The notes under the pieces are model-generated. The model saw nothing but the letters and a program-made list of their open reading frames with translations. It was not told where the DNA came from and made no database searches. From assembly GCA_963555755.3 (NCBI GenBank), contig OY820905.2, positions 3,136,001-3,200,000 on the forward strand: 64,000 nt of DNA, written 5' to 3'. The translations under genes were made by a program, and so were the position numbers. The first letter of the stretch is position 1. The number at the start of each line of letters is the position of its first letter. Below, piece after piece: positions 1-64,000 of this stretch. The DNA is from Nitrospirales bacterium. GTDB lineage: Bacteria > Nitrospirota > Nitrospiria > Nitrospirales > UBA8639.

Positions 1-446
1 CGGTTCGGACGGATCATATCCTTTTCATCGCCGCAGGCGCGTTTCATGCGGCCAAGCCGTCAGACCTGATTCCGGAGTTGCAAGGCCGGTTTCCAATCCG
101 AGTTGAATTAGAGGCCCTGACAAAAGAGGATCTGGTTCGGATCTTAACGGAACCTCAAAGCGCTCTCGTGAAGCAATATAAAGCTTTGCTGGGAACTGAA
201 GGTATCACGCTTGAGTTCACGAAAGATGGCGTTGAAGAAATTGCCGCCACCGCCGTCGAGGTCAATGATCGAACGGAAAACATTGGCGCACGACGGTTAT
301 TCACCATTGTGGAGCGGTTGTTAGAAGATGTGTCCTTTGACGCTCAAGAACTGATTGAGAAAAAAGTGGTCATTGATGCAGCCTATGTCACAGGGCATTT
401 GAGCGATATTGTGAAGGATCAGGATCTGAGCCGGTACATCCTGTAG
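1..446 (+). CDS. hslU: ATP-dependent protease ATPase subunit HslU (3' part, runs off window)
   Basis: [18 protein letters not shown] and C-terminal DLSRYIL are diagnostic HslU motifs. Confidence 0.96.
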
Positions 447-450
447 AGGG

Positions 451-534
451 ACGTAATGCGTAATCCGTAAAGCGTAAAGCGTAAAGCGTGAAAACATTTT
501 TTCGCTTCCTGCATAACGGATCACGCATCACGAT
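451..534. repeat. 7-nt-period inverted repeat element after hslU
   Basis: acgtaat gcgtaat ccgtaaa gcgtaaa gcgtaaa gcgtgaa ... taacgga tcacgca tcacgat. Confidence 0.85.
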
Positions 535-545
535 TCTAAAAAGCC

Positions 546-1439
546 ATGGAACGATTAATTAAAAAAGCCGATGTGCTCGTTGAGGCGTTGCCGTATATCC
601 GAACGTTTGCGGGAAAGACCATCGTGATTAAATACGGTGGGAAAGCCATGACGGAGGATAATCTGAAAGACGGCTTTGCGGAAGACGTGGTGCTGATGAA
701 GTATGTTGGGCTCAATCCCGTGATCGTTCATGGAGGCGGACCACAGATTAATGAAATGCTTTCTCGTTTAGGCATTCAGCCGACTTTTAAACGCGGCGTT
801 CGAGTGACGGATCGAGCGACCATGGATGTGGTGGAAATGGTCTTGGGTGGAAAAATCAACAAAGAAATCGTGACTATGCTCAACCAGCATGGCGGGCGGG
901 CCGTTGGCATTACCGGCAAAGACGGAAGGTTAATCCTCAGTAAACCCTTTAGTGCGAAGGCTTGGGTTCAGGGGCTCAGCCAAGAGGCACAGAGTCATTC
1001 TGATGAAGATTATGGGTTTGTGGGCGAAGTGGATAAAATTGATCCGGCAATCCTGACCATGCTTCAGCAGGATAATTTCATTCCGGTCATCGCGCCAATT
1101 GGTGTTGATCGTAATGGTAAGCCGCATAATATCAATGCCGATCTTGTAGCCGGTGCCATAGCCGGTGCGTTGAAAGCTGAGAAGCTGTTGGTCCTGACCG
1201 ATGTAAAGGGAATCCGTGATGCGGACAATCGGCATCTCTCCACTCTCTCGAAAAAAGACGTCGAACGAATGGTGAAGAAAGGCACGATTACCGAGGGCAT
1301 GTTGCCTAAAGTCCGATCGTGTTTGAAGGGCATCGAGGCGGGTGTGCACAAAGCGCATATTATCGATGGACGAATCCCTCATGCAATTCTCTTGGAAATT
1401 TTCACAGACAAGGGCATAGGCACGGAAATTGTGGCCTAA
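546..1439 (+). CDS. argB: Acetylglutamate kinase
   Basis: VIKYGG, VHGGGPQI, NINAD, GMLPKV, HIIDGRIPHAILLEIFT motifs. Confidence 0.96.
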   Translation: MERLIKKADVLVEALPYIRTFAGKTIVIKYGGKAMTEDNLKDGFAEDVVLMKYVGLNPVIVHGGGPQINEMLSRLGIQPTFKRGVRVTDRATMDVVEMVLGGKINKEIVTMLNQHGGRAVGITGKDGRLILSKPFSAKAWVQGLSQEAQSHSDEDYGFVGEVDKIDPAILTMLQQDNFIPVIAPIGVDRNGKPHNINADLVAGAIAGALKAEKLLVLTDVKGIRDADNRHLSTLSKKDVERMVKKGTITEGMLPKVRSCLKGIEAGVHKAHIIDGRIPHAILLEIFTDKGIGTEIVA

Positions 1440-1440
1440 G

Positions 1441-1534
1441 ACGTAATGCGTGAACCGTAAAGCGTGATGCGAACAAACAGGCTGTTAAGAAATTTTCCTC
1501 TACGCATGACGCATCACGGATTACGCTTCACGAA
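1441..1534. repeat. 7-nt-period inverted repeat element after argB
   Basis: acgtaat gcgtgaa ccgtaaa gcgtgat ... ctacgca tgacgca tcacgga ttacgct tcacgaa. Confidence 0.85.
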
Positions 1535-1545
1535 AAATCAAACCA

Positions 1546-2184
1546 ATGAAACTCGCGAAATCGCAAAACAGCCCTGATAGTAAGAATCGTTCCGCCATTC
1601 CTCAACCCGATCGGAAGTCCGTTCTTTTATTAGTCCATTTGCAAAATGATTTTTGTCCGGGTGGGGCCTTGGCAGTGACCGAGGGCGATCAAGTCATTCC
1701 CGTTGCCAATGCCTGTATTCGCTTTTTTACTCGTGAGGGGTTTTCAATTGTTGCGACACGGGATTGGCATCCAGAGAACCATTGCTCCTTTCAAGCCCAA
1801 GGCGGACCCTGGCCCCCGCATTGCGTGCAAGGTTCACGGGGCTCTCAATTTCATCCTGATTTGAAAATGGCGCCAGGAACGTTAATTGTGTCGGGAGCCA
1901 CCAATGCTCGACAAGAAGCGTATTCGGGATTCGATGGCACTTCGTTAGAAGATCGCCTTGAAGATTTAGAAGTGCAGACACTGTTTGTGGTAGGACTCGC
2001 TACCGACTATTGCGTGAAGCAAACCGTCCTCGATGCCTGCCGATTGGGATTCCGGGTCGTGGTCTTAGAAGATGGAGTTCGTGGAATCAATGCGCAATCT
2101 GAGGATTCACAAAAAGCCCTCCAAGAGATGCAAGCCGCCGGAGCCATGATCGCAAAATCAACAGATTTGGGGATCTCTCGCTAG
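1546..2184 (+). CDS. pncA: Nicotinamidase/pyrazinamidase-like (isochorismatase family)
   Basis: QNDFCPGGALAV, TRDWHP, WPPHCVQG, YSGF, GLATDYCV. Confidence 0.85.
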   Translation: MKLAKSQNSPDSKNRSAIPQPDRKSVLLLVHLQNDFCPGGALAVTEGDQVIPVANACIRFFTREGFSIVATRDWHPENHCSFQAQGGPWPPHCVQGSRGSQFHPDLKMAPGTLIVSGATNARQEAYSGFDGTSLEDRLEDLEVQTLFVVGLATDYCVKQTVLDACRLGFRVVVLEDGVRGINAQSEDSQKALQEMQAAGAMIAKSTDLGISR

Positions 2185-2233
2185 GAACCTGTTCCAGATT
2201 AGCCGAATCTACTGCGGAGGCGCTGGATTTAGG
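2183..2233. repeat. Truncated copy of the MITE at 34858-35022
   Basis: aggaacctgttccagattagccgaatctactgcggaggcgctggattt aligns with aggagcctgtcccagattagaccgatctactgcgggtgcgctggattt. Confidence 0.75.
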
Positions 2234-2234
2234 T

Positions 2235-2951
2235 TCAATATCCCCAATGCTCATGCCGAACCGGCAGGCGGTTGAGCACCTCACGATAGAACTGCCAATT
2301 GGGCATGAATCGGTCCATTTGCGCAACGAAACGGGCGTTGTGCGTCGGTTCAAGTATGTGAACCATCTCGTGAACCACGATGTATTCAAGGCACTCTTGG
2401 GGTTTCTTTGCGAGGTCGGTGTTGAGGCGAATACTGTGCGTGCCCGAGTTGCAGCTGCCCCACTTGGTTTTCATGCGCTGCACAAAAAACTGCTCTACCT
2501 TCACGCAGATGAGCGGTTCCCATTTTGCGATCAAGAGCGGCACGACTTGCCTGAGCTGGACGCGATACCATTTTGCCACGATAGCCTGCTTCTTGTACTC
2601 ATCGGTTCCCGGACGAACGCGCAGAAGCATCCGGTTGTGCTTCAATTCGACGAACGATGATTGGTCGCTCTCCGAGACCGTGAGCAGGTAGCGCTTTCCC
2701 CAAACATAATGGCTTTCGCGGTTGAGATACTCACGCGGAGTTTCACGTGCTTGTTCGCAGAGTTTTTGCTGTTGGCTCTTGATCCAGCCAAGCTTGGTAA
2801 TGGCAAACACCCGGATGTTGTCGAGGTCCATTCTGAATGGGGCGGAGATTCGTACTTGGCCCGTTGGAGGGTAGACACTCAGGTGAATGTTCTTAATGCC
2901 CTTCTTTACCACATCCACGGTGATTTCACCCAGCTTGATCCGCGTGACCAT
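2235..2951 (-). CDS. M48/YgjP-like (DUF45) metallopeptidase, type I RM-associated
   Basis: MKTKWGSCN, YIVVHEMVH (HExxH), HNARF; directly follows hsdR. Confidence 0.9.
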   Translation of the reverse strand: MVTRIKLGEITVDVVKKGIKNIHLSVYPPTGQVRISAPFRMDLDNIRVFAITKLGWIKSQQQKLCEQARETPREYLNRESHYVWGKRYLLTVSESDQSSFVELKHNRMLLRVRPGTDEYKKQAIVAKWYRVQLRQVVPLLIAKWEPLICVKVEQFFVQRMKTKWGSCNSGTHSIRLNTDLAKKPQECLEYIVVHEMVHILEPTHNARFVAQMDRFMPNWQFYREVLNRLPVRHEHWGY

Positions 2952-5900
2952 CAGTATTCCTTCTGCTGCTTGATGATGAGAAAGATGCGCTCGACCTCAG
3001 CCTCGTTCTGCAAGATTCCATACAAGGCAGCTTTGATCACGCGTTCACGGGCTTGTACGCCCCGCCAGCCGTCGGGTCGGGTGCGCTTGACGGTTTCATC
3101 AATCTTGACCGCAAGTTCCAGCACATTATCGTTTGTCGCGTTCCCATAGGAACCCGTGGACTCTGCGGCAACGCTTGCATCGCCGACAGAGGCTCCCGAT
3201 CCGAGGTTATTATAGAGGGCGCGGCGCCCCGGCGTATTCAATTCTCCTGGCATATCCTCAGCCTGCCCGGCCTCTACTCTGTTGGCCAGTTCAGCGATGT
3301 GTCTCAAGTATTCTTCATATGCGATGGCCTTCGATCTGCGTGACGCAATGATCTCATTCAGCAATGCGGACATCTTGTCATAGTAGGCCGGATCGTTCAG
3401 GTGTTCCTTAATGATCTTGCGGCGAACGTTGTTCTCGATGGTCTCAGCGATGGCGTTCTTATTGCCCTTCAATCCGTCGAGCTGTGTGGCGATGGCATTG
3501 GCAATGCCCGTCTTCACGATCAACTCCAAAAGACCCATGTTATCGAAGGGCGAAATCTTCCTTGGCTCGTCCGCCTCGATGTAAGTGTCGATGAGATGCC
3601 GCATGTCGGCCTCGAAGGCTTTGAGGTCGAGCGTCTCACCACTGGCATTGCGGATGATTTCGCGGAGGTCCAGGTAGTGCTTGAGCTGTTGCTTGATGCG
3701 GTTGATGTCGGCACCGTCATATCCGGCAGCGTCCAGTTCGTCGGCAATGTTAGCGTAAGCGCGCACAAGCGCCACCGTCGCCTTGTAAAGCGCGGCGCGT
3801 TGTGGTTCCCGTTCCTTTAAATCGGCAGCGATCTCCGTGTTGCCGCAAAAGTAGTGGATGTGCTCCAACTCGCCTTTCGGCGGCTCCACGGGTTCGCACA
3901 ACAAGAGGAGAGCCTCCAGCGCGTGGTCGAGCCGTTCTTTTCCTTTCTTGAGGCGATCCTGTAGCAACACCTCAGGATCGGCGCCTCCCGCGCTGCGATC
4001 CAACTCAGTGGTATAGACGGCAATGGCGTTCTCCACCTTCTTGAACAGGTCCTTGTAGTCCACGATGTAGCCGAAATCCTTGTCCTCGCCGTCCAGCCGG
4101 TTGACGCGGCAAATGGCCTGGAACAGGCCGTGGTCCTGCATGGATTTGTCGATGTAGAGATAGGTGCAAGGCGGCGCGTCAAAGCCGGTGAGCAGCTTGT
4201 CCACCACAACGAGCAATTTCATATTCGACGGCTCCTTGGTGAACAGGGCCTTCGCCCACTCTTCGTAGGTCTCCGTCTTGGTCAGGCCCGGCTTGGCTTC
4301 GATGTTTTTTAGCAGCTCCGTGTAGGTGTTGTAGGTGAACTGCTTGTCCGTCTCGGTGTTCGCGCCGACTTCCTCCTTAGTCACGTCCTGGGCCTGTGGG
4401 TTATAGGATGTCACCACTGCGCACATGCCCTTGAACTGGGTCTTCTGAAACAAGGTGAAATACTTGCATGCTTCGTAGATGCTTGACGCCACCAGGAGGG
4501 CATTCCCGCGCTCGCTGGAAAGGCGCGGCTTCACGCTAAAGTCGAACACAATGTCGCTCACCACCCGATCCATCCGTGACTTGGAACTGAGCACGTTCTG
4601 CATCGTACCCCACTTCTGCTTCAGCTCATCCTTCTGCCAGTCGTTCAGTCCCTTGGTCTTGGCTTCAAACCATGCGTCGATCTTATCCACGGAGCCCAGT
4701 CTCTGGTCGATGTCCCGCGCCTCATAAACCAGATCCAGCACAACACCGTCCTCGACGCCCTCGCTGAACTTGTAAGTGTGGATGTAGCCGCCAAAGACCT
4801 CAAGGCTGGTCTGCTTGTCTTTCTTAAGGAGTGGGGTGCCGGTGAAACCGATAAAGACGGCATTGGGCATCATCGCCTTCATCACGCGGTGCAGCCTGCC
4901 GCTCTGCGTGCGGTGGCACTCGTCCACAAAAACGAATACCTCGCCCACCGTCTGACTGGGCTGCGCCTCCAACTCTTTGATGAACGCATCGAAATCATCC
5001 ACGTCTTTCCGACCAAACTTGTGGACGAGTGAGCAGAGCAACCGCGGCGTGGCTTGGCCGAGCTGGCTCATCAGGTCGCGGCCGCTGGTGGTGCGCTTAA
5101 TCGCCTCGCCTGATTCGGTAAAAACTCGCTCGATCTGTTTATCCAGCTCGTCGCGGTCGGTGATGATAGCCACGCGGGCGTTGGGATTGTTCTCCAGAAT
5201 CCACTTGGTCAGCAGTACCATCACGATGCTCTTCCCGCTCCCCTGCGTGTGCCAGATGATGCCGCCCTTCTTTTCTACCACATGGAGTTGAGCAGCCTTC
5301 ACACCGAAATACTGGTGCGTGCGCGGCAGCTTCTTTACACCGCCGTCAAAGAGCACAAAGTCGTGCATCAGCTCGATCAGCCGAGCCTTGCCACACATCT
5401 TGAGCAAATACTTGTCCAGCTTGAAGCGACTGTTGTCGTGCTCGTCTTCCTTCCACTTCAGGAAATACTTCTCCTGCGTGCCGATCGCGCCGTATTGCAA
5501 TCCCTCGGAGTCGTTGCCGGCGAAGATGAACTGCACCGTGCTGAAAAACCATTCATTGAACTCAGGCTGTTGATTGGACAGACTCTGTCGAATGCCGTCG
5601 CCGATGCTCACGCGGCTGTTCTTCAGCTCCAGCACGCCGATGGCAATGCCGTTCACATACAGCACCAGATCGGGCCGCCGCTCATGGTTCCCCTTGAGCG
5701 TCACTTCCTCGGCAATGGCGAAGTCATTCTGCTCAGGCTTCTGCCAATTGATGAGGTGGATGGTCTCCGTGACCTTGCCCGCCTCAATCTTCACCGGCAC
5801 GCCATAGCGCAGCAGTTTGTAGACCTCCTGGTTGTTGCCGTAGAGACTGCGGTTGTGGTTGTCCGCATCGGTGCGAAGTGCATGGATGGCCTTGTTGATC

Positions 5901-6073
5901 TGCGCCAGCTTGTAGTCGGATTTTGTCAGGTAGGCCGTGAGCAATCCTTCTTCAATGTTGCTGTTGCCATCCCGGTCCGTCCAATCACCGAGGTATCGGT
6001 AGCTCAACTCGTCGCGGAACAAAGCGATGACACGGTTCTGCGTGGCGCGTTCAGGTTGGCCGATGGTGCTCAT
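2951..6073 (-). CDS. hsdR: Type I restriction endonuclease subunit R
   Basis: RRPDLVLYVNG..ELK nuclease motif, WHTQGSGKS Walker A, DECHR, GFTGTP, LLTGFDAP, QAICRVNR. Confidence 0.96.
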   Translation of the reverse strand: MSTIGQPERATQNRVIALFRDELSYRYLGDWTDRDGNSNIEEGLLTAYLTKSDYKLAQINKAIHALRTDADNHNRSLYGNNQEVYKLLRYGVPVKIEAGKVTETIHLINWQKPEQNDFAIAEEVTLKGNHERRPDLVLYVNGIAIGVLELKNSRVSIGDGIRQSLSNQQPEFNEWFFSTVQFIFAGNDSEGLQYGAIGTQEKYFLKWKEDEHDNSRFKLDKYLLKMCGKARLIELMHDFVLFDGGVKKLPRTHQYFGVKAAQLHVVEKKGGIIWHTQGSGKSIVMVLLTKWILENNPNARVAIITDRDELDKQIERVFTESGEAIKRTTSGRDLMSQLGQATPRLLCSLVHKFGRKDVDDFDAFIKELEAQPSQTVGEVFVFVDECHRTQSGRLHRVMKAMMPNAVFIGFTGTPLLKKDKQTSLEVFGGYIHTYKFSEGVEDGVVLDLVYEARDIDQRLGSVDKIDAWFEAKTKGLNDWQKDELKQKWGTMQNVLSSKSRMDRVVSDIVFDFSVKPRLSSERGNALLVASSIYEACKYFTLFQKTQFKGMCAVVTSYNPQAQDVTKEEVGANTETDKQFTYNTYTELLKNIEAKPGLTKTETYEEWAKALFTKEPSNMKLLVVVDKLLTGFDAPPCTYLYIDKSMQDHGLFQAICRVNRLDGEDKDFGYIVDYKDLFKKVENAIAVYTTELDRSAGGADPEVLLQDRLKKGKERLDHALEALLLLCEPVEPPKGELEHIHYFCGNTEIAADLKEREPQRAALYKATVALVRAYANIADELDAAGYDGADINRIKQQLKHYLDLREIIRNASGETLDLKAFEADMRHLIDTYIEADEPRKISPFDNMGLLELIVKTGIANAIATQLDGLKGNKNAIAETIENNVRRKIIKEHLNDPAYYDKMSALLNEIIASRRSKAIAYEEYLRHIAELANRVEAGQAEDMPGELNTPGRRALYNNLGSGASVGDASVAAESTGSYGNATNDNVLELAVKIDETVKRTRPDGWRGVQARERVIKAALYGILQNEAEVERIFLIIKQQKEY

Positions 6074-6576
6074 GTCAGCACCTTCCAGTGGCCGCCTTTT
6101 TGGGGTCCGACAAATTTCAAGCGACCGGCCTTGACCAGATTGGCACTAGCGCGTTCAACCGCACTGACAGATTTTCCAATTGCAACAGCTACTTCAGAAA
6201 GCGTCATCTCAGGATTATCCGCGAGTACCTGAAGGATTTTCACCGGCGTTTTCACCGGCGTTTTCACCGGCGTTTTTTCTCCGGATTTATTGGCTCCCGG
6301 CATCTCATATTCTGATGGGAGCATGGGAAAAGCAAACTCGATCCAGAGGCCGTGGCTATCGTAACTGAAGTGAGGAGCGGTATAACCCTGTTCAATACAG
6401 GTGTTGCGGATGAGGTCAATGCCACGGCCCCATGCTTCGATTTTGCCAGCTCGAAAGAAAGCATTTGCGATGTCAGGATTCGCCGGCTGCGATGGATGTT
6501 TGGCAAGGAGTCGTTCCAAAGACCAATCGGGCGGCAGTTGGCCGGGATTCAATTTGATGTGTTGGGATTCTTTCAT
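6070..6576 (-). pseudogene. Internally deleted AlbA_2/Schlafen-HATPase-HTH ATP-binding protein
   Basis: MKESQHI start joined directly to NPGQLPPDWS..NPDIANAFFRAGKIEAWGRG and a C-terminal wHTH (VGPQKGGHWKV); far shorter than the usual family member. Confidence 0.65.
6238..6276. repeat. 12-bp tandem repeat x3 (KTPV)3
   Basis: tttcaccggcgt repeated three times in frame. Confidence 0.9.
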
Positions 6577-7328
6577 ACCATCCATGCCTTCGGGGCAGGT
6601 GTCTGGCGTGTGGGGATGGGCGAATGATTATTCGCCCCTACGAGGGGGGTGTGTAGGGAATTCCGTTCCCATTGTATCGGGTTATCCAGAATATATTGCC
6701 GGATACGATTCAATTCCGTTTCATTCCGAATAATGTGATCCCAATAATTACGTTGCCAGATTTTGGATGAGACAGATCGTTGCCGGTACCATGTTGTCAC
6801 CCCAATTTTGAATCCACGCACCATAGCCCCGATGGTGCGGGCCGTGCCGGTGGGGTGCGGTGGATTGGCGGATGGGGGCGAATTATGTTTTGATTGTATG
6901 GGCAAATGATTATTCGATTGTAGGGGCGAATAATTATTCGCCCCTACGATAATCACGATGCCGTGAATGTGGTTGGGCATGACCACCCATCCGTCCAATT
7001 CAACATTTGGGAAATGATCAGGAATCTGCAACCAGCAATCGGCGGCCGCACGTCCCGCATCATTCAAACCCATCGCGCCCTCCGTGATGGTTCCGAAACG
7101 GCAAAGCCGATTCTGTGCGCAAATGGTAATAAAATAGGCCCCCGCTTGGGAATAATCATAGCCCCGCAACCGAACCGAACGACGGGGTCGCGGCCGATCG
7201 TTATCCGATTGTACGGACGAATGGTTTGTGGGTATGGCCGGATCATTGATGGGTAGGGGCGAATAATTATTCGCCCGAACGGGTATAGGTGATGGAATAG
7301 GCGCCACCCTGGTAATCATGGTTGTCAT
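6573..7328 (-). CDS. REP-associated tyrosine transposase (RAYT / Y1 HUH)
   Basis: RRSVRLRGYDYSQAGAYFITIC, HUH motif MPNHIHGI, WQRNYWDHIIR..YILDNP. Confidence 0.92.
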   Translation of the reverse strand: MTTMITRVAPIPSPIPVRANNYSPLPINDPAIPTNHSSVQSDNDRPRPRRSVRLRGYDYSQAGAYFITICAQNRLCRFGTITEGAMGLNDAGRAAADCWLQIPDHFPNVELDGWVVMPNHIHGIVIIVGANNYSPLQSNNHLPIQSKHNSPPSANPPHPTGTARTIGAMVRGFKIGVTTWYRQRSVSSKIWQRNYWDHIIRNETELNRIRQYILDNPIQWERNSLHTPLVGANNHSPIPTRQTPAPKAWMV

Positions 7329-7595
7329 ATCAATCGAATCCTGCCGGTTACCAATGCGTGCATTATGCCCTGTTTCACCGTGCGGGTGTTGGTTGCCCTT
7401 CCTGCGGTGTTTGCGATGTTCATGATGGGGATGGGCGAATGATGATTCGCCCCTACGGGGATGGATGATGATCGGGGGATTGTTTTGGGCATCATGGGTT
7501 TCATGTCAATCGAATCCGTCCCGATAATCATTCCTGTATCCTGCGATAATTTCGGTGCCCAGGTGGTGTAGGGGCGAATAATTATTCGCCTGAAC
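6614..7595. repeat. GTAG-type REP palindromes, 5 copies (6614-6641, 6920-6947, 7253-7280, 7429-7456, 7568-7595)
   Basis: Perfect 28-bp palindrome gtaggggcgaataattattcgcccctac at 6920-6947; four variants nearby. Confidence 0.93.
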
Positions 7596-7690
7596 GGGTA
7601 TAGGTGATGGAACAGGGATCGCCTTGGTCATCATGATTGTCATATCAATCGAATTTTCCCGGTTAATAATTCCTGCATCATGCCCTGCTT
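7253..7690. repeat. Three tandem diverged units of REP + 44-nt spacer + hsdS 3' tail
   Basis: REP starts 7253/7429/7568, each exactly 72 nt before tcatRtcaatcgaat at 7325/7501/7640. Confidence 0.88.
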
Positions 7691-8791
7691 GAGCTGGCGG
7701 GTTTTGGCCAGCTTGGTTTCCAGCGCGGCGATCTCCGCGTCCATGTCGCTCAGGATGGCGGCGATGGCGGATTGTTCGTCTGGATCAGGTCTGTTGATTT
7801 CGATTGCTTCGATTGTCCGTGCATTGAGGCTCGGAACGCCGGACGCCTCGTTATGTTGTTTCCAGTTGATCAAACAGCACCGATAGAAGATAAACTTGGC
7901 ATGATTGGGTGCATGAACGTCTGAGTAGAAGAGCGTGTCCACCGTCCAGAACGGGGTGTCCATGTATTGAGGTTGGTCAATCGTTCCCTTTCGACCGATC
8001 AGGACAGATGGCTTATCGTAGAGGAAGCGATTCGTCCTGCCAATTTCGCCGCCAGTCGCAAGGATTGGGTAAAGTCCGTCCATAGCTTCCACGTCACGCT
8101 GACTCCTGCCATGGCAGATGGTCAACATTTCCCCCAACCGTTTTATTTCCCACTCCCCGCTGAAGCCCGGTAGGCGCGTTTTGCCGGTGAGGAGTTCCTG
8201 CATGGCGCCTTGTTTGAGGTGGCGTTTTTTGGTGAGGAGTTGCTCCAGGGATTCGATGAGGGCATCCGCATCGCTCAACGCCTCCGCGATGGCTTCTTGT
8301 TCGGGAATGGGAGGCAGGGTGATTGGAAGAGTCTTGACAATTTTGAAACTTAGAGCGGGCATCGCACCGCCAAACATGGATGTTTGGAAGTAATTAAATG
8401 CTTTATCGCTCTTGAGGTATATATACAGAAAGTCTTTTGACAACTTGGAGAGTATTGGCTCAACCTTGAAAAGATTATTTGCCAATACTCCTTGCAGCCC
8501 CCTACCGATAAAGCCTGCGGTGGCCCCATACCGAACGACTACTATATCTTGTTCATTGACAACTTTGTTCCAACACAAATGTGGAGTTATGAATCGGTAA
8601 TCATCAGAGCCTTGGGTATAGTTTTCGATTCGAAGAAATCTTACAAGTCCATCGCTGTAAGAGGCTAATTGCTTGTCTAAATCAACCTGTATTCCTTGCG
8701 TGAAACGGCATACCTCACCTAATTCTTTGGTAATCCACTCCTCCGGAATCACCCCCAACTCGGTCTGCTTGTAGCCGGGTTTCACTTCCAT
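7640..8791 (-). CDS. hsdS: Type I RM specificity subunit S
   Basis: GYKQTELGVIPEEW, LPPIPEQEAIAEALSD, two KQGxMQELLTGK conserved repeats, two TRDs. Confidence 0.95.
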   Translation of the reverse strand: MEVKPGYKQTELGVIPEEWITKELGEVCRFTQGIQVDLDKQLASYSDGLVRFLRIENYTQGSDDYRFITPHLCWNKVVNEQDIVVVRYGATAGFIGRGLQGVLANNLFKVEPILSKLSKDFLYIYLKSDKAFNYFQTSMFGGAMPALSFKIVKTLPITLPPIPEQEAIAEALSDADALIESLEQLLTKKRHLKQGAMQELLTGKTRLPGFSGEWEIKRLGEMLTICHGRSQRDVEAMDGLYPILATGGEIGRTNRFLYDKPSVLIGRKGTIDQPQYMDTPFWTVDTLFYSDVHAPNHAKFIFYRCCLINWKQHNEASGVPSLNARTIEAIEINRPDPDEQSAIAAILSDMDAEIAALETKLAKTRQLKQGMMQELLTGKIRLI

Positions 8792-11202
8792 GAAAACCCC
8801 ATTGTCGCTAAATGGCGGTTCACTTTCACCTCCAACTCAGCCACACGGCTGACCATCTGCGGTATTGGGGTTTCATAGCGTTCGGCCAGTTCCTTCACCC
8901 GCTGGGTGAGGGTCTGGCTGATGCGGTCCATTTCCCCGTGGATGTCGCGGTCCAGCGCGGCGAGCCATTTGTCGTCCACTACCAGCGTCTGAATCTCAGC
9001 CTCGGTGAGCTTGGGATATTGGGCGTAGGCTTTGGCGTCCAGCTCGGCCTCCGCGTCCTTCAGTTTCTTTTTGAGTTCGGTTTCCCTGTTGCTGAATTCC
9101 AGCCATTCCTCCAACACCTTCTTCTCTTCCGCTATCAATTCTCCATTCTCAATTTTCAATTCCTTCAGTCGCGCACCGACTGAAGCCTTATTCACCTTGT
9201 CCAGCTCAGAGAACGCGCCGTCCTCCCCACCGTATTCCTCCTCCAGCTCGGTGATTTGAGCGGTAACGGTTTCCAACTCAGCCACGAGTTTGTCGATGGC
9301 TTCTTGCTCCCTGGCAAAATAGCGGGCGACGATGAGCGACTTGGGCACGAGGTCGCAGATCCAGCCTTTGTCTTTTTCCTTGCCTTTCTTGTCTTTCTCG
9401 ATGATGCGGGTGGTTTCGGCCTTCCAGCCGTCGTCGGCGATGAGGTAGCAGTCGTCCTGCATGGTTTCGGCCCAGTAGTCCATGAGGTGTTGATAGACAT
9501 CGTAATTGTCGATGAGCGGTTTGCCTGTGTAGTGGGCGAGTAGGTCCTCGGAGAGTGCGACGATGATTTCTTTCGGATGGCAATCAGACTTCAATGCCTT
9601 AAGCGTCTTGGCGGTTTTTTTCTGCCATTCGGCGAAGTGGGCGTTCATGCCGGTGATGAAGGTGGCGAACTCCGGGTGCTCGTAGATGGTGGGCTTTAAT
9701 TGAGAGGGGAGAATGGATAATTGAGAATAATTGGGGCGGAGGGGTTGGAAGAGGGCGGCTTTGAGGTTGGGGCAGATGGACCAATACTTTTCCATTGCGT
9801 CGATGTCGCGGTTGGGGATGCCGCCTTTCAGGTGGCCTTCGATGTCCTGGAGGTCTTCGGGCTCTTGGCTATCAATGTAGCGCGGGAGGTTGAGGTTGAA
9901 CTCGTTCTTTTCGATTTCCTCGAAGGAGACCATGCGGGAATATTTGGGGACATCGAGGCGTTTGTTAAAGACATCCACAATCTTATGGATGTCTTGAGAG
10001 CGGAGGCGGTTTTTGGGGCCGTCCTTCATGAAGCCTGCGCTGGCATCAACCATGAAGATGCCCTTGCGGGTGTGGGCGTCCTGCTTGTCGACGACGACGA
10101 TGCAGGCGGGGATGCCGGTGCCGAAGAAAAGGTTAGCTGGCAGGCCGATGATGCCCTTGAGGTAGCCCTTGCGGATGAGGTTTCGGCGAATGTCGGCCTC
10201 GGCATTTCCCCGGAACAGGACGCCATGCGGCAGAATGCAGGCGCCTTTTCCACTTCCACTTGGGCCCGTGCTTTTGAGTGAGCGGACGATGTGTAGCAGG
10301 TAGGCGTAGTCGCCTTGCTTGCCGGGCGGCGTACCGAAAGGCTTGAAGCGCTCGAAGGGGTCGTTGAGCGGGTCGATGCCGGTGCTCCAGCGTTTGTCGG
10401 AAAATGGCGGATTGGCGACGACGTAGTCGAATGTCTTGAGGGTGCCGCCGTCCTGGAACTTGGGATCGGCCAGCGTGTTGCCTTGCACGATGAGCGCGGT
10501 GGGGTTGTTGTGCAGGATCATGTTCATCCGTGCGAGACCACTGGTCGCGGCGTCTTTTTCCTGTCCATAGAGGGTGACGGCGGTACGGGCCTCGTCAGAC
10601 ACCTTTAGAAGTAGGGAGCCTGAGCCGCATGTTGGGTCATAGACGGTGGTATCGCTGGTCGTCTTGGCGTCATGGATGCCGATGATTTGGGCGATGATGC
10701 GGCTGACCTCGGCGGGCGTGTAGAACTGACCCTTGCTCTTGCCACTCTGCGTGGCGAAGTGGCGCATGAGGTATTCATAGGCATCGCCAAGGATGTCATC
10801 GCCTTCGGCGCGGTTCTTGGAGAAGTCGAGCGCCTTGTTCTCGAAGATGGCGACGAGATTAGTGAGGCGGTCCACCATCTCCTTGCCGGTGCCCAGCTTA
10901 GTGGCGTCATTGAAGTCCGGCATGTCGGACAGTTTGTTGGCATTGGCCAGCGGGGCGATGATTTTCTTGTTGATCTGATCGCCGATGTCGGACTTGCCCT
11001 TGAGCGCGACCATGTCCTTGAAGGAGGCGCCTTCGGGGATGGTGATGGGCGCGTAGGGGACGCCGGCGTATTTGTCGCTGACGTATTTGATGAAGAGCAG
11101 GACAAGGACGTAATCCTTGTATTGGCTAGCATCCATGCCGCCGCGCAGTTCGTCGCAGCTACTCCAGAGTGAGCTGTAGAGTTGAGATTTCTTTAAGGCC
11201 AT
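8782..11202 (-). CDS. hsdM: Type I RM N6-adenine methyltransferase subunit M
   Basis: CDELRGGMDASQYKDY, GQFYTP, DPTCGSGSLL, ANPPF, LPHGVLFRG. Confidence 0.96.
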   Translation of the reverse strand: MALKKSQLYSSLWSSCDELRGGMDASQYKDYVLVLLFIKYVSDKYAGVPYAPITIPEGASFKDMVALKGKSDIGDQINKKIIAPLANANKLSDMPDFNDATKLGTGKEMVDRLTNLVAIFENKALDFSKNRAEGDDILGDAYEYLMRHFATQSGKSKGQFYTPAEVSRIIAQIIGIHDAKTTSDTTVYDPTCGSGSLLLKVSDEARTAVTLYGQEKDAATSGLARMNMILHNNPTALIVQGNTLADPKFQDGGTLKTFDYVVANPPFSDKRWSTGIDPLNDPFERFKPFGTPPGKQGDYAYLLHIVRSLKSTGPSGSGKGACILPHGVLFRGNAEADIRRNLIRKGYLKGIIGLPANLFFGTGIPACIVVVDKQDAHTRKGIFMVDASAGFMKDGPKNRLRSQDIHKIVDVFNKRLDVPKYSRMVSFEEIEKNEFNLNLPRYIDSQEPEDLQDIEGHLKGGIPNRDIDAMEKYWSICPNLKAALFQPLRPNYSQLSILPSQLKPTIYEHPEFATFITGMNAHFAEWQKKTAKTLKALKSDCHPKEIIVALSEDLLAHYTGKPLIDNYDVYQHLMDYWAETMQDDCYLIADDGWKAETTRIIEKDKKGKEKDKGWICDLVPKSLIVARYFAREQEAIDKLVAELETVTAQITELEEEYGGEDGAFSELDKVNKASVGARLKELKIENGELIAEEKKVLEEWLEFSNRETELKKKLKDAEAELDAKAYAQYPKLTEAEIQTLVVDDKWLAALDRDIHGEMDRISQTLTQRVKELAERYETPIPQMVSRVAELEVKVNRHLATMGFSWK

Positions 11203-11227
11203 TGAAGAACTTCCCTTGCCTGCCTAA

Positions 11228-11384
11228 GGGCTCGCGCAAAAATAACTTCCCATGTTTGGGTGCTGAGGCGCCTGTCTGGCAAGGCGCGAGGACTGCGCAT
11301 ACTCCTCGTATGGAAAGGACGAGCAACGCGGCCAGACAGGATGGATCGTCGCCCAAACATGGGAAGTTATTTTTGCGCGAGCCC
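11228..11384. mobile_element. 157-bp MITE with 33-bp perfect terminal inverted repeats
   Basis: gggctcgcgcaaaaataacttcccatgtttggg (11228-11260) and its exact reverse complement (11352-11384); taa on both flanks. Confidence 0.85.
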
Positions 11385-12535
11385 TAAATACCGTCCAATT
11401 GTTTCCAAGCCTTTCTCTTTGTAAGCGTCGCGACCTGGTTCAATGCATCGATCGTGTGTGTTTGTAGATTGAGTCGCCCCTTCTTCTTTTCCCAATTGTT
11501 GACGGACGACACATTCACGCCGAGAAGCTTGGCGAATTGGCCTTGCGCCATGTCAAACTTCGCTCGCAACTCTCTCACGGTCTTGCCTGTAGGGGATCGA
11601 ACGCTCAACACTGTACGCGATACCTTCTTGACATCCGCTTTTTTTGAAGCAGTGCCTTTCTCGCGATCGACTAAGCTACTGTTCGTCTTTGACTTCTTTT
11701 TCGCCAGCTGCTTGCCTGCGGTCTTGCCGGTCGTCTTTCCTTTGCCGGAGCGTGTGGCAGTTCGCTTAGTGGCCGTTGTCCGGCTCAAACCATGTTGGGA
11801 TCGATCCTTCCCCGACGCTTCTTCTTCAGCCATCTCAATCCCAAATACGTCTTTGAGGTCGCCTTTGACGATGCGCCGGCGACCGCCTCCTTCCCCGGCG
11901 GTTGCGGCCAAGACCGCGTCGGCGTCAGCGCTGATCAATTCCTCATGGTCCACGCCACGCAGAAGGAACAGCATCTCCGGCTTGTCATCGAGCCTCGCTC
12001 CCACTCCGTACAGTACCGCGGCAACGTGCTTGCACATGACGGCCCAATCAGGACAGGTGCAGTTCAAACTGATCTCACTGGAAAGCGGGAACAGCCCCTT
12101 CTCGCGGTCGGTGACGACCGCCATGATGCTCTTGGAAAGCTTGCCCTGAAGCAGTTCCAACAAGGAGCCGATCTGTCCGACACAGCGGCTTTTCACGTCG
12201 TCCCATTTCCTTTTCGGCAATGTCTTGATCGAGACGGTCACGGTGTACAGATCCGAACCGCTGACCATCGCCTTGACCGTGCCCTTGTATAATTCAAGAT
12301 GACACACCGAACCGTTGCGGACATAGGTGCGCCCGCGTGGCAAGCGATTCTCGTAGTCGCCCAACGATTCGAAGTGGGCACACCATGCCTCGCCCCAGAA
12401 TGTTCGAGCGATCTTTCGCCCCTCGATTTCCACGGGCTGGATATTGGCACCCGTTTTTCGCAACTTGCCCATTTTCTTCAACGCACGTGTGCGGCGAACG
12501 GCTACAGGAACGTATGGCTTCCAGCTCCAATACAT
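11384..12535 (-). CDS. SWIM zinc-finger protein with Lys-rich linker and C-terminal XRE-like HTH
   Basis: NRLPRGRTYVRNGSV, CTCPDWAVMCKH SWIM motif; RELRAKFDMAQGQFAKLLGVNVSSVNNWEK; GGAGG RBS before ATG at 12535. Confidence 0.88.
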   Translation of the reverse strand: MYWSWKPYVPVAVRRTRALKKMGKLRKTGANIQPVEIEGRKIARTFWGEAWCAHFESLGDYENRLPRGRTYVRNGSVCHLELYKGTVKAMVSGSDLYTVTVSIKTLPKRKWDDVKSRCVGQIGSLLELLQGKLSKSIMAVVTDREKGLFPLSSEISLNCTCPDWAVMCKHVAAVLYGVGARLDDKPEMLFLLRGVDHEELISADADAVLAATAGEGGGRRRIVKGDLKDVFGIEMAEEEASGKDRSQHGLSRTTATKRTATRSGKGKTTGKTAGKQLAKKKSKTNSSLVDREKGTASKKADVKKVSRTVLSVRSPTGKTVRELRAKFDMAQGQFAKLLGVNVSSVNNWEKKKGRLNLQTHTIDALNQVATLTKRKAWKQLDGI

Positions 12536-12545
12536 TTTGAACCTC

Positions 12546-15248
12546 CTACATCCTGGCTCGATCAATATCCAGCGCAACAAGATCGAGCAGCTCTTGATCA
12601 CTCATTTCGGTCAACATGCTTTCGGCGCCGCCCTCTAGGATATCATTAGCAAGCTCTGTTTTCTCTTGGATCAGCGCGTCGATCTTCTCCTCGACCGTGC
12701 CCCGGCAGATGAACTTGTGGACCACCACGTTCCGGTGTTGGCCGATGCGGAACGCGCGGTCCGTCGCCTGATTCTCCACCGCGGGGTTCCACCAGCGGTC
12801 GAAATGAACCACGTGTGACGCGGCCGTGAGATTTAACCCTGTTCCGCCCGCCTTGAGAGAAAGCACGAAGAACGGCGGACCGTTTTCCCGCTGGAACGCA
12901 TCGACCCATGTCTGACGCTTCTTGACGGCCGTACCGCCATGCAAAATAAGTCCTTCCCGGCCGAAGAGGTTCCCGAGGAAGGCGGCGACCGGGTCCGTCA
13001 TCTCGCGGAACTGCGTAAACACAAGCACCTTTTCCTGACGCGAGTGGATCTCCTGGCAGATGGCCCCAAGGCGGTCGAATTTTCCGCTTGCAGCCGGATC
13101 ATACCCCCCATCACCCAGCAACTGGCTGGGGTGGTTGCAAATTTGCTTGAACCGCATCAGGTACGCCAAGACCAGCCCGCGCCGCTTCATACCCTCAAGC
13201 CCCTCCAACGCGCGCTTTAACTCGTCGACAGACTTTGCATATAAAACTGCCTGTTGCTTCGAAAGCCCACAGAAGGCCTTCATTTCGGTCTTGTCGGGCA
13301 GATCCGAAATGATTGCCCTATCGGTCTTGAGACGACGAAGGATATAGGGACGCACCAGGCGGCGCAGTGGCGCATAGCGATCCTGCTGGCGATCATCCAA
13401 CCCCTTGACGAACCGCTTGAATTTACTGGCCGACCCCAGCAGACCAGGGCAAAGAAAATCAAATAGTGACCACAGGTCGGACAGCCGGTTTTCCACCGGG
13501 GTACCCGTCATCGCAACCCTCGCCTCACTCGTGATCTTCTTGACCGCCCGAGTCTGGCGCGCCGACGGGTTCTTGATCGCCTGGGCCTCGTCCAGGATCA
13601 TCAGCCGCCAATCCACGTCAAGTAGCCAACCCTGGCGCACGAGCATCCCGTAGGTGGTCAGAACGATATCCGTTTTTTCGAACGCCCTACCAGGGTTTCT
13701 GGCCATGGCAGCGAGATCGGCTTTGGCCGACTCAGACGGATGGACAAAACAGGACACCAGTGTGGGGGTGAACCGTGCCATCTCCGCCTTCCAGTTCGCA
13801 AGCAGCGAGGCCGGAAGCACCAGCAACGACGGCTTGGCTGGCTGTTTGTCGGCCTGCTTGACCGAGAGTAACAGCGACAAAACCTGGATGGTCTTGCCCA
13901 ATCCCATGTCATCGGCAAGGCATGCGCCCAGGCCAAGATTCGAAAGGAACCACAGCCAGTTGTGCCCCGTCTGCTGATATGGCCGGAGGGTTCCGAGAAA
14001 GCCCTCGTTCCGTCTGACCGTGGCCAGTTCATCCGGATTGCGTAAGCCAGAAAGAATATCCGAAAGCCAGCTCCCGGCGTTGATGGTTGACCACGAGCGA
14101 TCCCCGTCTTGTGATATTGCGTCGGCGTCGAGATCCGACGGCGCGCCAGCGAGCAACCGCATCCCCTCGATAAAAGAAATCCCTTCCTCGCTTGCTTCCT
14201 TCTTCACGTGTTCCCAATGCGCCAAGGCTTCGGAGAGCCGCTCTCGGTCGACTTCGATCCATTGCCCTTTCAGATAAACAAGCCCCTCATCGGCTTCCAT
14301 AAGCCGTTGCCATTCCTCTTGGGTCAACTCTCGGTCGTCCAAGGCGATCCCGACCTTGAAGTCCAGCATGGCATCGACCCCGAAGCGGTTCTGTTTTTTC
14401 TCACCGAGGGTCACGGCCACGCGTGGCCGTGACCGCTTGCGCCACCAGTTCGGCACCCGCACGAGTAGGCCGCTCTCTTCCAGCAATGGAACCTCCTTGA
14501 GAAAGCGGTACGCTTCGCCGGGCGTCCAAGCCAGAGGGTGAAACACATCGCCCGATTCGACCAATGCCTTGACAAAATCGCTCTTCTGCGACGCCAAGTG
14601 CACGGGCGACAATAGGTTCACCATGGTTTTTTTATTGCGTTCGCCCGCATACTCACGCATGGCCTGATGCAGTGGCTGGTACTGCACGTGTCCGCCTTTG
14701 GAAAGACGCGGTGCATACGTCGCGAGAAACGCGAACGGGAGATTAGGATCGTGCTTGTTTTCCGCAAGATGAAAGCAGACGCGCCCGACCTGGTGCCAGA
14801 GTGGAGCCTGCTTGTTTAGCCACCGAGCCAGCCCAACTCCGGATGTGGCAACTGCTTGCCGCACCCACGTGTCCAAGTCAACCCAAAGGTCGTGAATAAC
14901 AGCCTCGCTCAAGTACTCCGCGCCGTGCATGGGCGGGATTGACAGCAGCATGGTGGCCACTTCCGCCTCTGTGGGTAAGTCGATCGAAGCCGGTTGTTCC
15001 CAGGCGGACTCCGGCGTACGACAAAGCTCGGTCATGTAACGGCAGGAAAAATCTCGCCAGTAGGAAATGGCCGAAGAAGTTGGCGCATCCGGCCTTGATG
15101 CCCCAAGCGCAAAAAGACCGGCAGCCTGGCACGATGAAAAGGCGTCAAGCACTTTCTTGATCCAACCGCGGGGCTGATTCTCGCCTGCCGTATGATCCTC
15201 TTGCATGGTCAAGTGACCGGCTGGCGTCAAGATGAGTTGGAGGCTCAT
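12546..15248 (-). CDS. SNF2/SWI2-family DEAD/H helicase
   Basis: LADDMGLGKT, DEAQAIKN, TGTPVEN, SLKAGGTGLNL, QATDRAFRIGQ. Confidence 0.94.
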   Translation of the reverse strand: MSLQLILTPAGHLTMQEDHTAGENQPRGWIKKVLDAFSSCQAAGLFALGASRPDAPTSSAISYWRDFSCRYMTELCRTPESAWEQPASIDLPTEAEVATMLLSIPPMHGAEYLSEAVIHDLWVDLDTWVRQAVATSGVGLARWLNKQAPLWHQVGRVCFHLAENKHDPNLPFAFLATYAPRLSKGGHVQYQPLHQAMREYAGERNKKTMVNLLSPVHLASQKSDFVKALVESGDVFHPLAWTPGEAYRFLKEVPLLEESGLLVRVPNWWRKRSRPRVAVTLGEKKQNRFGVDAMLDFKVGIALDDRELTQEEWQRLMEADEGLVYLKGQWIEVDRERLSEALAHWEHVKKEASEEGISFIEGMRLLAGAPSDLDADAISQDGDRSWSTINAGSWLSDILSGLRNPDELATVRRNEGFLGTLRPYQQTGHNWLWFLSNLGLGACLADDMGLGKTIQVLSLLLSVKQADKQPAKPSLLVLPASLLANWKAEMARFTPTLVSCFVHPSESAKADLAAMARNPGRAFEKTDIVLTTYGMLVRQGWLLDVDWRLMILDEAQAIKNPSARQTRAVKKITSEARVAMTGTPVENRLSDLWSLFDFLCPGLLGSASKFKRFVKGLDDRQQDRYAPLRRLVRPYILRRLKTDRAIISDLPDKTEMKAFCGLSKQQAVLYAKSVDELKRALEGLEGMKRRGLVLAYLMRFKQICNHPSQLLGDGGYDPAASGKFDRLGAICQEIHSRQEKVLVFTQFREMTDPVAAFLGNLFGREGLILHGGTAVKKRQTWVDAFQRENGPPFFVLSLKAGGTGLNLTAASHVVHFDRWWNPAVENQATDRAFRIGQHRNVVVHKFICRGTVEEKIDALIQEKTELANDILEGGAESMLTEMSDQELLDLVALDIDRARM

Positions 15249-15428
15249 GGGTGCGTCTTGGAGGAACGGATGCGGCATCTACACGATCACCATCGTTAGA
15301 CCAATCATGATAAAAAATGGGGCACTTCTAACATTCCTACATTTCCTGCTATTCCGAATCACAAAACAGGGGGCAGAGTACTTGAAATATTTCAGAATCG
15401 AATCACGCGCTCTGACCCCTTGAGTACG

Positions 15429-16613
15429 TTATTGGCTGAGTTCCTTCATGAGATCAGTGAGAGAAATGGCACGGGTTTTCTGGCCAAGTGGAAAGGTTTC
15501 CTCACCGGCATAGACCACAAAACGCTTGGTGGCTTTCACATCTTCACAAGCCGTATAAAAACCTTTGGACAGGGATGGCGCACTGCTCCGCTTAATCTCA
15601 ATCGCCCATTTTTCCTTACTCGTCAACTCAAGCAATAAATCAATTTCTGCCCCACCTGATGTCCGGTAAAAGTAGGGTTTTATCCGTGAGGGCGTGATAG
15701 AGAGAATATTTTCAATGACAAAACCTTCCCAACTTCCGCCAATCACCGGATGACCCATCAGATCGTTAAATGTCTGGATATTGAGCAAGGCATGGGTGAT
15801 TCCACTGTCTCGCACATAGATTTTTGGAGCCCGGATAAGACGCTTGCCGATATTGTCCGTCCACGGTTGGAGCCGGCGAACTAACAGCAGATCCACTAAG
15901 AGATCCAAATACCGTGTCACAGACTGTCCGCTGACACCAAGGTTTCTCGCAAGGTGCGCGGCATTGACCATCGTACCTTGATGGTGCGCCAACATGGTCC
16001 AAAAACGGCGTAAGGTTTCAGCTGGAATCCGTGGGCCAAGCTGAGGAATGTCTCGTTCAAGGTAGGTTCGGAGAAAATCATCTCTCCAGTCTAGGCTGTC
16101 CTCATCAGATTTGGTGAGTAGACTTTCTGGAAAGCCACCACGGAGCCATAGCCGGGTGAGCTGGCGTTGCAGGCTTTGTTTCTTTTGATGCCCGAGCCAT
16201 TCAAGGCTATCGATAGGATGCAACTCAATATAGGCGAGTCTTCCGGCAAGGGTTTCACTCGATTGTTTGAGCAGGTCAAGGGAGGCCGATCCAAGAAATA
16301 AGAATTGCCCGACCTTGTTGCCGCGTCTTCGCTCTTTATCAATGATTCCACGAAGCGGTGCAAAGATTTCAGGAATACGTTGAATCTCATCGACAATGAT
16401 GAGCTTTTCTCTGTTCTCTGTATGAAATGCCTCAATATCGCTGATTTTGGCCAAATCCCGAGGCTTTTCCAGATCCAAGTAGACCGACGGACGACAATCC
16501 GCAATGTTCAGGGCCACAGTCGTTTTCCCCACCTGGCGGGGTCCTATAAGAGCCACAGCCGGATTTCGGTCCAGTAAACTCTGAATTTTGTTTTGGATTC
16601 TACGCTCGATCAT
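15429..16613 (-). CDS. AAA_14 ATPase with DUF4143 domain
   Basis: GPRQVGKTT, DEIQR, LGSAS, RGGFPES, YLERDIP, PKIYVRDSG, EIDL..IEIK. Confidence 0.9.
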   Translation of the reverse strand: MIERRIQNKIQSLLDRNPAVALIGPRQVGKTTVALNIADCRPSVYLDLEKPRDLAKISDIEAFHTENREKLIIVDEIQRIPEIFAPLRGIIDKERRRGNKVGQFLFLGSASLDLLKQSSETLAGRLAYIELHPIDSLEWLGHQKKQSLQRQLTRLWLRGGFPESLLTKSDEDSLDWRDDFLRTYLERDIPQLGPRIPAETLRRFWTMLAHHQGTMVNAAHLARNLGVSGQSVTRYLDLLVDLLLVRRLQPWTDNIGKRLIRAPKIYVRDSGITHALLNIQTFNDLMGHPVIGGSWEGFVIENILSITPSRIKPYFYRTSGGAEIDLLLELTSKEKWAIEIKRSSAPSLSKGFYTACEDVKATKRFVVYAGEETFPLGQKTRAISLTDLMKELSQ

Positions 16614-16838
16614 CCATGCAAATATACCATATCATGGAAGAATTACATAGATATAAAATGTTGAGGGTTACTACCAAAAAGAGGCGGGTTTGATGACTTT
16701 CTTGTTAAGCGGTGCTAGGAGAAGGAGGGCCTGGGTTGTGTAGCATGTATTGTCATGGGTGATACGTGGAAGACACAGCATGGTTTCTTTTTTTCTACGC
16801 TTCACACATGACGTCCCAGGATAACGCTGCAAACGGCC

Positions 16839-17480
16839 TTATTCAACATTCCCTTGATTCTTTTTTTTCGTTTTGGAATGAACGCGGATAATTGAGGTGG
16901 CAATGCCTCGACTCAAGTCGCTAATTGTCTGATTTAGGGCGGAGACGATGGCCGCGTAATCTGAACCTTGGAGCGGAGCTGTGAAATGTGATTTTTTTGC
17001 GTCGAGGACAGTCCGTGTGTCTTCCCCAAAGACGTGCCACCGAGCAATAAGATGGGCTTCACCATCGGACGCGGTATCAAGACGGGTGATATCAATCCTC
17101 ACCTGGTAATCAATCCGTGTCGTTCGTTTCCACGGATAACTCGCCACCCGATCCGTTTTCATCAGTACGGACAAATTGTCAGAAAGGACTTGAGGAATAT
17201 TATCCTTGAGGGGTGCAGCCCATTTATGAAAATCGGCCAGGTTGAGCTCATTGGCGCTGATTCTTGTGACGATCTGGGGCCGATCAACATATTCGGGAAT
17301 GTCGATGGGACCGATTCCGATCGTGAGGCCTAACGGGGCTTTGACAATAGCTTTTTCCGATGACGAAAAAGAATTTAGTAAATAGAACTTTGAAGGCTGT
17401 GAGGTGGCCCCGCAACCGGCAAGGCTCAGAAAGACCAGGAGTACGGTTATCAATGTCCATCGATCAGCGGGTTTCAACAT
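16839..17480 (-). CDS. pqiC: PqiC-family (ABC_trans_aux) lipoprotein
   Basis: LAGC lipobox, PEYVDRPQIVTR, FHKWA; paralogous to 20937-21557. Confidence 0.85.
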   Translation of the reverse strand: MLKPADRWTLITVLLVFLSLAGCGATSQPSKFYLLNSFSSSEKAIVKAPLGLTIGIGPIDIPEYVDRPQIVTRISANELNLADFHKWAAPLKDNIPQVLSDNLSVLMKTDRVASYPWKRTTRIDYQVRIDITRLDTASDGEAHLIARWHVFGEDTRTVLDAKKSHFTAPLQGSDYAAIVSALNQTISDLSRGIATSIIRVHSKTKKKNQGNVE

Positions 17481-17481
17481 C

Positions 17482-17880
17482 TTAATTCTCTCTGGATTCC
17501 CCTTTGCCATGAATCAACGCTTCAGGGTGACGCTCCAAGTATTCGGCCATATGCCGGATTGAGCGAGCGGAAGCGGAAAGTTCCTCAAGGTTATTCCGCC
17601 GTTCATACCGTAAGCTCGAGTTTTCGTAAACGATCCCTTTCGCAGTTGATAAGGTTTCTTGGGCATTTTTGAATGTGGTTTGAGCAAAATCAGTGGTCGT
17701 TCGAAAAATTCCTATAAGCTGAGCAGCAGGGCCCTCTTGTCAGGAAAGTGTCACTTGTGCTTGATCCATCGCTGCTCGTGTAACTTCGAAGGCATCACGA
17801 AAACTCGCTGCCAATTCTCCTGATGGGCCTTCCTTCATCGCCAGCGTAGTCTCAGTTTGCCCAAATGCCATTCGGCCGAC
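17482..17880 (-). pseudogene. pqiB: 3' remnant of a second pqiB/MlaD gene
   Basis: Minus-strand translation ..LEELSASARSIRHMAEYLERHPEALIHGKG matches the end of PqiB at 20932; internal TGA at 17740-17742. Confidence 0.8.
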
Positions 17881-17970
17881 ACCCAGTACACGTGTTGTTG
17901 CACACATAGGTCTCGTACTTTCAGCAAAAACCTGATAAGAAGACTGTTATCCCAATCAGGGTTGATTACC

Positions 17971-18588
17971 ATGCACATGGTCTCTACACATTCCTTAATT
18001 GCGTGCCACGATTGCGATCTTCTCTTTCGCAAGCACCTATTGCGTTATGGTGAGCGTGCACTGTGCTCCCGCTGCGGTGCAGTGCTGTACCATAAAAAGC
18101 CGGATACGCTCGATCGAACCCTTATCCACTCCCTGACGAATCTGATTCTTTTTGTGTTGGCCAACGTCTTTCCATTTATGTCTTTTCAACTTCAAGGCCG
18201 CGAGCAGGTCACGCTTCTGACTTCGGGAGGAATGGAATTGTACCAACAAGGCTTTTGGGAACTGGCCTTCTTGGTGATTGCAGTTGGGGTCTTGTTTCCC
18301 TTACTGAAGATTTTGGGGACGCTGTATGTCCTCATGCCCTTGAAATTTAATCGCAGAGTGTGGAAAGCGAAGGAGACCTTTAGGTTCGTAGAGGCCCTCA
18401 CCCCATGGGCCATGATGGAAGTGTTTATGCTTGGAGTGATCGTCGGTTATGTGAAGTTGATTGATTTGGCCACGATTGTTCTGGGGGTCTCGCTCTTTTC
18501 CTTTACAGCGCTTATCGTGCTTATGGCTATAACTGCAGCGGCCTTGGACCCTGAAGAGGTCTGGGAAAGGTTGGAACGTGCGCAATGA
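17971..18588 (+). CDS. pqiA: Paraquat-inducible protein A (N-terminal half)
   Basis: CHDCD..CSRCG, ANVFPFM, PWAMMEVFMLGVIV. Confidence 0.9.
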   Translation: MHMVSTHSLIACHDCDLLFRKHLLRYGERALCSRCGAVLYHKKPDTLDRTLIHSLTNLILFVLANVFPFMSFQLQGREQVTLLTSGGMELYQQGFWELAFLVIAVGVLFPLLKILGTLYVLMPLKFNRRVWKAKETFRFVEALTPWAMMEVFMLGVIVGYVKLIDLATIVLGVSLFSFTALIVLMAITAAALDPEEVWERLERAQ

Positions 18589-19220
18589 GTGAGGCTTTCA
18601 CAACGGCTGCTAGGGCTTCGTTGCTCAGCTGTCACACCTGTCACCTGTTAAGTCATGCTCGACGTTTGCCGGCGGGATGCCACGCGGTGTGTTCGCGCTG
18701 TGGAACGACACTCCATTTCCGTAAACCCAACAGCCTCGTTCGGACATGGGCGTTGACCCTGACGGCATTTATTCTCTACATTCCTGCGAACCTGTTACCT
18801 ATCATGAGCGTGATCTCGTATGGTGAAGGTGAGCCGGATACTATTATGAGTGGAGTGACCCACCTCATTGAAGCTCAGATGTACCCCATCGCGTTTTTAG
18901 TTTTTTTCGCGAGCGTTACCGTTCCCATGGCAAAGCTCATTGCCATAACCTATTTGCTTATCTCAGTTCAAAAAAAATCCCGTTGGCGTCCAAAGGATCG
19001 AACAGTGATGTATAGGGTGACTGAGGTCATCGGTCGATGGTCAATGCTGGATATTTTTATGATCGCCCTTCTCGCCGCATTGGTGAAACTTGGGGCAATT
19101 GCCACGATTGAACCAGGCCTCGGGGCCGTATGCTTTGCGGGGGTCGTCGTGATCACGATGTTTGCGGCGATGAGCTTTGATCCGAGACTTATTTGGGATG
19201 CTATGGAGGAAAAACCATGA
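18585..19220 (+). CDS. pqiA: Paraquat-inducible protein A (C-terminal half)
   Basis: CHTC..CSRCG, RKPNSL, YIPANLLP, IGRWSMLDIF, FDPRLIWD. Confidence 0.92.
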   Translation: MSEAFTTAARASLLSCHTCHLLSHARRLPAGCHAVCSRCGTTLHFRKPNSLVRTWALTLTAFILYIPANLLPIMSVISYGEGEPDTIMSGVTHLIEAQMYPIAFLVFFASVTVPMAKLIAITYLLISVQKKSRWRPKDRTVMYRVTEVIGRWSMLDIFMIALLAALVKLGAIATIEPGLGAVCFAGVVVITMFAAMSFDPRLIWDAMEEKP

Positions 19221-20932
19221 GTGACGAGCGACCGCATCAATCTCAAGTCGATGAATTGCCAGAGGCTGTTGTTGAAAAGCCTCGTGGAATGTCCATCGTT
19301 TGGCTCATCCCCGTGGTCGCAGCACTCATCGGAGGCTGGCTTGCCTATAAGACCATCTCTGAGAGCGGCCCTACGATCACTATTACATTCGAAGATGCTT
19401 CGGGTCTTGAGGCGGGAAAGACCAAGATCAAATATAAATCGGTCACCGTGGGTGAAGTTGAGAATATTGAACTGACGAGCCTCCAGAATGTCACGGTCAC
19501 GGCCAAGGTTGCCAAGCATGCTGAACAATACATGACGGAAAACACCAAGTTCTGGGTGGTCCGGCCTCGAATCGGGAGTAGTGGAATTTCCGGACTCGAG
19601 ACCCTTATTTCAGGCGCCTATATTGGCGTTGCTCCCCGGACCGGACCGCCGATGTTAATGTTCACCGGGCTTGAGACACCTCCGGGCGTACAAGTAGATG
19701 AAGAGGGAGCCACCTTTACGCTACAAGCGACGGACGTTGGCTCAGCTTTCCCAGGCACACCGATCCTGCACCACGACATTAACGTCGGGCGGGTTGTTGA
19801 TCACAATTTTGCGGAGGGCGAGGGTGGTGTGATCATCGACATTTTTATTGAAGCCCCGCACCATTTACTCGTGTGGGATACCAGTCGATTCTGGCGGAAG
19901 ACGGGGATTGACGTCTCCTACGGAACCCAAGGGTTGGAGGTCCAAATCGAGTCACTGGCTACGTTGCTCGCGGGAGGTATTGCCTTTGACACCCCGGTCA
20001 CGGCTGGGGGTTCGAACGAACCAAGCAAATCTGGCACTGTGTTCACGTTGTTCAAAAATATCAAGAGTATAGGTGAAGCCAAGTACATCAGGAAGGTCCC
20101 TTACCTTCTACATTTCGACGGATCCGTGAGAGGGCTCAGTCTCGGTGCCCCGGTAGAATTTCGAGGCATCAAGATTGGTACCGTCACGGATGTGGCGGTG
20201 ACGATCAACCCCAAGACCCTAGACATTGAGATTCCCGTGATCATTGAAATTCAGCCCGAACGACTGACCACCCCTGAAGCCCTGGGATCAAAAAAGCCGT
20301 ATGAGGTGGGGGCCCTCATGGTTAAGCGTGGAATGAGAGCCCGATTAGAAACGGGAAGTTTGCTCACGGGGCAACTCTTTATTGATCTCGATTTTTATCC
20401 CAAGCTTGCCCAAGAATCTTTGCTTATGACTGGTAAATATCCTGAGATTCCCACTATTCCATCCGCCATGGATGAATTTCGGAGAACCGCCTCTGATGTG
20501 TTGGCGGAAATACGGAAAGTTCCCTTCGACAAAATCGGACAAGAGATACTGGAAACGCTTCAAGGCGCCAACCAGTTCGCCAATTCGCCTGAGTTGTTAG
20601 AAGCTGTTCACACCTTAAATGCCACACTTGAGGAAATTCATGAATTGACGCGGGACACAAAAGGTTCCCTCAACAGAAGTTTTGATAGTCTTGAGACATT
20701 GACACAGCACCTGGATATCAAAGTGGTCACGTTGGCCGACAGCATTGAAAAAACCTTAGGCACCGCTCGTTCCGCTCTGGAGATTGCCGATCCCAATTCC
20801 CCCGCTGCGGTGAATCTCGCCACTGCCTTGGAGGAATTGTCGGCTGCTGCGCGCTCCATTCGGGTGTTGGCTGATTATCTCGAGCAACATCCGGAAGCAT
20901 TGGTCCAGGGCAAAGGCGGAGGAGAGAGGTAA
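19217..20932 (+). CDS. pqiB: PqiB MCE-domain intermembrane transport protein
   Basis: VWLIPVVA, GLEAGKTKIKY, FWVVRPR, GSVRGLSLGAPVEFRGI. Confidence 0.93.
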   Translation: MSDERPHQSQVDELPEAVVEKPRGMSIVWLIPVVAALIGGWLAYKTISESGPTITITFEDASGLEAGKTKIKYKSVTVGEVENIELTSLQNVTVTAKVAKHAEQYMTENTKFWVVRPRIGSSGISGLETLISGAYIGVAPRTGPPMLMFTGLETPPGVQVDEEGATFTLQATDVGSAFPGTPILHHDINVGRVVDHNFAEGEGGVIIDIFIEAPHHLLVWDTSRFWRKTGIDVSYGTQGLEVQIESLATLLAGGIAFDTPVTAGGSNEPSKSGTVFTLFKNIKSIGEAKYIRKVPYLLHFDGSVRGLSLGAPVEFRGIKIGTVTDVAVTINPKTLDIEIPVIIEIQPERLTTPEALGSKKPYEVGALMVKRGMRARLETGSLLTGQLFIDLDFYPKLAQESLLMTGKYPEIPTIPSAMDEFRRTASDVLAEIRKVPFDKIGQEILETLQGANQFANSPELLEAVHTLNATLEEIHELTRDTKGSLNRSFDSLETLTQHLDIKVVTLADSIEKTLGTARSALEIADPNSPAAVNLATALEELSAAARSIRVLADYLEQHPEALVQGKGGGER

Positions 20933-20936
20933 AGCC

Positions 20937-21557
20937 ATGAAAAGACGACTTGTTCTGTTGTTAATACTGAGCACATGGGTCATGAGCGTTTGGGGGTGTG
21001 CCACAACTCAACCTGCCAAATTTTATCTATTGAGTTCGTTGACCAAACCGAATGTGCTGGCCAAATCAAAGGGCGAAACATCAGACCTTTCCTTGGGTAT
21101 AGGCCCCATCAGTATTCCGAAATATCTGAACCGGCCCCAAATTGTCACCCGAGCCAGCCGCCATTCCCTGACGCTGTCAGAATTCCATAAATGGGCGGAA
21201 CAACTTGAAGACAATTTTGCTCAGGTGGTCGCGGAGAATCTCTCAATTCTCCTTTCCACGGATCGGGTCGAACTCTTCCCATGGAAACGGCAGCGCTCAA
21301 TCGATTACCAAGTGGTCATGGATGTGATTCAGTTTGATCGAAACCCAGAGGGAGAGGCTCTGCTTCTGGCACGCTGGAGCCTGATGGATGGGAAGGGACA
21401 ACCGGTCGTCATGGGAAAGAAGTCCCGTGTGACGGCGAAGCCAACAGGACAAGATTATGAATCTGTGGTTGAGGCGCTGAGTGAAACCCTTGCAGATCTC
21501 AGTCGAGAAATAGCTGGGGTCATCAAACCCTTTGCTCGAGGAAAAAAGAAAAAGTAA
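20937..21557 (+). CDS. pqiC: PqiC-family lipoprotein
   Basis: VWGC lipobox, PKYLNRPQIVTR, FHKWAE; follows pqiB. Confidence 0.9.
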   Translation: MKRRLVLLLILSTWVMSVWGCATTQPAKFYLLSSLTKPNVLAKSKGETSDLSLGIGPISIPKYLNRPQIVTRASRHSLTLSEFHKWAEQLEDNFAQVVAENLSILLSTDRVELFPWKRQRSIDYQVVMDVIQFDRNPEGEALLLARWSLMDGKGQPVVMGKKSRVTAKPTGQDYESVVEALSETLADLSREIAGVIKPFARGKKKK

Positions 21558-21789
21558 TTGGATTTTTTCGTCCAGCGGAGAACAGAAATTACATCCCGCC
21601 GAAACCGGTCAGATTAACTCTTTCCAAGATTCAATGCGTGGTACGTTGTTGACGGTAGCGCCGGATAAGCATCGAAAGAGTTCGACAAAAGCTGACAACG
21701 TGTAAACAATGGCGCATAGGAAATGCCTATATGAAGCCAGGCACTGAAAACGGCTCTGGTAAAGGAGTTCAATAGTTGGCCCCAACATG

Positions 21790-21945
21790 TAAGAAGCCTA
21801 TACCGAAAAAAGCGTCGCTGTTTAAGCTTGTGATCGGTTTAGAGAAGCAGTTCCTGGCCGGCAAGCGGGACCGGGCAGCCGATCTGGAAAGCGCGATCCG
21901 GGTCTTTCTCGAATTTCTTCGAGGATTTGAATCCCTTGATGTAGA
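21790..21945 (+). pseudogene. Possible N-terminal fragment of a LOG-family protein
   Basis: FLAGKRDRAADLESAIRVFLEFLRGFESL resembles the segment preceding the LOG VTVFGSAR motif, which is missing. Confidence 0.4.
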
Positions 21946-21950
21946 CCAAC

Positions 21951-22208
21951 ATGACCGTCGATAACACGGACGTGATGGTGCCGCACGTGTCCGCCGTATC
22001 GAAGGTGCTCTATATGGGGAACAAAGTCGGGTTTCGTTACAAGTATCTGGGTCTCGACTGGGTCACCGGGGAATTCAAGGCCCGGTGGACCTTTCCCACC
22101 GACAGCGCCCCGTACAACACCTGGGGCGGTATCGGCTATTTCCTTGAAGATGGTGATCTGATCACTGGTGGTTTCTTTAGCGCCAAGCGAGTAAACTTCG
22201 GAAAATGA
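21951..22208 (+). pseudogene. C-terminal fragment of hypothetical protein
   Basis: Protein-like 85-aa ORF (LDWVTGE..GGFFS) with GC-rich codon usage, abutting another fragment. Confidence 0.4.
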
Positions 22209-22401
22209 TTTAATGATGTCGTGTATTTTTCTAAGGTCATGGATGCTCGTCATGGCTTTTTTCCTGCGGACGTCATAGACGTTTCTGTGACCTGACGGGG
22301 CCTTTGTGGCATTTATGACACCGGAATATTTGATCACTGCCTCGTAGAAAAGAAGGAAAATGGCCATTCCCACGTTCCCTCTAACCCCAGGAGGTCTAGT
22401 C

Positions 22402-23115
22402 ATGAAGTCGTTAACGCGTATCGTATTATGTGTGTTTGCCCTAGTGGTGGCAGTCGGATGCGCCTCAACCAAGGTAACCAAGCACGAATCGAAGATCGGC
22501 ACGAAAAAAATTACTCGGCCCGATCGTATTTATGTGTATCCCTTTGCGGCCACACCTGCCGACATCCCAACCTGGTCCGCTTCGGCAGGCCGGTATGCTG
22601 AAAGCACCACACCACAAACGTCAGAGCAAATCGAGATGGGTCGAAACCTGGGCGTCCTCGTGGCGAAGGAATTGGTCACGGAAATTCAGAAGATGGGACT
22701 TTCGGCACTGAGGGGTGGCAAACACACCGTTCCACGAATCAACAACCTTCTGATAACAGGTTATTTTGAAGCGGACGAAGAAGGCAGTACGGCCAAACGC
22801 CTCTCACTTGGTTTCGGCTCCGGGGCCGCAGAGTTAACGACAGCCGTGGAGGGCTACCAAATGACCCCTGAGGGCCCGCGCCTCCTCGGATCAGGCCAGC
22901 TCCAATCCGGCGGAGGCAAAACGCCTGGTCTGATTGTCCCTCTTGCGGTTCTCGCCGCCACCGCTAACCCGATTGGCCTTATTGTTATGGGAGGGATGAA
23001 AGTGCATGGTGAGGTGACAGGCAAGAGTAAAATCGAGGGTGCGGCTAAACGAACGGCCGAGACCATCGCTGACCGGCTACGGGTACGATTCAAGGAACAG
23101 GGGTGGATTCGGTAA
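22402..23115 (+). CDS. DUF4410-like lipoprotein
   Basis: AGGAGG RBS, AVGC lipobox, IYVYPF, DEEGSTAKRLSLGFGSG, GGKTPG. Confidence 0.75.
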   Translation: MKSLTRIVLCVFALVVAVGCASTKVTKHESKIGTKKITRPDRIYVYPFAATPADIPTWSASAGRYAESTTPQTSEQIEMGRNLGVLVAKELVTEIQKMGLSALRGGKHTVPRINNLLITGYFEADEEGSTAKRLSLGFGSGAAELTTAVEGYQMTPEGPRLLGSGQLQSGGGKTPGLIVPLAVLAATANPIGLIVMGGMKVHGEVTGKSKIEGAAKRTAETIADRLRVRFKEQGWIR

Positions 23116-23275
23116 ATGAACAATGAAAAATGAATAGTGAACAATGAAAAAATGAACAACTAAAAATGAAAAGTGAAAAATGAAACTTTAAAAGTTAGAG
23201 AGCCAATTTTTCATTTATCATTGTTCATTTTTAATTCTCCCCATCATTTTTCATTTATCATTATTCATTTATAAC
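23115..23275. repeat. 7-nt-period (AATGAAA) inverted repeat element upstream of four-helix-bundle gene
   Basis: aatgaac aatgaaa aatgaat agtgaac ... then tttcatt tatcatt gttcatt. Confidence 0.9.
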
Positions 23276-23277
23276 TT

Positions 23278-23631
23278 ATGAGAAATAATCCGCTTAAAGA
23301 TAAGAGTTATACATTTGCAATTCGTGTGGTGAAACTATCTCAATTTTTACAGCAGGATAAAAAAGAGTTTGTGCTGAGCAAGCAAGTGCTTCGCAGTGGT
23401 ACTGCAATCGGTGCACTCATTCGGGAGGCGGAGTTTGGGCAGAGTAAGGCGGATTTTGCTAGTAAAATGAGTATTTCATTGAAAGAGGCTAACGAAACGG
23501 AATATTGGTTGTCTTTGTTAAAGGATACAGACTTTATCAGCAAAGATCAGTTTGAATCTTTGCAGTCAGATTGTAAGGAATTAATCGCCATGTTGGTATC
23601 AACGGTAAAAACTTCAAGAAATGAAAAGTGA
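23278..23631 (+). CDS. Four helix bundle protein (TIGR02436 / 23S rRNA IVP family)
   Basis: KSYTFAIRVV, LSKQVLRSGTAIGALIREA, SKADF..ISLKEANETEYWL. Confidence 0.92.
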   Translation: MRNNPLKDKSYTFAIRVVKLSQFLQQDKKEFVLSKQVLRSGTAIGALIREAEFGQSKADFASKMSISLKEANETEYWLSLLKDTDFISKDQFESLQSDCKELIAMLVSTVKTSRNEK

Positions 23632-23730
23632 AAAATGATAAATGAAAAATGGAAATTAAAAAGCTTGAGACCAAATTTTTCATTTATCATTGTTCATTTT
23701 TAATTTCCCCAATCATTGTTCATTTTTAAT
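23620..23730. repeat. Second copy of the AATGAAA element, overlapping the stop codon of the four-helix gene
   Basis: aatgaaa agtgaaa aatgata aatgaaa ... tttttcatttatcattgttcatttttaatt, also present upstream. Confidence 0.9.
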
Positions 23731-23737
23731 TTCTGCC

Positions 23738-23990
23738 ATGCAAGACAAAGTCGTCAAATACTCCGTTCTATTCATGGCCCTGGTACTGAGTGCGATTGTG
23801 CTGCAGACGCTGGCGGAGGTGCTCCCGCCTCTGGCTATCGCCGTGCTGCTGCTGTTCGTGTTCACGCCGCTGGCGAGCTACTCGAAGGAAAAGAGCATCC
23901 CGGCGTGGCTCACGTTCTCGGGACTGCTCGTGGCAGTGATCTTGCCCCTGAGCTTCGCCGGTTCTTTCTTCCACTTCTGGGATAGACCAC
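23738..23990 (+). pseudogene. N-terminal fragment of AI-2E-like membrane transporter
   Basis: VLQTLAEVLPPLAIAVLLLFVFTPL..KSIPAWL hydrophobic pattern, truncated. Confidence 0.5.
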
Positions 23991-24245
23991 ATCGACAAGT
24001 CACCCGCGACGAAGGTCGCCTAATTTTAACCCCGGAGCCGTGGAGAATTTTAACTAACTTTGGGCTTGACTCTTTCAAGATGAAGGCCTACTGACGGTGG
24101 GGAATGGGTATACACACCAATTTAACGTGATTTTCCACCAACATACCGATTAACTCGTTCCGGAGTTAGGAATGGATTTTTTCAATTGTTTTTATTGACT
24201 TGAGGGAAGTTCATAGATTACAAACTTACTGCCTATTAAGCAGAG

Positions 24246-25550
24246 ATGGCATCAAAGGTTTACATGGCCTGGAAAGTTTTAAATTTGAGTCCCATATGTG
24301 ACATGATTCCATGGGCTAAACCGTATTCAAGGAAGTTGAGAGTCCTCCTCACCATTAGCTTGCTCTTGACCGGGAGTGGCTGCCTTTCCCCGATTGCTCT
24401 TCACCAGGCGGTGCTAGAGTATGACCGAACGACTGCCAAAATTCAGGCAGAAATACTCCTCCTGAACATTGTTCGAGCTCAACATGTGGAACCTCTGCAC
24501 TTTACGGCAGTCACCAGTGTGGCGGCCACGTTTAATTTCGAGACAACGGCAGGAATTGCTCCCGGTCAAGCTGGACTGACGGAAACGATCGTGGCTCCCG
24601 TGTTCACCGCCACCGTTTCCGAAAATCCGACCATCACGATTGTGCCTATTGAAGGTGAGGAATTTACTAAACGAGTACTGGCTCCCGTCACGCAGGAGAA
24701 AGTCTCCTTCCTCGCAACCCAGGGGGTTGAGCCGGGTCTCCTGCTTCGGTTGTTAGCCGAAAAGTTTATTGCCATAGGAGACAATGAAACCAAAGTCTTC
24801 CGCAATAATCCAAGATACAAGGACCAATATATTGAATTCCGTAAACGGGTGTTACATCTGTCCTCCTTGGTGGTGGCGAATCAGCTATTTGTAGAACATA
24901 TCCGTTACGAAAAGCGTCTGCCCTTCAAGCTTCCGCCAGAAGAATCGAAAGATGATATCGTTCAGAGCCTGGATGAAATTATTGGGGCGGAAGAAAAGGG
25001 ATACCGATGGAGGTCCATAACCAAGGGTGGTACTCGTGTTCTTACCAAGAAAGTCAGGGGCCGACTAGCTATCACCAACTACTCTATGCGCGAACTCTCT
25101 AATGAAGAACGACGCTTCCTGCACGAAGAAGCCAGAATTCATACCGAGAACACCATTCTTGTTGATATTCGTCCGGATAAACCTGGGGGTAACTTCCCCA
25201 TTCATGGATTTTTTTGGTTCCGCAGCTTCGCGGATACCCTGCAATATGTGGCAAGGGAAAATTCAACCTTTCCCGGGTTCGATGTCCGGCCGGATCCACG
25301 AACAGGCCCAATTGGTCCAAATCCTCCATTACCCCTTAAAATTGAGGTATCTTCAAATAAGCCGGCGAATGCCGCCTTCAAGGTGAAACATCATGACTTT
25401 TGGTACTGGATTAAAAAAGGAACGGGGGGGCTCCCGAAAGGAGACACTGCTTGGAACCTGGAAGCATTTCGCACGCTGAACCAACTCTATCAAATGACCG
25501 TGGCTGATTTGAGCCATAGACCCAGTCCCACCATCACGATAGCAAAATAA
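24246..25550 (+). CDS. Hypothetical lipoprotein
   Basis: 434-aa ORF, GSGC lipobox, LLLNIVR and NPTITIVP motifs. Confidence 0.75.
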   Translation: MASKVYMAWKVLNLSPICDMIPWAKPYSRKLRVLLTISLLLTGSGCLSPIALHQAVLEYDRTTAKIQAEILLLNIVRAQHVEPLHFTAVTSVAATFNFETTAGIAPGQAGLTETIVAPVFTATVSENPTITIVPIEGEEFTKRVLAPVTQEKVSFLATQGVEPGLLLRLLAEKFIAIGDNETKVFRNNPRYKDQYIEFRKRVLHLSSLVVANQLFVEHIRYEKRLPFKLPPEESKDDIVQSLDEIIGAEEKGYRWRSITKGGTRVLTKKVRGRLAITNYSMRELSNEERRFLHEEARIHTENTILVDIRPDKPGGNFPIHGFFWFRSFADTLQYVARENSTFPGFDVRPDPRTGPIGPNPPLPLKIEVSSNKPANAAFKVKHHDFWYWIKKGTGGLPKGDTAWNLEAFRTLNQLYQMTVADLSHRPSPTITIAK

Positions 25551-26120
25551 CTATCAGCAATAACTTTGTATCGCTCCCTCGGTCGGGTGGGGTGGTGAGA
25601 GACTTCTGCCCGGTTGTTCGCAAAAAAGAACCCAATAGCACCTGGCTATCCTTAATACAAGCCCTTCCCTCAAGTTACAAAGAGAAAGTGTAGAGCAACT
25701 CGATTTGAAATGTAAACAAAACATGCAAAACATCTGAGGTTGAACAGTAAAAGGCTCACAAGGGGATTGAAGAATATTTCTTCATTTGGTCATGCCTGCA
25801 GCCAATTACCTAGCGAATGTGCCTGCAGGATTCGTGGGAAATACCAAGATGAAAGAGAACGTGACCGATTGTTAAACAGGATCTTACTGCTAGTAGGTGT
25901 TGATCGAACAGCGGAGACCAAAAATGTGAAGAAGTCGTTAAACCCCAGCAACGAAGTTGGGGCAGTGAACTTGTGTTTGATCTATTGGGTCTGTGGGTCG
26001 CTTTGCCAATTGCCGGGGATTCTAGAAGACTGTGTTATTCCAGAAAAGCCCATTAAGAGGCTGAAGGTGTCTCTTCCCCAAGGGATTCAAAAATATTTAG
26101 ATTTTCGAAAAAATTATAAA

Positions 26121-26513
26121 TCAATCAAGTGAAAATGAGGGGGGAACATATAGGGAAAGGCATTCAAGGTCTTGTGTCTCATACAACGACCAGCAGGCTC
26201 CCAAAATTTCTTCCTCTTGGTTTTGGATAACCCAAAGGGGCCCCAAGTCTCCTGGATCATCCCCAATCCAGGCTGGTTGAACAATAGCGGTTGCGTTTGA
26301 ATCACTGCGAATCTGAAGTGAAGTATGAGCGAAATCCGAATCAAGGTTCTCTATAGGTGTGAATGTGACAGTCCAATGTTCCCCATCTGCTTCAAAAGTT
26401 CCCTTACCCATGGTCTCTGAAAAACCAAGTTGTAAGGAACCCAATACTAAAGCAAAGGTCAGCACGAAAAGTCTCATGGGAGTATCATCCCTTTCTCCTA
26501 GATCAAAAGGCAA
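26121..26513 (-). CDS. Hypothetical secreted protein
   Basis: Signal-peptide-like MRLFVLTFALVLGSLQLG; acidic mature region. Confidence 0.5.
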   Translation of the reverse strand: MPFDLGERDDTPMRLFVLTFALVLGSLQLGFSETMGKGTFEADGEHWTVTFTPIENLDSDFAHTSLQIRSDSNATAIVQPAWIGDDPGDLGPLWVIQNQEEEILGACWSLYETQDLECLSLYVPPSFSLD

Positions 26514-26738
26514 GGGGCCACAGAGGCATTATTGTGGAAGAAACTCTGCTCTGATTCTTCTGCCAGTTTTCCTCGCCACCCCAAAATGGAGGAAAATAAT
26601 AAGGATTGGCTGGGTAGTGCTCCTCATGCTATGGTGCCGATCATCAATTTGTAGTATCCTCACACGTGACCCTCCACAAAATGTTGTGGTTTATGAGGGC
26701 TCCACTATCTATCTCTTCAACGCCATAAAGCCAAGCGT

Positions 26739-29171
26739 ATGCTGAACCGTGTTTGGGTTTGCCTGATATCCCTCCTCTTGTCCTTGAGCCCTTCTTTTTC
26801 GGAGTCGTCCTTTGCAAAATCCCGATTGCCCAAAGTCCGGATTGGGATAGTTACGGACGGGCCCTATCAAGACTATGGATGGGGGAAGGTCGTCAAAAGC
26901 AAATTATTCCTGAAAGAAATTCTTGAGCTGACGCGGGGTGAATTCGACGTCATTTTTCCTAAAAACAGATTCGTGCATGGGAATTGGTCAGTCAAAGGCA
27001 TTAAGAGAGCGGTTGATTTTCTGCTGGCCGATCGGAGCATCGATCTCATTTTGGCGTTGGGCGTCCTTGCCTCCCATGATATCAGTCGCCGTCCGTATCT
27101 TCCGAAACCGGCTGTGGCCCCCTTTGTGATTGATATTGAACTACAAGGATTGCCTTTCCGTCTGGGCGCATCGGGTGTTCGAAATCTCAATTATTTATCC
27201 TTGCCCCATTCCTTTGAGCGGGCGGTCAAAGCGTATAAAGAAATTTTGCCATTTTCAAAAATGACACTCTTTGTGGATCAAGTGGTGATGGAAGCATTGC
27301 CGCAATTGCAGGTGAAAATTCAACGGGCCGCCAAGGCGAATAATTTAGAGATTACCGCAGTGCCAGTTGAGACGTATATTCAACCAGCCTTGGTAGCCAT
27401 TCCCGATGAGACCGAAGCCGTGTTGGTGACACCGCTTTTGCGCCTCCCATTGTCTGAATTTCAAGCCCTGGTACAGGGGTTAATTGACCGAAAACTTCCG
27501 AGCTTTTCTCTCTATGGTCGGGAGGAAGTGGAGCATGGACTGTTGGCATCGATTGCGCCGGAGGCCAATACGCTTCGAATGGCTCGCCGTGTGGCGCTTA
27601 ATGTTCATCGAATTTTGCTCGGTGAAGATGCTGGAAGTCTTTTGGTTTCCCTGCCGGAAGCCGAGCGACTGACCATCAACATGGCGACAGCCCGCGCGGT
27701 GGAAACCTGGCCGACATTTCGGGTGCTGACTGAAGCGGATCTTATCAATGAAGATGTGGAATTCGTCAAGCGACGTCTGTCGCTGTATGCGGTGGTTCGG
27801 GAAGCGGTGTCGGTCAACCTCGACCTGGCCGCCGCGGATCGGCGAGTCGCGGCTGGAATGGCTACTATCCGCAATGCGCGATCAGCACTTCTGCCTCAAT
27901 TTGAAATGGGAAGTAATGCGACCATGATTGATCAGGATCGAGCGAGTGCAAGCTTTGGCGCGAATCCGGAACGGTCTATGCGGGCTACCGGAACGTTTTC
28001 GCAATTGTTGTACTCCGACAAAGCCTGGAGTGATTTCACCGTCCAAGAAAAAACTCAGATCTCGCGTGAAGCCGAACGCAGCGAATTACGGTTGGACATT
28101 CTTCAGGAGGCGGCCGTGTCGTATTTGAATGTGTTGCGGGGGAAAACTTCCCTCCGCATTCAAAAAGACAATCTGAGGTTGACTCGATCCAATCTTGAAT
28201 TGGCGCGTGTTCGTGAGTCCATCGGTTCGGCGGCTCGGGATGAAGTGTATCGGTGGGAAAGTGAAATTGCGAATGGCCGGCGTGCAGTATTGAATGTCCA
28301 AGCCCAATTACAGCAGGCCAACGTGGCGTTGAATCGTATTTTGCATCGTCCCCTTGAGGAACTCTTTATGACCGAGGAAGCGAGTTTGGAGGACCCCCTG
28401 TTGTTCGGAGACCTCAATCGGTTGTTTGCCTTTATTGATAATCCCAGACACTTTGGTCTGTTTCGAAATTTTCAAGTTCAGGAAGGCCTCAATGTTTCAC
28501 CGGAAATCAGACGACTCAATGCGCTGATTGCCGGTCAGGAACGAACAGTTCTGAATGCCCAACGTGCCTATTGGGCGCCGGAAGTCTCCCTGCAGGCTGA
28601 TGTGGATCAACGTTTTGTCTCCGATGGGGCAGGCCAGGCTGGTCCTCCTGCTGCTTTAGGGGCGGGACAGGACAATACGCAATGGTCCGTGGGCCTCGGA
28701 TTAACCTTTCCTCTTTTCAGCGGGGGGCGGAAAGAAGCCACAGAGAGCAAAGCCTTAGAGGATTTGCGACGATTTCGATTGGAGCGTGAAGCGACAATCG
28801 GGCGAGTGGAAGAGCGCATCCGGTCCGCCCTGTTTCAAGCGTCCGCGTCCTTTCCCGGAATTCGGCTTTCCCGCGAGGCGGCGGACGCGTCGGGAAAGAA
28901 TTTGGAACTTGTCGTGGATCAATACTCGCGCGGGGCCGTTGATATTATTAAATTATTGAATAGCCAGAATGCCGCGTTGAATGCCAACGAATCAGCGGCC
29001 AATGCGGTGTATGATTTTTTGATTGACATGATGAATATTGATCGGGCCGTCGGACGATTCGATTATTTTTTGTATAAAGAGGAACGGACCGCATGGTTTG
29101 GCCGGCTCACCGAATTTTTTAAACAGGCTGGGGTGAAGCCATCGAAACACATGACAATCAGTCCATTTTAG
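26739..29171 (+). CDS. ABC substrate-binding-like domain fused to TolC/OEP outer membrane efflux protein
   Basis: Signal peptide; N-terminal IGIVTDG..LTINMATARA; C-terminal OEP repeats (ARSALLPQ, FPLFSGG). Confidence 0.82.
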   Translation: MLNRVWVCLISLLLSLSPSFSESSFAKSRLPKVRIGIVTDGPYQDYGWGKVVKSKLFLKEILELTRGEFDVIFPKNRFVHGNWSVKGIKRAVDFLLADRSIDLILALGVLASHDISRRPYLPKPAVAPFVIDIELQGLPFRLGASGVRNLNYLSLPHSFERAVKAYKEILPFSKMTLFVDQVVMEALPQLQVKIQRAAKANNLEITAVPVETYIQPALVAIPDETEAVLVTPLLRLPLSEFQALVQGLIDRKLPSFSLYGREEVEHGLLASIAPEANTLRMARRVALNVHRILLGEDAGSLLVSLPEAERLTINMATARAVETWPTFRVLTEADLINEDVEFVKRRLSLYAVVREAVSVNLDLAAADRRVAAGMATIRNARSALLPQFEMGSNATMIDQDRASASFGANPERSMRATGTFSQLLYSDKAWSDFTVQEKTQISREAERSELRLDILQEAAVSYLNVLRGKTSLRIQKDNLRLTRSNLELARVRESIGSAARDEVYRWESEIANGRRAVLNVQAQLQQANVALNRILHRPLEELFMTEEASLEDPLLFGDLNRLFAFIDNPRHFGLFRNFQVQEGLNVSPEIRRLNALIAGQERTVLNAQRAYWAPEVSLQADVDQRFVSDGAGQAGPPAALGAGQDNTQWSVGLGLTFPLFSGGRKEATESKALEDLRRFRLEREATIGRVEERIRSALFQASASFPGIRLSREAADASGKNLELVVDQYSRGAVDIIKLLNSQNAALNANESAANAVYDFLIDMMNIDRAVGRFDYFLYKEERTAWFGRLTEFFKQAGVKPSKHMTISPF

Positions 29172-29284
29172 GGTGAAACGTATCTCGGGGTTCGTCTCTC
29201 GGAGTTTGTATCTCGTATCTCGTGAAGCGTATTTCGTGTAAGAAGAAGAAATACGAAATCCGATTGATACTCTGAAAGAACTCT

Positions 29285-30296
29285 TATGCCTTCCCATTTA
29301 ACTAAGGTTGCTTCAGTTTATTGAATCCCAAGGGTTTTGAGCTGCTGGTCAGGATTTTCAACAAACTCTGGAAGGTACTCATTGGAGTCTCACGGCGGTT
29401 ATAGCGAAAGACAAACTCATCAAGATAGTGTTGCAGGTATTTTGAATCCACTCCATGGTGAATCCCGTTCAGCCAGGTCTGCAGATTGCCGAACGCTCTA
29501 TGGATGTGTGGAGCGTGCTTCCCAGCACTTGCTGGGTCACCCTGGGTCCGTCTCAGGTGTTCGTATCCTGCCAAGGCTTTTGCCGAGTATCCCTTCCAAC
29601 CATCGGACTTGATCTTACTGCCCTCAGCGACATGGCTATTGAGGAATGCTTTGATCTCGTTCTCTCCAGCGTCTTGAAGAATCGCTAATCGTAAACGCCC
29701 TGCTTTCTCTCGAAAGTGATCCCCTTGTGTGTACGTGACAATTTCTACGGCTCCGGCTATTAACGTCTTGGTTTTCGCTTTCGCGACGCCACGGCCCGTT
29801 TTGCCTTTTACCGGTCCACCGATATGGGTTTCATCGGCTTCAACTGTTCCTGCGAGCCGTTCACGGTTCTGTCGTACCATTCCTCGTCGCAATCTGTGGA
29901 GCAAATACCAGGCGCTATCCACCTTCTTGATACTGAGTTGACGCTGCAATTGCACAGCACTGATGCCAGGTGTGTGCGTGGAGACGAAATAGGCAGCCCA
30001 AAACCAAAGCCGTAGCGGCAAGTGCGATCTATGCATCACTGTGCCGCTTAGCGGTGATGTCTGTCTATGACACGACGAACACTCAAACCGGAAATATTTT
30101 TTGAGCCACCAACCACCGCGATGACCGCAAGCTGGACACATAAACCCGTCTGGCCACCGAATCGCCCGCAAGTACTCGAAGCACGCTTCTTCGGTGTGGA
30201 ACCTAACAGAAAAATCCAAGATATCAGCAGCATACCCTGTGTCCATAGTCCAGCAGACTAGTCTAGGGACTAACCTTAGTCAAATGGGAAGGCATA
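29285..30296 (-). mobile_element. IS1595-family insertion sequence, copy 1 (1012 bp)
   Basis: 25-bp TIR tatgccttcccatttRactaaggtt; 8-bp TSD agaactct at 29277-29284 and 30297-30304. Confidence 0.95.
29302..30246 (-). CDS. IS1595-family transposase
   Basis: RWPDGFMCPAC zinc ribbon, VEADETHIGG, SDGWKGY, YLDEFVFRYNRR. Confidence 0.95.
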   Translation of the reverse strand: MDTGYAADILDFSVRFHTEEACFEYLRAIRWPDGFMCPACGHRGGWWLKKYFRFECSSCHRQTSPLSGTVMHRSHLPLRLWFWAAYFVSTHTPGISAVQLQRQLSIKKVDSAWYLLHRLRRGMVRQNRERLAGTVEADETHIGGPVKGKTGRGVAKAKTKTLIAGAVEIVTYTQGDHFREKAGRLRLAILQDAGENEIKAFLNSHVAEGSKIKSDGWKGYSAKALAGYEHLRRTQGDPASAGKHAPHIHRAFGNLQTWLNGIHHGVDSKYLQHYLDEFVFRYNRRETPMSTFQSLLKILTSSSKPLGFNKLKQP

Positions 30297-30356
30297 AGAA
30301 CTCTTTTACGAGATACGCTTCACGAGATACATTCCGAATCCCCGATTGGAAAAAAT

Positions 30357-31508
30357 ATGAATAACGACTCGAAGGGCTTTGAAATGTGGAAAAACATTTG
30401 CAATGTAAAATTGAGGAGGACGTTCTTTCTCGTCGGATGCCTCATTGTGGGCGGGATGTTTGGGGGATGTGGGGAAGCGCCTCAAGCAGAACCAGAAGAA
30501 TTGATCAGGCCCGTCCGTTCGCAACTGGTCTTTCTGACAGGAAGCGACCAAGTTCGCACCTTTTCTGGAACTGCCAGGGCCGGTCTGGAAGCAAAGTTAA
30601 GTTTTAAAGTATCAGGGACACTTCAACGGTTGTTGGTAAAAGTGGGAGACAAAGTTCGGCAAGGCCAAGTGATCGCCGTGCTTGATGCACGAGACTATGA
30701 CTTGCAAGTTCAACGGGCGGAAGCCACGCTGGCGCGTGCCAAAGCCTCCGCCAGGAGTGCGTCTGCCGACTACTCACGAGTCCGGGCCCTCTACGAAAAC
30801 CGCAATGCCTCTCGAAACGATTTGGATCAGGCCAGGGCTGCGGCTGAATCCTCGCGGGCGGAAGTCGCCTCCAGTACCAAAGATGTGGAAATTGCCAGTT
30901 TGCAATTAGGGTATACCCGATTGTCTGCTCCTGCGACATGCTATGTCGCATCAGTCCCTGTGGAGGTGAATGAAAATGTGCAGGCTGGCGGGATCGTCAT
31001 GGAAGTAGTGTGCGGTTCTCGATTGGAAGTCGAAGTGAGTATTCCCGAAGTGTTTATTGCCCGTGTGAAAAAAGGCAGCGCGGTGACAGCGACCTTCGAT
31101 GCGATTCCGGGCATTCAGTTTCCCTCGATAGTCACGGAGGTAGGCGTGGCATCGGGGAGAACGGGGACCACCTTTCCTGTGACTGTTCAATTGCAACAAC
31201 GAGTTCCAGGATTTCGATCCGGCTTAGCGGCAGAAGTGACGTTTCGCTTTGAAGGGCGGAAGGGCCAGGCCCGAATTCTGGTTCCTCCTGTTGCGGTGGG
31301 TGAGGACCGTGAAGGTCGGTTTGTCTTTGTGTTTGAAGAAATTGAAGGGGGAATGGGAATGGTTCACCGAAAGCCAGTCACCGTTGGAGAACTCACGGCT
31401 GAAGGATTAGAAATCCTCGATGGTCTGGTCGATGGGGAACGTGTCGTCACCGCCGGAGTGCGCCGGTTACATGACGGCCGGAAAGTACGGTTGATGGATG
31501 ATGCGTGA
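30357..31508 (+). CDS. RND efflux periplasmic adaptor (MFP)
   Basis: Lipobox FGGC, LSFKVSG, VKVGDKVRQGQ, LGYTRLSAP, GERVVTAG. Confidence 0.92.
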   Translation: MNNDSKGFEMWKNICNVKLRRTFFLVGCLIVGGMFGGCGEAPQAEPEELIRPVRSQLVFLTGSDQVRTFSGTARAGLEAKLSFKVSGTLQRLLVKVGDKVRQGQVIAVLDARDYDLQVQRAEATLARAKASARSASADYSRVRALYENRNASRNDLDQARAAAESSRAEVASSTKDVEIASLQLGYTRLSAPATCYVASVPVEVNENVQAGGIVMEVVCGSRLEVEVSIPEVFIARVKKGSAVTATFDAIPGIQFPSIVTEVGVASGRTGTTFPVTVQLQQRVPGFRSGLAAEVTFRFEGRKGQARILVPPVAVGEDREGRFVFVFEEIEGGMGMVHRKPVTVGELTAEGLEILDGLVDGERVVTAGVRRLHDGRKVRLMDDA

Positions 31509-31558
31509 TGCGTGAAAGACTCTTCCCCCATTACGCATAACTCATTACGCATCACGAT
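31503..31558. repeat. 7-nt-period inverted repeat element at the MFP stop codon
   Basis: gcgtgat gcgtgaa ... ttacgca taactca ttacgca tcacgat. Confidence 0.75.
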
Positions 31559-31636
31559 TTTCTCAACAGCTGTAATTTATCAACTATAACTCAATATGGA
31601 ACTGGAAAGTTTTTCAACATCCTGACAGGTCCTATC

Positions 31637-34600
31637 GTGAATATCACTCGTTTCGCCATCGACAACAATCGCATAACCTGTGTGACCCTATTTGTCATTA
31701 TTCTGGCAGGAGTTGGTGCGTACAATAGTATGCCGAGAAACGAGGATCCGGGTTTTATTATTCGCACGGCGCTCGTAAAAACGGTCTTTCCAGGCGCCAG
31801 TCCGGAACGGGTTGAACAACTCGTGACCGATAAACTGGAAAAAGTGATTCAGGAAATTCCGGAGCTTGATGCGGTGCGAAGTGAGTCAAAAACCGGAGTG
31901 TCGATCATCTGGATCGATATCAAGGAACAATATAAAAACATCCGTCCGATTTGGGATAACCTCCGCCGGAAAGTCGAAAAGGCCACGCCGGATTTGCCCG
32001 AAAGCATTCAAGGGCCCTTTGTGAACGATGAATTCGGAGACGTCTTTGGCATCCTCCTTACGATTATTGGCGACGGGTTCGAATATCGGGAGCTCAAGGA
32101 CATGGCCGATGATATGCGCGACGAATTGTTGCGGTTGGATGATGTGGCCAAAGTCGACATCACCGGTGCACAAGATGAGCGCGTTTTTGTGGAATATAAC
32201 AATGCCCGCCTGTCCGAGCTCGGCATTTCACCCTCTCAATTACAGCAAATGCTCCAAGCCACCAATATCATTATTCCAGGCGGTGACATCACCACGACTG
32301 AAGAAAAAATCGTGCTTGAGCCTTCTGGAAACTTTGAATCATTTGAAGAGGTTCAACGCACGGTTATTAATATTCCCGGCACAAAGGAAATGATTTACCT
32401 GGAAGATGTCGTGGCTATCACGAGAGGCTATATTGATCCACCTGATACGAAAATGCGTGCGACAGGAGAGCCGGCGCTGGGATTGGCGATTTCGATGCGT
32501 GAAGGGGGAAACATGGTTAGCCTCGGTAACCAGGTCAACGAGGTCCTCAAGAGGGCGGAAGGCCAGTTCCCGATCGGGATTGAGTTTGACACGATCCAGT
32601 TCCAACCCGGAGCGGTGAAGAAGAAAATTGATGATTTTGCAGGAAATTTGATCCAGGCAGTGATTATTGTTGGTGGGGTGATGCTGCTGACATTAGGTCT
32701 GCGGACTGGTCTCGTCGTCATGAGTCTTATTCCCATGGCCATCGTGATGAATTTTATGGTGATGTCATTTTTCGGTATTGGTATCGATCAAATGTCATTG
32801 GCGGCCCTCATTATTGCACTAGGTCTCTTGGTTGATAATGCCATTGTCATGTCAGAATCCACCATGGTTCGAATGGCTGCAGGTATGCCGGCCATGGATG
32901 CGGCGGTAAATTCTGCCAATGAGTTAAAGATTCCTCTGTTAACGTCTTCTCTCACAACGGCCGCAGCCTTTCTTCCTATTTATCTTGCGGAGTCAAATGC
33001 AGGTGAGTATACCGCCCCGATCTTTCAGGTGGTGACCATTACGCTGTTGTGCTCTTGGTTGTTAGCCCTCACCATGGTTCCATTGCTCTGTGTTCATTTC
33101 TTGAAAGTCAAAGTCGACCCGGAAGGCGAAGCCTTTCATTCACCGTTTTACGTGCGATACCGAAATGTACTGATGATGCTGGTCCGGCACCCATGGTTTT
33201 CAATGGCGGGAGTGTTAGGGGTTTTCTTCATTTCTCTTATTGGCTTCACCTATATTCCCAATATTTTCTTTCCCCCAAACGATCGCCCAACATTTACTGC
33301 AGAAATTGAATTGCCCACGGGAACACCTATTGAAAAAACTGAAAAGGTGGTCAAAGAAATTGAAAGGTTTATTCTAGACAACTTACAAGTCAGCGCGGAC
33401 CGTGAATTTGGAGTGACCAATTGGGGCTCCTATATCGGCCGGGGAGCCCCGCGTTTTATCTTGCCCTATAGCCCTGAGCAGTCTCGACCAGAATACGCCC
33501 ATATGGTCATCAACGCGACCTCACGCGAACTGATTGACTCTTTAATCCAAGAATTAGAGGCGTTTTGCCTGAATCGCTTTCCTGACATCTATGTCACGAT
33601 TCGACCACTGGACATGGGACCACCAGCTTGGCCACCCATCGAAGTCCGAATTTCTGGCAAAGATACCGACGTGTTGTTTGATCTCGTCGATCAGGTCAAG
33701 GCCAAGTTACGGTCCATTCCCGGAACCAAACTTATCGATGATGATTGGGGGGCGCGATCCAAAAAGATTATTGTCGATATCAACCAGCCTCGCGCACTCC
33801 GGGCCGGTGTGACCAGTCAGGACATCGCGATCTCGCTGCAAACGTTTCTTACAGGTTTGGATACCACAGAATATCGTGAAGACGATAAACTCATTCCAGT
33901 GATTCTTCGTTCAGTTGGGGCTCAACGGCAGGATATTGGAAAGCTGGAAAGTATTAATGTGTATTCCCAAGCCACAGGGCGGTCCGTGCCGTTAAAGCAA
34001 GTGGCTGATCTAGATATCGTGTGGCAGCCAGCCAAGATCATGCGTCGCGACCGATTGCAGACCGTGACGGTCGAGGCCAGCCTGGTACCTGGTCTCACGG
34101 CCACAGAGATCAATAGCATATTGAAACCATGGTTGGAGGAACAGGAAAAGACGTGGGGCTTCGGTTACTTTTGGGAATTGGGCGGAGAAACCGAAAAATC
34201 TGGAAAGGCGCAGAAATCCATTGGCGCCAAGCTGTACGTGGCTGGATTGCTTATTGTGTTGCTCCTCGTTGGGCAGTTTAACTCGGTGAGGCGGCCGGCC
34301 ATTATTCTGTTGACCATTCCACTTGGGATTATTGGTGTCGTTGCCGGTCTGCTCATTGCGAAATCATATTTTGGATTTATGACCCTCTTGGGCATCATTG
34401 CCTTAGCAGGGATAGTCATCAACAATGCGATTGTGTTACTTGATCGTATTCAAATTGAAATAGAGGAGAATGGGTTGGAGCCGGCTCGCGCGGTGATTGA
34501 GTCTGCACAAAAACGATTACGTCCTATTGTCTTAACGACCATTACCACAGTTGGCGGCCTCATTCCCCTGTGGTTGGGTGGTGGTCCAATGTGGGAGCCC

Positions 34601-34714
34601 ATGGCCATTTCCATCATCTTTGGTTTGGTCTTTGCAACCGTTTTGACCCTCGGGGTTGTGCCTGTCCTCTATACGCTCTTTTTCCGGGTCAACTTTAGGG
34701 AATTTAGATATTAA
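31637..34714 (+). CDS. RND efflux permease (AcrB/AcrD/AcrF family)
   Basis: PRNEDP, PGASPERVE, GLLVDNAIV, VINNAIVL, RLRPIVLTT. Confidence 0.95.
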   Translation: MNITRFAIDNNRITCVTLFVIILAGVGAYNSMPRNEDPGFIIRTALVKTVFPGASPERVEQLVTDKLEKVIQEIPELDAVRSESKTGVSIIWIDIKEQYKNIRPIWDNLRRKVEKATPDLPESIQGPFVNDEFGDVFGILLTIIGDGFEYRELKDMADDMRDELLRLDDVAKVDITGAQDERVFVEYNNARLSELGISPSQLQQMLQATNIIIPGGDITTTEEKIVLEPSGNFESFEEVQRTVINIPGTKEMIYLEDVVAITRGYIDPPDTKMRATGEPALGLAISMREGGNMVSLGNQVNEVLKRAEGQFPIGIEFDTIQFQPGAVKKKIDDFAGNLIQAVIIVGGVMLLTLGLRTGLVVMSLIPMAIVMNFMVMSFFGIGIDQMSLAALIIALGLLVDNAIVMSESTMVRMAAGMPAMDAAVNSANELKIPLLTSSLTTAAAFLPIYLAESNAGEYTAPIFQVVTITLLCSWLLALTMVPLLCVHFLKVKVDPEGEAFHSPFYVRYRNVLMMLVRHPWFSMAGVLGVFFISLIGFTYIPNIFFPPNDRPTFTAEIELPTGTPIEKTEKVVKEIERFILDNLQVSADREFGVTNWGSYIGRGAPRFILPYSPEQSRPEYAHMVINATSRELIDSLIQELEAFCLNRFPDIYVTIRPLDMGPPAWPPIEVRISGKDTDVLFDLVDQVKAKLRSIPGTKLIDDDWGARSKKIIVDINQPRALRAGVTSQDIAISLQTFLTGLDTTEYREDDKLIPVILRSVGAQRQDIGKLESINVYSQATGRSVPLKQVADLDIVWQPAKIMRRDRLQTVTVEASLVPGLTATEINSILKPWLEEQEKTWGFGYFWELGGETEKSGKAQKSIGAKLYVAGLLIVLLLVGQFNSVRRPAIILLTIPLGIIGVVAGLLIAKSYFGFMTLLGIIALAGIVINNAIVLLDRIQIEIEENGLEPARAVIESAQKRLRPIVLTTITTVGGLIPLWLGGGPMWEPMAISIIFGLVFATVLTLGVVPVLYTLFFRVNFREFRY

Positions 34715-34857
34715 AATGCAGGGAAAACCAACAGAAATGGGATGGTCATCAGAAAGACATGTTGTGTGGGTCTGAAAATTAAGGCGGTAAGGGCAGAACA
34801 TTGAACCTAGAAACAGCAGTTGGATCACAAAAGTCCGCGCAAGCTCTTGGCGCACCT

Positions 34858-35022
34858 AGGAGCCTGTCCCAGATTAGACCGATCTACTGCGGGTGCGCTG
34901 GATTTGGCCAGATCTTTCGATCCTTTTCGTTAAATAGTCACCACTATTCGCCTCAAACGATCGAAACATCTGACTCAAACCAGCACCTCCTCGTCACGAT
35001 CGCTAATCTCGGACAGGCTCCT
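34858..35022. mobile_element. 165-bp MITE / long foldback element
   Basis: aggagcctgtcccagattag ... ctaatctcggacaggctcct (20-bp TIR, 1 mismatch) plus nested internal inverted repeats. Confidence 0.78.
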
Positions 35023-35026
35023 CACA

Positions 35027-35077
35027 AAATACAAAAATGTCTCATCACCACGAAGGTGACCACGACTTTTTGTATTT
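35027..35077. terminator. Possible bidirectional terminator hairpin
   Basis: aaatacaaaaa..tcacc acgaa ggtga..tttttgtattt between convergent genes. Confidence 0.4.
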
Positions 35078-35262
35078 CACCAGGCACACCAATATCTTAC
35101 ACGGCTTTTTTGCGCCCAACTGCCGTTTCTAGGTTGAAGCAGACAATCTTAATGGTGTTTTCCATTTTTGAGAGTATGAACTAATCAATGGATTACCTCC
35201 AGGCGAATGGTGTGCTAAGAGTGGAATTTTCGTTAAGTTGACAACACCTACCCGTTTAATCC

Positions 35263-35598
35263 TTAGTTCCCGAGGGTTCGGATATACCCCAATACATCTC
35301 GCCTCTGCTGCTCGGAAAGTGTCCCTTTCCAGGGAGGCATAGCCGTTTTCGGCTTTCCGTTCTCAATAATGGCCAATAGCTTTTCATCAGCTTTTCCTCT
35401 AATTTTCTTGCTGGTGAAATCAGCTGGAGGGGGTGTTAACACCTTGCTAGTCGGTCCATCGCCTTTGCCATGTATACCGTGACAGTTCAGGCAATAGGTT
35501 TTGTACGTTTCTTTTCCTTTTTCTAGGTTGGGGGAGGCTCCCAAAGCCGGCTGAATAGCCATCCCAAAACAGCAAGCTAAGAAGGCAGCTTGGGACAA
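35263..35598 (-). CDS. Monoheme cytochrome c
   Basis: CLNCHG, GKGDGP, distal Met in AMPPW. Confidence 0.88.
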   Translation of the reverse strand: MSQAAFLACCFGMAIQPALGASPNLEKGKETYKTYCLNCHGIHGKGDGPTSKVLTPPPADFTSKKIRGKADEKLLAIIENGKPKTAMPPWKGTLSEQQRRDVLGYIRTLGN

Positions 35599-35797
35599 AG
35601 CCCAAGGGAGGAAAGAACCTGGACACGTCTTCTGAATTTTCAGGTGAAGTCTCCTGTATTTCGTTTGCGATTTTTAACTTGGATTTCGCCAAAAGCGCGG
35701 TCGAAAGAATGCAGGGGAGCTGATTAATGATAACCAACTGTACAAAAACGCACCCAGTCTTCCAAGCCTTGCTCAATTTGACAATTGCCGGTGTTAC

Positions 35798-37258
35798 TTA
35801 ATGATGATGTATCTGTTCGATCGCCTGTGCAAGTGTGAGCTCTTCACCTTCCTCATATTGCAGCCCGTCGCCGGCAATGATATGGGCGGCCCCTTTAAGA
35901 CATTCCAGAAGTGAGGGATGGGGGAAGATTGATTCAAGCAGGTAGGTGTATGGCAGTTCCCGTTCGATCATGAGGGAACCAGCGCCGATGATGGTATCAG
36001 AACCCGCACCAATGGCGCGAATACCCAGAATTCGATCGTCCCCTTCAGGCCCCACGATCAGTTTGACAAAACCAATGGGTGGCCGCATGGCATGGGCGCG
36101 ATGATTCCTGGCGAAGGGATATTTGCCAACACGCACGTCACCATATTTTTCGCGTGCTGCGGTTTCAGACAGACCCGCACCGGCGAGCATGGGGACGGTG
36201 AAAATAATGTAAGGGATATGATCCATACTTTGTGGATAATCGATGCCCAGGATGTGGGCTGCTGCGCGTCGTCCTTCTGCTTCAGCAACATGTACCAGCG
36301 AAAGGTCTGTGGAGGTGTTGCGATAGCCGATGTCGCCAACAGCATAGATGTCTGGCATGTTGGTCTGCATATTTTCATTGATGGTGATGTAACCACGCTG
36401 ATCTGTTTCAACGCCGGTGACCTCCAGATTCATCGTATCGCTGCAAGCCGAGCGGCCAATGGCAACCAATACCATTTCCGTCTCAATGTGTTGCGTGGTG
36501 ATATCTGTTTTCACGCCGTTTTCTGTCAGTTCCATACCTTGATATCTGCTGGAAGGAATCACGTGGATATCTCTGGTTTTAAAAGCATTCTCTAGAAAAC
36601 GGCTGACGTCAGGGTCTTCATGGCCCATGATATGTTCACACGTGTCAACGAGATACACCTCGGTCCCCACGGCATTGAAGATGCTTGCAAACTCACAGCC
36701 GATGATGCCGGCACCCAGGATGAGTATCGATTTCGGAGTGTTTGTCAAAGCCATGGCTTCGTCGCTGGTGATCACTTTGGGACTGTCCAGGGGCATGCCA
36801 GGCAGAATGCGCGGACGCGTTCCGGTAGCGATGATGATTTGGTCGCCGGAGTATTCATCCCCGCCGACACGTACGCGTTTGGCTTCGCAAAAGCTGGCCC
36901 TGCCTTGAACGACTGTAACATGTAGTCGGTTTAGTCTGGATTCAAGCATGGCAGAAAGTTGATCAGACGATTCTTCAATGCCGTGATGAAGCTTGGTGAA
37001 ATCCAGTGTGAGAACTTGGCCGTAAACATCTTCAAGATACCTGATGTGCAGGTGTTCACGCGTGATTTCAAAGGCAGCCTTGGTTTTGAATGCGCCTTCA
37101 ATGCCGTAACCCATCAATGGGCCATCGTTGATGATGATGCATTTTTTCCCCGTGAGGGCGAGCTTGCTTGCCGCACTGATACCACCGGGGCCACCACCTA
37201 TCACTAGCACATCGCAATATTCATGTTTCACCACATACCCCAATTCTCCCTCATTCAT
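35798..37258 (-). CDS. Pyridine nucleotide-disulfide oxidoreductase class I-like flavoprotein (Lpd/SthA fold)
   Basis: GGGPGG, IIATG, GAGIIGCEFA, YAVGD, FPHPSLLE. Confidence 0.85.
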   Translation of the reverse strand: MNEGELGYVVKHEYCDVLVIGGGPGGISAASKLALTGKKCIIINDGPLMGYGIEGAFKTKAAFEITREHLHIRYLEDVYGQVLTLDFTKLHHGIEESSDQLSAMLESRLNRLHVTVVQGRASFCEAKRVRVGGDEYSGDQIIIATGTRPRILPGMPLDSPKVITSDEAMALTNTPKSILILGAGIIGCEFASIFNAVGTEVYLVDTCEHIMGHEDPDVSRFLENAFKTRDIHVIPSSRYQGMELTENGVKTDITTQHIETEMVLVAIGRSACSDTMNLEVTGVETDQRGYITINENMQTNMPDIYAVGDIGYRNTSTDLSLVHVAEAEGRRAAAHILGIDYPQSMDHIPYIIFTVPMLAGAGLSETAAREKYGDVRVGKYPFARNHRAHAMRPPIGFVKLIVGPEGDDRILGIRAIGAGSDTIIGAGSLMIERELPYTYLLESIFPHPSLLECLKGAAHIIAGDGLQYEEGEELTLAQAIEQIHHH

Positions 37259-37337
37259 TTGCCCAACTCATTAGATCATGCCATCTTTGTTCAGTTTAGG
37301 GTGCGTCCTTCGGACGTCGGTATCGTCAGGTATTCTA

Positions 37338-37430
37338 GCAAGAGGTTGAAAAAGAACGCCAGCGGCGTTCCCTGCCTTCGCCGGAGCGGCTTCGCGCAGG
37401 CAGGTCGGTGCTTTGTCATGCTTGCGTACC
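37338..37430 (-). repeat. Partial inverted copy of the MITE at 38775-39006
   Basis: Reverse complement gtacgcaagcatgacaaagcaccga-cctgcctgcgcgaagccgct..ggcagg-gaacgccgctggcgttctttttcaac. Confidence 0.7.
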
Positions 37431-37940
37431 CTTGTGGCCGATTTCAAAAATGGACTCAGGGGATTTTAAGTTTAGGGAACCCGTATGGTCAAAAAACTCA
37501 TCCGGCCTTGCGGTCTCTGAAAAACTCAAATTTTTCGATGGGATGAATGTATAGACGGGGCAGGATCAATCCAACTTATAATACCTGCAATGCGATAGCT
37601 GTAAGGTTGGGGTACTCCCGATAGTGTGGCCGTATCTGAAACGCGCGAGAATGCGCAACGAGGTGTGCCGTGCCGAAGCAGTGACGCTATACCAAACACT
37701 TCCAGACTGGCCCCTGTGAAGAATCGACCAACCCGCAGCCATTCTTGCTCAGACCCCGGTCAATTCGGCAGCCATCTGTCACAGATAATTTCAGTTGCTA
37801 GTAAACTGGAATAATTGACAGTATCATTTTTGCCTCATTCTCTATACATATAAAGGGGCTGTTAGGTGTTGGACAGGAGCACCTCACTTCAATTGTGGTG
37901 TTGTGGGGCCCGTTGGGTGATAACTCCATAAAATACAAGG

Positions 37941-38660
37941 ATGGGAAAAATGAAAGCGAATCAGGTATTACTCACTCTGTTATGTGTCGTATTACTCAGT
38001 AGCTGTGCCCAAACGCGTCAAGCGCGAAGTGTGGAGAAGACAGGTTTTCTCAAAGATTACTCCATCCTGAGGGAAGGCGGAGAAGGAGAGGCACTGTTGG
38101 TCTATCGCAATCCCAAAGTCAACTGGACCTCGTACTTTAAGGTGATCGTCGATCCCGTGACGGTCCGGCTCGGGAAAGATAGCCAACTCCTTGATGTCAG
38201 TCCGGAGGACCGGCAGCGCATGGCAAACGATTTGTGGTCAAAACTCATTGAGGTTTTAAGAAAAGATTATGACATAGTTCATCAGCCGGGACCGGGAACT
38301 TTACGGATTCAGGCGGCACTCACGGAGGCGGAGGAGTCAACGATTGGCTTAGACACCGTGTCTTCAGTAGTCCCACAAATGCGGTTGATGTCCGAAGCGA
38401 AGTACCTTGCGACAGGGACTGCGGGGTTTGTCGGCAAGGCCAGTGTGGAAGCCAAAATGACGGATGCCCAAACCGGCGAATTGCTTATGGCCGGGATTGA
38501 CCGGAGAGCAGGATCAAAAAATGTAAAAGGCTCGTTTAATACCTGGAACGATGTGGAAGAGGTGAATTTGTATTGGGCCTACCAAGTCCGTTATCGCCTG
38601 TGCAAGTTGCGCGGCATGACCTTAGACTGTATTCCTCCTGAAAAAGCCGTGAAGAAATAA
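37941..38660 (+). CDS. DUF3313-family lipoprotein
   Basis: LSSC lipobox, TGFLKDYS, PGPGTLRIQAALT, DAQTGELL. Confidence 0.82.
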   Translation: MGKMKANQVLLTLLCVVLLSSCAQTRQARSVEKTGFLKDYSILREGGEGEALLVYRNPKVNWTSYFKVIVDPVTVRLGKDSQLLDVSPEDRQRMANDLWSKLIEVLRKDYDIVHQPGPGTLRIQAALTEAEESTIGLDTVSSVVPQMRLMSEAKYLATGTAGFVGKASVEAKMTDAQTGELLMAGIDRRAGSKNVKGSFNTWNDVEEVNLYWAYQVRYRLCKLRGMTLDCIPPEKAVKK

Positions 38661-38774
38661 GAGGTTCAGGGTGTTTTGGGATAGGGTCTTTATGTTATTC
38701 AATATATGGGACTGTTGAATATTTCACTCCAAAGGCCAATACAAGCCCATGATAGGACGGACAACAGCAGTGGG

Positions 38775-39006
38775 AGGGAATGTTCAAAAAAGCATGCCCT
38801 GAGTCTTTCCGAAGGGTCTATCCAGCCCTGTCCTGAGCAGAGTCGAAGGAAAGGCCGCAGCCCTTTTGACGCGCGGAGCGTACTCTCAGTACGTGAGCAC
38901 GGCAAAAGGGCGACCTGCCTACGCGAAGCCGCTTCAGCAGGCATGGAACCGCTGGCTTGTCAGCCGTAGCTTTAGCGAAGGCTGGCGGCTTTTTTCAACA
39001 TTCCCT
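38775..39006. mobile_element. Composite MITE with nested small hairpin repeats
   Basis: TIR agggaatgttcaaaaaagc / gcttttttcaacattccct (1 mismatch); central cgtactctcagtacg hairpin. Confidence 0.78.
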
Positions 39007-39023
39007 ATATTGAAGAAGAATAT

Positions 39024-39569
39024 TTGGATATTCGTATGAGATGGGCTTTGGTTTGGGCACTATTAATATTCTTGTCCCCCAACTTACTTCTAGCAGAGAT
39101 ATCTGTTGACGAATTACCCGATATTACAGGAGGGGTGATTCCACTTCTCTCCTTTGAAGTCAACAAGGGTGGAGAACTATTTTCGAGTGGTCGCGTATCA
39201 TCACGTGGAGAAACATTTTACGTGGTCCGCTTGAAGAATCAGACGGGCGACCCGGTTCTGGCCGAATCCCTGATAGTAGTCGTCGAGCGAATACAAAAAA
39301 TGTCGAACTTTCAGGATGTCACATCCAAGCTGGAATTACCCGATGCTCACGGTGAAACCGAAACGGGAAAGCCCTATTACCGTGTGCCCATAGGAGAAAA
39401 GAAATTCCTTGCCCCATTTTCAGAGAGCGAATCCTTCAGTCTGGAAATACAAAATCCCAATTTGTATCGCCTGTATCCTCCGGTACTCCGTGTGAGGGGA
39501 ATACGGATCACGGCTGCCCAGATGCATCAAGATGCTCTTGCAAACCTGGGGATGGAATCTCTCCAGTAA
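39024..39569 (+). CDS. Hypothetical secreted protein
   Basis: Signal peptide, 181-aa ORF, co-oriented with neighbours. Confidence 0.65.
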   Translation: MDIRMRWALVWALLIFLSPNLLLAEISVDELPDITGGVIPLLSFEVNKGGELFSSGRVSSRGETFYVVRLKNQTGDPVLAESLIVVVERIQKMSNFQDVTSKLELPDAHGETETGKPYYRVPIGEKKFLAPFSESESFSLEIQNPNLYRLYPPVLRVRGIRITAAQMHQDALANLGMESLQ

Positions 39570-39617
39570 GGGATGCTGACCCGGAGGAAATGAACAAAAA
39601 AGAAGGTCCTTGGGAAG

Positions 39618-40715
39618 GTGCCATTTAACATCGATTACAAAAAATTTAAACTAGGTGTGTCCATGCGAGCAACAACATTGTCGTGGAATTCAGTCGATAT
39701 CAAAATACTCACCGTGGTCACGATCATTGGGTCTACGGTTGTTAGTTTCTTCCTTGGCGTGCCAACCGTGGCAGCGCAATCGTGGTTATCGTCTCCTCCT
39801 CCCATCAGTGGTCGGACCGTAGAGCGGGACAGCATCCAACCGGCGGATGTGCTCGCACGTGTTCAATTGTTCCAGCAACAGCTTGAGAGTATTCGCATAG
39901 AGATGGGAAAGCCGCACGATACACGCCAGATGCATTTAGCGACAAAGGCCCGTCCCCATGAAGTGTATTTTCAGGCGCTGACCTTGTACATTAAAGCTGA
40001 TCGGTTTGCGTTGGAATTGACAGGAAGTACAGGCCTCAAACCGATACCCGTTTCAGTGGAAGAAATTAGTCCCTACCATGTGTGGCTATTGGTCAATGCG
40101 GCCTATCGCCGGTTATTAGTCATTAAAACGGAACTCAATATTCCTGAATCTTTCACGGAAAGAGCAAGCCCTGTCACGACGACTCCCACCGAAGTAGGCC
40201 GGGCGGTAGTCCGGGCCAATCGTCAACTGAACGTGATGTTGCAGCAGCGATTTTCGCCCAGTGAGGTGTACCAACAACTAGAAGCGGCTCGGCACTATGC
40301 CCGGGCTTTACTGGAAGGATTCGGCACGGATCAGGATTCGGCATCGCTACCACCATTCCAACGAGGAAAAACTCCTACAGATGTTTTCTTGCAACTCATA
40401 CGCTGCTTTGAACAGCTCGAAGAATTTGCCAACGTGTCGGGTGTGTCGATCCTTCGCATAGACGGAAGTACTGCAAGGAAGGTGGCACCCGAATTTCAGG
40501 TTCAACCGAGTGATGTGTATGATTTAGCCACCTTGCTGCTTTCTGATCTGGCATATATTCATGGGAAAAAGTACCGTGGGCATACGATGCCAACTGTACC
40601 ATTCCCGGGCACAAAGTTTCCTTCCCATGTGTTTCAATTAGCCAAAAGGCTCCAAGGACAACTCGATGAATTATATGGGCTCGCTCGGGAAAATCCTGAC
40701 TGGTTGTCACAATAA
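39618..40715 (+). CDS. Hypothetical exported protein with internal helical repeats
   Basis: Repeated (T/Q/F/I)PxxV(Y/F) helix-start motifs; N-terminal hydrophobic segment. Confidence 0.7.
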   Translation: MPFNIDYKKFKLGVSMRATTLSWNSVDIKILTVVTIIGSTVVSFFLGVPTVAAQSWLSSPPPISGRTVERDSIQPADVLARVQLFQQQLESIRIEMGKPHDTRQMHLATKARPHEVYFQALTLYIKADRFALELTGSTGLKPIPVSVEEISPYHVWLLVNAAYRRLLVIKTELNIPESFTERASPVTTTPTEVGRAVVRANRQLNVMLQQRFSPSEVYQQLEAARHYARALLEGFGTDQDSASLPPFQRGKTPTDVFLQLIRCFEQLEEFANVSGVSILRIDGSTARKVAPEFQVQPSDVYDLATLLLSDLAYIHGKKYRGHTMPTVPFPGTKFPSHVFQLAKRLQGQLDELYGLARENPDWLSQ

Positions 40716-40757
40716 GAAGGTGCGGCCATTTCCTGGAAGGATAAAGAAGCCGTACAG

Positions 40758-43115
40758 GTGCCTGAGAGAAGTTTGAATATTATCCTTTCCGTACTGATCC
40801 TACCTCTTTTGTTCGCTATGTCCTTACAGGGCTGTAGCGAAGACAAAGTCCCGACGCCCACCAACACGTCCGATAAAAAAACGGTCATGGCTGAACCCGC
40901 CGCATACATAGGCGCCAACATATGTGCAGAATGCCATCAGGAGATTTCCAACACATGGGAAGAATCGCACCATGCACTGGCCATGAAGAAGGCAATTCAG
41001 AGCACAGTTCTTGGAGATTTTGGCAACACAACGTTTACGCATTTTGGAGTGACCTCAACCTTTTCTCAACGAGATGGAAAATTCTTGGTGAAAACGGATG
41101 GACCAGATGGGAAACTTCAAGAGTACAGAATCAAGTACACCTTTGGAGTGACACCCTTGCAGCAATATCTCATTGAATTTCCTGGTGGGCGGTATCAAGC
41201 GTTGGGAATAGCCTGGGATAGTCGATCTAAAGAAGAAGGCGGGCAACGTTGGTTTCATCTCTATCCAAATGAAAAGATTCCACACGATGATGAGTTGCAT
41301 TGGACAGGCCCGAATCAAAACTGGAATTACATGTGTGCGGAATGCCACTCAACCAATCTCCAAAAAAAATATTCCTTAGAAAAAAATCAATATGAAACGA
41401 CGTGGACGGACATTGATGTTGCATGTGAAGCCTGTCATGGACCGGGATCGCACCATGTGGCCTGGGCGAAAGGAGAGGGAGCAGGAAGTCAGATGCATCC
41501 AAGCACAACAAAGGGTCTCGTGTTCGCATTCCCTGCCTTCAATGAAAGGTCTTGGAAATTCACTGCCGGGGCGAATACCGCCAGCCAAGCAACTAATGTC
41601 TCATCACATACCGAGATAGACGCCTGTGCCAGGTGCCATTCTCGTCGTAGGACCATCAATGATAATTATCAACATGGGAAACATGTACTTGAAACGCATC
41701 TGCCCTCTCTCCTTGAACAAGGGCTGTACTATGAGGACGGACAGATTCAGGATGAAGTGTATGTCTACGGATCGTTTCTGCAAAGCAAGATGTATCACGC
41801 TGGGGTCACATGTGGTGATTGCCATGAGCCGCATGGCTTGAAACTGCGGGAAGCCGGAAACGCTCTTTGTACGCGTTGCCATCGTTCAGAACATTTCGAC
41901 ATGCCGGAACACCATTTCCACAAGGCAGGAGCAGTCGGTGCCCAATGCGTAAATTGCCACATGCCTGAAAAAAACTATATGGTGATTGACCCCCGTCGGG
42001 ACCACAGCATTCGCCTGCCCCAACCAAGTCTATCTATCAAGCTAGGCACACCCAATGCCTGCAATCAATGTCATAAAACCCAGACCACTCAGTGGGCAGC
42101 AGACGTTGTAAAGAAATGGTATGGCCCCCCAAAACATGACCGGCCCCATTATGGAGAAATGCTCGCGGCCGGGCGTGGAGGAGAGTCAGGTGCAGACCTG
42201 GCCTTGATGAAGCTCGCTAAAGATAAATCTACCCCAGGAATTGTTCGAGCATCGGCCCTGTCCCTGCTCCGTGACTACCCAAGTCAAAAAATGGTGCAGG
42301 CTCTTAAAGTCGGCATGAAGGACAAAGATCCTCTAGTCAGAATTGGCGCCTTACGGGCCCTTGATGTCTTAGGACCCAGCCAGAGATACGAGGTGGGAAG
42401 TCCTTTAATCAACGATCCGGTTCGAGCAGTGAGAATAGAAGCAGGGCGCCAGCTCGCAGCGGGTCCTCAAAGCCAACTTACTTCGAGTCAACAAGCAAAA
42501 CTAGACAAAGCCGTCGAAGAATACGTTCAGTCGCAACTCGTGAATGCAGAGCGACCGAGTTCGCATCTCAACCTTGGTATTCTGCATGCCGAACGTGGGA
42601 AGTTTCCACAGGCGGAAGAAGCCTATCAAACTGCCCTGCGATTGGATGCGAGTTTTTATCCCGCGCTTGTCAATCTCGCCGATCTGTATCGGGTGCAGAA
42701 ACGAGACAAGGAAGGAGAACCACTTCTTCGCCAGGCGTTGAACGTGGCTCCTCATGATGCCTCGGTGCACCATGCCTTAGGCTTGCTTCTCGTACGAACA
42801 GACCAAAAGGCCGAGGCTATGCCGGCTTTGAAACGGGCTTGGGAAATACAATCAGACAATCCTCGCTACGGGTATGTCTATGGAATCGCCTTAAACTCGG
42901 ACGGGAAAAGCAACGAGGCTATAGTGGTATTGGAAGAAACTCTCCAACATCATACAAACAACCCCCAAATCCTTATGATTCTCCTCACGATCCATCGTGA
43001 TCGTGGCAACCAAAAGGATGCGGCCCAGTATGCGAAGCGCCTCATGGCGCTGTCACCTCAAGACCCGGGTGTTCGACAGTTGCTCCAACAGCTTCAATCA
43101 AGCGAACAAAACTGA
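40758..43115 (+). CDS. Multiheme (8 CxxCH) cytochrome c with HEAT and TPR repeats, lipoprotein
   Basis: LQGC lipobox; CAECH, CAECH, CEACH, CARCH, CGDCH, CTRCH, CVNCH, CNQCH; C-terminal TPRs. Confidence 0.9.
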   Translation: MPERSLNIILSVLILPLLFAMSLQGCSEDKVPTPTNTSDKKTVMAEPAAYIGANICAECHQEISNTWEESHHALAMKKAIQSTVLGDFGNTTFTHFGVTSTFSQRDGKFLVKTDGPDGKLQEYRIKYTFGVTPLQQYLIEFPGGRYQALGIAWDSRSKEEGGQRWFHLYPNEKIPHDDELHWTGPNQNWNYMCAECHSTNLQKKYSLEKNQYETTWTDIDVACEACHGPGSHHVAWAKGEGAGSQMHPSTTKGLVFAFPAFNERSWKFTAGANTASQATNVSSHTEIDACARCHSRRRTINDNYQHGKHVLETHLPSLLEQGLYYEDGQIQDEVYVYGSFLQSKMYHAGVTCGDCHEPHGLKLREAGNALCTRCHRSEHFDMPEHHFHKAGAVGAQCVNCHMPEKNYMVIDPRRDHSIRLPQPSLSIKLGTPNACNQCHKTQTTQWAADVVKKWYGPPKHDRPHYGEMLAAGRGGESGADLALMKLAKDKSTPGIVRASALSLLRDYPSQKMVQALKVGMKDKDPLVRIGALRALDVLGPSQRYEVGSPLINDPVRAVRIEAGRQLAAGPQSQLTSSQQAKLDKAVEEYVQSQLVNAERPSSHLNLGILHAERGKFPQAEEAYQTALRLDASFYPALVNLADLYRVQKRDKEGEPLLRQALNVAPHDASVHHALGLLLVRTDQKAEAMPALKRAWEIQSDNPRYGYVYGIALNSDGKSNEAIVVLEETLQHHTNNPQILMILLTIHRDRGNQKDAAQYAKRLMALSPQDPGVRQLLQQLQSSEQN

Positions 43116-43181
43116 TGCTGCGCAGAGTGGGGAGGCACATAGTTGACGCTGGCATAGGGATTGGGAGGGATGGAGGATGAT

Positions 43182-43220
43182 GTGCGGGTTCTTGTGATCA
43201 ACAGCGGGAGTTCCTCCATT
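43182..43220 (+). pseudogene. ackA: Acetate kinase N-terminal stub
   Basis: GGAGGA RBS then VRVLVINSGSSSI; similarity ends there. Confidence 0.6.
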
Positions 43221-43376
43221 TGGGTTTGGAGTTTAGGGTATTGTCAACTTAACGAAAATTGGACACTGAACAAACACTTCACCTGGCTATAATCCATTGA
43301 TTTGCCAGGGGTCAGGTTACCGGTTCCATGCGTAGACGGATCCAAATTTGGCTTAAGTTGACAATACCCTCGAAAC

Positions 43377-43961
43377 TCATGATTTAAGAAGGGCATTCCA
43401 TGTCTTGACCGCAGGGTATCCTCGATAGTAGCTGAGGATATTGAGCGTGCCAGTATCAAGAAGGAAGTTTCGGCCAGCAGTGGCAGGAAGATCCAACCAA
43501 CGGGCCACCAGTACTCGAAGGATATGCCCGTGGGCAAAGAGAGCGACAACACCCCTGACCGACCGAACCCTTGCAATCACGCGATCTGCCCGTGCACCAA
43601 TCTGTTCGGGGGTTTCACCACCAGGTGCTCCATCATTGAAAACCAACCAACCCGGTACCGTTTCATGTATCTGCCGAGAGGTAATGCCCTCGTATTCACC
43701 ATAATTCCATTCCATTAAATTGGTGTCGACGTCTGCTTGATCCCCTAGTCCTGATAACTTACAGGTTTCCCTCGCTCGCTGGAGCGGGCTAGTGAGCACC
43801 AGGACAAATGACTCTTTTGCCAAAACTGGCTGTAATAACTTCGCCAGTGTTCTCCCATTCTCAGTCAAGGGAATGTCTGTGACCCCGGTATGTTGTCCGT
43901 TCAGGCTCCACGCGGTTTCCCCATGCCTGATGATATACACAAGCTGTTCATTGTTCTCCAT
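43377..43961 (-). CDS. Histidine phosphatase / phosphoglycerate mutase family
   Basis: RHGETAWS, SPLQRARET, EWNYGEYEG, FAHGHILR. Confidence 0.92.
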   Translation of the reverse strand: MENNEQLVYIIRHGETAWSLNGQHTGVTDIPLTENGRTLAKLLQPVLAKESFVLVLTSPLQRARETCKLSGLGDQADVDTNLMEWNYGEYEGITSRQIHETVPGWLVFNDGAPGGETPEQIGARADRVIARVRSVRGVVALFAHGHILRVLVARWLDLPATAGRNFLLDTGTLNILSYYRGYPAVKTWNALLKS

Positions 43962-44213
43962 AGGTTACCCTTTGTCAATTGAATGCCCCAGAAAGAAACC
44001 CGTACCCTCTCTAATGAGTTTCGAGTTCCGGGTGAGGGAAGCAAAATTTTTACACAGAACGAACAAGGCACCTACATTTTTCCCTTTGAAGTCTATCTAA
44101 TCGTTAAACGAATTGACTACACTATTTACTCTTGAACAGAATAGATGACAAGATACCCAACTCCGTATGTACTATTCCACGAGTGGTTCTGTAAGCCGTG
44201 AAGGAGCTATCTT

Positions 44214-44957
44214 ATGAGCAAGAATCCAATCACACGAGAAAAATATGATGCTGTCCTCTTTGATTTGGACGGCGTGATTACCGCTACGGCAAAATTGCAT
44301 GCCGCTTGTTGGAAAAAGATGTTCGATGAATACTTAGAGAAACGTGCCAATCAAAAAGGAGTACCCTTCACACCATTCGAGATAGCGACGGATTATAAAC
44401 TGTATGTCGATGGCAAGCCACGATTTGACGGGGTCCGAGATTTTTTAAAATCGCGGGACATCAACCTTCCTGAGGGTACGCATGACGATTCACCAGAGAC
44501 GGAGACCGTGGGGGGACTGGGAAACCGCAAGAATGTATTGATCAACGAACTCATCAACTCCGTTGGTGTCGATGCCTATGAAGGAACCATTGCACTGGCC
44601 CGTCAGGTTGCGAATGAGGGCATCAAGATTGCCGTAGTGACATCAAGTCAAAATTGCGACGCGGTATTGAAGGCTGCCAAAATCGACGACCTTTTCAAAG
44701 TTCGAGTTGATGGTAACACCATCCAGGAGCAACATCTTTCCGGAAAACCTGCCCCGGACTCCTATTTGGAAGGTGCCAGGCTTTTGGGCGTTGACCCTAA
44801 AAGGACCGTCGTCATCGAAGATGCGATCTCTGGTGTTCAATCCGGCCGCAATGGAAATTTCGGACTCGTGATTGGGGTTGATCGAAAAGGCAATGCCGAT
44901 GAGCTCAAAGAAAATGGGGCTGATGTCGTGGTGAAGGATTTGGGAGAGTTTTTGTAG
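44214..44957 (+). CDS. Beta-phosphoglucomutase-family HAD hydrolase
   Basis: FDLDGVIT, YVDGKPRFDG, GKPAPD, EDAISG. Confidence 0.9.
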   Translation: MSKNPITREKYDAVLFDLDGVITATAKLHAACWKKMFDEYLEKRANQKGVPFTPFEIATDYKLYVDGKPRFDGVRDFLKSRDINLPEGTHDDSPETETVGGLGNRKNVLINELINSVGVDAYEGTIALARQVANEGIKIAVVTSSQNCDAVLKAAKIDDLFKVRVDGNTIQEQHLSGKPAPDSYLEGARLLGVDPKRTVVIEDAISGVQSGRNGNFGLVIGVDRKGNADELKENGADVVVKDLGEFL

Positions 44958-44974
44958 TCATATATTTGTATTCA

Positions 44975-45986
44975 TATGCCTTCCCATTTGACTAAGGTTA
45001 GTCCCTAGACTAGTCTGCTGGACTATGGACACAGGGTATGCTGCTGATATCTTGGATTTTTCTGTTAGGTTCCACACCGAAGAAGCGTGCTTCGAGTACT
45101 TGCGGGCGATTCGGTGGCCAGACGGGTTTATGTGTCCAGCTTGCGGTCATCGCGGTGGTTGGTGGCTCAAAAAATATTTCCGGTTTGAGTGTTCGTCGTG
45201 TCATAGACAGACATCACCGCTAAGCGGCACAGTGATGCATAGATCGCACTTGCCGCTACGGCTTTGGTTTTGGGCTGCCTATTTCGTCTCCACGCACACA
45301 CCTGGCATCAGTGCTGTGCAATTGCAGCGTCAACTCAGTATCAAGAAGGTGGATAGCGCCTGGTATTTGCTCCACAGATTGCGACGAGGAATGGTACGAC
45401 AGAACCGTGAACGGCTCGCAGGAACAGTTGAAGCCGATGAAACCCATATCGGTGGACCGGTAAAAGGCAAAACGGGCCGTGGCGTCGCGAAAGCGAAAAC
45501 CAAGACGTTAATAGCCGGAGCCGTAGAAATTGTCACGTACACACAAGGGGATCACTTTCGAGAGAAAGCAGGGCGTTTACGATTAGCGATTCTTCAAGAC
45601 GCTGGAGAGAACGAGATCAAAGCATTCCTCAATAGCCATGTCGCTGAGGGCAGTAAGATCAAGTCCGATGGTTGGAAGGGATACTCGGCAAAAGCCTTGG
45701 CAGGATACGAACACCTGAGACGGACCCAGGGTGACCCAGCAAGTGCTGGGAAGCACGCTCCACACATCCATAGAGCGTTCGGCAATCTGCAGACCTGGCT
45801 GAACGGGATTCACCATGGAGTGGATTCAAAATACCTGCAACACTATCTTGATGAGTTTGTCTTTCGCTATAACCGCCGTGAGACTCCAATGAGTACCTTC
45901 CAGAGTTTGTTGAAAATCCTGACCAGCAGCTCAAAACCCTTGGGATTCAATAAACTGAAGCAACCTTAGTTAAATGGGAAGGCATA
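44975..45986 (+). mobile_element. IS1595-family insertion sequence, copy 2 (1012 bp)
   Basis: Same TIRs as copy 1; own 8-bp TSD tgtattca at 44967-44974 and 45987-45994. Confidence 0.95.
45025..45969 (+). CDS. IS1595-family transposase
   Basis: Protein identical to 29302-30246. Confidence 0.95.
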   Translation: MDTGYAADILDFSVRFHTEEACFEYLRAIRWPDGFMCPACGHRGGWWLKKYFRFECSSCHRQTSPLSGTVMHRSHLPLRLWFWAAYFVSTHTPGISAVQLQRQLSIKKVDSAWYLLHRLRRGMVRQNRERLAGTVEADETHIGGPVKGKTGRGVAKAKTKTLIAGAVEIVTYTQGDHFREKAGRLRLAILQDAGENEIKAFLNSHVAEGSKIKSDGWKGYSAKALAGYEHLRRTQGDPASAGKHAPHIHRAFGNLQTWLNGIHHGVDSKYLQHYLDEFVFRYNRRETPMSTFQSLLKILTSSSKPLGFNKLKQP

Positions 45987-46028
45987 TGTATTCATATAGA
46001 CAATTATCCAACAAAAAGGTCAATTATC

Positions 46029-48419
46029 ATGATACACCATGAACGCGTCAAACCCGATCATCATGTCTATCCCCCTGATGAATGGAACATAATCGAAAAG
46101 AAGTTCAATCCCAATTTCTTAGCACAGGCAGAAACCATGCTTGCTGTAGGAAACGGATATCTGGGAATGCGGGGGTGCCCTGAGGAAGGCGGGCCGGCCG
46201 GCCAGGAAGGAACCTTTATCAACGGCTTGTACGAATCCTGGCCCATTGTGTATGGGGAAGAAGCCTACGGGTACGCCAAGACCGGCCAAACGATTGTCAA
46301 CGCAACAGACACGAAAATTATCAGGCTCTATGTAGACGATGAGCCCTTTTGGCTACCCAATGCGAATCTACTCAGTTACGATCGTCGGCTGAATATGAAA
46401 GCCGGGATGCTTGAGCGAGAAATCTTGTGGGAAACGCCCTCAGGGAAGCAGGTGCTGATTAAGTCTCAGAGACTGGTATCATTTCAGCATCGCCACCTGG
46501 CAGCCATCTCCTATGAAGTGACCGTTCAGAACGCTCACGCTCCGGTGGTGATTGCCTCGCAAATGGTCACCACGCACCGGCAGAATTCTAAAGACGATAA
46601 TGATCCTCGCAAGGCCAAGGCGTTCAAAGCCAAAGTCCTTCATCCACTCATGAACGTTGTTCAAGATCGTCGAGTGGTTCTCTGCCATTCCACGAAAAAC
46701 AGTAAGATGATGCTTAGTTGTGGGATTGATCATACTTTGGAGACAGAATGTCCTTATTCCTACAAAGGCGAATGCTCCGAGGAATTTGGACAAATTGTTT
46801 TTACCATCGAGGCACAACCAGGTCACTCGATTCACCTGACGAAGTACATGGCGTATCACATCTCTCATACGGCTTCCTTTGAGGAAATGGATGATCGAGT
46901 TGAACGAACCCTGGAGCGTGCGGTCACCAGTGGTTTTTCATCCTTGCAGATTGGCCAACAAGAATACCTGGACGAGTTCTGGCGAAGGAGTGACATCCAG
47001 GTAAGCGGTCTTAGCGAGTCCATGACAAAACGGTCAAACGTGGAGATTCAACAGGCGATTCGCTTCAACCTCTTTCACATCCTTCAGGCGGCAGGGAGAG
47101 CCGATACGACCGGAGTGGCCGCAAAAGGGCTCACGGGGCAGGCCTATGAAGGACACTACTTTTGGGACACTGAAATTTACGTTATGCCTTTTCTCATTTA
47201 TACCAATCCACGGATGGCCAAAAACTTACTGAGCTACCGATACCGCCTGTTGGACAAGGCAAGAGCACGGGCTAGCGAATTAAGCAAAAAAGGAGCCATG
47301 TTTCCCTGGAGAACGATTAATGGCGATGAAGCTTCTGCGTATTATGCAGCGGGGACGGCCCAGTATCACATCAACGCCGACATCATGTACGCCCTGAAGA
47401 AGTATGTGAATGCCACGGGTGATGAAGAGTTTCTGAAAGAGTATGGATCGGAAATGCTGGTTGAAACAGCGCGTTTGTGGGCTGATCTCGGGTTTTTCTC
47501 TAAGCGGAAGGAAGGCAGATTTTGCATCAATGGGGTCACAGGACCCGATGAATATAATACCGTCGTGGACAATAACGTGTTTACCAACCTGATGGCGCAG
47601 GGAAACCTGCGTTATGCAGTGGAAACTATGGAGTGGCTTCGGGAGAAAGACCCGAATGCATTCGCCATTGTTAAGAATAAAACGCAGCTAGATCTTGCCG
47701 AGATCGAAGAATGGAAAACCGCTGCAGACAACATGTATATCCCTGTCGATGAAAGGTTGGGTATTCATCCGCAGGACGATAGTTTCTTGGACAAAGAACG
47801 GTGGGACTTCGAGAATACCCCACCAGAAAAGTACCCATTGCTCTTGGCTTTCCACCCGCTGACTATCTATCGGCATCAGGTCATCAAGCAAGCTGATGTG
47901 GTGCTGGCCATGTTTCTGCATGGTGAAAACTTCTCCCTGGAACAAAAGAAGCGCAATTTTGACTTTTACGACCCTTTAACGACAGGCGATTCCTCGTTGT
48001 CATCCTGTATTCAAAGCATCATTGCATTGGAAATTGGAGAGTACGAGAAGGCCGCATATTATGCCCGAATGGCCCTGTTGATGGATCTTGCTGACGTGGG
48101 GGGAAACGTCAAGGATGGCTGCCATATCGCCTCAATGGGTGGCACCTGGATGGCCTTGGTATATGGGTTTGCAGGGATGCGTGATTATGATGGAGTCTTA
48201 ACGTTTCGACCCAGGAGACCACCGGATGGTGAGGGAATCATGCGAATCCCGCTAACCATGCGTGGACAGAGGATTGAGGTGGAAATCGATGCCGAGGCGC
48301 GCACGGTGAAGTATTCCCTGCGGGAAGGCGATGGACTCATGATCCGTCATGAAGAAGAGGAAATTCACCTGACGAAGGATGAACCACTGGCCACCCGTAC
48401 GCTGGGTAAGGATTCTTGA
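46029..48419 (+). CDS. Glycoside hydrolase family 65 (maltose/trehalose phosphorylase-like)
   Basis: GNGYLGMRG, AKGLTGQAYEGHYFWDTE, GPDEY, KQADVVL, DSSLS. Confidence 0.93.
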   Translation: MIHHERVKPDHHVYPPDEWNIIEKKFNPNFLAQAETMLAVGNGYLGMRGCPEEGGPAGQEGTFINGLYESWPIVYGEEAYGYAKTGQTIVNATDTKIIRLYVDDEPFWLPNANLLSYDRRLNMKAGMLEREILWETPSGKQVLIKSQRLVSFQHRHLAAISYEVTVQNAHAPVVIASQMVTTHRQNSKDDNDPRKAKAFKAKVLHPLMNVVQDRRVVLCHSTKNSKMMLSCGIDHTLETECPYSYKGECSEEFGQIVFTIEAQPGHSIHLTKYMAYHISHTASFEEMDDRVERTLERAVTSGFSSLQIGQQEYLDEFWRRSDIQVSGLSESMTKRSNVEIQQAIRFNLFHILQAAGRADTTGVAAKGLTGQAYEGHYFWDTEIYVMPFLIYTNPRMAKNLLSYRYRLLDKARARASELSKKGAMFPWRTINGDEASAYYAAGTAQYHINADIMYALKKYVNATGDEEFLKEYGSEMLVETARLWADLGFFSKRKEGRFCINGVTGPDEYNTVVDNNVFTNLMAQGNLRYAVETMEWLREKDPNAFAIVKNKTQLDLAEIEEWKTAADNMYIPVDERLGIHPQDDSFLDKERWDFENTPPEKYPLLLAFHPLTIYRHQVIKQADVVLAMFLHGENFSLEQKKRNFDFYDPLTTGDSSLSSCIQSIIALEIGEYEKAAYYARMALLMDLADVGGNVKDGCHIASMGGTWMALVYGFAGMRDYDGVLTFRPRRPPDGEGIMRIPLTMRGQRIEVEIDAEARTVKYSLREGDGLMIRHEEEEIHLTKDEPLATRTLGKDS

Positions 48420-48475
48420 GTTCTCTTAGGAGGTGTAGTCCATAAGCACGTAGCACCCAATCGGATTAAAGCGAA

Positions 48476-49723
48476 ATGCGTATTCTTGTTCTCAATTGTG
48501 GAAGTTCTTCTCTGAAGTTTCGTCTCCTTGATCTTGGGAAAAAACAGAGGGCGTGAATCGAGTTCTGGTCAACGGTGCAGTCAAGGGCATTGGTGGAACT
48601 GGCACTCTTGAATTCAGTGCGGAAGGGCAAGCAGGATCGAAAATCAGCAAACCTGTTTCTGATCATGCCCACGCCATCCAATGGATATTTGAGGGCCTCG
48701 GAAAGTTACCCGGAGGAGAGAACCACACTGTTGGGCTTTCGCAGGTAGATGCTGTGGGGCACCGGGTGGTCCATGGTGGGGAAAGATTCTCCGCCTCCAT
48801 CTTGATTGATGAGACGGTTGAAAAGGAAATTGAGGGGTTAAGTGTAATTGGCGCCCTTGCATAATCCAGCGTGTCTAGCTGGGATTCGAGGCGCCAACGC
48901 AACGTTGGGTGATAGGGTTCCCATGGTGGCGGTATTTGATACAGCCTTTCACCAAACCATGCCGGCGGTAGCCAAGACCTATGCCCTCCCACATGAGATG
49001 GCTTCCCGACACGGGATTCATCGATATGGTTTCCATGGCATTGCCCATGCATCCCTTGCCGATGGGTACGCAAAGTTCAAGGGCAACGCACCCTCTGACA
49101 TTCGAATTATCACGTTGCAATTAGGGAATGGGTGCTCGGTCACTGCTATTGCCGGTGGGAAATCTGTTGAAACCTCGATGGGGTTCACCCCTTTGGAGGG
49201 TTTGGTGATGGGAACCCGATCAGGAGATGTCGATCCCTCTGTCGTCAGTTATCTGTCCGAGAAAGAAAAAGTCGAGCCTTCGGAAGTCGAACTATGGCTG
49301 AATGAAAAATCCGGCCTGTTGGGGATTTCTGGAAGAACCAATGACATGCGGGAATTACTGCTCGCTGCCTCTCAGGAACACGACGAGCAGGCACAACTTG
49401 CCATTAATCTATTTTGCTATCGGGCCAAAAAATACATCGGGGCTTACTTGGCCATTTTGGGAGGTGCCGAGGCAATAATATTCGGTGGAGGCATTGGTGA
49501 GGCGTCCAGCGCCATTCGGGCTCGGATCTGCGAGGGTATGGGATGGTGCGGATTGCAGTTGGACGAGGGAAAGAATAACGCAGCGGTTGGTCTCCAGCCA
49601 GGACATGTCGCCATAATCAGCAAAGGGAACTCTTCTCTGAATGCGTATGTCGTGGCCGCTGATGAGGAAACGTGGATTGCACGAGAGACTGTCCGTTGCC
49701 TAAAGGCAACGAACGGCGTTTAG
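48476..49723 (+). pseudogene. ackA: Acetate kinase, two frameshifts
   Basis: MRILVLNCGSSSLKF (48476), GHRVVHGGE and APLHNP/YGFHG/SMGFTPLEG lie in three separate ORF pieces; breaks near 48545 and 48846. Confidence 0.9.
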
Positions 49724-49835
49724 AGTTCAGAGTTCCGGGTTTTGCGTTTAAAGTTAGGAAATATTTAGGAATCTGAATTTGTGTATTTGTGTTATTTCAA
49801 TCTCACTCGAAACAATGAACTCTGAACTCGAAACT
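49722..49835. repeat. 7-nt-period inverted repeat element after ackA
   Basis: agagttc agagttc cgggttt tgcgttt aaagtt ... gaactct gaactcg aaactt. Confidence 0.65.
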
Positions 49836-49861
49836 TATTCATATATTCATGGAGGTCTAAA

Positions 49862-50451
49862 ATGGGGAATGCCTTATCAAAAAAAGAACTGGACCTGGTG
49901 AATGCCTACTGGCGGGCGGCGAATTACCTGTCGATTGGGTAAATCTATCTCTATGACAACCCCTTACTCAAGGAGCCCTTGAAAAAGGAGCATATCAAAC
50001 CGAGGCTTCTCGGACACTGGGGCACAACCCCGGGCTTGAATTTCATTTACGTTCACTTGAATCGGTTAATCAAAGAGCATGCTTTGAACATGATTTACAT
50101 TATTGGACCTGGACACGGCGGGCCGGGCCTGGTGGCGAATGCCTACCTTGAGGGGACCTACAGTGAGGTCTATCCGAACATTTCACAGGATGAAGAAGGG
50201 TTGAAGCGCCTCTACACGCAATTTTCCTTTCCCGGTGGGATTCCCAGTCATGTGGCTCCGGAAACTCCTGGATCAATCCATGAAGGTGGTGAGTTGGGTT
50301 ATGCCGTCTCCCATGCCTATGGGGCGGCATACGATAATCCAGATCTGATCGTGGCGTGCGTGGTCGGAGATGGCGAGGCGGAAACCGGACCGCTTGCGAC
50401 GAGCTGGCACTCCAACAAATTTTTGAATCCAGAAACCGATGGAGTCGTTCT
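49862..50451 (+). pseudogene. xfp: Phosphoketolase N-terminal part; nonsense codon and IS truncation
   Basis: YWRAANYLSIG*IYL (TAA 49940-49942), [31 protein letters not shown]; ends at IS terminus. Confidence 0.92.
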
Positions 50452-50491
50452 GGATCATACGCAATAGTGGGTATTCAGAGTATAAGGTACA

Positions 50492-50938
50492 ATGAGCATT
50501 GGTATCATGAACGGTGGACATTGTATGGAACTCACCCCAGAGATTTTCGAATTAATTTTTCCCAAAGGCGTCTTTGCGTGGTTTGACCTCACCAACGGTA
50601 CACGCGATGGAGACACGACCGCCATCACGTTTGCGGAAAAAGACATTCCCCCACTCACCGACGAACACACACACCTAAAGATCGTGGCCCGAAAGTTTCA
50701 CCCGATCACCGTGACCGACTTCCCTCTCAGAGGCCGCCCCACGCGCCTCACGTTTCGGCGTCGGTACTGGCCACTCGAGGGGCAGCAGGCGTATCTCACA
50801 CGCGACAGCAAGCTGGTCGTTCCGGGCACCCAGCTTGAACACGAGTTCGCCGCTTGTTTAAAAGAAGACGGCCGAGACGGAAGCCACCTCGCTGGCCACC
50901 ATCGCCAAATCCCAGAAGATCCCGGTCAAAGAGGTTGA
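50492..50938 (+). CDS. ISL3-family transposase N-terminal ORF
   Basis: ITVTDFPLRGR..RRRYW..GTQLEHEFAACLKE. Confidence 0.75.
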   Translation: MSIGIMNGGHCMELTPEIFELIFPKGVFAWFDLTNGTRDGDTTAITFAEKDIPPLTDEHTHLKIVARKFHPITVTDFPLRGRPTRLTFRRRYWPLEGQQAYLTRDSKLVVPGTQLEHEFAACLKEDGRDGSHLAGHHRQIPEDPGQRG

Positions 50939-51005
50939 ACAGCAGTACAAGCATCCCCTGAGCGGAGTCACAACCTGGAGCCAGCGAGACCATGCCGACA
51001 CGTGG

Positions 51006-51854
51006 ATGCTCTTTCCTGAGAACATCGGCCCTCAGTTGAGCATTGATGAAGTGGCTGTGACCAATGGAGAGCTCTACACTGTCCTGACCAACAAAGCCGC
51101 GCATAGCAAACAGGGGGCATGGGTCGCGATGGTGGAGGGGACGCAAGTGTGTGATATCACGCCTATGCTGGCGAAAATCCCCTTCGAGAAAAGAACGCTC
51201 GTTACCGAAGTGACGCTGGATATGTCAGGGGCGATGCATGCGATGGTGACACAGGCGTTCCCAAGCGCCACGCTCGTCTTAGACCGCTTCCACGTCCAAC
51301 GCCTCGTCTCCGAGGCGGTACAGGAAATTCGCATTGGGGTGAGACGAGAAGCCCTCAAAGACGAACACCACCAGCTCAAACACGCTCAACAGGAGAAGAA
51401 ACCCTATCGCCCCCAGATGGTGGAAAATGGAGATACCCCCAAACAGCTTCTGGCCAGAAGCCGCTATCTCCTCTTTAAACCGCAGAGTCAGTGGTACGCC
51501 CAACAGCAAGAACGCGCCACGATCCTCTTTCGCGAATACCCACCACTCAAGACGGCCTACGAGCTCGCCATGATGTTTCGTGCGTGTTACGAATACCGCA
51601 CCACACAATCCGAGGCGAACGAAAAACTCACGCACTGGTATCAGAAGGTGGAAGAGCAAGACCTTGAGTCCTTCCTCGTCCCTGCTGAGTCTATCCGGTT
51701 GCATGAACCGACTATCCTGACCTACTTCATCAATCGCAGTCCCAATGCTTCCGCAGAGTCATTTAACGCCAAGCTCACACATTTCCGAGCTCTCGTACGA
51801 GGAGTCAGAGACAAGAAATTTCATTTATTCAGAGTTGCTAAGCTGTATGGGTAA
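51006..51854 (+). CDS. ISL3-family DDE transposase catalytic ORF
   Basis: LSIDE, EVTLDMS, DRFHVQ, NASAESFNAK. Confidence 0.88.
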   Translation: MLFPENIGPQLSIDEVAVTNGELYTVLTNKAAHSKQGAWVAMVEGTQVCDITPMLAKIPFEKRTLVTEVTLDMSGAMHAMVTQAFPSATLVLDRFHVQRLVSEAVQEIRIGVRREALKDEHHQLKHAQQEKKPYRPQMVENGDTPKQLLARSRYLLFKPQSQWYAQQQERATILFREYPPLKTAYELAMMFRACYEYRTTQSEANEKLTHWYQKVEEQDLESFLVPAESIRLHEPTILTYFINRSPNASAESFNAKLTHFRALVRGVRDKKFHLFRVAKLYG

Positions 51855-51876
51855 AACCATATATTGCGTATGATCC

Positions 51877-52723
51877 CCTTTTACACCACCCGGTATCAGC
51901 AAAGGTTCTAAAGTCTGTACCCATTCAACCTGTGACGCAGGATCCCACCATTTCAAGGCTTCAAACCATTATGGAACGAGGGGTGATGCGAGTAGGACAT
52001 TTTAAAGATAGTCTACCGTTGGCGTTTAGGAATTCTAAAGGACAGGTCGTTGGCTTGGGAGTGGAAATGGCGCACTTGTTAGCCAGAGAGCTGAAGGTGA
52101 GCCTTGAATTCGTCCTCCTGAATCGCGAAGAAGGGGCAAAGGCATTAACTAATGGTCAATGTGATTTGATCGTGTCTGGTATCGTCGCGACACCTCAACA
52201 CGTTCAAGAAATCGGGTTCTCTACCTCTTTTATGGATGCCACCTTTGCCCTCATCGTCAAAGATCACCGTCGGCATGATTTTGGAAGCTGGGAAGACGTC
52301 AAAAAAATGAAAGGTCTGAGGGTCGGCCTCCCCACTAAGTCTCCCTATTTTATGAAGTTACTTCGTGAACAGTTGCCCCAGGCCACGGTGATTTCGCTTA
52401 CGTCCTCCCGGGTATTTTTTAAGGACGAGAAGAATACAATGGATGCACTCGTCTATGGTGCAGAGCAAGGATCTGCCTGGACATTAGTGTATCCGGAATT
52501 CACAGTGGTCGTCCCACGTCCTATTCCTTTGACAGCCCCTATCGTATTTCCGTTACCTCTGGAAGAACGAGAATTGACCAAATTTGTCAACACCTGGATT
52601 ACCTTAAAGAAAAAGGATGGGACGATAAACCGCCTGTTTGCCTACTGGATTCAAGGCAAGGAGGCGGGGAGGTAAGAACCCCGGTGGTCCATCATTCGTA
52701 ATCTCCTCCATTGGGTTGAATAA
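51877..52723 (+). pseudogene. 3' part of a substrate-binding (SBP_bac_3) domain protein, 5'-truncated, with nonsense codon
   Basis: GLGVEMAHLLAREL, GSAWTLVYP; TAA at 52673-52675 followed in frame by EPRWSIIRNLLHWVE*. Confidence 0.72.
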
Positions 52724-52844
52724 GGGTTGGTCCCGAAGCCAACCTTCTTTAGTGGATTAGTGAAACAATTCAAAATTATCTGGAGATGCCGCTCTTCGTC
52801 AAGCACTGAGTTTCGCACCAGACGATGGGTCCATCCATCACGCG

Positions 52845-53095
52845 TTAGGTTTGCTTCTTATACGAACAGGCAAAAAAGCCGAGGCGATGTCAGCCTTGAA
52901 ACGTGCTGTGGAATTGCAACCTGACAACCCCCGCTACGGCTATGTGTATGGGATCGCCCTGAATTCGGTGGGGAAGGGAAAAGTGGCAATCGCGGTTTTA
53001 GAGAAAAACTACCAGCGCCATCCCCATGATCGGCAGACACTATTTGCCCTGGTCACCGTTCATCGAGGTCAAGGGGACAATGCATCTGCCGTCCG
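52845..53095 (+). pseudogene. TPR C-terminal fragment paralogous to the 40758-43115 protein
   Basis: LGLLLIRTGKKAEAMSALKRAVELQPDNPRYGYVYGIALNS vs LGLLLVRTDQKAEAMPALKRAWEIQSDNPRYGYVYGIALNS. Confidence 0.82.
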
Positions 53096-53178
53096 TAAAA
53101 GAAACCTTGGTAGGGCATTTTGTGCATTAATTGTAAATTTAATTGACATTTAGTGAATTTTTTCATATTGTTTTGACC

Positions 53179-54351
53179 ATGATTTTTCGCAAGTTAGATT
53201 CAAAACTACGCGAACTTGCTGGTTATTATCCCGTTGTCGCTGTCACCGGTCCACGGCAGTCAGGAAAGACCACCCTGTGCCAGGCGGTTTTTTCGAAGAA
53301 ACCCTATGTTTCACTGGAGGCGATAGACCAGCGTGATTTCGCTCAAAATGATCCCAGGGGTTTCCTGGCGGAATATGTTGATGGCGCAATCATCGATGAA
53401 ATTCAGAATGTCCCGGAACTGCTTAGCTATTTGCAGGGCGAAGTTGACGAACGGCCGGAGCCGGGACGGTTCATTCTCACCGGGTCACAGCATTTTGGGC
53501 TCTCTCAATCAGTAGCGCAGTCGTTGGCGGGTCGTTGTGGAATATTGGTGCTCTTGCCGCCCAGTTTCGAAGAATTAAGGGCCTTCCCAAACGCGCCCGA
53601 TGAACTCTATTCGGTGTTATGGCAAGGAGCCTATCCCAGAATTTATGACCACAATATTCCGGCCCATCAATGGTTAGCCGACTACATTGCCACCTACGTT
53701 CAGCGGGACGTTCGTCAAGTCGTCAATGTGGGTGACCTTCAGAATTTTTCTGGGTTCCTCAAGCTGTGTGCGGGGCGTACCGCGCAAGAGATCAATTTCT
53801 CGGCACTTGGCAGTGATGCGGGTGTTTCGCACAATACCATTCGAGCCTGGTTGTCGGTCCTGGAAACCAGTTATATCATCCACCGTCTGCCTGCCTGGCA
53901 TGTGAACGTTCGCAAACAAGTGGTCAAGGCGCCCAAGCTGCATTTCTTTGATTCAGGAGTGGTGTGCTACTTGCTGGGCATCCGCGAAGCGGATCAGCTA
54001 CGCCACCATCCTCAGCGCGGTGCGATATTCGAAAGCTGGGTTGTTTCCGAATTGTTCAAGACCCATACCCATCGAGGGGTGCAGCCTAATCTCTTTCATT
54101 ATCGGGAGACACGCGGCCTGGAGATTGATGTTCTTTTCGATCAGGGTGAAAGACTTGATGCCATCGAAATCAAGTCTGCCTCAACGGTGACGTCCGAAAT
54201 GTTCAAAAACCTTCGCCGCTTCGCGGATCGACTAGAAAGCATAGGTGATACTCGAAGTATAGTATCGACCCTTGTGTACGGTGGCGATGACTCTCAACAA
54301 CGCTCACACGCCCGTCTCGCATCCTGGCGCAACATCCCCTTGCCGACGTAA
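53179..54351 (+). CDS. AAA_14 ATPase with DUF4143 domain
   Basis: GPRQSGKTT, DEIQ, LTGSQ, YVQRDVR, PKLHFFDSG, EID..IEIKS. Confidence 0.9.
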   Translation: MIFRKLDSKLRELAGYYPVVAVTGPRQSGKTTLCQAVFSKKPYVSLEAIDQRDFAQNDPRGFLAEYVDGAIIDEIQNVPELLSYLQGEVDERPEPGRFILTGSQHFGLSQSVAQSLAGRCGILVLLPPSFEELRAFPNAPDELYSVLWQGAYPRIYDHNIPAHQWLADYIATYVQRDVRQVVNVGDLQNFSGFLKLCAGRTAQEINFSALGSDAGVSHNTIRAWLSVLETSYIIHRLPAWHVNVRKQVVKAPKLHFFDSGVVCYLLGIREADQLRHHPQRGAIFESWVVSELFKTHTHRGVQPNLFHYRETRGLEIDVLFDQGERLDAIEIKSASTVTSEMFKNLRRFADRLESIGDTRSIVSTLVYGGDDSQQRSHARLASWRNIPLPT

Positions 54352-54503
54352 AGAAATGTAGCTTCCCGCTGCAAGTCGACGGGGTATTTAGAGTAAATCA
54401 GAATCCTATAGCCCCCCTTTGCAAAGGGGGGCTTGGGGGGATTTAAGTTTCTCCTATTCTTTATGAATACCCCGTCAGTTTGCTACGCGGACCTTCATTT
54501 ATA

Positions 54504-54825
54504 GGCTCTTCGTGGAATCGTGTGGGCCATACAAGGAGGATTTGATCCAGCATTCCCCTCCTTTGTAAGGAGGGGCAAGGGGAGGTAGAAAGTCATGGAG
54601 CGGGGCCATCGGCTTTCTTGCGGGTGTCGGTGATCAGTCGAACAACTCTACCCCACCTCCGCCTCCCCTTACAAAGGGGAGGAATCGGATCGCTGAATCG
54701 TTTGAAAGAGCTGGAAGGGTGTTCTGCCTCTTTCACACACTCAGAATCCCCACCATTAGTAGCTAAGATGCCATGAACGATCCAATATTTACCTAGAATT
54801 TACCCACACGATTCCACGAAGAGCC
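54504..54825. mobile_element. 322-bp non-autonomous element with ISL3-like ends
   Basis: 23-bp perfect TIR ggctcttcgtggaatcgtgtggg; 8-bp flanks catttata / catttaaa. Confidence 0.82.
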
Positions 54826-54828
54826 CAT

Positions 54829-56244
54829 TTAAATTTTCTCAACCCCAGGATTCAACGAACCGAAGGCATCTTTTGCAGCGGATCTTTCTGAAAAAGAAAA
54901 GTGGCGGGCCCTTGCTCTCGAAACCTGACGAAGCAATGGTCTCCATGACCAGGTCTTTGCCTGATCGGGTGTCGTAGTCGATCCGAAAAGAACATCCTCA
55001 AGTTTCTCGAGCTCTTGCGTCAAAGAGGGATCAACGGCTTCTTGGGAAAAGCTATGTAAGGTTGCCGCACCGGGTTTGTCATGAATCCGATCAAGCCAAA
55101 ACATAAGATGCCGTAATGCCGCACGCGGGTCACCGGAACGAGCGGCGTGACGGAATTGTCTAAACCAGCTGGCTTCTGAATTCGCTTGGCGTGTTCGCCT
55201 CTGAGCTAAATGGTTTAGGATTGGTGGACCGTAGCGACGAGCGAGTTTGGCGATAACGATAAGCACAAGTAATAGTACACCTAGAGGAATCCCCCACCGC
55301 TTGAGAAGATCAACAAGCGAAACACGTGATTGGGCTTGTGTCGGTGTTGTTTCTTCTGTCACCAGTTCCTGCGGCAGTGAGAAGGCGCTATCAAAAGCCA
55401 CTTCGGGGTTCACATGAAATTCTACAGGCGGTAGCGTGGCGCTTCGGAGTTGTTTGGCACCAATATCCCACCAATGTATTTCAATTGCCGGAAGTTGATA
55501 ATCACCCTCTTGCTCTGCAACATAGGTAGTCGTGACTTTGCGGGTGCCAACGATGGCGCTTCCTCGTTCTCCACTTGTATCGCTGACTGTTGGAGGCTCG
55601 GGATAGACACTGATTCCATCCATCGAACTAGATGGAAGTGAAGGAATGACCATTGACAAGGCATCATGGATCGTGACGGTAAGGACCCGAGTAAAGGCTT
55701 CGCCGATCTTGAGCATGTGAGGGGTTCGATCAAATTCCTGTGTCAGCGTGAGTTGTGTGGTGGCAATAAAGTAGTCAAGCCCTTGGGCTTGAACCGGGAC
55801 TTGGGTGGTGAACGTCAGTGGCTGAGGCGACACCGTAGCCGTCGCACCCGCGCCGACCCCCTCTCCATAATATTTCACCGCGATTGGAATGCTTGGAATT
55901 GAAAAAGAACCAGAACGCTGAGCATAGACCGTATAGTGACGACTTTGGCCAGCCCAGGTTTGGCCGTCGATGCGTTCCGTAAAATTAGAACCCCGTTCTG
56001 AAAAAATCGTTATGGAGTCTGGGATATCGAGATCCGGGAAGACGGGAGCCCCGGTGAACCAGGAAGGAACCAGAACTTCGACGATCACAGAAATCGGTTG
56101 ACCCACCGTCACCTTCGATTCAGGTTCAAGACGGGCCCTGGCAAACGGAGTTAAACTTTTCGTTCCCTCGGCCACAACCGGCTCCACAGGAAAGAACAGG
56201 CACCAAGCGAGGCAGAATGTTGCGAGGACAACTGGTTTTTTCAC
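54829..56244 (-). CDS. BatD-family protein
   Basis: Signal peptide, VTVGQP, LPAIEIHWWD, C-terminal TM and LNP end; last gene of VWA operon. Confidence 0.8.
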   Translation of the reverse strand: MKKPVVLATFCLAWCLFFPVEPVVAEGTKSLTPFARARLEPESKVTVGQPISVIVEVLVPSWFTGAPVFPDLDIPDSITIFSERGSNFTERIDGQTWAGQSRHYTVYAQRSGSFSIPSIPIAVKYYGEGVGAGATATVSPQPLTFTTQVPVQAQGLDYFIATTQLTLTQEFDRTPHMLKIGEAFTRVLTVTIHDALSMVIPSLPSSSMDGISVYPEPPTVSDTSGERGSAIVGTRKVTTTYVAEQEGDYQLPAIEIHWWDIGAKQLRSATLPPVEFHVNPEVAFDSAFSLPQELVTEETTPTQAQSRVSLVDLLKRWGIPLGVLLLVLIVIAKLARRYGPPILNHLAQRRTRQANSEASWFRQFRHAARSGDPRAALRHLMFWLDRIHDKPGAATLHSFSQEAVDPSLTQELEKLEDVLFGSTTTPDQAKTWSWRPLLRQVSRARARHFSFSERSAAKDAFGSLNPGVEKI

Positions 56245-57866
56245 AATGAATCCTTGTCCTGTTCATCCTGAGCCACCTCAGCAGCAAAGCGGTGACGAAG
56301 AAAATCAGCAGGGGAGGTTTGCAACCGACGCATCCACATCTCCGCAAGTTGATCATCGGTAAGCTGAGCGACATCCACTTCCCCTCGTTTTCCCTTTTTT
56401 CCCTTTTCATCAAATTTGATCTCATCAGGATCGAAGGTTGGGTCTCCACCCTCCTCCGTTTGTTCTTCCTCATCTTGTGTTTCTTCTGCAATAAGTTTCT
56501 CAATCAACTCGAGGTTTTCCGCTGCTTCAACCCAACCCGGGCGTTTTTCGAGAGCAAGTTCGTAGCTGGTAATCGCCTCCGGATAATTTTCCAGCTTGGC
56601 GTAAGCATTGCCCAGATTATAGGAGGCTTCAGGCGAATCCACCTGTACAAGCCAGGTCACCGCATCTTCAAGATTTCCATCTTGAAAATGAGCAATGCCT
56701 TTCCAGAGTGGATCCTGAAAATTTTCCGCGGCCGCGGAATAGTTGCCTTGTTCGAATTGCCAACGACCCTGCTGATCAGGGGTAAGCCAAAGGTCAAGGA
56801 AGCGAGTATCCTGGAATTCGGAGAGTGAGCACCCTCCCAATGTGAACACTAACACCGCCAGTTGCCATCGAACCGTCCATCCTTTGCGAAACCAAAGAAG
56901 GCCCAACAATGCGACCGGAAATACCAGCCAATACCCTTGGTCTTTCCATCGGGCCGTTTCATCCTCTTGCCGAACTCGTTGCAGGTGACTCTGGACCTGA
57001 CGCTGAATTCGACCAACATCGGCATCATCCACGGTCACACTAGCAACAAAAGCGCCAGTCTCACTCTCAAGAAGATTGAGCCCTTCCAGATCGAGCGTGG
57101 CGACCACTCGTCGGCCTTTGGCAGCCGTGTGGAATGTTTGATCATCGATTCGGATTGGCCCACCTTGTGTCGTGCCAACAGCTAATACGAGAACTTCGTC
57201 ATGAGTGCGCTCACTATGGGCGACAAAAGCAGGAACGTGGCGTTCGGCGATTCCGTCCGTAAAAAAAAGAATCGATCCCGGCACAGAATCGGAGGACAGG
57301 ATTTGCTCGGCTAGATCCAAAGCTTTGGAAGGATCTTTTCCATCGACAGGCATAACCTTCGTTGAGAGGGCGGGAAGAAACGTCTCGAACAACAATGGAT
57401 CGTCTGAAAGCGGTAGGACGGTATGAGCTGAACCAGCGTAGGCAATGAGTGCGGTACGGGCACCGGTACGAAGGGCAACAAGATCACGAATTTTCTGTTT
57501 GGCTCGCTCAAGCCGTGTTGGTTGAATATCGATGGCATTCATTGAGGCCGAAAGGTCAAGAGCAATGACCAACGGAGCCGTGTCTTCGGCAAACGGTGAG
57601 GCTTCGCGTTCCCAAGTGGGACCAGCGGCTCCCACGGACCCCAATATCATAAACATCACAACCAAATGTAAGGGACGAAAGCGCCACCGGTGTTCTCCGC
57701 CAACCTTCAAGTGAGTCAGTAAATGGGACGCAATGATCCGACGCCAACGGCGTTCGGTACTGCTCCCGAAGTGAAGGATCAGCCATAGAAGGAACGCGAG
57801 TACGACAATCCCCAACCACCAGGGGCGAAGAAAATGAAACTCGGTATAGGGGTTGAGGTCAATCAT
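56241..57866 (-). CDS. VWA + TPR protein (BatB/BatC-like)
   Basis: FHFLRPWWL, DLSASM, RLERAK, TDG, YNLGNAY. Confidence 0.88.
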   Translation of the reverse strand: MIDLNPYTEFHFLRPWWLGIVVLAFLLWLILHFGSSTERRWRRIIASHLLTHLKVGGEHRWRFRPLHLVVMFMILGSVGAAGPTWEREASPFAEDTAPLVIALDLSASMNAIDIQPTRLERAKQKIRDLVALRTGARTALIAYAGSAHTVLPLSDDPLLFETFLPALSTKVMPVDGKDPSKALDLAEQILSSDSVPGSILFFTDGIAERHVPAFVAHSERTHDEVLVLAVGTTQGGPIRIDDQTFHTAAKGRRVVATLDLEGLNLLESETGAFVASVTVDDADVGRIQRQVQSHLQRVRQEDETARWKDQGYWLVFPVALLGLLWFRKGWTVRWQLAVLVFTLGGCSLSEFQDTRFLDLWLTPDQQGRWQFEQGNYSAAAENFQDPLWKGIAHFQDGNLEDAVTWLVQVDSPEASYNLGNAYAKLENYPEAITSYELALEKRPGWVEAAENLELIEKLIAEETQDEEEQTEEGGDPTFDPDEIKFDEKGKKGKRGEVDVAQLTDDQLAEMWMRRLQTSPADFLRHRFAAEVAQDEQDKDSL

Positions 57867-58854
57867 GTCGTACCCTCAAAGCGCGAGCGGCCTGGGCGAG
57901 CCCCATCAGGATGTGATACAGGAGCGCCAGGAGAATGGCTCCTCCCAAAGGCCAGTGGTAAAGCGGTCGAGTCGGCCGGTACGAATGTGTTTCAATCTCG
58001 ATTGGCGTCAGGGCATCGATCCTTCGATAAATATTCTCGAGCTCTTTCCGGTCATCGGCATGGAACGCAGCGCCACCCGTAACAGTAGCAATGGTCTGGA
58101 GGGTCTCCAAATCCATCTCGGCTTCTCCCGTACTCTGAGGATCACCGATGGCGACGGTGTGAATGGTAATGTGATGATCGGCAGCAATCTCTGCAGCCTT
58201 TTTGGGTGGGACTTTACTTCCCGTGTCATTTCCGTCGGTCAGAAGCACCAGGACACGATCCTGAGCCTCACTGTTTTCAAACACTTTAATCGTGAGTCCA
58301 ATAGCATCTCCCAACATCGTTTGAGGACCGGCCATGCGGGGTTCTGTCTGCTCCAGTAAAGCACGAACGACCTCATGATCCAGTGTGAAGGGTGCTTGAA
58401 GAAATGCCTGATTGCCGAAAACGATAACCCCGATACGATCGCCCTCTCGACGAGCGATAAAGTCGTCGAGGACTAATTTTACAGCTTCAAGTCTTTGAAG
58501 GGGATTTCCATCCGGGCCAACCATGTCCCGGGCGTCCATGGAACCGGAGAGATCGACGGCAAGCATCAGATCCCGAACAGATTCAATTTTTTCAATCGGT
58601 GGTTCAATAAACTGGGGCCGGGCGATGGCCGTCACAATGAGGATCCAGCACAAGGGTCCCAAGATCCATTGAAAAATATTACGGTGCATGAGGACACCGC
58701 CTCGGATGGGGCGTTGCCCTACCGCGGTCGCAACCTTCTCGAAGTAAGGAATGCGCACTGATTCCTGACGTTCCCGGTATGGGGGCAGGAGCCACCAGGT
58801 AAAAATGGGAGCCAACAGAAGCGCGAAAGCCCATGGAAGGTCGAACTCAAACAT
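57859..58854 (-). CDS. VWA-domain protein (BatA-like)
   Basis: AIARPQ, DLSGSM MIDAS, GDRIG, LLTDGND. Confidence 0.9.
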   Translation of the reverse strand: MFEFDLPWAFALLLAPIFTWWLLPPYRERQESVRIPYFEKVATAVGQRPIRGGVLMHRNIFQWILGPLCWILIVTAIARPQFIEPPIEKIESVRDLMLAVDLSGSMDARDMVGPDGNPLQRLEAVKLVLDDFIARREGDRIGVIVFGNQAFLQAPFTLDHEVVRALLEQTEPRMAGPQTMLGDAIGLTIKVFENSEAQDRVLVLLTDGNDTGSKVPPKKAAEIAADHHITIHTVAIGDPQSTGEAEMDLETLQTIATVTGGAAFHADDRKELENIYRRIDALTPIEIETHSYRPTRPLYHWPLGGAILLALLYHILMGLAQAARALRVRHD

Positions 58855-59365
58855 GATGCCGTTGAATCCATTCTCGGATGAGTTGGATCAGCCCATTCAT
58901 GTCGCTCGGATGAGTTTCCATTAGCTGTTCCAGATTCGAGAGTGGGGAATAGGCGAGCGTCGGAAGGAGACGTCCCGGACCCTGTGTGAATCCCTTCCCT
59001 CCGTAACTCTCATCCAAAAACCGAAGCCACGCATCACCACTGAGCGACGCCACTTCGCGACGATTCCAACATGCGAGCACCGTTTGCTTGAGGAGAACTG
59101 GAACCTCCGTGAGAGCGGAGAGCCGACGATCTGGAACGGTGAGATCCGCTTCGAGCCGACAAAGTTGATTCAGAGCCAGCCGCCGGTAGCGGTTGGCTTG
59201 CCAACGGGTGTAGATGGCATGGCCGGACCAAACGAGCAGTATGAGAATTAAGATCAGTACAACCCACCAACTAACGGTTTGTGGAATCCAGCTTACTGGG
59301 GAAGGGAGGACGATATCGTGGAGCTGGTCGAGAGTCGGTTGGATAGTTCCCGGCATCATTTTCAA
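58847..59365 (-). CDS. DUF4381-family protein
   Basis: LHDIVLPSPVSWIPQT, NRYRRLAL, LSGDAWLRFLD, WIQRH. Confidence 0.85.
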   Translation of the reverse strand: MKMMPGTIQPTLDQLHDIVLPSPVSWIPQTVSWWVVLILILILLVWSGHAIYTRWQANRYRRLALNQLCRLEADLTVPDRRLSALTEVPVLLKQTVLACWNRREVASLSGDAWLRFLDESYGGKGFTQGPGRLLPTLAYSPLSNLEQLMETHPSDMNGLIQLIREWIQRHHV

Positions 59366-59412
59366 ATTTTCCCTAATTGACTCATCAACATGAGTCAGAT
59401 AGACTCATCATT

Positions 59413-59667
59413 ATGAAGCGAATGCAGGTCTTGATCGAAGAAACGGAATACCGCCGCATTGTGCGCATCGCCAAACGGCAAGGGATGACGCTGGCCGAAT
59501 GGGTTCGTCAAACGCTTCGCCTCGCCTATCGCCAAGAACCACTCGGCGATCGGGACAAGAAACTTGCCGCAGTACGGACTGCCACAGCGAATGAATTTCC
59601 AACGGCTGATATTGATCAGATGCTGGCAGAAATAGCGAGCGGGTACGGCTCAACGGAACAGCATTGA
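59413..59667 (+). CDS. vapB: RHH/CopG-like antitoxin (VapB)
   Basis: [19 protein letters not shown]; overlaps downstream PIN gene. Confidence 0.8.
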
Positions 59668-60062
59668 TCCTTATCGATTCAAACATCCCAATGTACCTCA
59701 TTGGGGCGGCCCATCCACATAAAACCGACTCACAACAACTTCTCGAGCGATGTATCTCACGCAATGAGCGACTCGTAACCGATGCCGAAGTTTTGCAAGA
59801 GATCCTTCACCGCTATGTTGCGATTCAACGCCGAAATGCCATCCAAGCTGCATTCGAGACTATCCTCGCCATAGTGGATGAGGTGTTTCCCATTACACAA
59901 AGGGACCTTCAACGGGCCAAGGAGATTGTGTTGGGATCAACCCTGCTCTCGGCCCGCGATGCTCTGCACCTCGCTGTTATGGAACACAACAGTGTTGAAA
60001 AAATTCTCTCATTCGACCGGGGATTTGATGGTTTCCCCGGTGTCACACGAATCCATGAATGA
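59664..60062 (+). CDS. vapC: PIN-domain toxin VapC
   Basis: [30 protein letters not shown]. Confidence 0.9.
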
Positions 60063-60375
60063 ACTTGCAATTCCCGGTAGCTTCTTTCGGAGTACCCACT
60101 TAGACCCCTCCTTTGGAAAATCCCCCCTCCCCCCTTTGCAAAGGGGGGCAAGAGATGGTGAATTCCACTCCTTACCACCCCTTTATCAAAGGGTGTAAGG
60201 GGACGGCGCATTCCTCTTTACCCCCCACCTTTGGCGAAGGGGTGTAAGGGGCTGGCGTCTTCCTCTTTCCCCCCCCTTTGCAAAGGGGGGAAGGGGGGAT
60301 TTTCTTACGGTTGATGGTACCAAAGAGCAAGAACGCTGCTGGTTATATTTTCCAACATCCTGTTAGGACTCCCAC

Positions 60376-61341
60376 TTAGCCTCGTTGGCCCCGGGCTGCA
60401 CCTCCGAGAAGATGTCGCACCTGCTCCAGGCTGTCTCCTTCGGTGGAAACAGGAATAACCGGCACCCCAAGTTTTTCCTGCCAGGCCAGAACCGATTTCA
60501 ACCGGCGGTCGGTGAACTCGGTGATCCGTCGCCGGGTTGAAGCTTGCCCCAGGTCAAGTTCGATTTGGAGCTCACCCGAACTTACCACTAATTTCCCCGC
60601 TTGAAAAATCTCCGTTCCCGAGGGATCAAAGACAGGGATGAGTAAGACGTCGTTGTGTTGGGCGATCTTCGTCACCATGCGGGTGGAGTCTTCATCGGCT
60701 CCATCAAAATCACTGATGATGACAACCAGGAAATCATGGCTCGCGGTTTGAGCCACGCGCTGAAACACGCGATTGAACATGGAGGGATTGGGAGGAATGG
60801 CCGAATCAGCCCGAAGGTTTTGGTTTTTCTCGACCAGCGCATGCAGAATCTGCAATACCGTGCGCTGGCTTCGATGGGGCCGAACCTCAATGACATCTGT
60901 ATCATCGAAGACTGTGGCGCCGACGCGATCGCCGGCATTAAAAACCCGCCAGGCTCCTGCAGCCGCGAGTTCTGCGGCAGTCACCGATTTCATATTTTGG
61001 CGAGTGCCATAAAACATGGCGAGCCGCTGATCCACCACGAGATACGCGGGCCGGTCTCGCTCCTCAGTGAACACGCGCACATGCGGTTTGCCGGTGCGGG
61101 CAGTCACCTTCCAGTCAATAGAGCGAACGTCATCGCCTGGCAGGTAGCCACGGATTTCTTCAAAATTGAGACCCCGGCCACGAACCTTAGAAGCATGTCG
61201 TCCGGAAAGAAGACTATGAACCGGTTGACGAGGAAGAAAGCTGAACCCGCGAGTACGGTGTTGGATTCGAATGAGATCCTCAAGGCTAACGTAGACGCCG
61301 GGAACCGAAGTCGAAGCGTCCAAAGAGTTCGAAAGGGTCAT
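60376..61341 (-). CDS. DUF58-domain protein (MoxR-associated)
   Basis: GRGLNFEEIRGYLPGDDVRSIDWKVTAR, EERDR, IISDF. Confidence 0.92.
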   Translation of the reverse strand: MTLSNSLDASTSVPGVYVSLEDLIRIQHRTRGFSFLPRQPVHSLLSGRHASKVRGRGLNFEEIRGYLPGDDVRSIDWKVTARTGKPHVRVFTEERDRPAYLVVDQRLAMFYGTRQNMKSVTAAELAAAGAWRVFNAGDRVGATVFDDTDVIEVRPHRSQRTVLQILHALVEKNQNLRADSAIPPNPSMFNRVFQRVAQTASHDFLVVIISDFDGADEDSTRMVTKIAQHNDVLLIPVFDPSGTEIFQAGKLVVSSGELQIELDLGQASTRRRITEFTDRRLKSVLAWQEKLGVPVIPVSTEGDSLEQVRHLLGGAARGQRG

Positions 61342-61549
61342 GAAACTTGATCCATATTATTTTCACCTCTTCGTGTAATCATGCGATAGTTGATCCTGTC
61401 ATTCTTGTTTATTCCTTCTACCAAATCCCCCCTAACCCCCCTTTTTTAAAGGGGGGGGATCTTGTGAAAGGATTGACACAAGGATATAATTTTTTTTGTT
61501 TCTCAGCTAAATTCCTTGAACTTCCTAATCCCGCTAACTTGCTACAGCG

Positions 61550-61869
61550 TTACCGCGGAGGTCCCCCCCTTTGCAAAGGGGGGCGTGGGGGGATTTTCTT
61601 CTCTGCATCCGGCAACGCCAGATAAATAGCTTCAACCACTGCATCCAGTTCTTGTAATACCTGCAAGTTGTTAAAGCGCAATACCTTTATTCCCTGCTGT
61701 TCCAAAACGGCAGTCCGGTTTGCATCTTTCCCCGAATGCTTTGGATCAAGATGTTGGGAGCCATCAACCTCCACCACCAACTTGGCCCGAGGTGCGTAGA
61801 AATCGACAATAAATTGCCCGATAGGTTTCTGACGATAAAACTGGACGGATCGAAGCTGTTTGCCTCGCG
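61550..61869 (-). pseudogene. DUF559 endonuclease-like protein, 5'-truncated
   Basis: RGKQL..FYRQKPIGQFIVDFYAPRAKLVVEVDGSQH..GIKVLRFNN; N-terminus absent. Confidence 0.85.
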
Positions 61870-61872
61870 ATC

Positions 61873-62298
61873 ATGGGAAATGTAGGCTGGAAGGACTGGT
61901 CGAATTACGGTCAGCAGGAGATCACCGTCAGGTCAAGTACGACGACGACGTTTAAGACTAACTTAAACTACCGGGATACCTGGCACGGCGCCGTCGGCAT
62001 GCAATATTGGGTTGATCCCCGTTGGTTACTCTCGACGGGCTTTGCATTCGACACCTCTCCTGTTTCGGACACAGACCGGACTGTCACTTTTGCGGTGGAT
62101 CAACAATATCGTGTATCCGGTGGTGCCCAGTATGTGTGGTGTGAGGATGTAACCCTTGGTGTGGCCTATACATTTTTTAATGGAGGAGACGCCGCGATCG
62201 ATCAAACCCGCGGTCCTTTGGCCGGCCGGCTCCAGGGCGAACTCTCAAATAATGAAATCCATTTCATAAACTTTACAATAAAGAAGTTATTTAAGTAG
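61873..62298 (+). pseudogene. C-terminal fragment of FadL/OmpP1-family outer membrane protein
   Basis: WKDWS, YRDTWHGAVGMQY, GFAFDTSPV; no signal peptide or N-terminal barrel. Confidence 0.72.
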
Positions 62299-62625
62299 GG
62301 TTGATGGGGGGATCAATCATATGGGTTGGTCAGAGCCGTAACATGGTGAGTATGGCAACATAGAAGGCACACCGTGATTCCACGTAACCCCCGATTTGCA
62401 ATGAGTGAAATCGGAACGCGTCGCAGTAGACACAGGCTATATCACGGGCATAAGAGTCCTGTTAGATTTTTAGTCGAGTTATTCCCCCTTTGGAAAAGGG
62501 GGATAGGGGGATTTTCAAAATATTTTTTCCGCTGATGCATGCGGCGGGAATAATTTATTGAAATGGTTGGGAAAGAAGAACAAAATGAAAGCAATAATTT
62601 ATTCACCTCAGTGAGGGAGGTCTTC

Positions 62626-63270
62626 ATGTTTAAGCACATCAAAATTGTTATGGCATGCTTGCTAGTGAGTCTCATGCCTGTGTTGATTTCCGGTTGCGCC
62701 GGACCAGAGACGGCCAGAACGGGGTTTCTGAAAGATTACTCTAAGCTGAAACCTCACCCTGAAGTGGACGGTCGTTTTCGGTATATCAATCCCAAAATGA
62801 ATGTGGGTGATTATTCAAAGTTTATCGTTGACCCTATTATCCTGAGTTTATCTAAAGAGGGGAAAGAGGAGGAGATTGATCAAGAAGATCTGAATGAGCA
62901 GGTCACGTTTTTCCATAAAACGATTGTGGAAAAACTCGAAACAGGTTACCGAGTCGTGAACAGTCCGGGGAAAGGGGTGGCACGGTTGCGTGTGGCCATT
63001 ACCCATATCGACAAGACCAACCCCGCCTTAAATATCCACCCGGGGACCAAATTGACCGGGGCCGGGTTAGGTGGGGCCGGAATGGAAGCGGAACTGGTTG
63101 ATTCGGTGAGCGGAGAAACCATTGGTAGCGCCATTGATTTTCAGAAAGGGTCCCGACTGAGTTTGATGGCTGGTCTGAAATGGTTTGGCCATGCACAAGC
63201 CGTGATGGAGGATTGGGCTGAAGACCTGAAAAAATTCATCGATAAGGGTCACGGGAAGAAGTCTGAATAA
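62626..63270 (+). CDS. DUF3313-family lipoprotein
   Basis: GGAGG RBS, ISGC lipobox, TGFLKDYSKL, PGKGVARLRVAIT. Confidence 0.82.
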   Translation: MFKHIKIVMACLLVSLMPVLISGCAGPETARTGFLKDYSKLKPHPEVDGRFRYINPKMNVGDYSKFIVDPIILSLSKEGKEEEIDQEDLNEQVTFFHKTIVEKLETGYRVVNSPGKGVARLRVAITHIDKTNPALNIHPGTKLTGAGLGGAGMEAELVDSVSGETIGSAIDFQKGSRLSLMAGLKWFGHAQAVMEDWAEDLKKFIDKGHGKKSE

Positions 63271-63474
63271 ATCTGAGCTTGCTAATTCCCCGTAGCCTGT
63301 AACGGGGTAATCATTTATGCCTGCCATGAGTGTTATCGAAGGGTTTCCCCTTTGGAAAATCCCCCCATCCCCCCTTTTGCAAAGGGGGGCTAGGGGGGCT
63401 AGGGGGGATTTAGTATTCCGATTTTTTTCTAAATACCCCGTCAGCTTACTGGGGGATCTTCATTGGAGCCCAAC

Positions 63475-64000
63475 ATGTATTCAATCCACCTTCCGAAATT
63501 ATCTCCAGTTTTAAGAATTCTGTTTCTTCTTTCGGCCATAGTTTTTCTTGGCGGCCTACCAGCCAATGCCCAAAAAGAGGAGCCAAATTTTGAGCTTCCG
63601 ATTGGAATTCAGGCTTCAAATGTTTTACCCAGGGAAATGCTGCGAGGCCCCAATCATGACGTGCAGGAATACGTTGTGACGTATATCGGCTTCACCCATC
63701 ACTTTACGATTGACTCCAAATTTGGACAGTTCAAGGCAACCGGAAATGGCATGGTTCCCGTGCGGATTAAAGAAATCAACGTCATTGCCAGACTGGAGAA
63801 AATGAAAAATTCTGACAAGTTTTTGGATGGATTAAAAGAATCGGGAGGCACATTAGTAGAAAGTACTAAAAATCTGGTGCTGCATCCAATTGATACGGTG
63901 GGAGGTTTCCCTTCAGGACTTTCCAATATCTTCGGGGATATCGGAGTGGTAACCCATAGTGTTATGGAAGGAGAAACGTCTGTTGGCCAAGCCACTGTAA
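63475..64000 (+). CDS. Hypothetical secreted protein (runs off window)
   Basis: Open frame from ATG 63475 to the window end; signal-peptide-like start; LVLHPIDT. Confidence 0.65.
   Translation, partial: MYSIHLPKLSPVLRILFLLSAIVFLGGLPANAQKEEPNFELPIGIQASNVLPREMLRGPNHDVQEYVVTYIGFTHHFTIDSKFGQFKATGNGMVPVRIKEINVIARLEKMKNSDKFLDGLKESGGTLVESTKNLVLHPIDTVGGFPSGLSNIFGDIGVVTHSVMEGETSVGQATV

Follow-up and report, generated by a model that had tools for sequence, protein, structure and literature searches.

What do repeated copies of the end of a gene, lying between that gene and its neighbour, record? The question is raised by a type I restriction-modification (R-M) operon in a Nitrospirales bacterium (UBA8639; GCA_963555755.3, contig OY820905.2, 3,136,001-3,200,000, forward strand). 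We refer to this whole stretch of 64,000 nt as the window. The operon lies on the minus strand and consists of hsdM, hsdS, a 440-nt array, a RAYT-like gene, a shortened AlbA/ATPase/HTH gene, hsdR, and an M48 peptidase gene. With hsdM, hsdS and hsdR on the same strand and extra genes between hsdS and hsdR, it is a type I R-M operon with embedded cargo. A preliminary description of the array took its units to be relics of successive hsdS replacements or cassette insertions anchored on REP palindromes, and proposed a RAYT-assisted system for diversifying specificity.

Three diverged units between hsdS and a RAYT-like gene

The features of the operon are as follows.
2235..2951, minus strand: M48/YgjP-like metallopeptidase gene, last of the operon
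2951..6073, minus strand: hsdR, 1040 aa; its first 50-100 nt (the head) are found as relics in related loci
6070..6585, minus strand: AlbA_2/HATPase_c_4/HTH cargo gene, internally deleted, 171 aa (452 aa in L108)
6573..7328, minus strand: RAYT/TnpA-REP-like Y1 HUH gene, 251 aa, with in-frame REPs; the N-terminus is leader 3 plus REP3
6614..6641, minus strand: REP in the C-terminal coding part of the RAYT-like gene
6917..6950, no strand given: double-foot REP (GTAG...CTAC), in frame between the HUH and Tyr motifs; fold z -6.8
7253..7276, plus strand: REP3, inside the RAYT leader, with its GTAG foot on the plus strand
7325..7392, minus strand: relic hsdS tail 3; 80% over 71 nt, profile E 7e-8
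7325..7504, minus strand: unit 2 mini-ORF, 59 aa, covering leader 2, REP2 and relic tail 3 in the hsdS frame; its stop overlaps the RAYT ATG
7429..7456, minus strand: REP2, with its GTAG foot on the minus strand; 94% over 35 nt to the REP at 6611-6645
7501..7544, minus strand: relic hsdS tail 2; 77% over 44 nt, with a stop codon within the hsdS frame
7506..7643, minus strand: unit 1 mini-ORF, 45 aa, covering a RAYT-type leader, REP1, a spacer and tail 2 out of frame
7568..7591, plus strand: REP1, with its GTAG foot on the plus strand
7640..8791, minus strand: hsdS, 383 aa, two TRDs; the stop overlaps the next ATG
8782..11202, minus strand: hsdM, type I methyltransferase, 806 aa, domains N6_Mtase and HsdM_N

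The array contains three diverged units, each with an hsdS tail, a RAYT leader and a REP, at the positions first described. The palindromes begin at 7253, 7429 and 7568 and keep the same register: 72 nt separate each of them from its copy of the hsdS stop region (7325, 7501 and 7640). Our reading of the three tail translations and three leaders agrees with the earlier one. When the units are aligned, identity is 84% over 140 nt between units 1 and 3 and about 70% over 145 nt for unit 2; the corresponding E values in a genome search are 3e-36 and 7e-12. The preliminary description did not mention that the array is laid out as a relay. The hsdS stop overlaps the 45-aa ORF, which ends 1 nt ahead of the unit 2 ATG, and the 59-aa ORF that follows runs up to the RAYT start. 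Little weight can be given to this layout, as any tail ends in a stop there in two of its three frames anyway.

The conserved tail comprises the final ~130 nt of hsdS. The relics in the window correspond to the conserved coiled-coil end of the gene (44-71 nt) and hold no TRD remnant, and hsdS has a single match in the window's genome. Between tail 1 and tail 3, six of nine changes fall at third codon positions (P 0.04). Leaders 1 and 3 match each other best (68/78 nt). However, leader 2 is nearer to a unit in the related locus L108 (64/78) than to its neighbours in the window (55/78 and 52/78), and local duplication or conversion has therefore also acted. No hsdR head was detectable in the window units by protein score (ranks 32 and 65 of 2222). 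A head origin for the 36 nt that precede tail 3 was considered and rejected, as these ranks lie within background.

Single Logan contigs span the whole array in three of four runs from two studies, with 0-1 other letters, and we therefore reject an assembly artefact; the spanning runs may include the source sample. Among the joints listed, with 87 more beyond the list, the contigs show one form of the array, although contigs drop rare variants. Run X8 was left out, since it covers hsdR but not the array at a depth of ~3. A contig joint from 6580 to 8184, placing the end of hsdS directly on the AlbA gene, was also set aside; it has only a 20-nt side and is probably from another organism.

The REP palindromes and the RAYT-like gene

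The hairpins of the three units fold better than shuffled sequences (z -3.1 to -4.1). REP2 is oriented opposite to REP1 and REP3, which the preliminary description had missed. In the 4.6 Mb genome, allowing up to four mismatches, all five REP copies are at this locus, two of them within the RAYT frame (6614 and 6920). A genome-wide REP family is thereby ruled out. The feet alternate as in a BIME or REPIN, yet the copies lie within ORFs and are confined to the locus.

The HUH and Tyr motifs of the RAYT are intact, and residues H120, H122 and Y212 are invariant across 33 relatives. An alignment to E. coli TnpA-REP 4ER8 covers both motifs (E 0.003), and GTAG-footed hairpins flank the gene. Its match to NCBIfam NF047646 (E 2e-15) is split in two by the REP insertion and reaches 56.8 bits against a cut-off of 80; a Pfam scan gave no match. 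About 15 proteins with 65-76% identity have the same N-terminal leader with a REP. TnpA-REP subclass 2.4, or RAYT Group 4, is described as having an in-frame REP between HUH and Tyr, double-foot REPs and a low REP copy number (Quentin et al. 2018; Bertels et al. 2017; 10.1101/279083; PMC5581495). The window is alike in all of these features, and the in-frame and double-foot REPs fit this group as judged from sequence. The main texts of these two papers do not link subclass 2.4 genes to R-M operons, nor do the parts available to us mention duplication of a gene head together with the tail of its neighbour.

No RAYT relative above 50% identity was found among 40 related genomes, and no RAYT with the leader among 400 genomes of the phylum; 400 genomes of the order gave one head-only case. 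Close relatives were likewise absent from viral contigs and plasmids. One protein of the window clade (P0007) is a RAYT fused in frame to a RhuM-family N-terminus. The window's genome also contains a second RAYT-like gene (G000:C1:3807028-3807419), which is distant and apparently broken.

Relatives of the RAYT cassette

The number of units varies among related loci. L018 has no extra unit, L017 has one orphan tail, L098 has two units, the window three, L292 three tails, and L108 at least four. In L018 the gene order is that of the window, without the leader. The RAYT of L017 follows a type III R-M pair and a RhuM/Fic gene, and an hsdS tail directly precedes its start even though the 11-kb contig contains no hsdS. 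L098 consists, in order, of an hsdS tail, leader, REP pair, the final 9 nt of a tail, an AbiE cassette, a fusion of hsdR head and hsdS tail, and a whole RAYT. Its two copies are thus separated by 1.3 kb of cargo, and the two leaders have a 30-nt exact run in common. In L108 the RAYT itself is deleted from REP to REP, that is, from the leader REP to the inner REP. The joint between units 2 and 3 is common to L108 and the window, and the two arrays thus share ancestry and are not independent. In L292 a leader and half a REP are joined in frame to a tail; a third tail and a GmrSD gene come next, and the 19.5 kb of sequence contain no RAYT. Taken together, the states of L017, L098, L108 and L292 indicate that the tail moves along as the leading part of the RAYT cassette, the body of which is repeatedly lost from the REP onward.

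The AlbA_2/HATPase_c_4/HTH gene is whole in L108 (721-2076) and carries different internal deletions in the window (6070-6585) and L018 (5609-5890), in both of which it stays coupled to hsdR. In the window its linker (6237-6276) contains a 12-nt repeat three times in tandem; similar 12-nt repeats are seen in relatives.

Relic gene ends in loci without a RAYT

We surveyed 64 loci: the window, L018, and 62 that were fetched as a subset of hsdS-tail and hsdM matches. Thirteen were dropped because hsdM or hsdR was absent from the stretch, leaving 51, of which 49 have neither a RAYT nor a window-type REP in the hsdS-hsdR interval. DNA profiles of real hsdS tails and hsdR heads (E < 0.001) identified relics in 13 of these 49 intervals, comprising 13 tails, one of them borderline, and five heads. 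This is a lower bound, as the profiles missed the short relics of L292. The same search gave no match on the minus strand or in five shuffles of the 127 kb, and one in 299 kb downstream. The single downstream match is an hsdS-tail relic in L263 near 14156 (oriented), downstream of hsdR and M48.

By a crude count of cargo ORFs, relics occur in 0/14 loci with no ORF, 0/11 with one, 5/11 with two, and 8/13 with three or more, that is, in 0 of 25 loci with at most one cargo ORF and 13 of 24 with two or more. The loci are kin and not independent, and hence no P value is given. Cargo is variable across the 51 loci and includes AbiEii, GmrSD, AAA ATPase, RT, UvrD and AlbA_2. Across this operon family, the hsdS stop codon contains the start of the cargo gene, which then extends to the hsdR start. 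A collapsed AbiE remnant is repeatedly the cargo nearest hsdR, often with an hsdR-head relic ahead of it (L217, L221, L243, L238 and L292).

Seven linkers in which an hsdR head is joined to an hsdS tail lie between cargo genes in the subfamily of the window (L241, L216 twice, L238, L274, L217 and L098). In three of them the head ranks 1, 1 and 4 of 2222 by protein score. A distant subfamily, whose HsdR is ~29% identical, has three more (L111 and L116 twice). All ten linkers are in frame at the joint, with about four classes of joint. The head and tail of the linkers have IA(A)L codons in common, and L143 an exact 9-mer. However, a longest-common-substring test of head against tail for each locus ranked this site first in only 3 of 33 loci, and it is therefore a modest and not a unique microhomology.

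In E. coli, tail matches were found in 273 of 5426 genomes at a median of one place, and little stacking is visible with that query. No relic was identified in the E. coli loci L278 and L279, despite two cargos in L279.

Dependence of the units on the RAYT or the REP, as first proposed, is not supported by these results. Type I loci without a RAYT carry the same tail duplications, an outcome that the preliminary description had itself named as refuting its reading. Judged on sequence organization, the hsdS-hsdR interval is a cassette slot and its unit is tail, cargo and head.

Cassettes and TRDs in pairs of loci

Two copies of the operon occur in one genome of the window's genus (G003, L238 and L239), with ~91-94% identical hsdM and hsdR and all TRDs different. 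L239 consists of hsdS, cargo and hsdR. The two share a tail-cargo-head block (93% identity over 1624 nt), which runs into hsdR in L239 and joins a relic tail and older cargos in L238. Similarly, a single linker lineage (78% over 139 nt) is found between different cargos in L241 and L216, showing that linkers persist while their neighbours change.

L110 and L111 are nearly identical in TRD1 (98.7% over 824 nt) and from the RAYT through hsdR (99.6% over 5.7 kb), and differ in TRD2 and in one RT cassette with its linker, at which there is no REP. Most of the 20 downstream differences fall within the spacer ahead of the RAYT start, which points to a block swap with long arms. The cassette gene, between hsdS and the RAYT in L111 (3271-4803), encodes a 510-aa reverse transcriptase (RVT_1), possibly a defence RT. 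In L221 and L243 the cargo array is kept (91% over 5.8 kb) while both TRDs differ and no unit is gained. Units therefore do not count TRD replacements. As regards co-variation of unit number and TRD2, unit number varies among relatives and TRD2 changes along with cassette number in the one pair L110/L111, but the TRDs of L221/L243 are swapped with no such gain.

Origin of the units

The related loci have a tail-cargo-head organization with relics at cassette borders and in-frame linkers, and in the RAYT clade they have deletions close to the REP. We consider it reasonably probable (roughly 0.6) that the units of the window are the kept fronts of RAYT cassettes that were stacked in the hsdS-hsdR slot, the bodies having been lost by deletions between the REP and the next hsdS tail, with the RAYT as at most one source of breaks. 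A cassette would be added by recombination through long homology on one side (hsdM and conserved hsdS, or RAYT and hsdR) and a short-homology joint on the other, by which an hsdS tail would become linked to the right end of the cassette, either an hsdR head or a REP. The combination of one long arm and one short-homology joint resembles that of homology-facilitated illegitimate recombination. Reintegration of a circle or unequal crossover could give the same product. The tail may be retained because the coupled start of the next gene sits in it, and existing relics could then act as crossover arms. In the RAYT clade the hairpin of the leader REP would be a recurrent break point at which stacked copies shrink to tail-leader-REP units, perhaps reshuffled later by unequal recombination, and the RAYT itself would be a passenger.

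Stacking is favoured because L098, L108 and the RAYT-less L292 show such deletion states, and because 13 of the 24 RAYT-less intervals with two or more cargos carry border relics. Against it, no event was observed, and no window-like pair of alleles differing by one unit was found, the contigs showing one form. The window units contain no detectable hsdR head, and they adjoin hsdS, whereas the eroded cassettes of RAYT-less arrays mostly adjoin hsdR. Relics are also lacking from 11 of 24 multi-cargo loci and from E. coli L279. Given the sister leaders 1 and 3 and the 30-nt run in L098, local duplication or conversion fits as well as import. A history without cassettes, in which slippage or unequal crossover simply duplicated the hsdS-RAYT junction in tandem and the copies then decayed, is nevertheless quite unlikely. 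While it would agree with those sister leaders and with the expansion of like units in L108, it fits poorly with the similarity of unit 2 to a unit of another genome, with the cargo between the L098 copies, and with a head in L292 in the absence of a RAYT.

The RAYT might instead have made the units by binding the REP, cutting single-stranded DNA at CT and transferring the REP end to an hsdS tail, duplicating or deleting the head of a cassette, as has been proposed for BIME growth. E. coli TnpA-REP is described as cutting in vitro at CT on either flank of the REP and as carrying out strand transfer (PMC3479197). In line with this, the right end of every unit is 0-45 nt past a REP, the joints of L098 and L292 both read GTA then CT, the GTAG feet alternate in the window, and the HUH and Tyr residues are intact. 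We regard this origin as doubtful, however, as tail relics arise with neither RAYT nor REP, CT is common, and there has been no spread of the REP through the genome. On its tail side the L292 joint begins before C and not at T, so that one of the two joints is off the C-T bond. Hairpins also favour deletions without any enzyme. A broader form of the idea would make type I R-M operons integrase-free defence cassette arrays, in which subclass 2.4 RAYTs act as a resident nickase that joins the leader REP to the hsdS tail, adding or removing cassettes while the linkers, being in frame, keep hsdR translated. This is speculative and in our opinion unlikely; if true, domesticated transposases would gain a host function.

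Very unlikely, finally, is the original proposal that each unit records a REP-anchored replacement of an hsdS allele and that the RAYT serves diversification of type I specificity. The pair L110/L111, with the same TRD1 and RAYT-hsdR region but a different TRD2 and one additional cassette plus linker, is what it would predict, and the third-position bias of tail 3 suggests a former coding end of hsdS. But the L111 linker has no REP, the relics contain no TRD sequence, TRDs are swapped without gain of a unit in L221/L243, 13 RAYT-less loci carry relics, and the contigs show no second allele. Moreover, where the joint lies downstream of the real stop of hsdS, as it does in the window, the resident gene stays unchanged. 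What survives of the proposal is turnover of cassettes at the end of hsdS, and the array is likely not a dedicated specificity-switching system.

Relation to known systems

The hsdS-hsdR slot has been called a potential hotspot of recombination for defence genes, including an EPEC RRDM island with DarTG2 (PMC12255303), and embedding of defence genes in type I operons, termed 'guilt by embedding', as widespread (Payne et al., 10.1101/2024.01.29.577857). The layout in these papers, hsdM-hsdS-cargo-hsdR-M48, is that of the window. It is also that of an E. coli locus with an HsdM 56% identical to that of the window, in which darT lies behind hsdS. The cassette slot is therefore known. Relic hsdS tails, hsdR heads and in-frame linkers are not described in the parts of these papers available to us, and our search of the literature, covering few subscription papers, found no report of relic head-tail linkers or of a RAYT in the slot.

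In the lpl cluster of S. aureus, an evolutionary unit made up of a 3' ORF end, an intergenic region and a 5' ORF end is reported to move by crossing-over at conserved parts of genes (Tsuru and Kobayashi 2008, PMC2568036). That unit likewise spans gene borders, but within an array of paralogues, whereas here unrelated cargo lies between two core genes and leaves fused relics of gene ends.

In hsdS shufflons, TRD exchange and domain movement, conserved regions of hsdS serve as crossover arms. Similar arms are indicated here, and TRD2 differs between L110 and L111. However, this locus has no silent TRD-bearing hsdS copy, inverted repeats or invertase, and its relics cannot supply a new specificity. 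An integron carries its cassette array behind one promoter, with short linkers, an integrase and attI/attC sites. The working of a cassette array is similar, but the linkers described here derive from the ends of hsdR and hsdS, the joints vary, and no tyrosine recombinase was found among nine ORFs scanned around the locus.

The head-tail relics provide a sequence-level record of gene entry and stacking, which the available parts of the slot papers leave unexplained, with the window itself as a decayed example. Seen in two distant type I subfamilies, they suggest a route that can be tested, in which a long homology arm is combined with a short-homology joint that preserves the frame. As the relics mark cassette borders, they may also aid mining for new defence genes. 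Should the RAYT catalyze the joining of REP to tail, the findings would carry much greater weight.

Neighbouring genes and elements

In L214 (7398-10639, minus strand), upstream of a type III R-M pair, there is what we take to be a 605-aa SIR2-like ORF followed by a 451-aa short Argonaute-like ORF. Directly upstream of hsdM in the window is a 159-nt element (11227-11385) with perfect 34-nt terminal inverted repeats. It has 175 near-full-length copies in the genome, the best of which are 94-96% identical, and constitutes a MITE-like family. Further upstream on the same strand as hsdM are a SWIM/HTH and SNF2 helicase gene pair (11384-15278) and an AAA_14/DUF4143 gene (15429-16613), which possibly belong to the same defence island as the operon.

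Follow-up and report, generated by a model that had tools for sequence, protein, structure and literature searches.

The window analysed here, a stretch of 64,000 nucleotides from the genome of a Nitrospirales bacterium, contains a short gene enclosed by two hairpins whose arms are built from degenerate 7-nt repeats. This raises the question of how the gene and its repeats are related, and whether together they form a mobile unit, as a first-pass annotation of the sequence had supposed. The locus ties together two problems: the role of the very widespread TIGR02436 protein family and the over-representation of 7-base repeats between bacterial genes, which is called unexplained in the accessible parts of two earlier papers (PMC4692102 and PMC4679880). 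Many of the 7-base repeats in bacterial genomes that so far lack an explanation may stem from this gene and its arms.

The gene lies at 23278..23631 (+) and encodes a protein of 117 aa with a pI of 9.0. Its GC content is 0.38, compared with 0.51 for the window. A repeat search returned four period-7 arrays around it (23114-23185, 23206-23272, 23619-23655 and 23675-23706), and on each flank a purine array is followed by a pyrimidine array. The upstream hairpin consists of a purine-rich arm at 23113..23185 (+; AAAAATG, AAAAGTG and AACAATG units), a loop at 23186..23205 (+) and a pyrimidine-rich mirror arm at 23206..23272 (+) that ends just before the ATG. The downstream hairpin has its purine-rich arm at 23619..23655 (+), a loop at 23656..23674 (+) that resembles the upstream one and a mirror arm at 23675..23732 (+), which ends 5 nt before the next ATG. 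The flanks form a direct repeat of 116 nt with 83% identity, 469 nt apart, and share a 30-mer that has exactly two occurrences, at 23207 and 23676. The first array is opened by the TAA stop codon (23113-23115) of the upstream DUF4410 lipoprotein-like gene at 22402..23115 (+; longest ORF from 22360), and the second encodes the last codons and the TGA of the enclosed gene. Next, at 23738..23974 (+), comes a fragment from the 5' end of a gene for an AI-2E transporter. In all these points (an AT-rich gene, a sequence common to both flanks, similar loops, one array beginning at the upstream stop and the other supplying the gene's own) the first-pass annotation described the locus correctly.

Hairpin folding gave z values of -6.6, -5.4 and -3.8, and none of 200 shuffles was as good. 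The hairpins are not an assembly artefact, since both are matched letter for letter by public-run contigs (X1 and X5) from more than one study; the upstream hairpin is also matched by X8. A consensus scan found no terminator at the window hairpins, and positions 21500-25500 gave no Rfam match at the gathering score, only sub-threshold AT-rich matches. Contigs of the RNA runs X9 and X10, which belong to one study, span the upstream gene and not the four-helix gene; they are not taken as evidence of expression or termination. Further gene junctions of the window have arrays or hairpins without a gene, built of other heptamer units (446-535, 1502-1532, 9135-9162, 29179-29223, 31485-31557 and 49715-49750). 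Palindromic or tandem repeats of other types, with periods of 24 and 48 nt, were seen at 6892-6940 and 60129-60296, and a transposase of the IS1595 family at 29302-30246.

In HMM searches, the 117-aa ORF scored 106.8 bits against TIGR02436 (cut-off 24) and 97.3 bits against PF05635 (cut-off 33.8), and no nuclease or recombinase domain was found in it. The structure model (pLDDT 94) predicts four long helices at residues 5-26, 32-52, 57-83 and 89-115, as expected of the TIGR02436/PF05635 bundle. It matches BT_0352 (2RLD) with 57% identity and a TM score of about 0.9, and Xcc0516 (2GSC) with a TM score of 0.75. As 2RLD has five chains, the window protein is probably a homopentamer as well. The gene is under purifying selection, with a dS of 0.21 and a dN of 0 against its homologue on the related contig L041, and 0.98 and 0.08 against that of L043. 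The structural kinship to Avd that had been noted for this family was recovered, as a weak match (4DWL; TM 0.77, 14% identity, E 0.034), and the model also matches the Avd chains of DGR reverse-transcriptase complexes. The accessible text of PMC10053308 states that PF05635 and Avd are homologous.

The resemblance to Avd suggests one possible route of spread, in which an Avd-like pentamer would enlist, in trans, a reverse transcriptase of the host, and a cDNA of arm, gene and arm would be written into gene junctions. The co-directional position of the gene in operons and the 35 RVT_1 (reverse-transcriptase) hits in the genome would suit such a route. However, no reverse transcriptase is linked to the locus, the nearest RVT_1 hit being about 100 kb away, and DGR template and variable repeats, which would differ at adenines, were not found in 22800-24100, where only heptamer-derived repeats occur. 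Besides the low identity to Avd, the homologous loci lack a general target duplication (see below), and co-direction is equally expected of any promoterless gene. Copying through RNA is therefore considered improbable.

The association of gene and arms is not a peculiarity of the window. Heptamer arms accompany all four TIGR02436 genes of this genome, in three different units, and a genome-wide scan gave 139 clusters with period 7, compared with 85 for period 14 and 0-50 for every other period from 4 to 15. Both checks had been proposed in the first-pass annotation. At C1:3789400-3789990 (L001), the four-helix gene for the commonest heptamer unit of the genome is interrupted by a palindromic insert. 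In the GTDB, the best 80 of 569 confirmed homologues are labelled with 14 phyla; some bins may be mislabelled, L041 probably so. Period-7 arrays were found on both flanks in 61 of these 80, as opposed to 48 of 1241 control windows, and periods of 5, 6, 8, 9 and 10 gave 0/80. A purine arm lies upstream in 63/80, a pyrimidine arm downstream in 56/80, and both in 46/80. The commonest form is thus a purine arm, the gene and a mirror arm. Whole hairpins on both sides, scored by script, occur in 1/80, and packaging between two direct hairpin copies, which had been taken for the design of the element, is not the rule.

Each protein clade has its own repeat unit, and three such pairs exist in this one genome. 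On a quick protein tree, with five partial loci left out, the unit follows the proteins with 65 changes (80.6 when shuffled; 0/200 as low). Across 75 loci, the mirror arm of a locus matches its upstream arm more closely than the mirror arms of other loci do (0/10,000 permutations, a figure inflated by kinship). However, linked inheritance would equally produce both the tracking of the unit and the mirroring of the arms, and related loci do not count as independent cases. Among 41 related genomes, the unit of the window was found in only two; at 26 of 32 inspected loci, period 7 reached at least 15/21 on a flank, as against 1/32 for period 6 or 8. When judged by eye, the arms are of longer period at three of the six loci that fell short. 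By eye as well, one four-helix subfamily (L022, L024 and L025) has an arm period of about 9-10 nt rather than 7. The commonest unit is abundant in four of these genomes, all of one genus; its cognate gene was detected in two, and the other two are 64-82% complete.

It might be argued that the heptamers are simple repeats which propagate by themselves in AT-rich spacers, the gene being a chance passenger. The 111 strong arrays of this genome far outnumber its four detected four-helix genes, and the same hairpins bound every gene of a second copy of the block described below. Chance is nevertheless difficult to reconcile with the difference between homologous and control windows, with a unit that tracks the protein and not the host, or with gene-free sites at which the start of the gene is still present (28 in this genome). 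In addition, the accessible part of PMC4990558 reports heptamers preceding the same gene family in a Coxiella rRNA intervening sequence (IVS). The chance reading, already disfavoured, is hardly tenable. Gene and arms are coupled throughout the family. No description of this coupling was found in the open-access papers searched, and within that scope it is apparently undescribed.

The arms also have a preferred place. The neighbours of the homologues belong to unrelated operons, among them lysC-lysA, hemB-hemL, araB-araD, prfB, type I restriction genes and RND and ABC exporters (86 of 148 flanking ORFs scanned; gene names inferred from Pfam domains). The upstream ORF is on the same strand at 67 of 71 loci, and 56 of 66 arms begin within -25..+10 of its stop codon. 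Stop codons in all three frames were found in 48/66 upstream arms versus 15/65 mirror arms. The arms rewrite host genes by supplying stop codons and C-terminal residues. There is no general target duplication: at 75 of the 80 loci (five were dropped for short flanks), the median score was 18 for a locus's own flanks and 17 for mismatched pairs. Four of the 75 loci scored above background; the one clear target-like case is L108, where the first part of the downstream gene is duplicated over 26 nt and the two copies bracket the cassette.

If gene and arms are mobile, orthologous junctions should differ in their content. Three junctions in other lineages were surveyed, using the best 30 loci for each and dropping two unpublished genomes; the comparison is unrooted as to gain or loss. 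At araB-araD, one locus was filled, eight had an array only and 21 were bare (n = 30); the corresponding numbers were three, 13 and 14 at RND-TolC (n = 30) and one, ten and 17 at prfB (n = 28). The array-only alleles have many units, and different units occur at one and the same junction. At RND-TolC, the entire cassette is present in some alleles and missing from others whose upstream proteins share 97-98% identity with them. Where it is present, translation of the mirror arm provides TolC with an N-terminus in place of the native one, which indicates a replacement rather than a clean insertion. In one genus, that of G042 (L193, L197, L198 and L213), the T-rich arm encodes the hydrophobic N-terminus of a TolC-like protein in place of the native signal peptide.

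Within the genus of the present genome, a filled allele and a gene-free hairpin both occur at one junction. Mapping 28 loci of relatives on the present genome gave 14 adjacent gene pairs, with one gene-free hairpin, two filled sites, nine junctions with neither gene nor arms and two long unrelated gaps. Since relatives thus have the cassette at nine junctions where both gene and arms are missing here, pre-existing hairpins are not required as targets. Neither an insertion event nor an intermediate was seen in the loci compared.

The history of the window copy itself is more modest. Positions 22388-23974 are a paralogue of C1:3232604-3234432, which comprises the DUF4410 gene, the four-helix gene and the AI-2E transporter gene. 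The AI-2E gene is shortened in the window and whole in the second copy and in L041. By sequence comparison, the window copy came with its neighbours as a three-gene block and not by an independent insertion. A dispersed 65-bp repeat at 24008..24075 (no strand), with at least eight other copies, adjoins the truncation of the AI-2E gene; it lies just past the end of the homology to the second copy and outside the cassette. At L156:312-535, a degraded, truncated four-helix gene is fused to sequence like that of window positions 22124-22167, upstream of a DUF4410 gene. The view of gene and repeats as a spreading cassette thus gains from the close homologues at many unrelated junctions and from the filled and gene-free states of orthologous junctions, but it does not apply to the arrival of the window copy, which moved in a block.

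In the second block and in L041, hairpins of the window's family stand at every gene junction. The two flanks of the four-helix gene are direct in the window and inverted in these two (direct/reverse scores of 138/69 for the window, 111/204 for the second block and 79/135 for L041), because the inner part of the upstream hairpin, about 65 bp long, is flipped. This inner segment of loop and inner arm (23183..23246 in the window; no strand) is inverted in two of four homologous alleles, the fourth, L121, being oriented as in the window when judged by eye. The "two direct copies" of the first-pass annotation are therefore one state of an invertible hairpin.

Direct copies had also suggested that the gene and one hairpin might excise as a circle and integrate at another single hairpin. 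The direct 116-nt flanks in the window would permit this, and a neighbouring case points the same way: an AAA/DUF4143 gene is enclosed by two hairpins in three alleles (those of this genome, G005 and L126), and two others (L041 and L162) lack it and retain one hairpin. However, the inverted flanks of the second copy and L041 and the single locus in 80 with whole hairpins on both sides do not agree with such a circle. Moreover, the single-hairpin empty allele that it predicts was not found at this junction. The 31 loci inspected out of 42 metagenome loci of the upstream gene, as well as G005 and G013, are filled or arm-free (the 11 left out were mostly partial matches, one being the contig of L041). 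The DUF4410 relatives that lack the four-helix gene (85-88% identity) are wholly arm-free and have a different downstream sequence, the divergence starting at the stop codon. Nor did the public runs that contain this strain yield a joint skipping the four-helix gene. Gene-skipping joints in environmental runs (23150-23667 and similar) were rejected as evidence of an empty allele, because the arm is common to both hairpins and a shortened upstream hairpin or another locus would fit equally (likeness 85). Excision as a circle is very improbable. The AAA/DUF4143 case (C1:3231214-3232465; L006, L126, L041 and L162) does demonstrate that the arms can bound cargo besides the four-helix gene.

Gene-free hairpins are abundant in this genome, and one family records how they can arise. 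The family with AAGGCTG arms (41 motif matches, about 38 distinct elements) consists of short versions of a cassette that is present at full length in G005 and G006; no cognate four-helix gene for these arms is detectable in the present genome. The first codons of the gene are retained at the 28 sites mentioned above and its last codons at five, and its middle at none. The elements, mostly 120-240 bp long, are bounded by IS66 ends and accompanied by target duplications of 8 bp (for example C1: 29424-29557, 725963-726096, 3241711-3241843 and 3993312-3993445). An exact 8-bp duplication was found at 21 of 45 end-bounded elements, including six of the 17 heptamer ones, while lengths of 5, 6, 7, 9 and 10 bp gave 0-1/45. 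The genome holds 12 full IS66 copies of 2413 bp with identical ends, and 14 equal-scoring IS66 transposase hits were seen on C1. With IS66 ends, an 8-bp duplication and an intact partner IS, the family belongs to the IS66-type MITEs. Another family of MITEs, about 140 bp long, has the same IS66 ends and a different palindromic interior (for example C1: 920040-920180, 1212961-1213100, 2740398-2740538 and 3478422-3478561).

The AAGGCTG series indicates that gene-free hairpins can be deletion relics, and equally that they can spread by an ordinary transposase without a cognate four-helix gene. The proposal that such cassettes spread without a recognised transposase is not supported in this respect. 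The only spread of an arm family in this genome that bears clear hallmarks was driven by IS66, and no cognate gene is detected for it; this is an observation against our preferred reading. IS66 ends, sought as those of this genome, were absent from the window element and from all 80 homologous loci. As an ordinary, block-duplicated member of its class, the window copy is of value because flip states and an IS66-captured deletion series can be compared in the same genome.

The other gene-free arrays are less easily assigned to one explanation. Of the 111 strong arrays, 100 are non-coding; where an array comes after a stop codon, the purine arm leads in 38 cases versus two, and array pairs run purine-pyrimidine in 11 cases and the reverse in none. 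The family of the commonest unit comprises about 50 gene-free hairpins without conserved ends. Also noted, at C1:4254884-4255039 and 4435166-4435283, were about 20 AAAAATG units in near-perfect succession and a chimeric hairpin, whose two arms differ in their unit. Such a distribution might be expected if the four-helix protein were an RNA-binding regulator retained by the host, with the junction hairpins as its binding sites in mRNA processing, stability or translational coupling, autoregulation through its own arms, and movement as an incidental result of horizontal transfer, block duplication and IS capture. Strong purifying selection on the gene would accord with this, and a repeat-binding regulator is proposed in the accessible text of MacGregor 2015 (PMC4679880). 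However, a host function of this kind is not readily compatible with several homologues in relatives that are split or carry stop codons, with the interrupted gene for the commonest unit here, with units that replace each other at one junction, or with hairpins of several units that persist without a detected cognate gene. A host regulator is thus an unlikely explanation, yet not a negligible one.

The reading that we prefer, with a probability of about 50%, is that of a likely selfish, promoterless cassette, which enters gene junctions by arm recombination with no transposase of its own and decays to gene-free hairpins. Its likely selfish nature is suggested by relatives in about 14 phyla that carry matching arms at unrelated junctions. 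Such a cassette would enter between two co-transcribed genes by recombination through mirror-image, degenerate 7-base arrays. Pairing may take place between the purine arm and older arms or the A-rich ends of genes, and between the mirror arm and signal-peptide DNA or T-rich leaders; entry would then be a replacement without target duplication. Because a 7-base unit does not divide evenly into codons, stop codons would occur in all frames of the purine arm; the host operon would then survive and the cassette be tolerated. Later recombination between arms may flip the loops, which would give the "direct" state of the window, duplicate or delete arm segments and move neighbouring genes. It may also delete the gene and leave gene-free hairpins, some of them re-mobilised by IS66. 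The putative Avd-like, probably pentameric protein might bind its own arms as ssDNA or RNA and promote these recombinations.

A wider claim is advanced only tentatively. TIGR02436 genes might be the autonomous members of an unrecognised, transposase-free class of mobile elements, in which a putative Avd-like pentamer would recognise the 7-nt-period arms that belong to it and cause them to be written into junctions. The heptamers over-represented in many bacterial genomes and the ORF-bearing rRNA IVS would then be footprints or deletion relics of this class. The element itself is real and general.

Several known systems resemble the window element in part. Integron cassette arrays likewise have genes separated by related hairpins and gained or lost between them, and REP-RAYT systems likewise pair one protein clade with one repeat family. 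An integron integrase is not linked to the locus, since intI lies at C1:318997 and the two blocks at C1:3.16 and 3.23 Mb. The four-helix fold is shared with Avd of the DGRs (4DWL), BT_0352 (2RLD) and Xcc0516 (2GSC). IS66-derived MITEs and mobile insertion cassettes accommodate the AAGGCTG family, whereas the window element has neither IS66 ends nor a target duplication of fixed length. The TAACTGA heptamers of Beggiatoaceae (MacGregor 2015, PMC4679880), for which the accessible text finds no transfer mechanism evident, and the GGGAATC heptamers of Xanthomonas (Rehm 2015, PMC4692102) are, as far as these texts go, intergenic period-7 arrays like those of the window, near gene ends, often in convergent pairs and with a patchy phylogeny. 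A term search of the accessible text found no mention of four-helix, S23 or Avd in the former, nor of xcc0516 or 23S in the latter.

The closest relative is the IVS of 23S rRNA with its S23p/PF05635 gene in Coxiella and Leptospira. According to the accessible part of PMC4990558, it encodes the same protein family, and there too a stem-forming element within a host transcript surrounds the gene. The same source describes a varying number of GACAGAT heptamers in tandem, directly before the start of S23p in the Coxiella IVS, as well as decay of the S23p ORF in 23S rRNA IVS; in that part, no general link to heptamers is drawn. Unlike this IVS, which lies in helix 45 of a 23S rRNA gene, the window element occupies an mRNA junction between protein genes and has long arrays as arms on both sides of its gene. 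It belongs to TIGR02436/PF05635 and is neither an rRNA IVS nor a DGR, and neither an integron cassette nor an IS66 MITE. By analogy, it would work like an ORF-bearing IVS that has moved to mRNA junctions.
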